From UHGV virus genome UHGV-0123060: a DNA stretch of 14,403 nucleotides; one strand, written 5' to 3'. This document shows positions 1 to 14,403 of this stretch, one piece after another (the first letter of the stretch is position 1; each line of letters opens with the position of its first letter). This DNA is from a virus. The translations under genes were made by a program, and so were the position numbers. The notes below the pieces were generated by a model. The model made no database searches. It saw nothing but the letters and a program-made list of their open reading frames with translations, and was not told where the DNA came from.

Positions 1-27
1 GAGTTCAGACGTGTGCTCTTCCGATCT
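1..27. other. Illumina TruSeq adapter remnant (sequencing/assembly artefact, not biological)
   Basis: Window starts GAGTTCAGACGTGTGCTCTTCCGATCT, which matches the 3' 27 nt of the TruSeq index/read-2 adapter (reverse complement of GATCGGAAGAGCACACGTCTGAACTC...). Genomic sequence begins at about 28. Confidence 0.9.
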
Positions 28-1309
28 TTTCACGATCTGAAACCAGGTAACCAGCATACGCTCCCCATAATTTAAGCCATGGAGGTATCGGAAGACCGGA
101 TATTTTTGCGAATGCTCCCAATACTTTTGTTACCCATACCCCAGCGATGAAAGTAGCCAAAATTTCCAGCGAGTTCTGCCATCCACCAACAGAATCTTTC
201 AGCCCCAGAAGCTTATCGCGCAGCCAGAGAATTGCCTTTTTCGCCTTTTCTATTGCAGGCTCCCACTTGGACCAGTCAATCAGGCTTTTACCGCCTTCTT
301 TCCACGTCTGATAATCGTCATAGAGTAATCCGATCGCCAGAATCAGCGTGGTGATAATTCCAATCGGGGATTTCAGGAACGCAGAATTAAGCAGACGCCA
401 TGCGACAAGTAGAGCACCGAATATTTTCAGCAGATTTTTACTGCCATCGTCAAGACGCTTCCACCAGTCAATGACAGAGCCAGCGCCCTGTATGAGCCGC
501 CACGCCATTCGCGTGAAGGCGTTCGCAAGCCAGATCACGCCTTTAATAACTCTGGTCAGCGCCTCTTCAATCTTCGGGAAGTTGTCGAGGATGCGCCGCC
601 GCAGGCTGTCCAGCGAACCAGCAAGACCACCAGCGAGGTTTGAGCCGATCTTGTCCCGCATAATGCCGAACAGCGACGTAAGCCCGCGCATGGACGTCAT
701 GAATTTATTGGACTGCACAGCCGCCTTATCAGCGTTGAACCCAGTCTTTTGCAGCATAGACTGGTAATCGGCGGTAAAGCCATTCATGCCGCGCCGCATC
801 GCCATCAGCGTGTTTTCATCGATGCCAAGCATCTGCGCGTATTGCTTCGCGCGGTAATACGGCATGTTGTTGAGCTTTTGCCCAACGCCAGTAAAGATGG
901 CCGCAGTATCACGCATCTTTCCGCTGGCATCTCGGGTCTGGACACCAAGACGGTTCAGGAAGCCTTCCGCCCCCGGATTGCTACGCATGAAACCGGCCAG
1001 CCCTTCGAGGGAGGACATGGCCGACTCGGCGCTGGCACCGGTTTGCGACGCGGCATAGCCCAGCGCTTTGATGCCCTGGACGCTGGCCCCCGTCCGTTGG
1101 GATGCCCAGTAAATTTTATCCAGACCATTCGCGATCTGGGTGGTAAATCCGACAATGCTCAGCGCTGCGCCTTCCACCACCGCACCGACCTTCAGAACGT
1201 TCGCGGTAACGCCTTTCAGCACGGCTTCAAACTTATTAGCGCCAGCCTGATCGATATCGAATCCCAGCGAAACAAGGAAATCTTTAATCGTATCTGCGTT
1301 ACCGCTCAT
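28..1309 (-). CDS. Tail tape measure protein, N-terminal part (truncated by contig end)
   Basis: ATG at 1309 with GGAG upstream; open to the window edge (ORF track 5..1309, 434 aa). Ala/Gly/Ser-rich helical N-terminal region followed by hydrophobic segments (e.g. LLKIFGALLVAWRLL, IGIITTLILAIGLL). Lies immediately after the frameshifted chaperone pair, the canonical tape-measure position. The last ~8 codons of the track ORF (KIGRAHV) are adapter-derived. Confidence 0.8.
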
Positions 1310-1541
1310 TGGCCGCTCTCCATTTATCTACCCGGGCGTCGTTATCCTCGCGCATGTCGAGGTAGTCATTGAGAAGCGCGATACGGCAGAGGTCTACCGC
1401 ACCGCTGTTAAGGTCTTTCTGGTCAATATGGAAGGCAAGCGCCGGACGAAGAATAAAGTCTTCACCGCCCGGCAGGCTGTTGAAGGTTATTCCGCTGGCG
1501 GGGTGCTCGTCTCGCTGGTAGGGAGTCCTTGCAAAAAATTT
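1299..1541 (-). CDS. Tail assembly chaperone -1 frameshift extension (GT-type fusion product; with upstream part of 1487..1912)
   Basis: The -1 frame relative to the 141-aa chaperone ORF is open from the slippery run for about 80 codons (KFFARTPYQRDEHPASGITFNSLPGGEDFILRPALAFHIDQKDLNSGAVDLCRIALLNDYLDMREDNDARVDKWRAANER) and stops at 1299-1301, just past the tape-measure ATG. This is the conserved G/GT arrangement. Confidence 0.7.
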   Translation of the reverse strand, partial: KFFARTPYQRDEHPASGITFNSLPGGEDFILRPALAFHIDQKDLNSGAVDLCRIALLNDYLDMREDNDARVDKWRAANER

Positions 1542-1912
1542 CCCAGCGAGTCGGCGACCACCCGCGCCACCAGTTGCAGCATGGTAAGCAGGTCGATATC
1601 GTCAAACGCCATTTCGCCATGCTGGCAGACCGGCACCCAGCCTTTCATGTGCTCGCGTGAAACAACGGAAAGACAGGGGAACAGGATAGCGTCCACGTCG
1701 CCATCACTCAGATCGGACACAGCATTGGCAATCTTTGGCAGGATGGTAGCCATCGCGCCTTCGGTGTCTTTGCTGCTGATCTTCTCCTGAACGCTCCGGA
1801 AGTCCGAAACCATCCCGGCCAGAACCGGCAACAGCTTGCGGGACACCTTCAGCTGTTCGAAAACGCTGAGCTTTGCGGTGCGATATTTCACGCCTTTAAT
1901 TTCGAATTCCAT
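1487..1912 (-). CDS. Tail assembly chaperone (G-like, zero-frame product)
   Basis: 141-aa ORF between tail tube and tape measure; ATG at 1912 four nt after the tube stop; contains the slippery site near its 3' end with an open -1 frame downstream. Confidence 0.75.
   Translation of the reverse strand: MEFEIKGVKYRTAKLSVFEQLKVSRKLLPVLAGMVSDFRSVQEKISSKDTEGAMATILPKIANAVSDLSDGDVDAILFPCLSVVSREHMKGWVPVCQHGEMAFDDIDLLTMLQLVARVVADSLGNFLQGLPTSETSTPPAE
1532..1538 (-). other. Candidate -1 programmed ribosomal frameshift slippery heptamer T_TTT_TTG
   Basis: Minus-strand sequence ctg gga aat ttt ttg caa in the chaperone zero frame (LGNFLQ). The heptamer T TTT TTG is in the correct phase and matches, from memory, the slippery sequence used for P2 E/E+E'. 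An overlapping A AAT TTT is an alternative. Confidence 0.6.
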
Positions 1913-1915
1913 GCG

Positions 1916-2356
1916 TTAAAACTCCCCGAGCAGCTGGTCAATCTTGCCGCAATCGAATACCCAGGCTACGGTTCCGCCCTCTTTGGCGTTATTGAAATCA
2001 GGCTGTTTCTGGAATGCACACGAACGCGCAGTAGAAATATCACCCGATGCCGTGTTGCGAATGACGATCACGTTATTTCCCCAGGTGGCAGAGGACTGGC
2101 TTTGCGCGTTATACGCCAGAGACAGCTTCTTGTTCACCGGGGAGGTTTTCAGCAGCGTCACCGTAATGGTGCCTGACTTATCGGCGTGCAGGCTGTGCAT
2201 CACTTCGCCATCGGCACCGATGGTCATGGTGTTCTTGTTGCCGCCCATAGTCTGGGTGATACCTTCCTCAGAGTTCGCAGAACCCTGACCAAGATCGATA
2301 ACTCCGGTCGGCCCGGTGAGCGACGCGGTTACATCGAGAAAAGAATAAGTTGCCAT
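1916..2356 (-). CDS. Tail tube protein (contractile-tail type), putative
   Basis: 146-aa ORF with a perfect SD (AAGGAG, spacer 6) before the ATG at 2356. Size and position (after the sheath candidate, before the chaperones) fit a myovirus tube protein. Called by synteny, not by alignment. Confidence 0.6.
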   Translation of the reverse strand: MATYSFLDVTASLTGPTGVIDLGQGSANSEEGITQTMGGNKNTMTIGADGEVMHSLHADKSGTITVTLLKTSPVNKKLSLAYNAQSQSSATWGNNVIVIRNTASGDISTARSCAFQKQPDFNNAKEGGTVAWVFDCGKIDQLLGEF

Positions 2357-2366
2357 TTATCGCTCC

Positions 2367-3527
2367 TTAGCGAACCACGTTGATCTGCACATCGGCATAA
2401 TGAACTGCGCCAGCCAGCTTACAGGCCACCTGGATTAACGGTGCTTTGCGCGCTTCGCGGTCGGCCTGCGCCTGTTGCACCAGCGGCTGCGCATAGACGT
2501 AATAGCCTTTGGTCAGCGTATCGCCGGAATTCAGCTGTCCGATAGGGCCACCATTCCACACGCCAGCAGCTACCAGACCGTTCGTGACGGACTGATCCAT
2601 GGACTGTTCAACGTTGGAAAGCAGACGGGTCACACCGGCATCAGTCTGCGGAATTTTGGTGGTGCTGGTGTAAAGCAGGTTATAGAGGTTGGTCTGAACG
2701 TAGTTCTGCAACCAGTCGAGCCCGTGGCGCTCGTCGAAGAAGTCACCGTTCGCCATGACACCCTGTTGCAGGATCGCCGTGTCGTTGGCGTAGTACACGA
2801 ACACGTTCGCATTCTTCGCATCCACCGCAGCCGCCTGGCCTACCGTCAACGTTTCGTAGGTTACGCTTGGTTCCTGTTTGAACTTCAGGGTAATGGTGGT
2901 ATTGCTGCCGTTGAAATTGACAGTAAACGCACGACCGAAAGCAGAAACCGCTGCGTAAGGGCTGCTGGTGGAATACTGAATAAAGGTACGGGCATACTTG
3001 CCAGCCTTTAATTTTGACGCAACATCGGTCGTCGAAGTCGTGCTGATAATCTCGGCGTCGGCAGAGGTCACACCAAAGATACGGCTAAGGCTGGACGCTT
3101 CAATAAGTTTGGCGACCTCAATCACGTCATCAGCATCAAGCACATCGCCACCAGCGACAACATCATCAGCGACAACCAGCCCATACCAGTTGGTATACTG
3201 CAGGCAGGCATTAACAGCTTGCACGATGGTTTCCACGCTTCCACCTTCGGAAGAGGTCAGCGTCTTCGCCCAGCGGCCAACATAAACCTGCGTCGGCTTC
3301 GGCGACTGGCTGAAGAAAACCTGCGCCGCTTCATATTCCGGGCTGTCGACTCCGAAGTCCTCGCCAATGTCCTCAACGGACGCATAAAGGCGAACGCGCT
3401 CCTGCACCGGAATGACAGTGGAAGAACCGAGGATCAGCAGTGCGCCGAAGTTACGACCAGTAGCCGCTTTCGGCGAGATGATCACATCAACGTTTACAAC
3501 GTTGGATACAGGTAAGCCCTGCGTCAT
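2367..3527 (-). CDS. Tail sheath protein, putative
   Basis: 386-aa ORF directly upstream of the tube candidate; order sheath-tube-chaperone(frameshift)-tape measure is the P2/Mu-like contractile-tail arrangement. Family assignment is from size and synteny only. Confidence 0.6.
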
Positions 3528-3530
3528 AGT

Positions 3531-4094
3531 TTATTCTCCAAAAAAGGTGACTGGCGCTTCCACCAGCGATTTGATGCCGTACTCGCGCACGACCTTCCGG
3601 CGCAGGCGCACCGTCATGTCGTAGCGGCGAACCCATTGCTGGTTGATAAGCTCGGGGAAAGGGGTCAGACCGGTATAGTCGCCCAGGGATAAACCGAGCG
3701 CGTTCAGCTCAGCATTATTTTGCGGGACAGATATGCCATCGCGAAAACGGGACGCATAAGACATACCCGCCGGGCCATAGAACGACGCCATGCACTCGAA
3801 CGTTTCATGCCGCCAGAGCTGAGCGCCCTCGTCGGTCTGCCTGGTGAATGCAGGACTGTTATCAATGAGCAACCCGGTAACGCCAAACGCGCACCAGTTC
3901 GTTTCAACGGGTGGCAGTGGCGGCTGATTTTTCTGCCAGCGCGGACGAACCATTCCAGACGGCAAGCCGGAAACATTGCGCATCCACTGGCTTAGCAGCC
4001 TGTCGAGCGCTTCGTCATAATCCGGATCGCCGCTGGTGGGTGTCAGCCAGCCGCGCTCTGTGCTGGTGTTATTGCTCAACGGGAGTACCCCCAT
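3531..4094 (-). CDS. Hypothetical structural protein (tail completion/neck region), start ambiguous
   Basis: ORF track 3531..4136 begins at a GTG; first in-frame ATG is at 4094. Stop is 4 nt before the sheath ATG. Position between head and tail genes. Confidence 0.5.
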   Translation of the reverse strand: MGVLPLSNNTSTERGWLTPTSGDPDYDEALDRLLSQWMRNVSGLPSGMVRPRWQKNQPPLPPVETNWCAFGVTGLLIDNSPAFTRQTDEGAQLWRHETFECMASFYGPAGMSYASRFRDGISVPQNNAELNALGLSLGDYTGLTPFPELINQQWVRRYDMTVRLRRKVVREYGIKSLVEAPVTFFGE

Positions 4095-4458
4095 CAAACG
4101 GCAACAGTTCGCAATGCGCCTGGACGAAGCCAGCACCGTAAGCGGTATACGGGTCGACGAACGTCACACGATAATCACGGTTCTGATACGTCACGATATC
4201 GGCATCACGGCCAGTCTGCCCCTGCGTAAGTCGTTCAGTCGTCACGATAAGAATCGCGCCGCTGATAACCTGCCCGGCCTGCATGCGGCGGTTTTCCAGA
4301 GAGCGGTCAACGGTAACAACCCCGGCAAACTGCGTTTTAACTTCGCTGTCGCTGCCGATCCCGTCCTCGTCCACCGTTTGCGCGCGACGCGTTACCCACA
4401 GGTTGAAGTCGCAAAAATCGGGGTCAAAAAGCACGTCTGTTACATCAAGATTCGGCAT
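4069..4458 (-). CDS. Hypothetical head-tail joining/neck protein
   Basis: 129-aa ORF, ATG at 4458, inside the run of small genes between capsid and sheath. No motif recognised. Confidence 0.5.
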   Translation of the reverse strand: MPNLDVTDVLFDPDFCDFNLWVTRRAQTVDEDGIGSDSEVKTQFAGVVTVDRSLENRRMQAGQVISGAILIVTTERLTQGQTGRDADIVTYQNRDYRVTFVDPYTAYGAGFVQAHCELLPFDGGTPVEQ

Positions 4459-4999
4459 CTTTATCCCTCACAACATGGGTAATGGCTCTGCGATATTGCC
4501 CGGTGTCGATTAGTGGTTTCACCAGATCGGTTCCGGGGGACTCGCCAGCAGCGCGTCGGGCAAGCTCTGCTTTCGCCCCTTTACGCCCTCGACGCGCGCG
4601 GGCTTCAACGGTGCTATCAGCAAGCGGTGTAAAGCCGGTAATAGTCATGTAACGCCTGACGCCATTAGCAGCCAGCGTTCCGGCGCGGTTGAGCGCTCTT
4701 TCTGCACCCGCCGCATTACCATCAAGCGCAGCCTGCGCCGCTGCTTTAAGCTGCGGCACTGTCTGTTCCTCTACCGATTTAACGCCGGGGATCAGGTGCG
4801 GGCGTGGGGGGATATTTTGCGCCGGTGAGCCGTATTCATTGACGTAGCCGATCCCCGCATTACCAAACGGAACATCTTCACGCTCGCTGTCTTCCGAAGG
4901 GATGCCGACCAGCACATCCTTTTTGGTTAGCGACCTGAGCGCATCCAGAATGGCCTGAGCGTTATCCACCCTCGTTGTTACACCGCTTTTGAAACTCAT
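4445..4999 (-). CDS. Hypothetical head-tail joining/neck protein
   Basis: 184-aa ORF; its ATG (4999-4997) overlaps the upstream stop TGA (4998-4996) in an ATGA junction. Arg/Ala-rich C-terminus. Confidence 0.5.
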
Positions 5000-5415
5000 A
5001 GCTGGCGACCGCCCGCACCGAACATCGTGATCAGCTGATAAAATTCAGCGCCATATCGGGTGTTATTCCAGAAGCCTGCGTCAGGGTTTAGCGTCGAGCT
5101 GGTGTCATAGCTGACGCTTACCTTGTCAACGGACTTAGAGGACTGAACACCATTGGTTGAACCGCCAGGGCCGCCAACCAGCATCGCCCGACTATCTGCC
5201 GCCCAAAGCGTCATGTAGTGCGCAACGAACAACTCGGCAAAATATGGAAACAACTTTTTGCCGGTGACGTTTTCGCTCAGCAGCACATCGGCCAGATTCA
5301 GACGAAACTGGATTTGCGCTTCGGGATATTTGGCAGGGTCAGCAAACTGCGGGAAGTTGCGGCGAAAATCACTTACTGTTGGCAGGCTTTGATTCTTTGG
5401 CATCTTTCGCCCCAT
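4996..5415 (-). CDS. Hypothetical head-tail connector/adaptor-like protein, start ambiguous
   Basis: ORF track 4996..5439 starts at TTG; in-frame ATGs at 5415 and 5403 (the latter preceded by GGGG). Overlaps the 3' end of the upstream coiled-coil gene. Confidence 0.5.
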
Positions 5416-5758
5416 TACCGCCAGTCTGGGCGGCAGCAATCTGCGCTTGCAGGCTGTCGTTCTGCTCTTGCAGCTTGAGCAGCGCTTCTTTCAGATCGGC
5501 AATCAGCTGATCTTTATCGACAATCTGCTTATCCTTGTCGGCAATCTGCGCTTGCAGGCCGTCGATAATGGGTTGCAAATCATCGGTGTCGCTAATCACG
5601 CTTTCGGAAAGCTCAGAATGCGCCTGGGTGAACCAGTGCGACGCGACCTCTTCCGGTACGTTATGCCGTCCCCGGCCAAACTCCTGTTTAGACTGATCGC
5701 CGAGCGTCAGCGTGAACGGGGTGTGAACATGGATGGTAACCAGCTTTTCTTTCGCCAT
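5369..5758 (-). CDS. Hypothetical coiled-coil protein (head module, after major capsid gene)
   Basis: 129-aa ORF with SD (GAAGGAAA) before the ATG at 5758. C-terminal half is a repetitive predicted coiled coil ([45 protein letters not shown]) encoded by DNA direct repeats. Confidence 0.6.
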
Positions 5759-5773
5759 TTTAAGTTTCCTTCT

Positions 5774-5789
5774 GGCCCCTTTCGGGGCC
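5774..5789 (-). promoter_or_regulatory. GC-rich stem-loop (GGCCCC-GAAA-GGGGCC on minus strand) between major capsid gene and next gene; no U-tract
   Basis: Perfect 6-bp G/C stem with a GNRA-type tetraloop, 11 nt after the capsid-gene stop and 15 nt before the next ATG. Not followed by a T run on either strand, so not a canonical intrinsic terminator. Confidence 0.5.
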
Positions 5790-5799
5790 GTTCTGGTTA

Positions 5800-6741
5800 T
5801 CAGATACCGTCCACGTAGGACAGGGTTTCTTTGTACACTGGCTCAACCGCACCGAGCTTGCCGTAGTAAGTCACAATCTGGTACAGACCACGATACTGGA
5901 CAGGAACGCTCTGCAACGGTACCAGCGGATAGCGCACGTATTTCTTGTCGTTGGTGTAGGCGACCATACGGTCTTTACCGCCAACTCCGCGCCCTTTCAG
6001 CCATTTGACCGCTTTGATTTCCAGCGGAACGCCGTTCTGGTGGAAAGCGATAGTGTTCACGGCCAGATAGGTCAGCAGTGACTGGTTACCCGCTTCGGAA
6101 ACCTTACGGCTCGCCAGCAGTGAATACTGCTCTGGCGGAATGCGCAGATCAGAAGGCACGACGGAATAACCGGATGCTGCCCAGGCATTCGACAGAATGC
6201 TGTTCACGCTATCGAGGATCTCGTCGTTGGTGGAGTTCGCCCAGGTCTTCGGCGCGTTGTTCAGCGTCACACCGACAAGGTTTGCCAGCCCTTTCAGGCC
6301 GAGCGCATCATCGCCGATGTAAACCTGCTCGTCGTTGTCCATCTGCCATTTGAGCTGCATCCCGTCGTACTTCTGGGTATCAATCGGGCGACCTACCTGC
6401 TGAGCTGCTGCCAGCTCTACAACGGTCCAGCCCAGTTCCATGCCCCAGAGGTTCAGAGGATTGCCGTCTTTGCCGATATCAACGTTCACGCCAGCAATAG
6501 CGGTGGAGTCTTTGCCTACCCAGTTTTTACCGTTAGGATTTGCGCCAGTACCCGCAGCGCCAAAGCTGGTGTTAGTCCAGCTGGAAATGTCATCTGCGAT
6601 AGAAACGTCTTCACGCAGTTGAATGTCGCGGGTCCAGGTGTAACCCACCAGCGGCAGGTTCAGCGTCTGGTCGATTCGCTCCAGCTCCCCGATAAGAAAG
6701 GCACCAGAGCTATCAACGGTTGCCTGATCAAAAGTAATCAT
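5800..6741 (-). CDS. Major capsid protein, putative
   Basis: 313-aa ORF, ATG at 6741 with AGGAAC upstream. Largest head-module ORF after the scaffold-like gene; the strong downstream stem-loop would fit a highly expressed capsid gene. Called by position and size only. Confidence 0.55.
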   Translation of the reverse strand: MITFDQATVDSSGAFLIGELERIDQTLNLPLVGYTWTRDIQLREDVSIADDISSWTNTSFGAAGTGANPNGKNWVGKDSTAIAGVNVDIGKDGNPLNLWGMELGWTVVELAAAQQVGRPIDTQKYDGMQLKWQMDNDEQVYIGDDALGLKGLANLVGVTLNNAPKTWANSTNDEILDSVNSILSNAWAASGYSVVPSDLRIPPEQYSLLASRKVSEAGNQSLLTYLAVNTIAFHQNGVPLEIKAVKWLKGRGVGGKDRMVAYTNDKKYVRYPLVPLQSVPVQYRGLYQIVTYYGKLGAVEPVYKETLSYVDGI

Positions 6742-6752
6742 TCGTCTGTTCC

Positions 6753-7256
6753 TTAAATCTTCCAGGAGATTTCTGCATTGCCGTTAGCGTCACCGGCCCC
6801 TGTGAATTCGGCGTTGGTCAGCGCCACGTTTTTGCCACTGACGGACGTGGACATGAAGCCGCCCAGCGGCACGTCAATGGTTGAGTCGAGCGAAACAACC
6901 ACGTAGACAGGCGCGCCTTTTTTGATAGTGCTGGCATCGAAGCCAGATCCGAGGTTAACGGTCATGTAGCCACGCTTCATGGCGTCGCCCGGGAAGTTCT
7001 TATCCGTCCCCACCTGGCGAACCATGTCTGGTTGCGATGTGGTCGGATACGGACGAACGTAGATACCCTTCACCTTGTCGGCGGTGTCACCGTCCGCCAG
7101 CGGCACGAAAAAGCCGTCAGCGTCGTATTTGCCAGCCAGACCATAGGCAGCGAAGGCGTTAGCGGATTTAAGGATCACCGGTTCGACGGTTAAGTCCTGC
7201 GGGCGAGAGATAGCCCCGGCAATGCCAACAGGCATCCGGTACAGATATGCAGTCAT
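6753..7256 (-). CDS. Hypothetical head protein (decoration or accessory capsid protein candidate)
   Basis: 167-aa ORF between the scaffold-like gene and capsid gene; Gly/Ala/Val-rich beta-type composition. Function from position only. Confidence 0.45.
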   Translation of the reverse strand: MTAYLYRMPVGIAGAISRPQDLTVEPVILKSANAFAAYGLAGKYDADGFFVPLADGDTADKVKGIYVRPYPTTSQPDMVRQVGTDKNFPGDAMKRGYMTVNLGSGFDASTIKKGAPVYVVVSLDSTIDVPLGGFMSTSVSGKNVALTNAEFTGAGDANGNAEISWKI

Positions 7257-7260
7257 TGGA

Positions 7261-8493
7261 TTATCCTTTGCGGTTAGACCAGAAGTCGGCGTTTTGTTTG
7301 TTCAGGGAAGCGATGCTGGTCATGCCCATATTTGGACGTTGTGCATCGCCCGTGGTGCTGCGGGTGTTTCGCCCTTTGGCAATCTCTGACACGGCGTTAA
7401 ACGCCATATCTACCGATTGCTTGGGCAATTTGCGGATATCCGCATCACCGACAACCTGGCGAACCAGTTTTTTGTCAGCGGCGGACAGCACATCACGTTT
7501 GAACGCGGTCGGTTTCACCTTACGGCTCAGATCGATACCCGGAACGATAACTTCGGCACGATAAGCAGCGTCACCGGTAATCGTGGTTTCCTCTTCGTCG
7601 TCCTCACCGTCGCAGGTAGGGTCTTTGTTATCTTTGCCGTCAGGCTTATCGTCGTTATCGCACGTCGCATTTCCTTCCAGCTTAGCCAGCAGGGCTTTGA
7701 GCAAGGTTTTGATATCGTCCTCGCCGTCGCCGGTTGGCTCTCCGCCCATTTCCGGCTTTTTGTCCGGCAATGGTTGCTGCGGTGAAAGGTTAATGTTGAG
7801 GTTAACGCCGCTCGGCAGATCCCCTTCGTCACCCGTTACCGCCGCTGGCGCAGAGTCCAGCAGTTCGTTCATGGTGTCAGCGTCACCCGTTTTGATGGCC
7901 GTGCGCATGCGGGTCCACCAGCTTTTCTTTTGATTTGCCATTGTGTCTCTGTCTCCAATTGCACAACGATTTCCGGCTCTGCCTTTAGGGACAAGAGCCA
8001 CATGGTTTCCGGTAATATCAACCTGCTCAGCCTTACCCGGCTCAGTCTGCTTATATTCCGCGTCATAGCCACACGACACTTCGCGCAGGCCATCTTCGAT
8101 CAGCTGAATGGCGTTTTCGTCTTTGACGATAAGGTCAGCCAGCATCAAATCAGACTGATCACCAGTCCCGCGCCGAACGTTCTGAAGATGCCCGACCGCA
8201 AGCTCTTTCCAGTTCTCGGGGTTGACCAGCCGCACATTCCCGTTTTCATCTTCAGGATGCAGGATCGTGATGCTCATCCCTTCGAATGAGGCGAGCGTGG
8301 CCGGATGGAATACCTGCTCAGGAGAACGCGTGACGACTATTTCACCGAACTTATCGGGTTTCAGTTTTGGCAGGTCATCAGCACCATAGAGCTGCTTACC
8401 CGTTCGACCTATCGGCACGTCTTTGCACAGCAGCGAGCCGTCAGCCAGCTGATAGCGGGTTTCCCCCAGCCGGGTGTAGAAGAAATATTTCAT
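7261..8493 (-). CDS. Putative scaffolding/head maturation protein with acidic low-complexity central region
   Basis: 410-aa ORF, ATG at 8493. N-terminal ~190 aa globular; central D/E/K/G-rich segment with two TCD motifs (NATCDNDDKPDGKDNKDPTCDGEDDEEE); sits between the Mu-F-like gene and the capsid gene. Confidence 0.5.
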   Translation of the reverse strand: MKYFFYTRLGETRYQLADGSLLCKDVPIGRTGKQLYGADDLPKLKPDKFGEIVVTRSPEQVFHPATLASFEGMSITILHPEDENGNVRLVNPENWKELAVGHLQNVRRGTGDQSDLMLADLIVKDENAIQLIEDGLREVSCGYDAEYKQTEPGKAEQVDITGNHVALVPKGRAGNRCAIGDRDTMANQKKSWWTRMRTAIKTGDADTMNELLDSAPAAVTGDEGDLPSGVNLNINLSPQQPLPDKKPEMGGEPTGDGEDDIKTLLKALLAKLEGNATCDNDDKPDGKDNKDPTCDGEDDEEETTITGDAAYRAEVIVPGIDLSRKVKPTAFKRDVLSAADKKLVRQVVGDADIRKLPKQSVDMAFNAVSEIAKGRNTRSTTGDAQRPNMGMTSIASLNKQNADFWSNRKG

Positions 8494-8690
8494 CCATCCG
8501 CCGCCTTAGTGGATTTAATAAACTCACGCAGCAGATGCTTTATCTGACGCGCATTACCACGACCTATAAGTTGGCAGCGCTTTGCTCTATCACCAACAGA
8601 TTGATAAATAGCCTCTACGCCATTGTATTTAGCAGTGATGCGCGTAGCTTCGCTGGCCTGTTCTTTCAGGAAATAGATTGTTTTTTCCAT
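8490..8690 (-). CDS. Hypothetical small protein (66 aa), compositionally distinct; possible moron
   Basis: ATG at 8690 with AGGT upstream; stop TGA overlaps the next gene's ATG (ATGA). About 45% GC by hand count versus about 55% for neighbours. No recognisable motif. Confidence 0.5.
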   Translation of the reverse strand: MEKTIYFLKEQASEATRITAKYNGVEAIYQSVGDRAKRCQLIGRGNARQIKHLLREFIKSTKAADG

Positions 8691-8704
8691 GGGTTACCTG
8701 CAAT

Positions 8705-9478
8705 TCAGGCGAGATAGGGATGAGGTGTCGGGAATACGATTTCTTTGTAGCAACGGCAGTTAGGTAACTCCCCGGCGTGACCGGTCATGCCGTCAAGCGT
8801 TGGAGGTCGGCCCCATTCGACAAACTTCCCTTCCATCTCTCGATGAGAATGCCGGACGTCGCCATCTTCGGCTGTACGCCAGATATAGCCATTCGAGCCG
8901 ATTGACAGCGCACGCGCCTGATCCAGTGCACCGGTTGCGCGCCCAAGCTCAGTCCGGGCGATAAGGTTCGCTCGTGAGCGTGACACGTCACCGGAAGCAG
9001 CTATCTCTTTCGCGAATGGCTCAGCGCGGCCACCAGTCACAACAGCCTCGATGGCTTTGTTCTGAATGTCATACACGCGATCGGCAGCCTCAAGAGGCAG
9101 CGATTTGATGTACTTAATTTGCTCGGCGACGATGGATTTCATCACCTGGCCTACCGGGGCGCGGTCAACCATGTTACGCAGCTCTGCGCTGATGTTCCGG
9201 CTGTGCTGACGCCACTGCTTTTCATTCTGGCGCGCTATGTCTGCGGTGAAGTTCTCAGCAACCTTCGTCGCCCAGGGGGTGATGATTTCGCTGTAGCGCT
9301 CCAGCGCATCCATGATTTCGGTGACGCTATCGTTTGAACCATCGTAGCGCCCATTTACGATATCCCCGACCGCCCGCGCTATCTGCCGTAGGCTCGTTCG
9401 ATATCGGATCTCCGCCTGGCGACTCTGGCGGTTTGTCGCCAAGTTCGCCGATGCCTGGCGGCGCTTCGTCTTCGGCAT
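8705..9478 (-). CDS. Head morphogenesis protein, phage Mu F-like / SPP1 gp7 family
   Basis: C-terminal region carries the family motifs as I recall them (WRTAEDGDVRHSHREMEGK ... LPNCRCY). Located directly after the portal gene. First ATG at 9478 lies 152 nt inside the portal ORF, so the true start may be downstream. Confidence 0.8.
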   Translation of the reverse strand: MPKTKRRQASANLATNRQSRQAEIRYRTSLRQIARAVGDIVNGRYDGSNDSVTEIMDALERYSEIITPWATKVAENFTADIARQNEKQWRQHSRNISAELRNMVDRAPVGQVMKSIVAEQIKYIKSLPLEAADRVYDIQNKAIEAVVTGGRAEPFAKEIAASGDVSRSRANLIARTELGRATGALDQARALSIGSNGYIWRTAEDGDVRHSHREMEGKFVEWGRPPTLDGMTGHAGELPNCRCYKEIVFPTPHPYLA

Positions 9479-10796
9479 TCTCGATATCCTCGTCGGTAAT
9501 GGATGCTCCGATACCAGTGACGTCAGAGTTTTCGCGCAGGTCGGTCATTGCCGCCTTACGCGTCATCAATCCGTCGCCCAGCGCGGTGCTGATCGCGGTG
9601 GTGGTGTTTACGGCCACCGTTGAGCGGTCAACGTCAGACATTTGCCATAGCGGGTTAAACTCAAACGTGAAATCGTCCGGCAGCGGCTTGCCGAGTTCAG
9701 AGCGGTGCATAATGTCCAGTATCCGGCGCATCGGCAGCCGTAAGCGTCGCTCCTGCAATGAACTCACCCGGTCGTAATAGTTGGCGAGGTCAGCATCACC
9801 AGTAGAGAAGCCTTTCGGGGATTGACCGAACAGGCGTACCAGCGGGATGCCGACGGCACCGCTGATCTGCTCAGCGAACTGCGAAAGAATGTCATCCAGA
9901 CCGCTGAAGCTGTACTGGTGGGTTTCGAAGGTATCCTTGGCATCCATTAGCGTCATGCCTTCATTGCTCTGAAACTGGCGAATCAGATCAATGTTTTTCA
10001 GCAGCGCCTCGAATGCCGGGCCTCCCAGCGCAATAAGCTCACGAAGTTTTTCCACCTTGTAGGTCCGCAGATGCGCTTTGTAGACCAGCTGCGCCGCGCC
10101 GACAGTGGCGCTGTCGAACGCAGTAAGCCGATCCCAGATACGCTCTACAACCGACATTCCCCATTCGTTTTCGGTCATCTTCTGCTGGAATGGCAGCGTG
10201 ACGCCATCGAAGCGAATCAGGCGGCTGTGATGGATGCGCCAAGACGGGATGCCCGTAGCAGTGGTCACCACGTCGTAAAACTCAGGTTTGCCGAGATCCG
10301 GCCCCATCTCTTTAATGCGGCGGGTCAGCACCGGATTAATCATCCAGCGGTCGAGCGGGAGAATTCCCTTAAACTTGCCTTCTCCAATGGTTTCGAGCCG
10401 CAGCGGGGTCATTGGTGCCTGCCCCTCAATCATGATGAAGCCAACCGCGCCGCCGTAGAGACGCGACCATTTCAGCACGTCGTTCAGCGCATCCCAGATC
10501 TGCAACTCATCCAGCTGCGCTTCCAGGGTGCCACGGTCTTTGGCGTCAATCTCCGAAGTGATGCGAATGCCTTTCCGGGTCATATCGTCCGGGATAGCGT
10601 CGACCGCTTCGCCGATAACCCACGATCCGCGATATGACCATTCCACCAGCATGCGGTTGCGGCTGGTGAAGTTCGCCCGGTAGGTCGATGCTGAGTGCTG
10701 GTTAGGCGTCTGCATCCCCACGCGGGCGACAAAGTTCTCATAGCCATCAGCGGTGGCCTGCGCCGTTCGCTGAGAGGCTTGCTTGTTTCGTGCCAT
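9327..10796 (-). CDS. Portal protein, putative
   Basis: 489-aa ORF whose ATG (10796-10794) overlaps the terminase stop (TGATG). Size and position between large terminase and Mu-F-like gene; acidic Pro/Gly-rich disordered C-terminal tail. Confidence 0.7.
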   Translation of the reverse strand: MARNKQASQRTAQATADGYENFVARVGMQTPNQHSASTYRANFTSRNRMLVEWSYRGSWVIGEAVDAIPDDMTRKGIRITSEIDAKDRGTLEAQLDELQIWDALNDVLKWSRLYGGAVGFIMIEGQAPMTPLRLETIGEGKFKGILPLDRWMINPVLTRRIKEMGPDLGKPEFYDVVTTATGIPSWRIHHSRLIRFDGVTLPFQQKMTENEWGMSVVERIWDRLTAFDSATVGAAQLVYKAHLRTYKVEKLRELIALGGPAFEALLKNIDLIRQFQSNEGMTLMDAKDTFETHQYSFSGLDDILSQFAEQISGAVGIPLVRLFGQSPKGFSTGDADLANYYDRVSSLQERRLRLPMRRILDIMHRSELGKPLPDDFTFEFNPLWQMSDVDRSTVAVNTTTAISTALGDGLMTRKAAMTDLRENSDVTGIGASITDEDIENAEDEAPPGIGELGDKPPESPGGDPISNEPTADSAGGRGYRKWALRWFKR

Positions 10797-12418
10797 CAGG
10801 CCTGTCTCCCTAGCAGCTCCCAGATGTTCAGGGCTGAATTCATTGGCGCGTAGCTGATCATCACCGAGTCGGCGAGGTTCGGCGACTTGGTGCCGTCAGG
10901 CTGTTTATCAACAACGATTTTCCCCACGCCGTTAATGGAGTAGGTCGGCTGCGACAGCTCGATGATGAGTTTGTCTTTGTTCGCCATAGTGCCACTGATT
11001 GAGATGATTTCGTCCGGGTTGTAAGCCATCTTTTCAACCACGGCACGATAGGTGTTCTGGAAAAGCTTGCGTAACCGCCACCAGCTCTGGGCCTTGGCGT
11101 TAGCGAAAAAGTCCTTATTCAGGCGGGCGGCCTGTCCGTTGTCGCCGCGCACCGCTTCATCGTCCGGATCAAACACCGCGCCGCTACCGCGAAACGGTGT
11201 GGCGAGTATTGACGGTCGGCGCGCAGCGTTGCGCAGTTCGTTGATGGCGCGCGCATCGCCGCGAACGCCAGCGCCCAGGCCGTCCTCGTCGAAGCGAAAC
11301 TCTTCGAGGTTGTCCTGTTCGCAAAAGCCGAAGACCTTCTCAACAGATTGGTAAATGTCGCTGCCCACGCCGGACCATTCCCGCACGTTCTCCAGGAGGA
11401 AACCGTGACGGGTCGAAAAGGCATTTTTGTCCCGGCCTTCGTCGGCGACGTCCATCGCGCCCAGTCGCTTGCCCGTTGGCTGAATACCAAGTTTGATATG
11501 CGCGTCGACGGCAGCCTGTACCCAGTCGGACGGGATCAGGACGCCTTCCGCAGATGCGCTGTAGTTCAGGTCAAGTTCCTGCGCCACCACCACCGGATTG
11601 TCGATTTTCTCGCACTCCCTGCGATACCACTCTTCATCCTTGCGCGGGTCATCTCGCCAGTGGAACGTGAATACTGGTATCTTTCCGCCGTGGCGCTTCT
11701 GCGCGAACGGGTTCGCCATGCCATTAACCGAGCTCAGGTCAATACGGCAACGGGTGGTTTGCGACAGCGCCGCGTCAATCAGCAGAGGACGCTGGAGGAA
11801 TGCAGCCTCATCCACCAGGTAGAGGGTGGTACGGTCACCACGACCGATATTGTCGCCAGCCTCGCCTTTGATGACCGCGCCAGTATCGGGAAACTCAACG
11901 CGCATGTATGGCGCGTGCTTCTTCTCGTCCCACGAACCGCGAAACTCGACGGGCAGCGTTTCCACGAACTTGCGCGCCTTCCAGAACAGCGCCTTCGGGT
12001 CTCCGGTGCTGTCGACGTATTCCTCTTTACGGGAGCCGAAGCCGATGACCATTTCTTTGTTGAAGAGGCAGAGCGAACAGGCCAGCCCGATCGCCGTCCA
12101 GCTGAGCCCCATTTCGCGGCTCTTTTCGGTGATGCCGTTCTCCAGTCGTTCGCGCCGCTCCATGATCCAGTGAATCCACTCTTCCTGTTTCGGGAACAGC
12201 AGAAAAGGGATGGTGACCGGCAGGCCATAATCGATGTTACGCGGGTCAGTAGTCATCCCCCAGTCGATGATGAACTGTGCCGGGTTGGTGCGGTAAAACT
12301 GCTTTAGCGCTGGCAGCATTTCAGGGTTCTGGCGAATGCGCTGTAAGCGCTCCATCCGCCATTCAAAAACCATCTGGTAATCAGGGTTTCTGAAATCGAA
12401 TTCAAACGGAAGAGGCAT
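10796..12418 (-). CDS. Terminase large subunit
   Basis: About 541 aa; P-loop-like [12 protein letters not shown] and Walker-B-like [11 protein letters not shown] in the N-terminal ATPase part, acidic nuclease-type C-terminal half. ORF track start 12424 is a GTG overlapping the upstream stop; ATG at 12418 preceded by GGGTGA is the more likely start. Confidence 0.85.
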
Positions 12419-12420
12419 GA

Positions 12421-12894
12421 TCACCCCATCATCTTGCGGTAAATCTCTGCGGCCTGATCTGCGGTGAGGTTGGTCGTCTCGGTCTTGATCGGGCCGCCAT
12501 CCTTGCCAGTGCTCTCAACCTTCAGCTTATTGGTGTATGCATCGCCAACCTCTTTCGCGGCCTGCTCAATGAGCTGCGCCGTCAGGGAGAAGTTTTTCAT
12601 CCCCTCGGTTTTGGTTGCCATACGGTCAAGCACGCGGAGGCGATAGGATTTGTTCGCAATCGGAATGTCGCTGGTTTCGGTCAGGAATCGGTCGCGCGTC
12701 GCGTGGAACATCTCGATCCATTTTTTGGCGAGCGTCTTACCGCTGGCCTTCGTGGGGTCGTGAGATTCAGCCTGCTGGCGGGTGATCTTGATCCCGAATT
12801 CTTTTTGGACAGCCTCGACCACCTGCGATGGCGTGTCATAGCACGCAAGCGACTGAATGATGAAGGCTTTCACATCAGGTTTTAATGCAGCCAT
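12421..12894 (-). CDS. Terminase small subunit, putative
   Basis: 157-aa ORF immediately upstream of and coupled to the large terminase; SD GGATGGTGA before the ATG at 12894. Called by position and size. Confidence 0.55.
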
Positions 12895-12925
12895 AAATCA
12901 CCATCCGTCTTATACAGTCCAGTAT

Positions 12926-13546
12926 TTAAGCCAGTCGCAGCATGCACGTCCCGCACGCTCTGGCAATATCGAGATGAGCAACCTCCGCTGGCTGATTCGC
13001 CGCATCAATCATTTCCTGCACGTCCCGGCTTGCACCGTAACGGCGAACCACGCCCACAAACTCTTCCACGTCATGACCGCGCAGCTTCAGCTTTGGCTGC
13101 CCTTCCTGCGTGAACTTCGGCGCGCCAAATTCATCTGTCGCCTGGCAGATGTGATAAAGCTCGTGCTCTATCAGCGCGCAGAATTCCAGATCGGAACATT
13201 GCGAGCAGTAATCGGCGGCCAGCGTGATGATGAACTGCGGCACCCTGCCGAACCACTCATACATCTGCTGCTCCATCCGCGCTTTCTGCCAGCCTCCAGC
13301 CCGCATTGCCACTTCTTCCGCCTGCCCCAGCACGGAACGCCCTTTCTTCTCGAAAGCGTTCGACGCCCAGAGAAAGCACAGATCCGCTTCAAGCAAATGC
13401 TGGTGATCAGGGTTGTAGAGGTCACCCTCATCGCTCAGGATGTGCTGATTCAGCCACTCGCCAACGTCATTAGCGGGCATAATGCTGATGTACGGCTTCG
13501 GGTCAGGTGGCATCGTAAAATGCGCTGGTGGGTGTGGTCTGTTCAT
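12926..13546 (-). CDS. Hypothetical Cys/His-rich protein with HExxH motif (candidate zinc metalloprotein/metallopeptidase)
   Basis: 206-aa ORF, ATG at 13546. Contains YCSQCSDLEFCALIEHELYHICQ (CxxC, C, HExxH, C) plus a C-terminal ACGTC; Pro-rich N-terminus. Sits between the lysis cassette and terminase genes. Confidence 0.6.
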   Translation of the reverse strand: MNRPHPPAHFTMPPDPKPYISIMPANDVGEWLNQHILSDEGDLYNPDHQHLLEADLCFLWASNAFEKKGRSVLGQAEEVAMRAGGWQKARMEQQMYEWFGRVPQFIITLAADYCSQCSDLEFCALIEHELYHICQATDEFGAPKFTQEGQPKLKLRGHDVEEFVGVVRRYGASRDVQEMIDAANQPAEVAHLDIARACGTCMLRLA

Positions 13547-13622
13547 GAATAATTCCAGTGCTCCATTATCAAGCCCACCAGCAGATGGGCTTTGTAATGG
13601 AAAGCCGTTGTGAAAGTGGCTC

Positions 13623-13643
13623 TAAAAAACCACAGATTTGTGG
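13623..13643 (-). terminator. Candidate intrinsic terminator (weak): CCACA-AAUC-UGUGG followed by U6 on the minus strand
   Basis: 5-bp stem (extendable by flanking A-U pairs) immediately after the 33-codon ORF stop, followed by six U (plus-strand A-run 13624-13629). Confidence 0.45.
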
Positions 13644-13745
13644 TTATGCGGCCAAGCGGTGCTGCTCTTCGATAAGTGGCTGGCGGTGATTACGCTCGAA
13701 CATGCCGCGCAGCACTTCTTTGCGTTGTTCGAAGTCCCACCCCAT
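13644..13745 (-). CDS. Very short ORF (33 aa) between two terminator hairpins; coding status uncertain
   Basis: ATG at 13745, stop TAA 13646-13644; product MGWDFEQRKEVLRGMFERNHRQPLIEEQHRLAA; no clear SD. Could be non-coding transcribed spacer. Confidence 0.2.
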   Translation of the reverse strand: MGWDFEQRKEVLRGMFERNHRQPLIEEQHRLAA

Positions 13746-13794
13746 GCTGATGAATACCGTGTTGGCGCGCTGTAGCTCGGTGAAATTCGGGCAT

Positions 13795-13818
13795 AAAAAA
13801 GCCCGACCGAAGTCAGGC
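13795..13818 (-). terminator. Intrinsic (rho-independent) terminator after Rz/Rz1
   Basis: Minus-strand RNA GCCUGAC-UUCG-GUCGGGC (7-bp stem including one G-U pair, UUCG tetraloop) followed directly by UUUUUU, starting 20 nt after the Rz stop. Confidence 0.7.
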
Positions 13819-13838
13819 TCTGTTATTTGGGTGACGAA

Positions 13839-14312
13839 TCACTTAAGACACTGCTCTTTGATGTAGTCCTGCATGCCGCGAATCATTTTGTCAGCGGTTG
13901 CGATTCCGTCCCGGTGATCGAAATAATTCCGTCGAGCGTCTGGAGTAAGTTCGGGGGCTCCTGCATCATCCACGCCGGTGGAGGAGGTGGCTTTTGGCAC
14001 TCCAGGGCAGGTTGCAGCGATGCGCAGCCGTTTAGCGCCAGAATCGACATCACGACGCAAATCGTTAATGGTCTTTTTAGCATCAGCCAGTTCTCCGGTG
14101 TATTTGGCATCCAGTGCAGCGACATCACGCTGGCGGGTCTGCATGTCTTTAATGGTGGCGGTCGCCAGGAGGAGTTTCTCAGTGGCCTTATCGCGCTGGT
14201 CTCTGTAAGTGATGGCGTTGTCGCGGTAGTGGTTCACGAAGAAAGCCAGTGCGCCGATTAACGCCAGCACCAGCAACTGCAGCCAGTAACGCTTAACCAG
14301 TGCGCTAATCAT
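13839..14312 (-). CDS. Rz: Rz inner-membrane spanin (i-spanin)
   Basis: 157 aa; N-terminal TM segment ([15 protein letters not shown]) then [10 protein letters not shown] ... [19 protein letters not shown], matching the lambda Rz core from memory; coiled-coil periplasmic domain. ATG at 14312 overlaps the upstream stop (ATGA). Confidence 0.9.
13883..14083 (-). CDS. Rz1: Rz1 outer-membrane spanin (o-spanin) lipoprotein, embedded in Rz in the +1 frame
   Basis: Entirely inside the Rz ORF in another frame. Signal peptide [19 protein letters not shown] followed by Cys (lipobox-like LNGC), then [16 protein letters not shown] and DGIIS, matching lambda Rz1 as I recall it. Start placed at the Met preceding the signal peptide; track ORF extends to 14128. 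Confidence 0.85.
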
Positions 14313-14403
14313 GACAGGAACAGAGCTCGCTCTGCCTTGCGGCGATTCGTGAGCCCCGGCATCACCTTTCCGCCTGATTTATTCCAGCGCAGAAATTCAT
14401 CTG
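14309..14403 (-). CDS. Endolysin (phage lysozyme type), C-terminal fragment; gene continues beyond window
   Basis: Open frame from the window edge ending ...[30 protein letters not shown] with stop TGA 14311-14309 overlapping the Rz ATG. The RW..GGK..GL..RR..E motif pattern resembles the C-termini of T4/P21-type phage lysozymes. Confidence 0.7.

What the first reader, a model, noticed from the sequence alone, without database searches (positions are those of the whole stretch)
1299..1912. P2-like T_TTT_TTG -1 frameshift site producing a chaperone fusion that ends at the tape-measure start
The zero frame stops at 1487, but the -1 frame is open from the slippery run (1532-1538) for about 80 codons to 1299-1301, overlapping the tape-measure ATG at 1309. 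This is the conserved tail-chaperone recoding architecture and independently supports the tail-gene assignments. No obvious strong downstream stimulatory structure was checked.
Basis: partly seen in the sequence, partly recalled or inferred. Interest (0 to 1): 0.5.

Follow-up and report, generated by a model that had tools for sequence, protein, structure and literature searches.

The report
Tail chaperone -1 ribosomal frameshift site
This is the ordinary, widely conserved programmed -1 ribosomal frameshift that lets a phage make a short and a long version of its tail-assembly chaperone from one gene; it is real here, but it is a known mechanism that has already been annotated in related phages.

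Summary
On the minus strand a 141-aa tail-assembly-chaperone ORF (1912-1487, Pfam Phage_TAC_15) contains T_TTT_TTG (1538-1532) in the correct register. From there the -1 frame is open for 79 codons to TAA 1301-1299, 8 nt past the tape-measure ATG (1309).

In 71 non-redundant relatives the T-run heptamer is kept by synonymous codon choice (TTG 66/71 against a 13% background). The -1 ORF is always 77-84 codons long and ends at the tape-measure start. Its translation (Pfam DUF6889) is conserved from the slip site onward. Codon-position variability switches to the -1 frame directly after the heptamer. The only start codon in the window's -1 ORF lies 18 codons before its stop.

No conserved downstream RNA structure exists, as in P2.

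- The site is a 13-nt tract, G_GGA_AAT_TTT_TTG, made of three overlapping heptamers, and distant relatives keep different ones.
- "P2-like" applies to the heptamer and the gene architecture, not to protein homology.

Klebsiella phage Mulock (56% identical, same tract) already carries an annotated "frameshift product", whereas PGAP annotates E. coli prophages with a separate small "DUF6889 protein". This is a new member of a known kind, of low interest.

The parts
1487..1912 (-). Zero-frame tail assembly chaperone ORF (the short, TAC-N / gpG- or gpE-like product), 141 aa, stop TAA 1489-1487
1532..1544 (-). Slippery tract G_GGA_AAT_TTT_TTG, made of three overlapping in-frame X_XXY_YYZ heptamers.
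   Evidence: locate the tract. Synonymous-codon conservation in 71 non-redundant relatives: NNT 71/71, TTT 70/71, TTG 66/71 (background 13%), GGA 63/71 (background 10%).
1299..1538 (-). -1 frame extension (the T- or E'-like domain): 79 codons from 1538 to 1302, then stop TAA 1301-1299. It encodes Pfam DUF6889.
   Evidence: One search gives the ORF. It matches PF21829 at 1.3e-11 and phrog_4364 at 2.4e-17. The alignment of 71 relatives is conserved from the first codons (FFARTP.xRD ... LP.GED ... DL.dIAlmND.Ld..aDN..Ri..Wr). Codon-position variability fits the -1 frame.
1299..1912 (-). Predicted frameshift fusion product of 204 aa: 127 aa from 1912-1532, then 77 aa from 1532-1302 after re-reading one base. 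The junction is ...VVADSLGNFL|ARTPYQR... if the slip is at T_TTT_TTG, or ...GNFF|ART... if it is at an upstream heptamer.
   Evidence: The junction is derived. Homologous joined CDSs are annotated in Klebsiella phage Mulock and Burkholderia phage Magia.
1487..1531 (-). Dual-coded overlap between the heptamer and the zero-frame stop. Selection mainly follows the -1 frame here.
   Evidence: Pairwise differences by zero-frame codon position are 0.31/0.51/0.41, so the most variable position is the -1 frame's third position. The body of the gene gives 0.32/0.21/0.58.
1299..1321 (-). Junction with the tape-measure gene: GGAG Shine-Dalgarno at 1321-1318, ATG at 1309-1307, fusion stop TAA at 1301-1299 (ATGAGCGGTAA overlap).
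   Evidence: The same architecture is seen in 71 relatives, where the -1 stop lies 1-38 nt after the detected tape-measure start, and in P2 E+E'/T.
28..1309 (-). [quoted passage not shown]
   Evidence: It matches phrog_2276 at 7e-172. The 99%-identical E. coli CX12 prophage has a 755-aa tape measure protein with an SLT domain.
1916..2356 (-). Tail tube gene immediately upstream
   Evidence: PF11681 at 5.8e-60 and phrog_280
2367..3527 (-). Tail sheath gene
   Evidence: PF11863 DUF3383 at 1e-102 and phrog_205 'tail sheath' at 7e-128

Best explanation
This is a programmed -1 ribosomal frameshift in the tail-assembly-chaperone gene of a temperate myovirus. The window is about 99% identical to Citrobacter phage Omnitron and to E. 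coli prophages.

Most ribosomes translate 1912-1487 and terminate, giving the 141-aa chaperone. A minority slip back one base on the tract G_GGA_AAT_TTT_TTG (1544-1532). The most likely event is tandem slippage of the P-site tRNA-Phe and the A-site tRNA-Leu on T_TTT_TTG. Those ribosomes continue in the -1 frame for 77 more codons and terminate at TAA 1301-1299, inside the start of the tape-measure gene. The result is a 204-aa fusion whose C-terminal domain is what Pfam calls DUF6889.

By analogy with lambda gpG/gpGT and P2 gpE/gpE+E', the shared N-domain would coat the tape measure protein. The rare C-terminal domain would recruit the tube protein, and the fixed ratio of the two products would be set by slippage efficiency. 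No stimulatory RNA structure is needed.

What is shown here: the sequence anatomy, protein-family membership, the fold of the N-domain, purifying selection on the -1 frame beginning at the tract, selection on the slippery nucleotides, and the absence of an alternative start.

What is inferred: that slippage is ribosomal, which heptamer is used, its efficiency, and the assembly role of the two products.
For: (1) Anatomy.

(2) Gene context is sheath, tube, chaperone, tape measure.

(3) The -1 segment is a recognised conserved protein family: PF21829 at 1e-11 and phrog_4364 at 2e-17.

(4) Evidence from 71 relatives under 95% nucleotide identity, spanning 44-99% chaperone identity:
- The -1 ORF is 77-84 codons long and always ends at the tape-measure start.
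- Its translation is conserved from the slip site onward.
- Codon-position variability switches frame exactly at the tract.
- Synonymous conservation is sharply localised to GGA AAT TTT TTG, while the rest of the gene shows ordinary codon variation.
- When Asn changes to Ser, Asp or Gly, the wobble T is kept (AGT, GAT, GGT), which preserves T_TTT_TTN.

(5) No independent start:
- The only ATG/GTG/TTG in the window's -1 ORF is 18 codons from its end.
- Database ORF calls for 'DUF6889 protein' have inconsistent N-termini of 46-75 aa.

(6) More distant relatives keep the -1 ORF and an in-frame heptamer at the same position, although the sequence differs:
- Acinetobacter: G_GGA_AAT / A_AAT_TTT.
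- Bordetella: G_GGA_AAT.
- Burkholderia phage Magia, BgManors32 and phage WC36-2: C_CCT_TTT.
- Ralstonia: G_GGT_TTT / T_TTT_TTC.

(7) Homologues in Klebsiella phage Mulock (same tract) and Burkholderia phage Magia are deposited with joined 'tape measure chaperone frameshift product' CDSs.

(8) P2 uses TTTTTTG in the same register, without a downstream structure, and its E+E' stop overlaps the T gene ATG (PMC3091744).

Against: - There is no experimental evidence for this family. No junction peptide and no reporter assay were found, and no paper mentions DUF6889.
- There is no detectable stimulatory element. The 80 nt downstream fold no better than shuffles (z = 0.17), RNAalifold finds no consensus structure in 71 relatives, and Rfam gives no hit. 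This is expected for lambda- and P2-type sites, but it removes one line of support.
- Part of the nucleotide conservation of the tract is forced by the invariant amino acids G-N-F-L, although the synonymous-codon statistics argue for more than that.
- Two distant relatives, Edwardsiella ZHS and Burkholderia vB_E192a, have the conserved open -1 ORF but no canonical in-frame X_XXY_YYZ. The rule is therefore not absolute across the wider family.
- The used heptamer cannot be assigned computationally.
Confidence: 0.9

Rival explanations
1. The mechanism is the same, a ribosomal -1 slip, but it happens mainly at an upstream heptamer of the tract (G_GGA_AAT, which is lambda-like, or A_AAT_TTT) rather than at T_TTT_TTG. 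The junction would then read ...GNFF-ART... instead of ...GNFL-ART....
For: - GGA is used in 63/71 relatives against a 10% background for Gly codons, and the preceding Leu codon usually ends in G.
- One intact relative (L051, Salmonella) has the T-run broken (AAT ATT TTG) and keeps only G_GGA_AAT.
- Bordetella phage IFTN9 has only G_GGA_AAT, and Acinetobacter Ab105-1phi has G_GGA_AAT / A_AAT_TTT but no T6 run.
- The Burkholderia phages use C_CCT_TTT and Ralstonia G_GGT_TTT. In both, the Phe TTT codon is in the A site, as in A_AAT_TTT.
Against: - Nine of 71 relatives have lost both upstream heptamers (AGT, GAT or GGT in place of AAT) yet keep T_TTT_TTN. The T-run heptamer is present in 70/71.
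- T_TTT_TTG is the site given for P2 gene E (PMC3091744).
- From my own recollection of the literature, not tested here: an Asn codon in the A site is a poor shifter in E. coli.
Confidence: 0.25
2. Transcriptional slippage. RNA polymerase adds an extra U in the U6 run, producing an mRNA subpopulation in which the chaperone and DUF6889 are in one frame (product ...GNFF-ART...).
For: - The conserved element in the enterobacterial clade is a T6 homopolymer, and the wobble T is preserved even when the amino acid changes.
- The run is mutable. A Logan assembly (L164, P0004) carries T7, which gives an in-frame 213-aa fusion.
Against: - From general knowledge, not tested here: six U residues are below the run length (about 9 or more) usually needed for productive slippage.
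- Distant family members keep the -1 ORF without any homopolymer longer than 4, but with canonical in-frame tandem-slippage heptamers: Bordetella G_GGA_AAT and Burkholderia C_CCT_TTT.
- The register of the heptamer relative to the zero frame is invariant.
Confidence: 0.05
3. The downstream ORF is an independent small gene (the 'DUF6889 family protein' of PGAP and other annotations), translated from its own start or by re-initiation after the chaperone stop.
For: - RefSeq/PGAP annotates a separate 27-aa CDS in E. coli CX12.
- Hafnia phage yong1 has a separate 58-aa CDS.
- 23 database proteins of 46-75 aa are named this way.
Against: - In the window the only canonical start (ATG 1355) would give 18 aa and has no Shine-Dalgarno sequence. 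It lies inside, not before, the DUF6889 match (residues 40-75 of 79).
- L054 has no start at all, and many relatives have their first start at codon 47-61.
- The annotated N-termini are inconsistent.
- Amino-acid conservation and -1-frame codon periodicity begin at the slip tract, 16 codons upstream of the zero-frame stop. Re-initiation after that stop cannot explain this.
Confidence: 0.03
4. It is a chance open frame or non-functional remnant with no second product.
For: A 79-codon open -1 frame occurs at 3.6% of codon positions in this window, so it is not impossible by chance.
Against: - The frame is open and conserved as protein in 71 diverse relatives and in Acinetobacter, Bordetella, Burkholderia and Ralstonia phages.
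- It matches curated Pfam and PHROG families.
Confidence: 0.01

Closest known systems
Klebsiella phage Mulock CPT_Mulock_014/015 (MN098327), 'tape measure chaperone' and 'tape measure chaperone frameshift product'; also Burkholderia phage Magia 015/016
   Same: Mulock's chaperone is homologous (about 56% identity across the fusion). It has the identical tract TTGGGAAATTTTTTG and the same -1 extension ending at the tape-measure start. It is deposited as a joined CDS. Magia is a more distant homologue with an annotated frameshift at the same position.
   Different: Those annotations are bioinformatic only, and the Mulock announcement does not mention the frameshift. Magia uses C_CCT_TTT rather than the T6 tract.
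Phage P2 gpE / gpE+E' -1 frameshift (Christie et al. 2002, as cited in PMC3091744)
   Same: - The heptamer T_TTT_TTG is in the same register (GGT TTT TTG in P2).
[quoted passage not shown]
- The fusion stop overlaps the tape-measure ATG (ATGAGTAA in P2, ATGAGCGGTAA here).
- There is no downstream stimulatory hairpin.
   Different: - There is no detectable sequence similarity (BLASTP E = 46) and no P2 gpE Pfam family hit even at E <= 10.
- The products are larger: 141/204 aa against 91/142 aa.
- The flanking sheath and tube genes are of the DUF3383 / PF11681 type, not P2 FI/FII.
- Two additional overlapping heptamers lie upstream.
Phage lambda gpG / gpGT (Levin 1993; Xu, Hendrix and Duda 2004, 2013, 2014; reviewed in PMC5009743)
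   Same: - The gene position and the -1 direction are the same.
- The two products share an N-terminus.
- No stimulatory structure is required.
- The tract includes G_GGA_AAT, one base different from lambda's G_GGA_AAG.
   Different: This phage is a myovirus, not a siphovirus. There is no sequence similarity. The dominant conserved heptamer is the T-run.
Pakpunavirus / Vandenendeviridae TAC-N / TAC-NC frameshift with a conserved GTTTTT motif (PMC12846349)
   Same: - The tail-module type is the same (DUF3383-like sheath, KPP10 ORF10-like tube).
- A poly-T slippery motif lies near the 3' end of TAC-N.
- The downstream ORF is routinely mis-annotated as a separate hypothetical gene.
- The argument rests on the same kind of comparative evidence.
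   Different: These are virulent Pseudomonas phages. No sequence-level match to them was retrieved here.

Membership tests
Conserved tail-assembly-chaperone -1 frameshift (G/GT type, Xu et al. 2004) | Two overlapping ORFs lie between the major tail/tube gene and the tape-measure gene | tested here: met
   Tube gene at 1916-2356, chaperone at 1487-1912, -1 ORF down to 1299, tape-measure ATG at 1309.
Conserved tail-assembly-chaperone -1 frameshift (G/GT type, Xu et al. 2004) | [quoted passage not shown] | tested here: met
   T_TTT_TTG lies 49 nt before the stop, with two more overlapping heptamers upstream. It is conserved by synonymous codon choice.
Conserved tail-assembly-chaperone -1 frameshift (G/GT type, Xu et al. 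2004) | The downstream ORF lacks its own conserved start and is under protein-coding selection from the slip site | tested here: met
Conserved tail-assembly-chaperone -1 frameshift (G/GT type, Xu et al. 2004) | The fusion protein is actually made, at a low fixed ratio, and is required for tail assembly | not testable with these tools
   This needs a western blot, mass spectrometry or a reporter assay, plus genetics.
Conserved tail-assembly-chaperone -1 frameshift (G/GT type, Xu et al. 2004) | The N-terminal domain has the chaperone fold | tested here: met
P2 gpE / gpE+E' | TTTTTTG slip site in the T_TTT_TTG register, with the fusion stop overlapping the tape-measure ATG | tested here: met
P2 gpE / gpE+E' | Protein homology to gpE / E' | tested here: not met
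   BLASTP gives E = 46. The only Pfam hits, even at E <= 10, are Phage_TAC_15 and DUF6889.
Pfam PF21822 Phage_TAC_15 and PF21829 DUF6889 | Score above the curated gathering thresholds | tested here: met
   114.9 bits against a cut-off of 22, and 44.5 bits against a cut-off of 23.9.
Stimulated -1 PRF (dnaX / IS / retroviral type) | A downstream hairpin or pseudoknot 5-9 nt after the heptamer, or an upstream Shine-Dalgarno-like stimulator | tested here: not met
   The downstream fold gives z = 0.17. RNAalifold finds no consensus structure in 71 sequences. Rfam gives no hit. Synonymous conservation upstream is not elevated beyond the tract, apart from a mild rise at V132 and L137.

The most novel reading that the evidence does not exclude
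The 13-nt tract G_GGA_AAT_TTT_TTG may be a composite slip site. In this reading a lambda-type heptamer (G_GGA_AAN) and a P2-type heptamer (T_TTT_TTG) are each independently maintained by selection, so ribosomes get two or three consecutive chances to shift into the same frame. That would give redundancy, since either heptamer can be lost (as in L051 compared with the AGT/GAT/GGT variants). It might also give a higher chaperone-to-fusion ratio without any RNA stimulator.

A corollary is that Pfam DUF6889 is the frameshift-only 'T domain' of Phage_TAC_15 chaperones. The separate 'DUF6889 family protein' or 'lytic transglycosylase' CDSs in hundreds of enterobacterial prophage annotations would then be artefacts.
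Probability: 0.35. Interest if true: 0.35.

Novelty: new member of a known kind. Interest (0 to 1): 0.18.

Why it matters
The practical value lies in annotation. The finding confirms the tail-gene assignments in this window. It gives a function to Pfam DUF6889 as the frameshift-encoded C-terminal domain of Phage_TAC_15 chaperones. It also shows that the PGAP-style separate small 'DUF6889 family protein' CDSs, sometimes mis-named 'lytic transglycosylase', should be joined ribosomal-slippage features. Matches to this region occur in 401 of 5,426 complete E. coli genomes.

Mechanistically it adds one more clade to the well-known G/GT rule. The only mildly new point is the tandem arrangement of three overlapping heptamers and the way different relatives retain different ones.

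Tried and rejected
- **Downstream stimulatory structure.**
  - I folded 80 nt and 201 nt of the window.
  - The 201-nt fold shows a long hairpin whose arms flank the slip site (z = -1.87). Its 5' arm would be inside the ribosome during decoding.
  - RNAalifold on 71 relatives gives no consensus for +7..+87, +7..+127 or -45..+107. I rejected a stimulatory structure.
- **Rfam.** A scan of 1200-2000 gave nothing.
- **Solved structures.** A sequence search of the PDB with the fusion protein found nothing significant.
- **Literature.** A search for DUF6889 returned no papers. The Mulock genome announcement does not mention the chaperone. Vladimirov et al. 2022, on the tail assembly chaperones of T4-like phages, is not held in the library.
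- **Natural in-frame fusions.**
  - I looked for these as 'Rosetta stone' evidence. Only P0004 was found, from a T7 variant in one Logan assembly.
  - P0001 is an error-ridden fragment.
  - This may be a homopolymer error, so I did not use it as evidence.
- **Apparent 434-aa tape measure protein.** I considered that it might be a real truncation. It is not: the contig ends in Illumina adapter sequence.
Full report
**Observation**

All genes in this part of the window run on the minus strand. The ORF from 1912 to 1487 (141 aa) ends at TAA 1489-1487. Its codons ...CTG GGA AAT TTT TTG CAA... place the run 1538-1532 as T_TTT_TTG in the X_XXY_YYZ register.

From 1538 the -1 frame is open for 79 codons to TAA 1301-1299. 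This is 8 nt past the ATG (1309-1307) of the next large ORF, which is preceded by GGAG at 1321-1318.

Within the window's 17 minus-strand ORFs there are only 11 in-frame slippery heptamers. Three of them are the overlapping set G_GGA_AAT / A_AAT_TTT / T_TTT_TTG at this spot. A -1 frame open for at least 79 codons occurs at only 3.6% of codon positions.

**Context**

The upstream genes are a tail sheath (2367-3527; PF11863/DUF3383 1e-102; phrog_205) and a tail tube (1916-2356; PF11681 6e-60). The ORF itself is a tail assembly chaperone (PF21822 Phage_TAC_15 4e-33; phrog_1688 2e-57). The downstream ORF is a tape measure protein (phrog_2276 7e-172).

Further upstream lie neck and head genes, the major head protein, a protease, the portal and the large terminase.

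The region is 99% identical to Citrobacter phage Omnitron, which is unannotated, and to prophages in E. coli. Matches to it occur in 401 of 5,426 complete E. coli genomes, 37 of them at 95% identity or more.

**Is the -1 frame coding?**

The 79-aa -1 translation matches Pfam PF21829 (DUF6889, 1e-11, residues 40-75) and phrog_4364 (2e-17, residues 26-79).

I collected relatives from one-genome-per-species bacterial contigs, IMG/VR and GenBank phages and reduced them to 71 sequences below 95% nucleotide identity. Their chaperones are 44-99% identical to the window's.

- In all 71, the -1 ORF from the tract is 77-84 codons long and stops 1-38 nt after the detected tape-measure start.
- Its translation aligns without trouble and is conserved from the very first codons (FFaRtPr.rd ... 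LP.Ged...rPv ... vDL.dIAlmND.Ld..aDN..Ri..Wr).
- Mean pairwise differences by codon position:

| Region | Frame scored | pos 1 / pos 2 / pos 3 |
|---|---|---|
| Body of the chaperone | zero | 0.32 / 0.21 / 0.58 |
| Extension beyond the zero-frame stop | -1 | 0.30 / 0.25 / 0.57 |
| 16-codon overlap | -1 | 0.37 / 0.32 / 0.51 |
| 16-codon overlap | zero | 0.31 / 0.51 / 0.41 |

Selection therefore follows the -1 frame immediately after the tract, upstream of the zero-frame stop.

Exceptions are visibly decayed copies:
- L025 has an indel in the extension.
- L063 has a stop in the extension and comes from an Arsenophonus MAG.
- L061 and L075 have broken chaperone ORFs.

**Is the slippery sequence under selection?**

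Across the 71 sequences the four codons are GGA 63/71, NNT 71/71 (AAT 63, AGT 5, GGT 2, GAT 1), TTT 70/71 and TTG 66/71. Background usage in the same genes is GGA 10% of Gly, AAT 42% of Asn, AGT 22% of AGY Ser, TTT 50% of Phe and TTG 13% of Leu.

A per-column scan shows this synonymous conservation is confined to these four codons and then to the dual-coded overlap. When the Asn residue is replaced, the wobble T is retained, which preserves T_TTT_TTN.

**No independent start**

In the window, the -1 frame between its upstream stop (1604-1602) and 1299 contains a single ATG/GTG/TTG. This is ATG 1355, 18 codons from the end, inside the DUF6889 match and without a Shine-Dalgarno sequence.

In relatives the first possible start ranges from codon 16 to 61 of about 79. 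L054 has none, and several clades have their first start only at codon 47 or 55.

Database proteins called 'DUF6889 family protein', or wrongly 'lytic transglycosylase', are 46-75 aa long with inconsistent N-termini. PGAP annotates a 27-aa CDS in E. coli CX12, and Hafnia phage yong1 has a 58-aa CDS starting at TTG. These look like gene-caller makeshifts.

**Stimulatory elements**

- The 80 nt downstream fold no better than shuffled sequences (z = 0.17).
- A 201-nt fold gives a hairpin whose arms flank the tract (z = -1.87). Its 5' arm would be in the ribosome during decoding, and RNAalifold finds no consensus structure in the 71 relatives for any of three windows.
- Rfam has no match.

This agrees with what is reported for P2 and its Burkholderia relatives, where no hairpin is found within 60 bp (PMC3091744).

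**Which heptamer?**

The tract holds three overlapping in-frame heptamers.

| Heptamers present | Relatives (of 71) |
|---|---|
| All three | 57 |
| A_AAT_TTT and T_TTT_TTN (first G lost) | 4 |
| T_TTT_TTN only | 9 |
| G_GGA_AAT only (L051, Salmonella; AAT ATT TTG) | 1 |

More distant homologues at 30-40% identity keep the open, conserved -1 ORF at the same position:

| Phage | Slippery sequence |
|---|---|
| Acinetobacter Ab105-1phi | G_GGA_AAT / A_AAT_TTT, no T6 |
| Bordetella IFTN9 | G_GGA_AAT only |
| Ralstonia PY059YO380 | G_GGT_TTT / T_TTT_TTC |
| Burkholderia Magia, BgManors32; phage WC36-2 | C_CCT_TTT |
| Edwardsiella ZHS, Burkholderia vB_E192a | no canonical heptamer |

T_TTT_TTG is therefore the best-conserved heptamer in the enterobacterial clade, and it is the experimentally established P2 site. 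The strong GGA preference and the distant relatives suggest that the upstream heptamers also contribute.

The two possibilities predict different junction residues: ...GNFL-ART... or ...GNFF-ART.... The in-frame canonical heptamers in relatives that lack any long homopolymer argue for ribosomal rather than transcriptional slippage.

**Comparison with known systems**

- P2 (NC_001895) has GGT TTT TTG in the same register, an annotated -1 site, and an E+E' stop overlapping the T gene ATG (ATGAGTAA). There is no sequence similarity between gpE and this protein (E = 46), and no other chaperone Pfam family is hit even at E <= 10.
- An AlphaFold2 model of a 59%-identical homologue (P0004) has a confident N-domain (pLDDT about 90 for residues 1-136), a low-confidence linker (139-186) and a confident C-terminal helix.
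- Klebsiella phage Mulock (about 56% identity, identical tract) and Burkholderia phage Magia are already deposited with joined 'tape measure chaperone frameshift product' CDSs. The Mulock paper does not discuss this.
- A 2025 paper makes the same comparative argument for Pakpunavirus tail assembly chaperones with a GTTTTT motif (PMC12846349).
- The biology of the G/GT ratio is reviewed in PMC5009743.

**Verdict**

This is a new member of a very well known kind, already annotated in homologues. Its value is corrective: DUF6889 is the frameshift-only C-terminal domain of Phage_TAC_15 chaperones. The only mildly novel angle is the composite three-heptamer tract.

No experimental data exist for this clade. 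The decisive tests are tagged expression with synonymous tract mutants and mass spectrometry of the junction peptide.

Noticed in passing
window 1-27 (+ strand): The first 27 bases of the window are the reverse complement of the Illumina TruSeq adapter AGATCGGAAGAGCACACGTCTGAACTC. The contig therefore ends in adapter read-through.
   Followed up: yes
window 5-1309 (-): The tape-measure ORF appears to stop after 434 aa (stop at 7-5), but that stop lies inside the adapter sequence. In the 99%-identical E. coli CX12 prophage the protein is 755 aa with a C-terminal SLT lytic transglycosylase domain. The truncation is an assembly artefact.
   Followed up: yes
L003 4019-4102 (E. coli CX12), L001 3425-3601 (Hafnia phage yong1); P0121-P0141: Public annotations treat the -1 segment as a separate small gene ('DUF6889 family protein', sometimes 'lytic transglycosylase') with N-termini varying from 27 to 75 aa. 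None of the PGAP records seen uses a ribosomal-slippage join.
   Followed up: yes
L164 1896-1909 (Logan SRR23924998 contig; protein P0004): A relative carries T7 instead of T6 (GGGAAATTTTTTTGCC), which puts the chaperone and DUF6889 in one 213-aa ORF. This is either a homopolymer assembly error or a natural fusion-only mutant.
   Followed up: partly
L051 (Salmonella enterica CP191473), around 2899-2911: This is the only intact relative with the T-run interrupted (CTG GGA AAT ATT TTG). The -1 ORF is still open and conserved, and only G_GGA_AAT remains as a canonical heptamer.
   Followed up: partly
L166 (Edwardsiella phage vB_EpM_ZHS), L168 (Burkholderia phage vB_E192a): These distant homologues have a conserved open -1 extension but no canonical in-frame X_XXY_YYZ heptamer at the homologous position (GGG GAT TTT ATG and GGT TCT TTT ATC). 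How they shift frame is unclear.
   Followed up: no
window 3657-3663 (-), in ORF 3531-4136: Two overlapping in-frame heptamers (C_CCT_TTC and T_TTC_CCC) lie 127-130 nt before the stop of the phrog_1973 gene. Their -1 frame is open for 57-58 codons and runs past that stop into the sheath gene start. This is probably chance, and I did not examine it in relatives.
   Followed up: no
window 1470-1573 (-): In the 201-nt fold, a long imperfect hairpin pairs CUGGUGGCGCGGGUGGUCGCCGACUCGCUGG upstream of the tract with CCAGCGAGACGAGCACCCCGCCAGCGG downstream, leaving the slippery tract in its 24-nt loop (z = -1.87). It is not conserved in the 71-sequence alignment.
   Followed up: partly
window 4069-4136 and 9327-9478 (-): Mechanically listed ORFs overlap by 68 nt (3531-4136 with 4069-4458) and by 152 nt (8705-9478 with 9327-10796). 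For 3531-4136 the PHROG match starts at residue 22, so its true start is probably further downstream.
   Followed up: no

Follow-up and report, generated by a model that had tools for sequence, protein, structure and literature searches.

Gene Content of the Window

The window, that is, the whole stretch of 14,403 nucleotides of virus genome UHGV-0123060 that was analysed, comes from a lambdoid myovirus prophage of the SEN34/Brunovirus-like type. Every long open reading frame (ORF) lies on the - strand, and the window's end falls within the lysis genes. Read in the direction of transcription, the locus holds the following genes and features.

13839..14312, - strand: Rz spanin gene, end of the lysis cassette
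13793..13822, - strand: canonical intrinsic terminator after the Rz spanin gene, inside the late gene block; AGCCUGAC-UUCG-GUCGGGCU followed by UUUUUU
12926..13546, - strand: 206-aa ORF at the place of the annotated small terminase gene of SEN34
10796..12424, - strand: large terminase
9327..10796, - strand: portal
8705..9478, - strand: Mu-F-like head morphogenesis protein
7261..8493, - strand: DUF2213 scaffold/protease-like gene
6753..7256, - strand: cement/minor capsid gene
5800..6741, - strand: major capsid protein (MCP), 313 aa; Pfam PF09950 (Major_capside, E=5e-83); 97% aa identity to the "major head protein" of SEN34
5790..5799, - strand: linker from the capsid stop to the hairpin, 10 nt, UAACCAGAAC
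5789..5784, - strand: 5' arm of the hairpin, GGCCCC (from sequence and fold, as are the loop and the 3' arm)
5783..5780, - strand: GNRA loop of the hairpin, GAAA
5779..5774, - strand: 3' arm of the hairpin, GGGGCC
5767..5771, - strand: Shine-Dalgarno (SD) sequence AAGGA of the downstream gene; AG (2 nt) separates it from the hairpin, and ATG follows after 8 nt
5369..5758, - strand: downstream gene of 129 aa, with which the region past the procapsid module opens; phrog_2619, listed in RefSeq as "STY1053 family phage-associated protein"
Beyond the 129-aa gene, - strand: DUF4054, neck/tail-completion, sheath, tube, chaperone, and tape-measure genes

The genes around the hairpin are co-oriented and separated by 4-41 nt, with procapsid genes upstream and neck genes downstream. 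Gaps of 4-11 nt separate the scaffold-like, cement, and capsid genes, and the region of the DUF2213 and cement/minor capsid genes (6753..8493) has Pfam matches to PF09979, PF23982, and PF22758. The Pfam coiled-coil or scaffold-like matches of the 129-aa gene product are weak and all below the cut-off.

A Compact Hairpin Follows the Major Capsid Gene

On the - strand, the junction reads GGT ATC TGA TAA CCAGAAC GGCCCC GAAA GGGGCC AG AAGGA AACTTAAA ATG. Tandem stops end the capsid gene, TGA at 5802..5800 and an in-frame TAA at 5799..5797. The sense RNA of the - strand then contains the hairpin GGCCCC-GAAA-GGGGCC (5789..5774), whose stem of 6 bp is perfect and all G/C, with a calculated folding energy of -13.3 kcal/mol. 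The hairpin is present in both the minimum free energy (MFE) and the centroid fold of an 81-nt context. Given the footprint of a ribosome, the 10-nt linker should leave the stem folded while translation terminates at the capsid stop.

A preliminary description of this DNA had reported a perfect GGCCCC/GGGGCC stem with a GAAA loop, directly downstream of the major capsid gene and without a poly-U tail, and had named the folding energy as a check. The sequence and the fold bear out the stem and loop, the energy and both folds agree with a stable structure, and the hairpin starts 10 nt from the stop of a gene whose PF09950 match leaves its capsid identity clear. The 10 nt 3' of the stem, AGAAGGAAAC, contain no U, and a consensus terminator scan returned no - strand match at the capsid hairpin. 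The same description had the hairpin in a 41-nt spacer between the capsid stop and the next SD. The length is right, but the 41 nt (5759-5799) extend past the SD as far as the next start codon, so that the SD is part of the spacer.

Probable Q Antitermination of the Late Operon

In lambda and P22, the lysis and structural genes form one late operon, transcribed by a Q-modified, terminator-resistant polymerase. By analogy, late transcription of the window is probably Q-antiterminated too, with the Q gene inferred from relatives. A Q-like antiterminator gene lies directly upstream of the holin-endolysin-Rz and structural genes in both SEN34 (phrog_127) and Omnitron (phrog_753), and both phages have a lambdoid nin region (NinB, NinG, or RusA). 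The Omnitron leader carries a terminator-like hairpin and a tRNA-Asn, an arrangement much like that of phage L (PMC8022706). Since these relatives have Q genes and the window's own gene block contains a canonical terminator, read-through of internal terminators is to be expected anyway.

Position of the Hairpin Relative to Chance

That a hairpin of this kind occurs somewhere in 14.4 kb can be a matter of chance. The window has a GC content of 55.6%, and shuffling it with dinucleotides preserved yielded 2.8 +/- 2.1 perfect all-GC hairpins with stems of 6 bp or more; 90% of the shuffles had one or more. The fold of the 81-nt context is likewise unremarkable (z = -1.74). Because of these two results, the existence of the hairpin alone is taken to lie within chance. 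Among 30-nt windows of both strands, the hairpin ranks about 13th in stability.

The position of the hairpin, together with its conservation, does exceed chance. No second perfect all-GC hairpin with 6 bp or more exists in the window, and this one sits inside the 41-nt spacer, for which the expectation is about 2.8 x 41/14403 = 0.008. This spacer is also the longest in the head-to-tail gene block, whose other gaps are 3-11 nt or overlaps. When the sense strand was scanned over all 14.4 kb with 20-nt folds, the hairpin had the top stability, and a scan with 24-nt folds found one equal site only, at 13570-13593, which is also intergenic. The prominence of the hairpin is confined to compact folds of up to 24 nt.

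Conservation of the Hairpin in Related Phages

The region is 97% identical in Citrobacter phage Omnitron, 90% in Salmonella phage SEN34 (Brunovirus), 83% in E. coli vB_EcoM-689R2-like phages, and about 74% in Klebsiella prophages such as GZ7. To these can be added a wider set of 187 loci from IMG/VR and GTDB genomes, whose capsid proteins are 73-100% identical (aa) and which yielded 77 distinct junctions. Together with Acinetobacter phage BUCTT20 and Burkholderia phage BgManors32, the set comprises 79 distinct junctions.

An equivalent hairpin after the capsid gene of related phages, another check named in the preliminary description, was clearly found: 76 of the 79 distinct junctions have a GC hairpin between the capsid stop and the next SD. 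The three junctions with no such hairpin are those of a Rosenbergiella locus (L105), BUCTT20, and BgManors32. In 26 of 35 representative loci of 3.9 kb, the hairpin is the single top 24-nt fold of the sense strand. Its distance from the stop is 5-12 nt in nearly all relatives, and an SD of AAGGA, GAGGA, or AGGAG is kept at the same place. Two loci (L092 and L094) have a different downstream gene, and even there the hairpin adjoins the capsid stop. A weakened stem occurs in only one of the 187 sequences (L059).

Within the window's own clade, which is 96-99% identical (84 junctions, 10 of them distinct), 1 of 12 stem sites is variable versus 8 of 29 sites elsewhere in the spacer (p=0.24). At this range, stem conservation is statistically indistinguishable from that of the rest of the spacer, and variation is too scarce to inform. 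A search of the whole window against Rfam 15 at gathering thresholds gave no match, and at the hairpin site, with E values up to 10, Rfam 15 returned only chance-level matches (E >=0.37).

Compensatory Changes and the GNRA Loop

Between clades, the stem sequence changes and the pairing stays. The clade-specific stems, which are always paired, are GGCCCC/GGGGCC, AUGGCCCC/GGGGCCAU, GCGGCCC/GGGCCGC (with one G.U variant), GUGGCCC/GGGCCAC, AGCCCC/GGGGCU, GCCCCG/CGGGGC, and GGCCCCC/GGGGGCC. The compensatory pair types are visible directly in the raw junction sequences.

Covariation was scored on a loop-anchored alignment of 24 distinct tetraloop hairpins. All six core pairs are 100% paired in it, a value inflated by the anchoring of the rows on predicted loops. 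One pair position is variously GC, CG, AU, or UA, and another is CG or GC. The covariation score of 0.303 compares with 0.069 +/- 0.021 after shuffling; none of 500 shuffles reached 0.303, and the signal collapses in slid registers. A MAFFT alignment of all 39 tetraloop hairpins had some rows off by one column, which made it unusable for pair counting, and the 24-row subset was used in its place.

The loop varies among GAAA, GCAA, GUAA, GGAA, and GCGA in the clades that bear a GNRA loop. By hand count, at least eight loop changes in these clades keep GNRA and one breaks it (GAAG, in L117). If one in three random single changes would keep GNRA, a rough binomial p is ~0.001, an estimate and not a phylogenetic test. 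Because the loop changes mostly keep GNRA, the pattern points to selection on the sense-strand RNA and not on a DNA palindrome or on the antisense strand.

A Continuum Between Terminators and Stabilisers

Intrinsic terminators combine a GC-rich hairpin with a U-tract of about five or more U in the 8 nt right 3' of the stem. The capsid hairpin has the first of these features, a GC-rich 6-bp stem 10 nt past the capsid stop, and lacks the second, with no U 3' of the stem. Scores were obtained with a terminator discriminant of the d'Aubenton-Carafa type, a formula attributed to d'Aubenton-Carafa et al. (1990). With this formula, the capsid hairpin scores about -36 versus about +22 for the terminator at 13793-13822. 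The absent U-tract is thus not a habit of this genome, since the same window has a canonical terminator with U6 after Rz. The consensus scan missed the terminator at 13793..13822, whose A-rich 5' flank probably pairs with part of the U run.

Some sister lineages carry U-tracts at the homologous site, and several others, like that of the window, have none. Prophages of the Raoultella/Trabulsiella type have AGCCCC-UUCACA-GGGGCU and then UUUUUUC, and their discriminants are +8 to +27; one variant of this type (L123) has the tail UCUUUCU and a discriminant of -10.7. In another locus (L099), the hairpin is GCCCCG-GUAA-CGGGGC and the tail UUUUCUCU. A search of the phage collection for an isolate of the U-tract clade, meant for a check of its Q gene, found none above 86% capsid identity. 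The distant relatives JD001, Vibrio phage 24, and RHEph04 (23-28% capsid identity) have textbook terminators with 8-11-bp stems after the capsid gene, and promoter scans past these terminators gave one weak match only.

Across lineages, then, the hairpin is constant, and the U-tract comes and goes. Since a Q-modified polymerase would read through with or without a U-tract, only the hairpin would be visibly constrained. Judging from the sister lineages with U6 and the textbook terminators of distant relatives at the same site, the window's hairpin belongs to a terminator/stabiliser continuum, and it probably descends from a terminator or is interchangeable with one.

For the window itself, a role in RNA stability is favoured over termination by the missing U-tract, by the score of about -36, and by the closest relatives, whose late operon is Q-antiterminated. 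The preliminary description had leaned towards a transcript-stabilising or processing element over a terminator. The stabilising part is favoured on the same three grounds, a verdict of "not a terminator" is too sharp in light of the sister lineages with U6 and the distant relatives' terminators, and a processing role in the sense of RNase III is unsupported because the 6-bp stem is too short. RNase III sites such as the T7 R sites and lambda sib need about 20 bp or more, and neither MFE nor centroid folds of 81-nt or 180-nt contexts contain a longer helix here.

A Protective 3' Hairpin as the Proposed Role

A protective 3' hairpin, of the kind seen in differential operon decay, at the boundary between high-copy procapsid and low-copy neck genes has, in our judgment, about an even chance of being the correct reading. 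The anatomy is that of differential operon decay, with a stable U-less hairpin inside an operon, 3' of the more-needed gene. The structure is also conserved over sequence, as seen in the 76 of 79 junctions, the compensatory pairs, and the top fold in 26 of 35 loci.

In the proposed mechanism, the hairpin would be an intercistronic RNA element of the long late mRNA. It would mark the boundary between two groups of genes. The scaffold-like, cement, and major capsid proteins are required at hundreds of copies, and the proteins for head completion and the neck at about a dozen. RNA polymerase would pass the hairpin owing to the missing U-tract and the probable Q antitermination. An endonuclease, presumably RNase E, would then cleave within the less densely translated RNA downstream, and PNPase and RNase II would digest 3'-to-5' back to the GC/GNRA hairpin and stall there. 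The leftover scaffold-cement-capsid mRNA could still be translated and would outlast the downstream segment, so that one hairpin might give 3' protection to the DUF2213, cement, and capsid genes together. In evolutionary terms, terminator and hairpin would be interchangeable at the site, with sister lineages retaining the U-tract and the window's lineage the hairpin alone. The structure, its place, its conservation with covariation, the missing U-tract, and the Q genes of the closest relatives are shown; that the polymerase reads through, that the RNA is cut downstream, that exonucleases stall, and that the amounts of capsid mRNA and protein change as a result are inferred steps of this scheme. 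A literature search for transcript data on SEN34/Brunovirus or on STY1051-1054 found none.

There are precedents for such an element, a direct one among them in enterobacteria. Of 34 E. coli operons whose upstream gene is stabilised, 26 have a U-less hairpin at the stable 3' end, credited to exonuclease resistance and not to termination (Dar & Sorek 2018, PMC5927463). Xu et al. showed for the Clostridium cip-cel operon, a case of selective RNA processing and stabilisation, that subunit stoichiometry is set by intergenic stem-loops (PMC4423207). Among engineered terminators, those that best protect upstream mRNA have energies of about -22 to -28 kcal/mol (PMC11696848). Protection by the capsid hairpin may be modest, since its stem has only 6 bp and -13.3 kcal/mol.

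Other features of the locus also speak against a protective role. Among the genes downstream are those for the tail sheath and tube, high-copy proteins whose message would be lost too. The SD is just 2 nt from the hairpin, and a part in downstream translation is possible.

Comparison With Known Systems

The window's hairpin resembles the elements of differential operon decay in malE-malF, in the E. coli operons of Dar & Sorek (PMC5927463), and in cip-cel (PMC4423207) in that a GC-rich, U-less hairpin lies inside an operon, 3' of the most-needed genes, and is conserved among relatives, and in that subunit stoichiometry would be set from a single transcript. It differs from them in being intergenic, very compact (16 nt, 6 bp), and part of a phage late operon. 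The E. coli cases of Dar & Sorek, unlike it, are mostly inside the downstream coding sequence (PMC5927463), and the malE-malF element is a longer REP structure.

Other phages have terminators in the same place of the gene order, right after the coat or capsid gene and within the structural transcription unit or at its end. These include the procapsid-module terminator of phage L and P22-like phages (PMC8022706) and T-phi of T7 and its counterpart in LUZ100 (PMC10134795). The presumed purpose, more capsid than downstream message, is the same, and the lambdoid procapsid-module terminators also lie in a Q-antiterminated operon. The role of the P22-like procapsid-end terminator is explicitly described as unknown (PMC8022706). 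The elements of phage L, T7, and LUZ100 have U-tracts, and termination at them is predicted or shown, whereas the window's hairpin is U-less. The capsid genes of P22 and T7 also belong to folds and gene sets unrelated to the window's DUF2184 family, and T-phi acts on T7 RNA polymerase.

Closer counterparts occur in Klebsiella phage JD001, Vibrio phage 24, Rhizobium phage RHEph04, and the Raoultella/Trabulsiella-type prophages, where a GC stem with a stable tetraloop (UUCG or GNRA) follows a homologous capsid gene at the same site. Their stems of 8-11 bp and/or tails of U5-U7 set them apart, as do the spacers of 65-120 nt in the distant phages. In the window, by comparison with the JD001-type terminators, the stem is just 6 bp long, U is absent, and the SD shares the 41-nt spacer with the hairpin.

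Lambda boxB, like the capsid hairpin, is a short GC stem with a GNRA-type loop in lambdoid phage mRNA. However, boxB has a 5-bp stem and a pentaloop (GAAAA/GAAGA), is paired with boxA, and belongs to early operons, whereas the capsid hairpin has a tetraloop, no boxA, a place in the late operon, and a stem sequence that is free to vary. A lambda-type nut site was therefore rejected, given the tetraloop, the lack of a CGCUCUUA-like boxA in the flanks, and the location between late structural genes. A REP/BIME repeat was rejected as well, because the hairpin is the sole all-GC perfect hairpin in 14.4 kb and its stem sequences differ between related phages.

Alternative Roles of the Hairpin

E. 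coli RNA polymerase releases transcripts inefficiently at a hairpin that lacks a U-rich hybrid. This established property weighs on the idea that the hairpin is a weak or conditional terminator or attenuator, which would stop part of the polymerases, notably those that are not Q-modified and arise from spurious transcription of the lysogen. The capsid hairpin, with its U-free 10 nt past the stem and its score of about -36, would be inefficient at release, and the phage's own terminator, after Rz, uses a U6 tract. A restart promoter would not fit in the 41-nt spacer, and all downstream genes are essential. The idea draws on the Raoultella/Trabulsiella-type and L099 hairpins, with their U5-U7 tracts and positive terminator scores, and on JD001, Vibrio phage 24, and RHEph04, in which a textbook terminator directly follows the capsid gene. 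The same roles have been proposed for the terminator that closes the procapsid module in the late operon of phage L (PMC8022706), and post-capsid terminators are present in T7 and LUZ100 (PMC10134795). We consider partial termination unlikely on balance, and it is just as unlikely that an attenuator lowers downstream transcription or keeps the prophage's tail genes silent.

The closeness of the hairpin to the SD, 1-7 nt in most clades, raises the question of whether it serves the downstream gene. Upstream cleavage could leave it as a protective hairpin at a 5' end, in the papA/ompA manner, or it could be an insulator or stand-by platform that fixes the context of the SD and uncouples translation of the downstream gene from that of the heavily translated capsid gene. 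A mechanism of the papBA type is documented (PMC5927463). In one locus (L162), the hairpin adjoins the SD though it lies about 30 nt from the capsid stop, and in several clades a short outer helix can pair upstream CC/UCC with the GG(A) of the SD. No consistent insulation was seen in silico, where the SD-AUG region has an unpaired probability of 0.57 when the hairpin is intact versus 0.49-0.65 when the hairpin is disrupted or deleted, a result that tells neither for nor against a role in translation. In L092 and L094, the downstream gene is a different one and lies 25-30 nt from the hairpin, which is beside the capsid stop. An RN|WUU motif for RNase E is absent from the 20 nt that precede the hairpin, and the downstream genes are the low-copy ones, whose stabilisation is less obviously needed. 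On balance, a function for the downstream gene is improbable. From the SD to the AUG, the window does contain a partial RNase E match, AAAC|UUAA; the clade's commonest variant there is ACUGAAA, and the match is thus not conserved.

The hairpin might also be a neutral relic or junction scar, a decaying former terminator at a mosaic module boundary that has no function in this lineage. A variable cassette follows the capsid gene, its product having one of three unrelated N-termini or the gene being absent, which marks the capsid junction as a recombination boundary. The within-clade conservation is not significant (p=0.24), and L105, BUCTT20, and BgManors32 lack any hairpin. A relic should nevertheless accumulate stem-breaking changes, and the clade stems instead stay perfectly paired through compensation. 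Loop changes respect GNRA, the weakened stem of L059 is one in 187, and in 26 of 35 loci no other local fold is as stable, all of which makes a functionless scar quite improbable.

It is very doubtful that the hairpin is an operator for a phage RNA-binding protein, of the coat-protein, RegA, or boxB-like type, that represses or times translation of the neck genes. The loop family is conserved, the SD is 2 nt away, and two variants, L059 (GAAAA-type) and L162 (GUAAA), have GNRA-like pentaloops as in lambda boxB. Against this, the stem and loop vary freely (GAAA, GCAA, GUAA, GGAA, CUGGC, AUAU, and UCAC), and such free variation of stem sequence and loop identity disfavours sequence-specific recognition. 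There is no boxA-like CGCUCUUA motif nearby, the site is in the late and not the early operon, and RNA-binding domains were not detected in the neighbouring genes. The candidate ligands would be surplus capsid or scaffold-type protein or the STY1053-family product, and it is no less doubtful that their binding ties the translation of neck and tail genes to how head assembly stands.

Finally, a + strand (antisense) terminator that shields the capsid message from convergent transcripts is hardly credible, for although the consensus scan lists + strand TGGCCCCTTTCGGGGCCG then TTCTGGTTAT as terminator-like, that tail is just the complement of the tandem stops and linker, the + strand tails of other clades contain no more than 2-3 T in 8, neither genes nor convincing promoters were seen downstream on the + strand, and the GNRA constraint is on the - strand.

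Uses of the Capsid Junction

The protective 3' hairpin proposed here would be a familiar kind of operon-tuning element; the locus is a new, well-conserved case and involves no new mechanism. As a testable cis element, it bears on how one late transcript of more than 20 kb in a temperate phage gives hundreds of capsid subunits and about a dozen neck subunits. The related phages form a natural allelic series at one homologous site, with a hairpin plus U6, a hairpin plus partial U, a hairpin alone, or none, and close relatives use Q antitermination. If these variants were swapped, the stopping of the polymerase and the protection of the 3' end, both of them tasks of a terminator hairpin, could be told apart, and the hairpin itself is a compact 16-nt part for tuning the stoichiometry of operons.

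The hairpin-bearing junction is common, being found in 192 of 5426 complete E. coli genomes. Annotators should take some care with it, as a start codon may be called inside the hairpin, which is the case in SEN34.

The gene at the capsid hairpin junction

Directly 3' of the capsid hairpin (the GGCCCC-GAAA-GGGGCC stem-loop between the major capsid gene stop and the next Shine-Dalgarno sequence) lies a variable cassette (window 5369-5758, minus strand; loci L003, L004, L092, L094, L095 and L105 among related phages and prophages). The product MAKEKLV... belongs to the STY1053 family; E. coli phages carry MAKNNAV... in its place, and the Klebsiella and Raoultella clades carry MKKIYVL.... Prophages of Pantoea, Izhakiella and Rosenbergiella are without the cassette gene, and a DUF4054-like gene comes next instead. 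A boundary of mosaic recombination thus falls at the capsid hairpin.

In Salmonella phage SEN34 (L001), the post-capsid gene is annotated from an ATG at 6469-6471 (window counterpart, 5790-5792), which arises through a C-to-T substitution (AAC GGCCCC to A ATG GCCCC). With this start, the annotated CDS spans the hairpin and the gap is 8 nt. This ATG is missing from the window and from most relatives, and the start that is conserved, together with its Shine-Dalgarno sequence, lies further downstream at ATGGCGAAAGAAAAG. The SEN34 annotation has probably placed the start wrongly.

MFE folds from several clades (junctions of L164, L165, L169 and L171; window 5766-5796, minus strand) allow a short outer helix around the capsid hairpin, in which upstream UCC (or CC) pairs with GGA (or GG) of the Shine-Dalgarno sequence, as in UCC-GGCCCC...GGGGCC-AACA-GGA. 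Such a predicted helix could partly mask the downstream gene's Shine-Dalgarno sequence.

Hairpins in the late gene block

Two strong hairpins are found near the lysis and terminase end:

13793-13822, minus strand: canonical intrinsic terminator, AGCCUGAC-UUCG-GUCGGGCU, then U6
13570-13593, minus strand: second strong hairpin, AAGCCCAUC-UGCU-GGUGGGCUU

Together, these hairpins suggest that late transcription requires antitermination, and the first should be internal to the presumed single late operon. It lies directly 3' of the Rz spanin gene and is absent from the consensus terminator scan's list for the window. The second is about 25 nt 5' of the start of a 206-aa ORF (12926..13546), whose position matches the small terminase gene as annotated in SEN34.

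The tail gene region contains two further hairpins:

1376-1405, minus strand: 12-bp hairpin, -21.1 kcal/mol, GCGGUGCGGUAG-ACCU-CUGCCGUAUCGC
3550-3567, minus strand: hairpin GCUGGUG-GAAG-CGCCAGU, then CACCUUUUUU

The former, the most stable local fold in the entire window, could be a frameshift stimulator for a G/GT-type chaperone or a further intercistronic stabiliser. It sits within the 178-nt gap from a tail-chaperone-like ORF (1487..1912) to the tape-measure start (1309). The latter, classed as terminator-like by the scan, falls within the final codons of the preceding ORF (3531..4136), just ahead of the start codon (3527) of the tail sheath gene.

The Omnitron late leader

Citrobacter phage Omnitron carries a tRNA gene in what is presumed to be its late-operon leader:

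L196 (Omnitron) 3425-3499, plus strand: tRNA-Asn (GTT) gene

This gene is flanked by a Q-like antiterminator gene and the holin, with a terminator-like hairpin ahead of it, AAGCCCUUGCAGAAAUGCAGGGGCUUUUU. The same arrangement is found in phage L, a P22-like phage (PMC8022706).

Follow-up and report, generated by a model that had tools for sequence, protein, structure and literature searches.

Lambdoid morons are extra genes that lie between conserved genes and carry their own promoter and terminator, and the internal and prohead-core proteins of phage T4 (IPI-III, gp67 and gp68) are small, basic, dispensable and variable proteins that are made together with the scaffold core. In the Mu-like Pseudomonas phages JBD30, D3112 and their relatives, the anti-CRISPR region has Mu gene G on one side and the protease/scaffold gene on the other (PMC3993853). 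In the Pseudomonas phage Pa193, the counterpart of the DUF2213 protein is a putative scaffold placed beneath the five-fold vertices of the capsid (PMC11456595). Here, orf66, a small open reading frame directly upstream of a DUF2213 gene, was analyzed in the window, which denotes the whole 14,403-nt stretch of the virus genome UHGV-0123060.

As shown in Table 1, the genes in this part of the window all lie on the minus strand and form the packaging and head operon of a phage. Phages that the prophage resembles include Salmonella phage SEN34 (Brunovirus), Citrobacter phage Omnitron and Hafnia phage yong1. Publications on SEN34 and Brunovirus contain nothing on the slot that separates the MuF-like gene from the scaffold gene.

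Table 1. Features of the orf66 locus and of the surrounding packaging and head genes, in window coordinates.
Feature	Position	Strand	Remarks
Large terminase	10796-12424	minus	
DUF1073-type portal	9327-10796	minus	
Mu F-like head-morphogenesis protein	8705-9313	minus	upstream of orf66; 202-aa form annotated in relatives
Spacer ATTGCAGGTAACCC	8691..8704	minus	14 nt, 3' of the MuF-like stop; bears the AGGT Shine-Dalgarno sequence
orf66	8490..8690	minus	ATG start, 66 aa; basic, pI 9.84; unnamed GRGN-RQ-K family
GRGNARQIK	8538..8564	minus	codons 43-51 of orf66; from alignments and AlphaFold2 models
197 nt missing in ORF-less relatives	8494..8690	minus	precise indel at the scaffold start codon
Approximate recombination tract	8400..8800	minus	substitutions relative to ORF-less relatives concentrated on both sides of the insert
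ATGA overlap	8490..8493	minus	orf66 TGA (8492-8490) on DUF2213 ATG (8493-8491)
DUF2213/Pa193_gp24-type protein, putative scaffold	7261-8493	minus	downstream of orf66; 410 aa
Cement-like virion protein	6753-7256	minus	
Major head protein	5800-6741	minus	

The original prediction had labeled the two neighbors of orf66 as head-morphogenesis and scaffold genes, and both labels are acceptable, the former as Mu F-like and the latter as DUF2213/Pa193 gp24. The mechanical open reading frame of the MuF-like gene extends to 9478. The downstream gene matches PF09979 in Pfam with an E-value of 4.9e-42, where the current Pfam name of DUF2213 is Pa193_gp24; this likeness to Pa193 gp24 is a feature of the neighboring gene and not of orf66. 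The PHROGs that are related to the N-terminal part of the DUF2213 gene carry the label head maturation protease, and scaffolding may therefore be only part of its role. The DUF2213 protein is acidic, with a pI of 4.98, a net charge of −14 and a strongly acidic center.

No ORF separates orf66 from its neighbors. The gap upstream is 14 nt and the genes downstream overlap by 4 nt, and the predicted ATGA overlap of the orf66 stop with the downstream start is present. A consensus-based scan found no promoter-like sites in the region 7000-13000 and no terminator-like sites flanking orf66, the nearest being located at 9446-9463 and beyond. From the ATGA and the lack of promoter-like sites in this region, we reasonably infer that orf66 would be co-expressed with the late genes, its product being made from the late head mRNA at the pace of the abundant scaffold protein.

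The locus resembles the Mu-like anti-CRISPR region in that it is a fixed slot between conserved head genes, immediately upstream of a protease/scaffold gene, in which close relatives hold different unrelated small ORFs. Unlike that region, orf66 has neither a promoter of its own nor an adjacent aca HTH gene, its family is confined to one head-module type, and it has no annotated relative in sequence or fold; the resemblance is one of position only. As in lambdoid morons, orf66 is found at a precise junction, is absent in close relatives and deviates in composition. In contrast to them, it has no promoter or terminator according to the consensus scan, and it appears to be translationally coupled into the late operon. 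With the T4 internal proteins, orf66 shares its small size, basic character, dispensability and location among head genes; it has no homology to them, and they serve by analogy as the functional model favored here.

The GC content of orf66 is 0.448, compared with 0.575 in the MuF-like flank, 0.541 in the DUF2213 flank, 0.556 in the whole window and 0.54-0.58 in 15 neighboring genes. Segments of 201 nt with a GC content as low as that of orf66 account for 0.29% of all such segments, and the lowest of them all across the 14.4 kb begins at 8505, within orf66. The GC content at third codon positions (GC3) is 0.388 in orf66 and 0.54-0.72 in the 15 other genes, in which no in-frame segment of 67 codons (mean GC3 0.663, sd 0.073) is as low. 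GC1 and GC2 are normal, and the deficit lies at synonymous third-codon sites. The profile is thus not uniform, with orf66 as an outlier in GC3, and the AT-rich reading frame that the original prediction placed between the head-morphogenesis and scaffold genes is borne out by the windowed GC and codon-usage calculation proposed with it. A low GC3 relative to the neighbors is seen again in most, though not all, homologous loci.

The 66-aa translation given previously matches exactly. The product, of 7.4 kDa, has a net charge of +6, which is the sum of +7 in residues 35-66 and −1 in residues 1-34, in agreement with the basic C-terminus noted from the sequence. An identical protein of E. coli EC2001 is annotated as WP_049040992.1, "hypothetical protein" (RefSeq/PGAP), and WP_049040992 has no mention in the literature; a Tn-seq study in which DUF2213 is named gave no useful information. 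The identities of orf66 homologues span 76% down to about 20%. Within subfamilies, dN/dS is 0.07-0.15, where pN is far below pS and the synonymous sites are near saturation. Judging from this conservation, orf66 is a genuine protein-coding gene under selection.

A spacer of 14 nt (…GCAGGTAAAAC) separates the MuF-like stop from the DUF2213 ATG in SEN34, Omnitron, yong1 and E. coli phage 606R2. At the junction in the window, the same 14 nt (…GCAGGTAACCC) precede the ATG of orf66, and the DUF2213 ATG follows 197 nt later. The AGGT Shine-Dalgarno sequence in this spacer, which serves the scaffold gene directly in the ORF-less relatives, serves orf66 here, so that the insert took over the ribosome-binding site of the scaffold gene.

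In IMG/VR, the 80 loci whose DUF2213 genes are the most similar (91-99% identity) comprise 6 with the identical orf66 and 74 with the tight junction. The flank is matched by 290 of 5,426 complete E. coli genomes, 2 of which have orf66 and 288 do not, and among species-representative genomes with a DUF2213 homologue, a family member occurs in 4 of 65. Many loci that lack orf66 share 95-99% identity with the window in both the MuF-like gene and the scaffold gene. The scaffolds of phages with and without the ORF are 98-99% identical, which indicates that the scaffold needs no adaptation to orf66. The presence/absence comparison among relatives thus shows that orf66 is not universally conserved at this slot (6/80 in IMG/VR and 2/290 in E. 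coli), and on these counts it is optional, dispensable cargo and not a core head gene.

Relative to the window, loci that bear the ORF have an identity of ~100% from roughly 8500 to 9000 and of 0.88-0.91 downstream thereof. In the loci without the ORF, the 100-nt bins that touch the insert are less similar, with identities of 0.84 and 0.88. The closest relatives of orf66 (61-72% identity) adjoin scaffold genes that are only 46-55% identical to that of the window. Among the ORF-bearing phages, locus L093 has the scaffold most similar to that of the window (85%), yet its ORF is only 31% identical. The phylogenies of orf66 and the scaffold are therefore discordant in this lineage. Across the family, the identity of the ORF co-varies with that of the scaffold (Mantel r = 0.72, p = 0.001), which indicates that the family is an old resident of the head module with occasional lateral exchange.

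The separate acquisition of orf66, which had been suggested from its composition, is supported by the atypical GC3, the precise 197-nt indel, the dips in flank identity and the discordant phylogeny. These observations fit a model in which homologous recombination within the flanking sequences brought in orf66 from a more distant phage with the same type of module. Judged by the same comparisons, the donor is not alien; it is another phage of this head-module type, in which the family has long resided. The insertion is fairly ordinary phage mosaicism, since optional cargo at a mosaic junction is already well known.

The slot itself was surveyed in 65 species-level loci by the length of the interval that separates the MuF-like stop codon from the start codon of DUF2213, which ranges from 2 nt to 2.9 kb. 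The distance is 17 nt or less in 14 loci, 30-70 nt in 14, 139-184 nt in 5, 253-303 nt in 16, 386-512 nt in 8, 633-855 nt in 5 and 2.9 kb in 1; two loci (L156 and L158) are not classifiable. The slot may hold a conserved spacer of about 262 nt that is non-coding, a 47-aa hydrophobic peptide, HNH endonucleases, an IS66 element and at least eight unrelated small ORFs, only one of which matches a PHROG, itself of unknown function. The small slot ORFs of other loci have no match in Pfam, HTH domains included, and Rfam finds nothing in the conserved spacer or in an ORF-less insert of 843 nt. In IMG/VR loci that carry a family gene, up to 935 nt of cargo separates MuF from this gene; a membrane protein of 170 aa and HNH endonucleases 202-263 aa in length are encoded there. 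As far as these surveys show, the MuF-scaffold junction is a cargo hotspot in Enterobacterales prophages.

The product of orf66 belongs to an unnamed family of about 130 clusters at 90% identity, with lengths of 54-70 aa, in which all members with an organism name come from Enterobacterales. In the profile searches, E-values reach 1e-35. All members are basic, with a pI of 9.6-11.7 in 62 of 62 sequences (alignments A3 and A5). The original prediction had recognized no motif in the product, which holds for the public libraries; it does not hold within the family, which has an invariant motif of its own, GRGN[AV]RQ[IV]K. In the general form GRGN[VA]RQxK, which reads GRGNARQIK at residues 43-51 of the window protein, G43, G45, R48 and K51 are invariant, and R44, N46, V/A47 and Q49 are nearly invariant.

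No curated profile in PHROGs or PADLOC matches orf66; the best match in Pfam has an E-value of 0.14, not meeting its cutoff, and the best matches in NCBIfam (E 0.17) and among the PDB sequences (E 1.3) are not significant. The homology search thus returned the unnamed family and matched no known structural function. A search of 1.84 billion representatives yielded about two dozen short representatives of the family and no true multidomain member. Matches of the family profile in several stretches of proteins of 500-2000 aa are spurious; the one inspected, P0057, is a TPR-type repeat protein, the repeat of which, 'YNNLSxIYxxLGD', mimics 'YNGISAIYQRVGD'. No domain fusion is real as a clue to function. 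A further protein, P0150, looks like the neighboring head-fibre-like gene fused to the C-terminal part of the family. The family is undescribed, and its members are already annotated as hypothetical.

AlphaFold2 predicts an antiparallel meander of four strands and, C-terminal to it, an amphipathic helix; the motif lies where strand 4 passes into this helix. This topology is common to two independent models, those of the window protein (pLDDT 79.6) and of a member about 39% identical to it (pLDDT 89.7). Fold searches gave generic or uncharacterized matches only, and a resemblance to CsrA and Sso7d was rejected by hhalign. The glycine-rich turn of GRGNARQIK and the first turns of the helix are presumed to be the functional surface. 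A conserved turn of this kind, continuing into a helix that displays Arg and Lys residues, suggests that the surface may bind an acidic partner or one that carries phosphate. Many members of the family have a hydrophobic-hydrophobic-E-S sequence near residues 6-9, where the subfamily of the window has IYFLK; a T4-like capsid-targeting signal, which was also considered, appears not to be conserved in this subfamily. As the N-terminus is part of predicted strand 1, no T4-type targeting or cleavage signal is evident in orf66.

The genomic contexts of the family were obtained by a back-translated motif scan of IMG/VR, which gave 96 loci with a family ORF. In all 58 loci with a visible downstream DUF2213-like gene, the family ORF ends between −3 and +16 nt from the scaffold start, and this abutment persists across scaffolds as divergent as 13-20% identity. 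Some subfamilies have no overlap with the scaffold start; they have a gap of 9-13 nt and a ribosome-binding site of their own. In about 12 loci, the family gene lies after the lysis genes and upstream of the terminase genes (small terminase), with annotated examples in Providencia, Morganella, Pantoea and Citrobacter, and in the ES2 type it lies between the large terminase and portal genes. Since it is also found in these two other slots, the family is not strictly tied to the scaffold gene. All family contexts examined share the module of the DUF1073 portal, MuF-like and DUF2213-like genes.

The reading that we favor, with a rough probability of 0.5, is that orf66 encodes an optional, laterally exchanged factor that is tied to the procapsid, to the acidic scaffold or to the packaged DNA in the manner of an internal protein. 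In this lineage, recombination with a more distant phage of this module type appears to have placed orf66 exactly at the scaffold start codon, where it took over the ribosome-binding site of the scaffold and overlaps the scaffold start with its stop. According to the favored model, the product would be made late, alongside the abundant scaffold protein, and, as a small basic protein, it may bind its partner through the conserved turn-helix surface. It would associate with the procapsid, scaffold or packaged DNA and confer a conditional advantage, while assembly could proceed without it.

This accessory role is favored because the family is limited to one head-module type, because it persistently abuts the scaffold gene and appears coupled to an abundant protein, and because a basic product faces a scaffold with a pI of 4.98, which is a complementary charge. 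Several observations count against it: no sequence or structural homologue points to any activity, the family has two further slots besides that at the scaffold, scaffolds with and without the ORF are 98-99% identical, and no capsid-targeting or cleavage signal is evident. In addition, the slot is full of unrelated cargo, as expected of a neutral landing site for conflict genes.

The product of orf66 may instead be a free cytoplasmic inhibitor for counter-defense or inter-phage competition, e.g., an anti-CRISPR, whose position merely reflects a permissive hotspot. We consider this possible, yet rather doubtful. The gene is distributed patchily among near-identical phages, it shows lateral exchange and an atypical GC3, and it lies in a hypervariable slot with many unrelated small ORFs; moreover, the family occurs in at least three different slots, the position is analogous to that of the Mu-like anti-CRISPR region (PMC3993853), and L093, a related locus, has an Acb2/Tad1-like gene in its late region, all of which would be consistent with an inhibitor. 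However, without a promoter of its own, orf66 would be synthesized late, which is poor timing for most inhibitors, and no HTH (aca-like) gene is found nearby. The family is limited to a single head-module type, whereas known anti-defense families cross phage types; the product is basic, whereas many DNA-mimic inhibitors are acidic; and it has no match in PHROGs or Pfam.

A related and somewhat less probable proposal, which we regard as unlikely, is that the slot of these Enterobacterales myo-type prophages is a counter-defense island, the counterpart of the Mu-like anti-CRISPR locus, and that the GRGN-RQ-K proteins are a new class of late, abundant and possibly packaged and injected inhibitors of a host immune system. 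If this were true, the other ORFs of the slot would be further anti-defense candidates. An internal-protein-like model, in which the product is possibly packaged, would reconcile the accessory-factor and conflict-gene readings.

Expression from the prophage for the benefit of the host, i.e., a role as a lysogenic-conversion moron, is very improbable. As an extra gene of deviant GC content that is flanked by conserved genes and carried by only some relatives, orf66 has the outward form of a moron. However, it is part of the late operon, with which it shares its strand, it begins 14 nt past the upstream stop and overlaps the downstream start, and there is neither a promoter-like site in 7000-13000 nor a flanking terminator-like site.

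We assign a similarly small chance to the view that the peptide is unimportant and that the insert is a translational spacer or leader, which would tune scaffold synthesis through coupling. The insertion does distance the strong AGGT ribosome-binding site from the scaffold gene and leaves ATGA in its place, and in nearly all family members no more than 16 nt lie between the end of the ORF and the start of the next gene. Against this view, the protein is under strong purifying selection and has an invariant motif and a confidently predicted fold, and some subfamilies have their own ribosome-binding site and do not overlap the scaffold gene.

That orf66 is an essential core component of head assembly, as its location within the head-gene block and its coupling to the scaffold gene might imply, is effectively refuted by the presence/absence data, because it is absent in the viable isolates SEN34, Omnitron and yong1, the flanking DNA of which is 87-96% identical, and in more than 90% of related prophages. 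Finally, a chance ORF that is not a gene, an idea to which its shortness and the 118 ORFs of at least 40 aa in the window lend themselves, is already refuted by the conservation of the protein down to about 20-30% identity despite saturated synonymous sites; orf66 also occupies the sole gap on the coding strand and is annotated by PGAP.

Taken alone, orf66 is one more hypothetical small phage gene; together with its relatives, it defines a coherent family, absent from the libraries, that is under strong purifying selection and combines an invariant motif with a confidently predicted fold. This GRGN-RQ-K family is tied to one widespread type of head module. Anti-CRISPRs and other conflict genes were first found in comparable hotspots, and the slot therefore offers a small set of candidates that can be tested. 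Should the product of orf66 instead turn out to be an accessory factor of the procapsid, it would provide a tractable case of a head component that is optional.

As shown in the table, the slot between the MuF-like gene and the DUF2213 scaffold gene is variously occupied among the relatives of this phage. In many related prophages, the junction contains a conserved non-coding spacer of approximately 262 nt, which is absent from the window and is accompanied by the small ORF in some prophages and not in others. Invariant boxes (AAATGTT…AAAATGTTGT and TTATGTTAAATA) lie within the spacer, and its 3′ end is formed by a 6-bp GC-rich hairpin followed by a T-run in 15/15 sequences, directly before the ribosome-binding site. 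The spacer could be a cassette of promoter and terminator, or it could encode a small RNA; the comparison with Rfam gave no match.

The slot of several phages holds free-standing HNH endonuclease genes encoding 155–263 aa, and homing-type gene conversion arising from these endonucleases could have helped the spread of neighboring cargo, such as the 66-codon ORF of the window (orf66). A Pantoea stewartii prophage carries an IS66-family insertion of approximately 2.9 kb at this position, with three transposase-like ORFs, recognized by inspection of the sequence only.

Other cargo was also observed. Xenorhabdus prophages carry a gene for a hydrophobic, tryptophan-rich peptide of 47 aa, the end of which overlaps the start of the DUF2213 gene as ATGA, like orf66. 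On one IMG/VR contig, the ORF located between the MuF gene and the ORF of the GRGN-RQ-K family, to which orf66 belongs, encodes a 170-aa protein with a transmembrane segment at its N-terminus. The slot of one E. coli prophage (SCPM-O-B-8794) has an insert of 843 nt, in which no sizeable ORF was found on the coding strand and for which Rfam gave no match.

In one metagenomic protein, P0150, a head-fibre-like segment (PF11133) at the N-terminus is fused with the C-terminal half of a GRGN-RQ-K family protein, which probably reflects a deletion that merged two neighboring small genes upstream of the terminase.

Features of the slot and the late region in the window and in related loci (L numbers)
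Feature	Locus	Position	Remark
Spacer, ~262 nt	L093; L008; L009	5740-6000; 5737-6000; 5740-6000	
Spacer alone	L121, L129, L136, L138, L140, L145, L147, L155, L159	~3740-4000	
HNH endonuclease ORF	L130	3295-3762	phrog_374 match
HNH endonuclease genes	L169, L186, L190, L196, L209, L242	upstream of family ORF	sequence recognition only
IS66-family element	L105	1054-4001	
47-aa peptide gene	L107; L110	3861-4004; 3819-4004	
170-aa ORF	L184	upstream of 7451	
843-nt insert	L097	3158-4001	
PF11133/family fusion	P0150; L165	–; 343-570	P0150, 88 aa
Acb2/Tad1-hairpin-type gene	L093	848-1132	
MuF-like ORF, mechanical	window	8705-9478 (-)	257 aa
157-aa ORF	window	12421-12894 (-)	phrog_546, unknown function
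206-aa ORF	window	12926-13546 (-)	phrog_513 match, labeled 'transposase'

In the window, the mechanically called MuF-like ORF shares 152 nt with the portal gene. The annotation in relatives gives a protein of 202 aa with its start at 9313, and this shorter form probably has the true start. The 206-aa ORF is located before the terminase genes, where the small terminase subunit is annotated in relatives, and the 157-aa ORF overlaps the start of the large terminase gene by 4 nt; both are candidates for the small terminase.

In a Serratia prophage of the same group, a gene for an Acb2/Tad1-hairpin-type protein, which resembles anti-CBASS or anti-Thoeris sponges, lies directly upstream of the small terminase gene. 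Therefore, the late-region slots of these phages can carry counter-defence genes.

Follow-up and report, generated by a model that had tools for sequence, protein, structure and literature searches.

The window analyzed here, a 14,403-nucleotide (nt) stretch of DNA from the virus genome UHGV-0123060, carries on its minus strand the late operon of an Enterobacteriaceae prophage. The gene under study is an ATG-to-stop open reading frame of 206 amino acids (12926 to 13546, minus strand) that encodes a putative phage metallopeptidase of Pfam family PF18894, referred to below as MP. The gene order is Rz/Rz1, a gene-free gap of 292 nt, MP, a DUF2280 protein, the large terminase subunit (TerL), and the portal protein, followed by a MuF-like protein, a DUF2213 protein, a cement protein, the major capsid protein, and neck and tail proteins. 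MP has the same orientation as its neighbors, including the upstream lysis genes, and a prior sequence-only reading of this DNA had correctly placed it between the lysis cassette (Rz/Rz1, upstream) and the terminase genes (DUF2280 and TerL, downstream). The DUF2280 gene (12421 to 12894, minus strand; 157 amino acids; PF10045, E = 6e-50), which encodes a probable small terminase (TerS), starts 31 nt past the MP stop codon and overlaps the start of TerL by 4 nt. TerL itself (10796 to 12424, minus strand; 542 amino acids) is recognized by PHROG 2 alone ("terminase large subunit," E = 2.5e-32) and has no Pfam match at an E value of 0.1 or better. Farther downstream, the longest MuF open reading frame (257 amino acids, 8705 to 9478) overlaps the portal gene (9327 to 10796) by 152 nt; its true start is probably internal, since sibling genomes call a product of 202 amino acids.

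The lysis cassette ends with an Rz i-spanin gene (13839 to 14312, minus strand; PF03245, E = 1.4e-39; PHROG 13), in which a putative Rz1 o-spanin with an LNGC lipobox and a proline-rich stretch is embedded (within 13883 to 14128, minus strand). The predicted reading frames confirm a two-component spanin of the embedded type, with the Rz1 frame inside Rz. Between Rz and MP lies a dead 3' remnant of a Phage_pRha gene (13563 to 13783, minus strand) that consists of about 46 codons and a downstream hairpin and matches the 3' terminal part of Rha-family genes in P22-like phages at 88 to 98% identity. Salmonella phage Oslo and two sibling prophages (L257 and L258) have an intact rha gene (172 amino acids) between Rz and the MP gene, and, judging from these alignments, the window phage has lost the 5' part of rha. 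The terminator-like hairpin with its T-run (13624 to 13645; folding energy of −14.8 kcal/mol, z = −2.1) is inside the remnant and is located upstream of the MP gene, not downstream. A scan for the sigma-70 consensus only found no promoter-like sites on the minus strand between 12300 and 14403, and all Rfam matches around the MP gene were below threshold. A match resembling the isrJ small RNA (13797 to 13867, minus strand) spans the Rz stop codon; at 27 bits against a gathering cutoff of 37 (E = 0.023), it is probably due to chance.

The earlier reading had described MP as uncharacterized and had proposed an HMM search to check this. That search assigned residues 30 to 184 to positions 2 to 134 of the 134-position profile of PF18894, "Putative phage metallopeptidase" (PhageMetallopep), with an E value of 2e-43 and 148.1 bits against a cutoff of 23.7; PHROG 513 was matched at E = 1.6e-97, and all 66 of the aligned MP homologs also match PF18894. 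Matches of this strength are far beyond chance and confirm that MP is a real gene. In the sense of "unclassified," the description therefore does not hold, as the family is named in Pfam and RefSeq already uses "putative metallopeptidase" for near-identical prophage copies in Escherichia coli (about 97% DNA identity). These copies adjoin a gene for a "DUF2280 domain-containing protein" and are carried by 50 of 5426 complete E. coli genomes. The closest phage genome is that of Citrobacter phage Omnitron (99.5% amino acid identity), and the exact MP protein sequence was found in 519 blocks of a public assembly collection. Homologs fall into 3501 clusters in a search of a 90%-identity protein collection and into 4240 clusters, at an E value of 1e-3 or better, in a profile search of 50%-identity representatives. 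NCBIfam and PADLOC gave no match for MP, PDB sequence searches (E up to 10), whether by the MP sequence alone or by a profile, gave no useful match, and our literature search found no functional study of or experiment on PF18894/PHROG 513 proteins or DUF2280. By its sequence, MP is thus an object that was already known, an ordinary, full-length member of PF18894/PHROG 513 that does not differ from the long form of the family with its C-terminal CxxC tail. It is nevertheless worth recording that PF18894 is a large family without a published function that is found in model and clinically relevant phages, its carriers including Pseudomonas aeruginosa phage JBD44 and prophages of Acinetobacter baumannii, Klebsiella, Enterobacter, and E. 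coli.

The HExxH motif that had drawn attention to the gene is encoded at 13151 to 13165 (minus strand; H128-E129-L-Y-H132, reverse complement CAC GAG CTT TAT CAC). In an alignment of 66 sequences with 24 to 86% identity, L125, H128, E129, H132, H158, D159, E162, F163, Y170, and G171 are invariant. A larger alignment of 386 homologs gave nearly the same result for the motif (H128 in 385 sequences, E129 in 382, and H132 in 382) and defined a second conserved block, G157-H158-D159-V-E161-E162-F163 (codons at 13058 to 13078, minus strand), in which H158 is conserved in 383 of the 386 sequences, D159 in 375, E161 in 371, E162 in 357, and F163 in 374. An AlphaFold2 model of MP (pLDDT of 89.1, pTM of 0.81) places H128 and E129 at the end of a predicted helix (residues 119 to 130), H132 just past the helix end, and H158/D159 at the start of another predicted helix (residues 160 to 170). 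The model has the zincin layout, with a mixed beta-sheet, a backing helix, an active-site helix bearing HExxH, and then a third-ligand helix. Its best structural matches are peptidases: projannalysin (score of 8.5), selecase (7.6), the SprT domain of Spartan (7.0), proabylysin (6.9), the Acel_2062 zincin (6.4), BepA (6.3), BlaR1 (6.0), and Wss1 (5.4); the zincin-like RNase YbeY scored 6.5. Foldseek failed to pick up the zincin relationship, and among viral models it matched nothing beyond the MP family itself and gp231 of Bacillus phage G.

On the basis of the model, the HExxH of MP is a real zincin active-site motif, and MP is very probably a zincin metallohydrolase of PF18894. Of the two options raised by the sequence-only reading, a metallopeptidase active site is thus upheld by the PF18894 match, the invariant HExxH, and the modeled fold. 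The reading had also suggested a structure prediction to look for a zincin-type site with a downstream acidic ligand; the model agrees with a zincin fold, and H158 and D159, 26 to 27 residues past H132, lie at the right sequence distance, with one or the other being the likely third metal ligand. We infer that Zn2+ would be held by H128, H132, and H158 (or possibly D159) and that E129 would activate the water that cuts the peptide bond. MP can accordingly be pictured as a small, acidic, presumably cytoplasmic zinc-dependent enzyme with a predicted minimal zincin (minigluzincin/SprT-like) fold and predicted peptidase activity. Its calculated pI is 5.1 (family median of 5.3), with 30 acidic and 18 basic residues; the DUF2280 protein is basic (pI of 9.1). 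The minigluzincins projannalysin (4jix), proabylysin (4jiu), and selecase (4qhf) share no sequence similarity with MP that was detectable in the PDB searches. They are archaeal proteins of about 105 amino acids without a terminase link, whereas MP is a phage protein with 55 extra N-terminal residues, a C-terminal helix, and a cysteine tail.

The sequence-only reading had noted a cluster of cysteines around HExxH and a C-terminal CxxC. Both are present, although the spacing between C117 and C123 is five residues rather than the six that had been given: the layout is C114-x2-C117-x5-C123-x4-H128-E-x-x-H132-x-C134, plus C198-x2-C201, for a total of seven cysteines. The codons for C114, C117, and C123 (13178 to 13207, minus strand) lie just before those of the active-site helix, and those for C198-G-T-C201 (12944 to 12955, minus strand) form the C-terminal tail, which was modeled at a pLDDT of only about 50. 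Both groups are subfamily specific. Among the 386 homologs, C114 is present in 148 (38%), C117 in 172 (45%), C123 in 207 (54%), C198 in 229 (59%), and C201 in 216 (56%); C134 is sporadic (about 12 of 386). C123 co-occurs with the C-terminal CxxC tail, and the commonest pattern of the long form, among 50%-identity representatives, is C123 with C198 and C201, sometimes joined by C114, C117, or both. A short form of about 170 amino acids has neither the C-terminal tail nor any of these cysteines. The presence of the CxxC tail tracks a downstream small-terminase gene, and in our alignments C123, C198, and C201, in some members together with C114 and C117, are confined to the TerS-linked subfamily. 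The extra cysteines would most likely bring the tail close to the active-site helix, through either a second metal site or a cysteine switch; the tail might in this way regulate or anchor MP. A precedent for such latency is Wss1, which is described as resembling the minigluzincins and as being kept latent via a cysteine switch (PMC4559962).

Some long-form MPs carry an N-terminal extension of 50 to 100 amino acids with a helix-turn-helix (HTH) of the pattern Y-S/T-E-x-x-K...A-L...G-V-P...L-x-x-W (P0300, P0320, P0274, P0271, P0299, P0332, and about eight more; loci L170 and L172). These extensions give weak matches to HTH_8 and HTH_Tnp_1, and that of P0300 matches the small-terminase family phrog_4044 at E = 4e-5. 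For two fused forms the gene neighborhood was inspected, and both have DUF2280 and TerL downstream; DUF2280 follows immediately in one and lies 1 kb off, across an inserted gene, in the other. The idea that the HTH of the fused forms is itself a DUF2280 domain, which would make them a Rosetta-stone fusion, was rejected at an hhalign probability of 0.6%.

The HTH extensions also bear on the name under which the family has circulated. PHROG 513 is labeled "transposase," as are the GenBank records for ZF40 gp39, JBD44 gp16, phiPSA1, ENT47670, and TRS1, and one GenBank record of the family is labeled "HicA toxin." The ZF40 genome paper took the transposase label at face value and speculated on Mu-like transposition (PMC3391216). 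No transposase or DDE domain was found in MP or in the 66 alignment members, and from these domain searches the label is a misannotation. It probably stems from the HTH_Tnp_1-like HTH of the fused long forms, a weak match (E of about 0.03 to 0.05) at the N terminus of 2 of the 10 fused long forms scanned. The present assignment corrects this propagated annotation.

A role as a noncatalytic zinc-ribbon protein or as a transposase could draw on the seven cysteines with their two CxxC pairs in the first case and on the labels of PHROG 513 and of the ZF40, JBD44, and phiPSA1 records in the second. The zinc ribbon was also the other option of the sequence-only reading. As a family-wide feature it is excluded because the cysteines (C114, C117, C123, C198, and C201) are absent from much of the family, each being present in 38 to 59% of homologs, and because the short form has none, while the set of HExxH, H158, and D159 is invariant. 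With the zincin fold added to this conservation pattern and to the lack of a transposase or DDE domain, both versions are effectively refuted, and we regard a protein of either kind as scarcely credible.

The genomic neighborhood of the family was then compared across phages and prophages, as the earlier reading had recommended, and the conservation was found to be strong. In 80 of 80 IMG/VR loci recruited with MP, a DUF2280 gene starts about 30 to 40 nt past the MP stop codon. Recruitment with DUF2280 gave 78 loci, all 78 of which have MP immediately upstream. TerL, portal, and MuF were too divergent for detection by tblastn in most of the 80 IMG/VR loci. An HMM survey of 254 loci counted MPs with and without the cysteine tail and the DUF2280 genes downstream of them. 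DUF2280 was found downstream of tail-bearing MP in 236 of 237 assessable loci, and no more than 60 nt separate the two genes in 235 of the 239 loci with both; 12 tail-less MPs lacked DUF2280 and 3 had it. In the single tail-bearing exception (L241, 5390 to 5731), the next gene encodes a small-terminase-like protein of 108 amino acids with the motif GGKRPGAGRKPG, followed by TerL; this apparently represents another small-terminase family that fills the position of DUF2280. The pairing is kept in Pectobacterium phage ZF40, Pseudomonas phage JBD44, Acinetobacter phage Acba_13, a Vibrio phage, and remote metagenomic members with Terminase_6, P22-type portals, or HK97-type heads. It is also kept in Salmonella phage Oslo, where the MP locus leaves no room before the end of the linear record and DUF2280 lies at the record's other end. 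Counts by genus in the phage database are equal for MP and DUF2280 (Acinetobacter, 62/62; Pseudomonas, 44/44; Vibrio, 8/8; Burkholderia, 7/7). Because many of the loci are closely related, all of these counts overstate independence. The possibility that the linkage is due to a conserved cis element in the spacer between MP and terS found no support: only the ribosome-binding region and the start codon are conserved there.

The assignment of DUF2280 as TerS is probable. It is suggested by the gene position, by the label "terminase small subunit" that some DUF2280 homologs carry in GenBank, and by a low-confidence AlphaFold model (pLDDT of 63) that has three short helices at the N terminus, long helices in the center, and a helix at the C terminus, an arrangement compatible with a TerS architecture.

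The junctions on either side of the MP-terS pair are fluid. Siblings with identical MP carry different lysis cassettes or an intact rha upstream, and the block of similarity to E. coli ends about 50 nt upstream of the MP start codon. Insertions of 0.2 to 1.1 kb lie between terS and terL in about 20 of 78 siblings (L109, L111, L115, L120, L128, L131, L138, L142, L143, L147, L148, and L159 to L167), and their cargo, some of it on the opposite strand, includes a 208-amino-acid secreted protein, a YegP/DUF1508-like protein, and small HEAT-repeat proteins. Between MP and terS there are none (0 of 78). The insertion hot spots are thus upstream of MP and between terS and terL, and the moron slot is the terS-terL junction, not the junction upstream of terS. 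The sequence-only reading had considered MP the only sizeable noncanonical gene of the operon, sitting at a moron-prone junction. The comparison argues otherwise, as the packaging block invariably opens with MP, which directly precedes the small terminase in essentially every locus with this form of the protein. A moron would be patchily present among similar phages, and the presence of MP in all 78 loci recruited with DUF2280 led us to reject this possibility. Because MP is the fixed, terS-adjacent first gene of the block while the flanking junctions are fluid, we consider with good confidence that it is a core gene of the packaging module rather than a moron. The pairing is retained while upstream genes, and even the TerL, portal, and capsid types, are exchanged. 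In its main form, MP is locked to terS more tightly than terS is to terL, and the remaining interest of the gene lies in this tight coupling.

The same data weigh on the possibility that MP is a host-directed, anti-defense, or anti-hijacker protease whose adjacency to terS reflects only a conserved module boundary. It might, for instance, cleave a protein of host immunity or one by which a satellite captures TerS. Counter-defense genes are usually patchy and variable, whereas no sibling locus lacks MP, which is 45 to 75% identical from Acinetobacter to Enterobacteriaceae. No similarity to PADLOC entries was found, and the insertions seen at the neighboring junctions in the 78 siblings spare the one between MP and terS. 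We therefore regard this explanation as unlikely. The related possibility that MP is a repressor-cleaving peptidase of the ImmA/IrrE (M78) type was rejected, as an M78 profile match combined with a neighboring repressor gene was not found.

The partnership of MP and DUF2280 is not universal for either family, because DUF2280 occurs alone in Salinibacter phages and the short form of MP occurs without DUF2280. DUF2280 without a PF18894 peptidase was found in 181 Salinibacter phages (e.g., Salinibacter phage 4_20, locus L168, 2932 to 3980), in which a gene for a multipass membrane protein lies upstream of DUF2280 and a terminase-sized open reading frame of 540 amino acids lies downstream. The short form of MP is located among small genes, directly after a VRR_NUC gene in one phage group, and in the three short-form loci with a terminase in view, a lambda-GpA-type gene lies 2 to 4 kb downstream.

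The position of MP invites comparison with the HNH endonucleases encoded beside terminase genes (HK97 gp74 type), which occupy the same slot immediately upstream of terS and, like MP by prediction, bind metal. The fold and motif are different: MP has no beta-beta-alpha-metal H-N-H site and matches no HNH or other nuclease family, in agreement with the earlier view that it does not fit the HNH pattern. The predicted chemistry of MP is hydrolysis of peptide bonds, whereas that of the HNH proteins is directed at phosphodiester bonds. It is conceivable that MP is instead a metal-dependent nuclease, working like YbeY or as an analog of these HNH proteins, that helps to cut the packaging site. The motif of YbeY is H-x3-H-x5-H without the glutamate of HExxH, and that glutamate, a signature of peptidase chemistry, is present in 382 of 386 MP homologs. 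The protein is also acidic, and its best structural matches are with peptidases, all of which makes a nuclease very improbable.

The best reading of these results, toward which we lean with modest confidence, is that MP is a PF18894 zinc peptidase, encoded by the first gene of the packaging block, that works with the small terminase. MP would be expressed late, would remain in the cytoplasm, and would be coupled to the initiation of headful packaging, working with the small terminase as DNA packaging starts. Its target, which it could process, activate, or clear, may be TerS itself or a protein bound to TerS or to the packaging substrate. That MP acts on or with TerS in packaging is a plausible but tentative part of this reading; adjacency of the genes does not by itself establish a mechanism. 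We know of no protease that takes part in packaging initiation.

A more specific version of this packaging-linked idea is that MP is a DNA-associated protease similar to SprT or Wss1 that strips covalently or tightly bound proteins off replicated phage DNA, allowing the terminase to thread it; recruitment to DNA would occur via TerS or, in the fused forms, via the protein's own HTH. Unlike the SprT/Spartan and Wss1 (WLM) proteases of DNA-protein cross-links, MP is acidic rather than basic. No SprT zinc-binding subdomain and no basic DNA-binding region or subdomain was seen in MP, which falls below the threshold of the Pfam SprT-like family (PF10263), and only 1 of the 66 alignment members touches that family, at E = 0.092. 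This version is in our judgment decidedly unlikely.

The broadest form of the favored packaging role goes further and is, as a whole, rather doubtful. It proposes that the long, CxxC-tailed PF18894 peptidase is an unrecognized accessory subunit or regulator of headful packaging in thousands of temperate phages of Proteobacteria, namely, a latent (cysteine-switch) zinc protease that is recruited by TerS or, in the fused forms, through an HTH of its own and whose cleavage of TerS or of a protein on the DNA is required before packaging can begin. If this were true, MP would parallel the HNH proteins that help cos terminases, but as a protease.

Two observations at individual loci may be added. 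In one sibling prophage (L256, 16304 to 17533), the head module breaks off past the DUF2213 gene, and a tyrosine integrase gene and unrelated genes come next, which suggests either that the prophage is truncated or that there is a nested insertion. At one of the loci with an HTH-extended MP (L170, about 2297 to 2341), three tandem 15-bp repeats (GGACCACC[G/A]TTTAGT) cover the 3' end of the MP gene and the spacer before DUF2280; these could be a candidate TerS-binding (pac) element.

Follow-up and report, generated by a model that had tools for sequence, protein, structure and literature searches.

The late operon of lambdoid phages has one promoter and is read by an RNA polymerase that Q has modified to be resistant to termination. 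Some genes of such operons are known as morons, a concept that reportedly goes back to Juhala and Hendrix. In P22-like phages, rho-independent terminators inside the late operon have been recognised, notably in the analysis of phage L, and the roles proposed for them are to stop transcription that is not antiterminated or to attenuate it partially (PMC8022706). Deletions between short direct repeats have also been documented in P22-like phages (PMC5630979). A last point of comparison is the Gifsy-1 prophage, in which IsrJ ends the antQ-isrK-orf45-anrP-isrJ unit and is located at the 3′ end of anrP (PMC4825925).

The window analysed here is a stretch of 14,403 nt of the virus genome UHGV-0123060 (metagenome contig ERZ783827 NODE_21), at the end of which all the genes, and both the hairpins reported in an initial annotation of this DNA, lie on the minus strand. 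The last gene of the lysis cassette is Rz (i-spanin, 13839-14312, 157 aa; Pfam PF03245 Phage_lysis, E 1.4e-39), whose DNA has 98-99% identity to genes annotated as 'lysis protein' in Klebsiella phage Chronis and in E. coli prophages. Rz1 (o-spanin, 13883-14128, probable start at 14083) is contained within it in the +1 frame and has a LNGC lipobox. A spacer of 292 nt (13547-13838) separates Rz from the gene of a putative phage metallopeptidase (12926-13546; Pfam PF18894), so called from the RefSeq annotation of the homologous prophage of E. coli ABWA45, and this gene is followed by a DUF2280 small-terminase-like gene (12421-12894; Pfam PF10045), by the terminase large subunit (10796-12424, 542 aa) and then by the portal and the head genes, the position of the portal being read from the relatives. 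The placement of the segment between the lysis and the packaging modules, proposed in the initial annotation, is therefore supported by both the Pfam domains and the relatives. Beyond the two hairpins already reported (hairpins 1 and 2), the spacer contains two more, one small (about 13622-13602) and one strong (hairpin 3, 13600-13563). We consider it highly probable that the segment between hairpins 1 and 2 is the scar of a deleted rha gene, and that the hairpins are the ordinary flanks of the intact gene rather than parts of a new small gene or RNA.

Hairpin 1 begins 18 nt past the Rz stop codon (13841-13839). Its core, GCCUGAC-UUCG-GUCGGGC (13818-13801, minus strand), has a stem of 7 bp, which reaches 10 bp when extended (13821-13798), and is followed by U6 (13800-13795). 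With the three extra pairs, the minimum free energy was -15.2 kcal/mol (z = -4.5) and none of 200 shuffled sequences equalled it, hence the strong, terminator-like hairpin with a UUCG loop and U6 which had been described after Rz/Rz1 is indeed there. It has a G+C-rich stem-loop and an immediate U-run, and it lies on the sense strand past a stop codon, as required of an intrinsic terminator; on these grounds it looks like a genuine predicted terminator, at which transcription would end. A terminator behind Rz is a general feature. Hairpin 1 accompanies Rz at 99% identity up to position 13786 in E. coli prophages, several of which share its exact sequence, as do Chronis and the relatives L012, L016 and MDK9L1. 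Other Rz alleles carry a different stem (GCCUCG...GCGGGGC) with the same GGGCUUUUUUAU tail (-10.8 kcal/mol in Oslo and SPN9CC, -14.1 kcal/mol in L009). Since the stem was replaced and both the structure and the tail were kept, a conserved function of hairpin 1 is supported. A consensus terminator scan found 12 terminator-like sites in the window against 15.3 expected, thus no excess, and listed neither hairpin 1 nor hairpin 2. Judging from the rule of the scan, this omission is probably due to the fact that both stems extend into the T-runs, so that the tail window of 8 nt is left with only 4 T against the 5 required, and we did not count it against the two hairpins.

The initial annotation had a 33-codon ORF filling the gap between hairpins 1 and 2 exactly. 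This holds at one end, in that the stop codon of the ORF (13745-13644, minus strand) abuts and overlaps hairpin 2, but not at the other, the ATG being 49 nt downstream of the hairpin 1 U-run. Upstream, the reading frame stays open as far as the Rz stop, for 65 codons in all, and the ATG corresponds to an internal Met of a longer coding remnant. Precisely, when compared by BLAST with phage records, the region resolved into three mosaic pieces. The first (14000-13788) corresponds to Rz and its terminator in Klebsiella phage Chronis, with 98% identity. The second (13783-13563) corresponds to the 3′ end of genes annotated as Rha-family regulators, with an identity of 97.7% in the case of Salmonella phage Oslo and of 88-89% in that of SPN9CC-type P22-like phages, and the third (13599-13400) matches metallopeptidase genes. 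The Oslo match consists of the last 140 nt of a 229-codon rha and of 81 nt downstream from it. The ORF ends at the stop codon of rha, and the 45 C-terminal residues are identical to those of Oslo, so that the translation of the frame (TELQRANTVFISMGWDFEQRKEVLRGMFERNHRQPLIEEQHRLAA) is the C-terminus of Oslo Rha. The region 13644-13781 (minus strand) is thus the 3′ stub of a Rha-family regulator gene, made of its last 45 codons and the stop codon. In the intact Oslo homologue, residues 13-100 make up the Phage_pRha domain (PF09669; E 1.3e-18). No Pfam domain was found in the 64 aa of the open frame in the window, and the stub, in which the N-terminal domain is absent, is tied to the Rha family by the homology of the remaining sequence, as a fragment and not as a member gene. 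When the 45-aa stub was used in a protein word search, only five proteins were retrieved, all of them short or partial and none a full-length Rha, a result which says little on the size of the family.

The intact gene was found by a look-up of contigs that encode an identical metallopeptidase. One of them, L012 (CP056737.1), is an enterobacterial chromosome of 5.09 Mb with the order Rz - hairpin 1 - rha (228 aa, PF09669) - hairpin 2 - metallopeptidase - DUF2280 - terminase - portal, and with a gene for a Q-type antiterminator upstream of the holin. The stub is 100% identical at the DNA level to codons 184-228 of this rha (97.7% to the Oslo rha 3′ end), and the identity of 100% extends over the whole of window positions 13783-12900, corresponding to L012 2764-3647. 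On the other side, the Rz of L012 is a different allele (89% identical), and the stretch from hairpin 1 to ATGCCCGAATTTCACCG is again identical to the window. L012 has two copies of the motif TCACCG, at 2075 and 2764, hence 689 bp apart, the first 20 nt after the hairpin 1 U-run and the second in rha codons 183-184; both sit in an imperfect 19-nt repeat in which 13 of the 19 positions match. The window has a single remaining copy, at 13778-13783 (minus strand), which marks the deletion junction, and the 689 bp that it lacks with respect to L012 comprise the region upstream of rha, the Phage_pRha domain and codons 1-182. A crude scan of the L012 sense strand from Rz to rha gave no sigma-70 consensus match.

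We therefore propose the following history from the comparison of the two sequences. The ancestor prophage would have had Rz/Rz1, hairpin 1, about 200 nt, rha (228 codons), hairpin 2, the small hairpin, hairpin 3, the metallopeptidase and the terminase, in this order. A deletion of 689 bp between the two TCACCG copies would then have taken out the rha upstream region and codons 1-182, so that the codons for the 45 C-terminal residues came to lie, together with the stop codon and the 3′ hairpins of the original gene, directly behind the Rz terminator. The small peptide gene, leader or dedicated non-coding RNA suggested in the initial annotation is accordingly replaced by the 3′ stub of a deleted Rha-family gene, which has kept the stop codon and the downstream hairpin of the intact one. 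Read in this way, the locus is a clean natural example of a deletion mediated by a 6-bp microhomology (TCACCG), in which cargo was lost and the flanking RNA structures were spared.

Hairpin 2 (13645-13624, minus strand; stem-loop 13645-13628, T-run 13629-13624) has the sequence AACCACA-AAUC-UGUGGUU followed by T6, a stem of 7 bp with 3 G-C pairs, and it overlaps the ORF stop codon (13646-13644). Its free energy was between -6.1 (centroid) and -7.8 kcal/mol, with z = -2.3 and 6 of 200 shuffles equalling it. The second, weaker hairpin with U6 reported on the same strand is thus present, and the free-energy calculation that had been recommended for both the hairpins gives a strong hairpin 1 and a weak hairpin 2. 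Hairpin 2 is identical in L012, where rha is intact. In close alleles its U-run is not conserved, the window and L012 both having T6, Oslo T5, L181, L182 and L187 T4, and L183 and L186 T3. At the corresponding position, SPN9CC has no significant hairpin (z -0.26) and no U-run. We concluded that hairpin 2, inherited from the rha 3′ flank, is a weak passenger that would contribute little to termination.

We then weighed the rha scar against other readings of the segment. According to one of these, which we regard as improbable, the segment between the hairpins is a small non-coding RNA of about 170 nt, with the 3′ end at hairpin 2 and the 5′ end produced by processing or by a re-start after hairpin 1, acting in trans or in cis on the packaging genes. 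In favour of such an RNA, the spacer of 292 nt has a far better fold than its shuffles (z -4.8), but the good fold is owed to hairpins 1 and 3, and the ORF segment alone is not unusual (z -1.1). The Gifsy-1 prophage does have sRNAs derived from 3′ ends (PMC4825925), and hairpin 1 together with the Rz 3′ end matched isrJ (RF01393), an Hfq-binding sRNA family of Rfam, with 27.2 bits and E 0.003-0.009; this score is below the gathering score of 37, and the Gifsy-1 IsrJ follows anrP, not Rz. The isrJ match was gone when five related loci were searched together (no match at E < = 0.1), and a BLAST search with the Rz 3′ end and hairpin 1 retrieved no Gifsy-like phage. Given the sub-threshold score and the different context in Gifsy-1, we rejected hairpin 1 as a member of IsrJ. 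Against a dedicated RNA there are also the weakness of hairpin 2, its variable U-run, the fact that in the relatives an intact gene has this segment as part of its ordinary coding sequence, and the result of the consensus scan, in which no promoter-like site was found on the minus strand within 13547-13838.

The scar itself is rare. The junction 21-mer (ATGCCCGAATTTCACCGAGCT) had zero exact matches in 2.9 M viral contigs and in the representatives of 185,579 species, and by BLAST no phage record or complete E. coli genome covered > = 80% of the region. The junction was found in three metagenome contigs only, i.e., the window, L018 (ERZ783353), which comes from a second sample and is identical in sequence to the window, and L181 (OKVJ01002621.1), which has 92.4% identity to the window over 974 nt. 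In L181, the stretch from the Rz stop to the ATG is unchanged, 5 changes fall in hairpin 2 and the spacer (among them the shortening of the U-run to U4), and all 4 substitutions in the 33 codons are synonymous (AAT>AAC, CAC>CAT, CGC>CGT, TTG>CTG). For a single diverged copy, the probability of 4 synonymous changes out of 4 in an unconstrained sequence would be about 0.002 if all changes are considered and 0.011 if only transitions are.

This pattern is what a selected peptide would show, the frame being intact in all 3 copies, and it bears on a reading that we hold to be very unlikely, in which the ORF of 33 or 45 codons is a functional mini-protein, a C-terminal module of Rha (e.g. dominant-negative or partner-binding) translated from the late transcript. 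The 3′ end of the L181 type, with the same hairpin 2 variant, also occurs in intact full-length rha genes of 228 aa (L182, L183, L184 and L187). As the synonymous variants are all present in these intact alleles, the polymorphisms were shaped in the 228-codon gene and are no evidence for a 33-aa peptide. For the same reason, a dN/dS-type test was dropped as a sign of coding constraint in the ORF. The conservation test that the initial annotation had called for thus gave a frame that is kept, with only synonymous changes in the sole diverged copy, but it does not discriminate between a peptide and a remnant of the intact gene. In the same scan of 3′ ends, L186 proved to have a frameshifted rha, another decaying copy.

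Orphan ORFs of the Rha C-terminus have been called at the same genomic position in other prophages (P0003, 58 aa; P0004, 75 aa), which speaks for this reading, but they have other break points and resemble separate truncations or frameshifts. Moreover, the window copy is 100% identical to the intact gene, which leaves no time for visible selection on the stub, the stub allele is very rare, no promoter was found for it, and the ORF has neither a ribosome-binding site (no Shine-Dalgarno sequence upstream of its ATG, CACGGUAUUCAUCAGC-AUG) nor the stand-alone conservation expected of a small protein or leader. The ORF has no promoter or ribosome-binding site of its own and very probably does not give rise to a protein. 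One UGA separates the stub from Rz, which is in the same frame, and a read-through product of the two via this single codon would be formally possible. The presence of the junction in two backgrounds indicates either that the scar persisted and recombined or that it arose twice. Similarly, the L181 variants may have entered the stub by recombination, within the first 90 nt that are identical, or may have come with an independent deletion at the same microhomology. Persistence of the scar could be a hint of some use.

That the ORF is a leader peptide, and the hairpins a translation-coupled attenuator of the metallopeptidase and terminase genes, is hardly credible in our opinion. A short ORF does terminate within the stem of a hairpin bearing a U-run, but this geometry is that of the 3′ end of full-length rha, the folds show no evident alternative antiterminator pairing, the peptide has no regulatory codon run, and the sequence in the slot is entirely different in relatives with identical downstream genes. 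Finally, an assembly artefact of a metagenome contig, conceivable from the modest coverage of the window (cov_6.2), is effectively refuted, since three assemblies independent of each other have the junction and one of these has diverged by 7.6%.

Besides the rha scar, the spacer contains an element which is found well beyond this locus. Hairpin 3 (13600-13563, minus strand; 38 nt, CCAUUACAAAG-stem-CUUGAUAAUGG) closes the 3′ side of the variable slot that follows the lysis genes. It has a free energy of -22.8 kcal/mol (z -5.3) and belongs to a family of 36-38 nt in which the flanks CAUU(A/C)CAAAG and CUUGAUAAUG enclose a covarying stem of 6-9 bp. The flanks were fixed by the search patterns, so that their invariance is not independent evidence. 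Each of two pattern scans gave at least 120 matches, and across the loci examined there were at least 171 instances and at least 58 variants, compensatory changes included. At the six variable stem positions we counted 255 Watson-Crick pairs, 86 G-U, 0 A-C and 7 other combinations; since G-U pairs are present and A-C pairs are not, the structure holds on the sense strand only, which fits an RNA. Among 46 distinct 36-mers, 96.7% of the cells pair, against 90.5% after shuffling (with none of 500 shuffles as high) and 29-47% after sliding of the partners, and in five pairs there are changes on both sides.

Hairpin 3 lies behind at least 29 unrelated clusters of upstream ORFs. For instance, it comes after a 66-aa gene in E. 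coli ABWA45, after kilA and an ORF in the Stx2c phage 2851, after gene 65 in Sf6 and straight after Rz in phage L. In about 94 of 143 distinct contexts, the stop codon of the upstream gene on the same strand is 1-9 nt before the hairpin. Hairpin 3 always has the orientation of the sense strand and a place between the lysis and the packaging genes. Each of 146 phage records, those of HK022, HK620, Sf6, ST64T, L, ES18 and Stx2 phages among them, has a single copy, and the hairpin is also present in 1,349 of 5,426 complete E. coli genomes (about 25%); the DLP12 prophage of E. coli K-12 lacks it. No U-run is located behind it. It is not among the annotated terminators in the record of phage L, it matched no Rfam family, and its sequence string gave no match in the searchable literature. 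In the record of Sf6 it is not one of the 'boundary sequences' of Clark et al., bsq7 being placed there inside Rz and not at the hairpin.

We tentatively suggest, as a possibility on which we would not insist, that hairpin 3 is an undescribed RNA element of lambdoid late operons and that the stub itself is inert. Such an element may serve as a signal for processing or stability, or for an unconventional termination, in the late transcript, and it may be a conserved joint for the exchange of accessory cargo. Our best guess is a 3′-end, processing or stability signal that doubles as a recombination joint. If this were true, stubs would survive since the deletions that remove hairpin 3 are selected against. 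Hairpin 3 is widespread and unannotated, and it is perhaps the only part of the locus worth experiments.

The slot between the lysis genes and hairpin 3 holds different cargo in the relatives. In E. coli ABWA45 it contains a 66-aa and a 123-aa gene, and the same Rz and terminator followed by the 66-aa gene also occur in L016 and L017; in other relatives there is a rha of 172, 195 or 228 aa, and elsewhere a 61-aa ORF. The metallopeptidase of the window is preceded in some relatives by a rha of 172 or 228 aa and in others by the 61-aa ORF. Relatives sharing either the Rz terminator or the metallopeptidase thus differ in what lies between the two, which is one of the features expected of a moron, a transcription unit of its own that has entered a phage operon. 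The window ends inside the lysis cassette, and a Q-type antiterminator gene is located upstream of the lysis genes in close relatives. Late transcription would start from a late promoter far upstream and would be made resistant to termination by a Q-type antiterminator. Polymerase modified in this way would pass hairpins 1, 2 and 3 and reach the packaging and head genes, and unmodified polymerase leaving the lysis region would halt mainly at hairpin 1. The proposal in the initial annotation that the structural genes lie behind terminators which need antiterminated read-through is thus plausible, in view of the terminator-like hairpin 1 and of the Q-type antiterminators of the relatives. Read-through of this kind, well established in lambdoid phages, is the expected route to the expression of the structural genes.

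Taken as a whole, the stub locus is ordinary, i.e., a deleted member of a known gene family in a known kind of accessory slot. It carries a lesson for annotation, in that short ORFs framed by hairpins in the accessory slots of phages can be gene stubs. Synonymous-only variation in these ORFs may come from intact alleles and does not imply a functional peptide.

With respect to the described systems, there is some likeness to the IsrJ of Salmonella Gifsy-1. Both combine a terminator hairpin with the last 45 nt or so of a prophage gene, and there is some resemblance between UCGUCACCCAAAUAA and UCGUCgaCCAAACAAAU, but the match here is at the 3′ end of Rz and not of anrP, and its score is under the threshold. 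The intra-late-operon terminators of P22-like phages (PMC8022706) are of the same kind as those considered here, namely canonical hairpins with a U-run within a single operon whose promoter is Q-dependent; in our locus they are predicted. The morons and accessory slots of lambdoid late operons (PMC3594210), among them the 'ant moron' (PMC2629481), likewise have unrelated genes between hairpins and syntenic flanks. They differ from our locus in that the cargo here is largely deleted, and the consensus scan found no promoter of its own for the intact rha of L012. Close counterparts are the rha genes in the post-lysis slot of P22-like and lambdoid phages, e.g. those of Oslo (gp76) and SPN9CC (SPN9CC_0045). 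The stub shares with this family of genes the position, the strand, the 45 C-terminal residues, the stop codon and a 3′ flank bearing hairpins. Compared with them, it retains codons 184-228 only, the Phage_pRha domain and the 5′ region being gone, and is hence a fragment of the gene that these phages carry whole.

The variable slot that follows the lysis genes is closed off by hairpin 3 (13563-13600, minus strand), a conserved stem-loop of 36-38 nt with a predicted free energy of -22.8 kcal/mol, in which the stem is flanked by CCAUUACAAAG and CUUGAUAAUGG, and after which a U-run is absent. Covariation in the stem was strong on the sense strand only, with 255 Watson-Crick, 86 G-U and 0 A-C pairs, and 96.7% of cells were observed to pair, compared with 90.5% in shuffles. 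We found hairpin 3 in 146 phage records, including HK022, Sf6, L, ES18 and the Stx2 phages, as a single copy per phage, and in 1,349 of the 5,426 E. coli genomes, its usual position being 1-9 nt past a stop codon. The element carries neither an annotation nor an Rfam family, and a literature search by its sequence returned no paper.

An AUG within the 3' arm of hairpin 3 starts a mini-ORF of 7 codons, read from the sequence as AUG GAG CAC UGG AAU UAU UCA UGA (13543-13566, minus strand), the stop of which overlaps the start of the downstream metallopeptidase gene (AUGA). Tiny ORFs begin at the same AUG in other contexts, e.g. MDIRLSG in a locus with an rha 3' end (L182) and MDIPLSG in the E. 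coli prophage ABWA45. The peptide is not conserved: its His is replaced by Leu in L181, a diverged metagenome contig with the same deletion junction.

Other prophages were also found to carry the Rha C-terminal region as orphan ORFs, at the position that the stub, i.e. the 3' remnant of the deleted rha gene, has in the window. Precisely, a 58-aa ORF (L192, 2501-2677) and the last part of a KilA-N gene overlap in different frames, and a 75-aa ORF (L194, 1548-1775) lies between Rz and the terminase in a Proteus prophage; these two cases suggest that the conserved 3' part of Rha-type genes is a frequent break or joining point. In a further locus with an rha 3' end (L186), the rha allele (~1021-1420 on the reverse-complemented locus) has its N-terminal part out of frame and just 133 codons are open, with a normal C-terminus at the end; this allele is a further copy in independent decay.

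The stub and Rz share one reading frame, which is open for 65 codons (13644-13838, minus strand) immediately past the single Rz UGA. Read-through of this UGA, if any, would add 64 residues to Rz; the shared frame is probably due to chance.

On the plus strand, hairpin 1 (13795-13821), the terminator-like stem-loop after Rz, is followed by UCUGUUAUUUGGG, with 7 U among the first 10 nt, so that it could also halt antisense transcription entering the lysis genes. On the minus strand, the Rz 3' end and hairpin 1 together (13797-13867) gave a sub-threshold Rfam match to isrJ, the Hfq-binding sRNA of Gifsy-1, scoring 27.2 bits, below the gathering score of 37. The spacer motif UCGUCACCCAAAUAA is similar to the IsrJ consensus and is present again behind Rz in phage L, as UUCGUCAACCAAAG.
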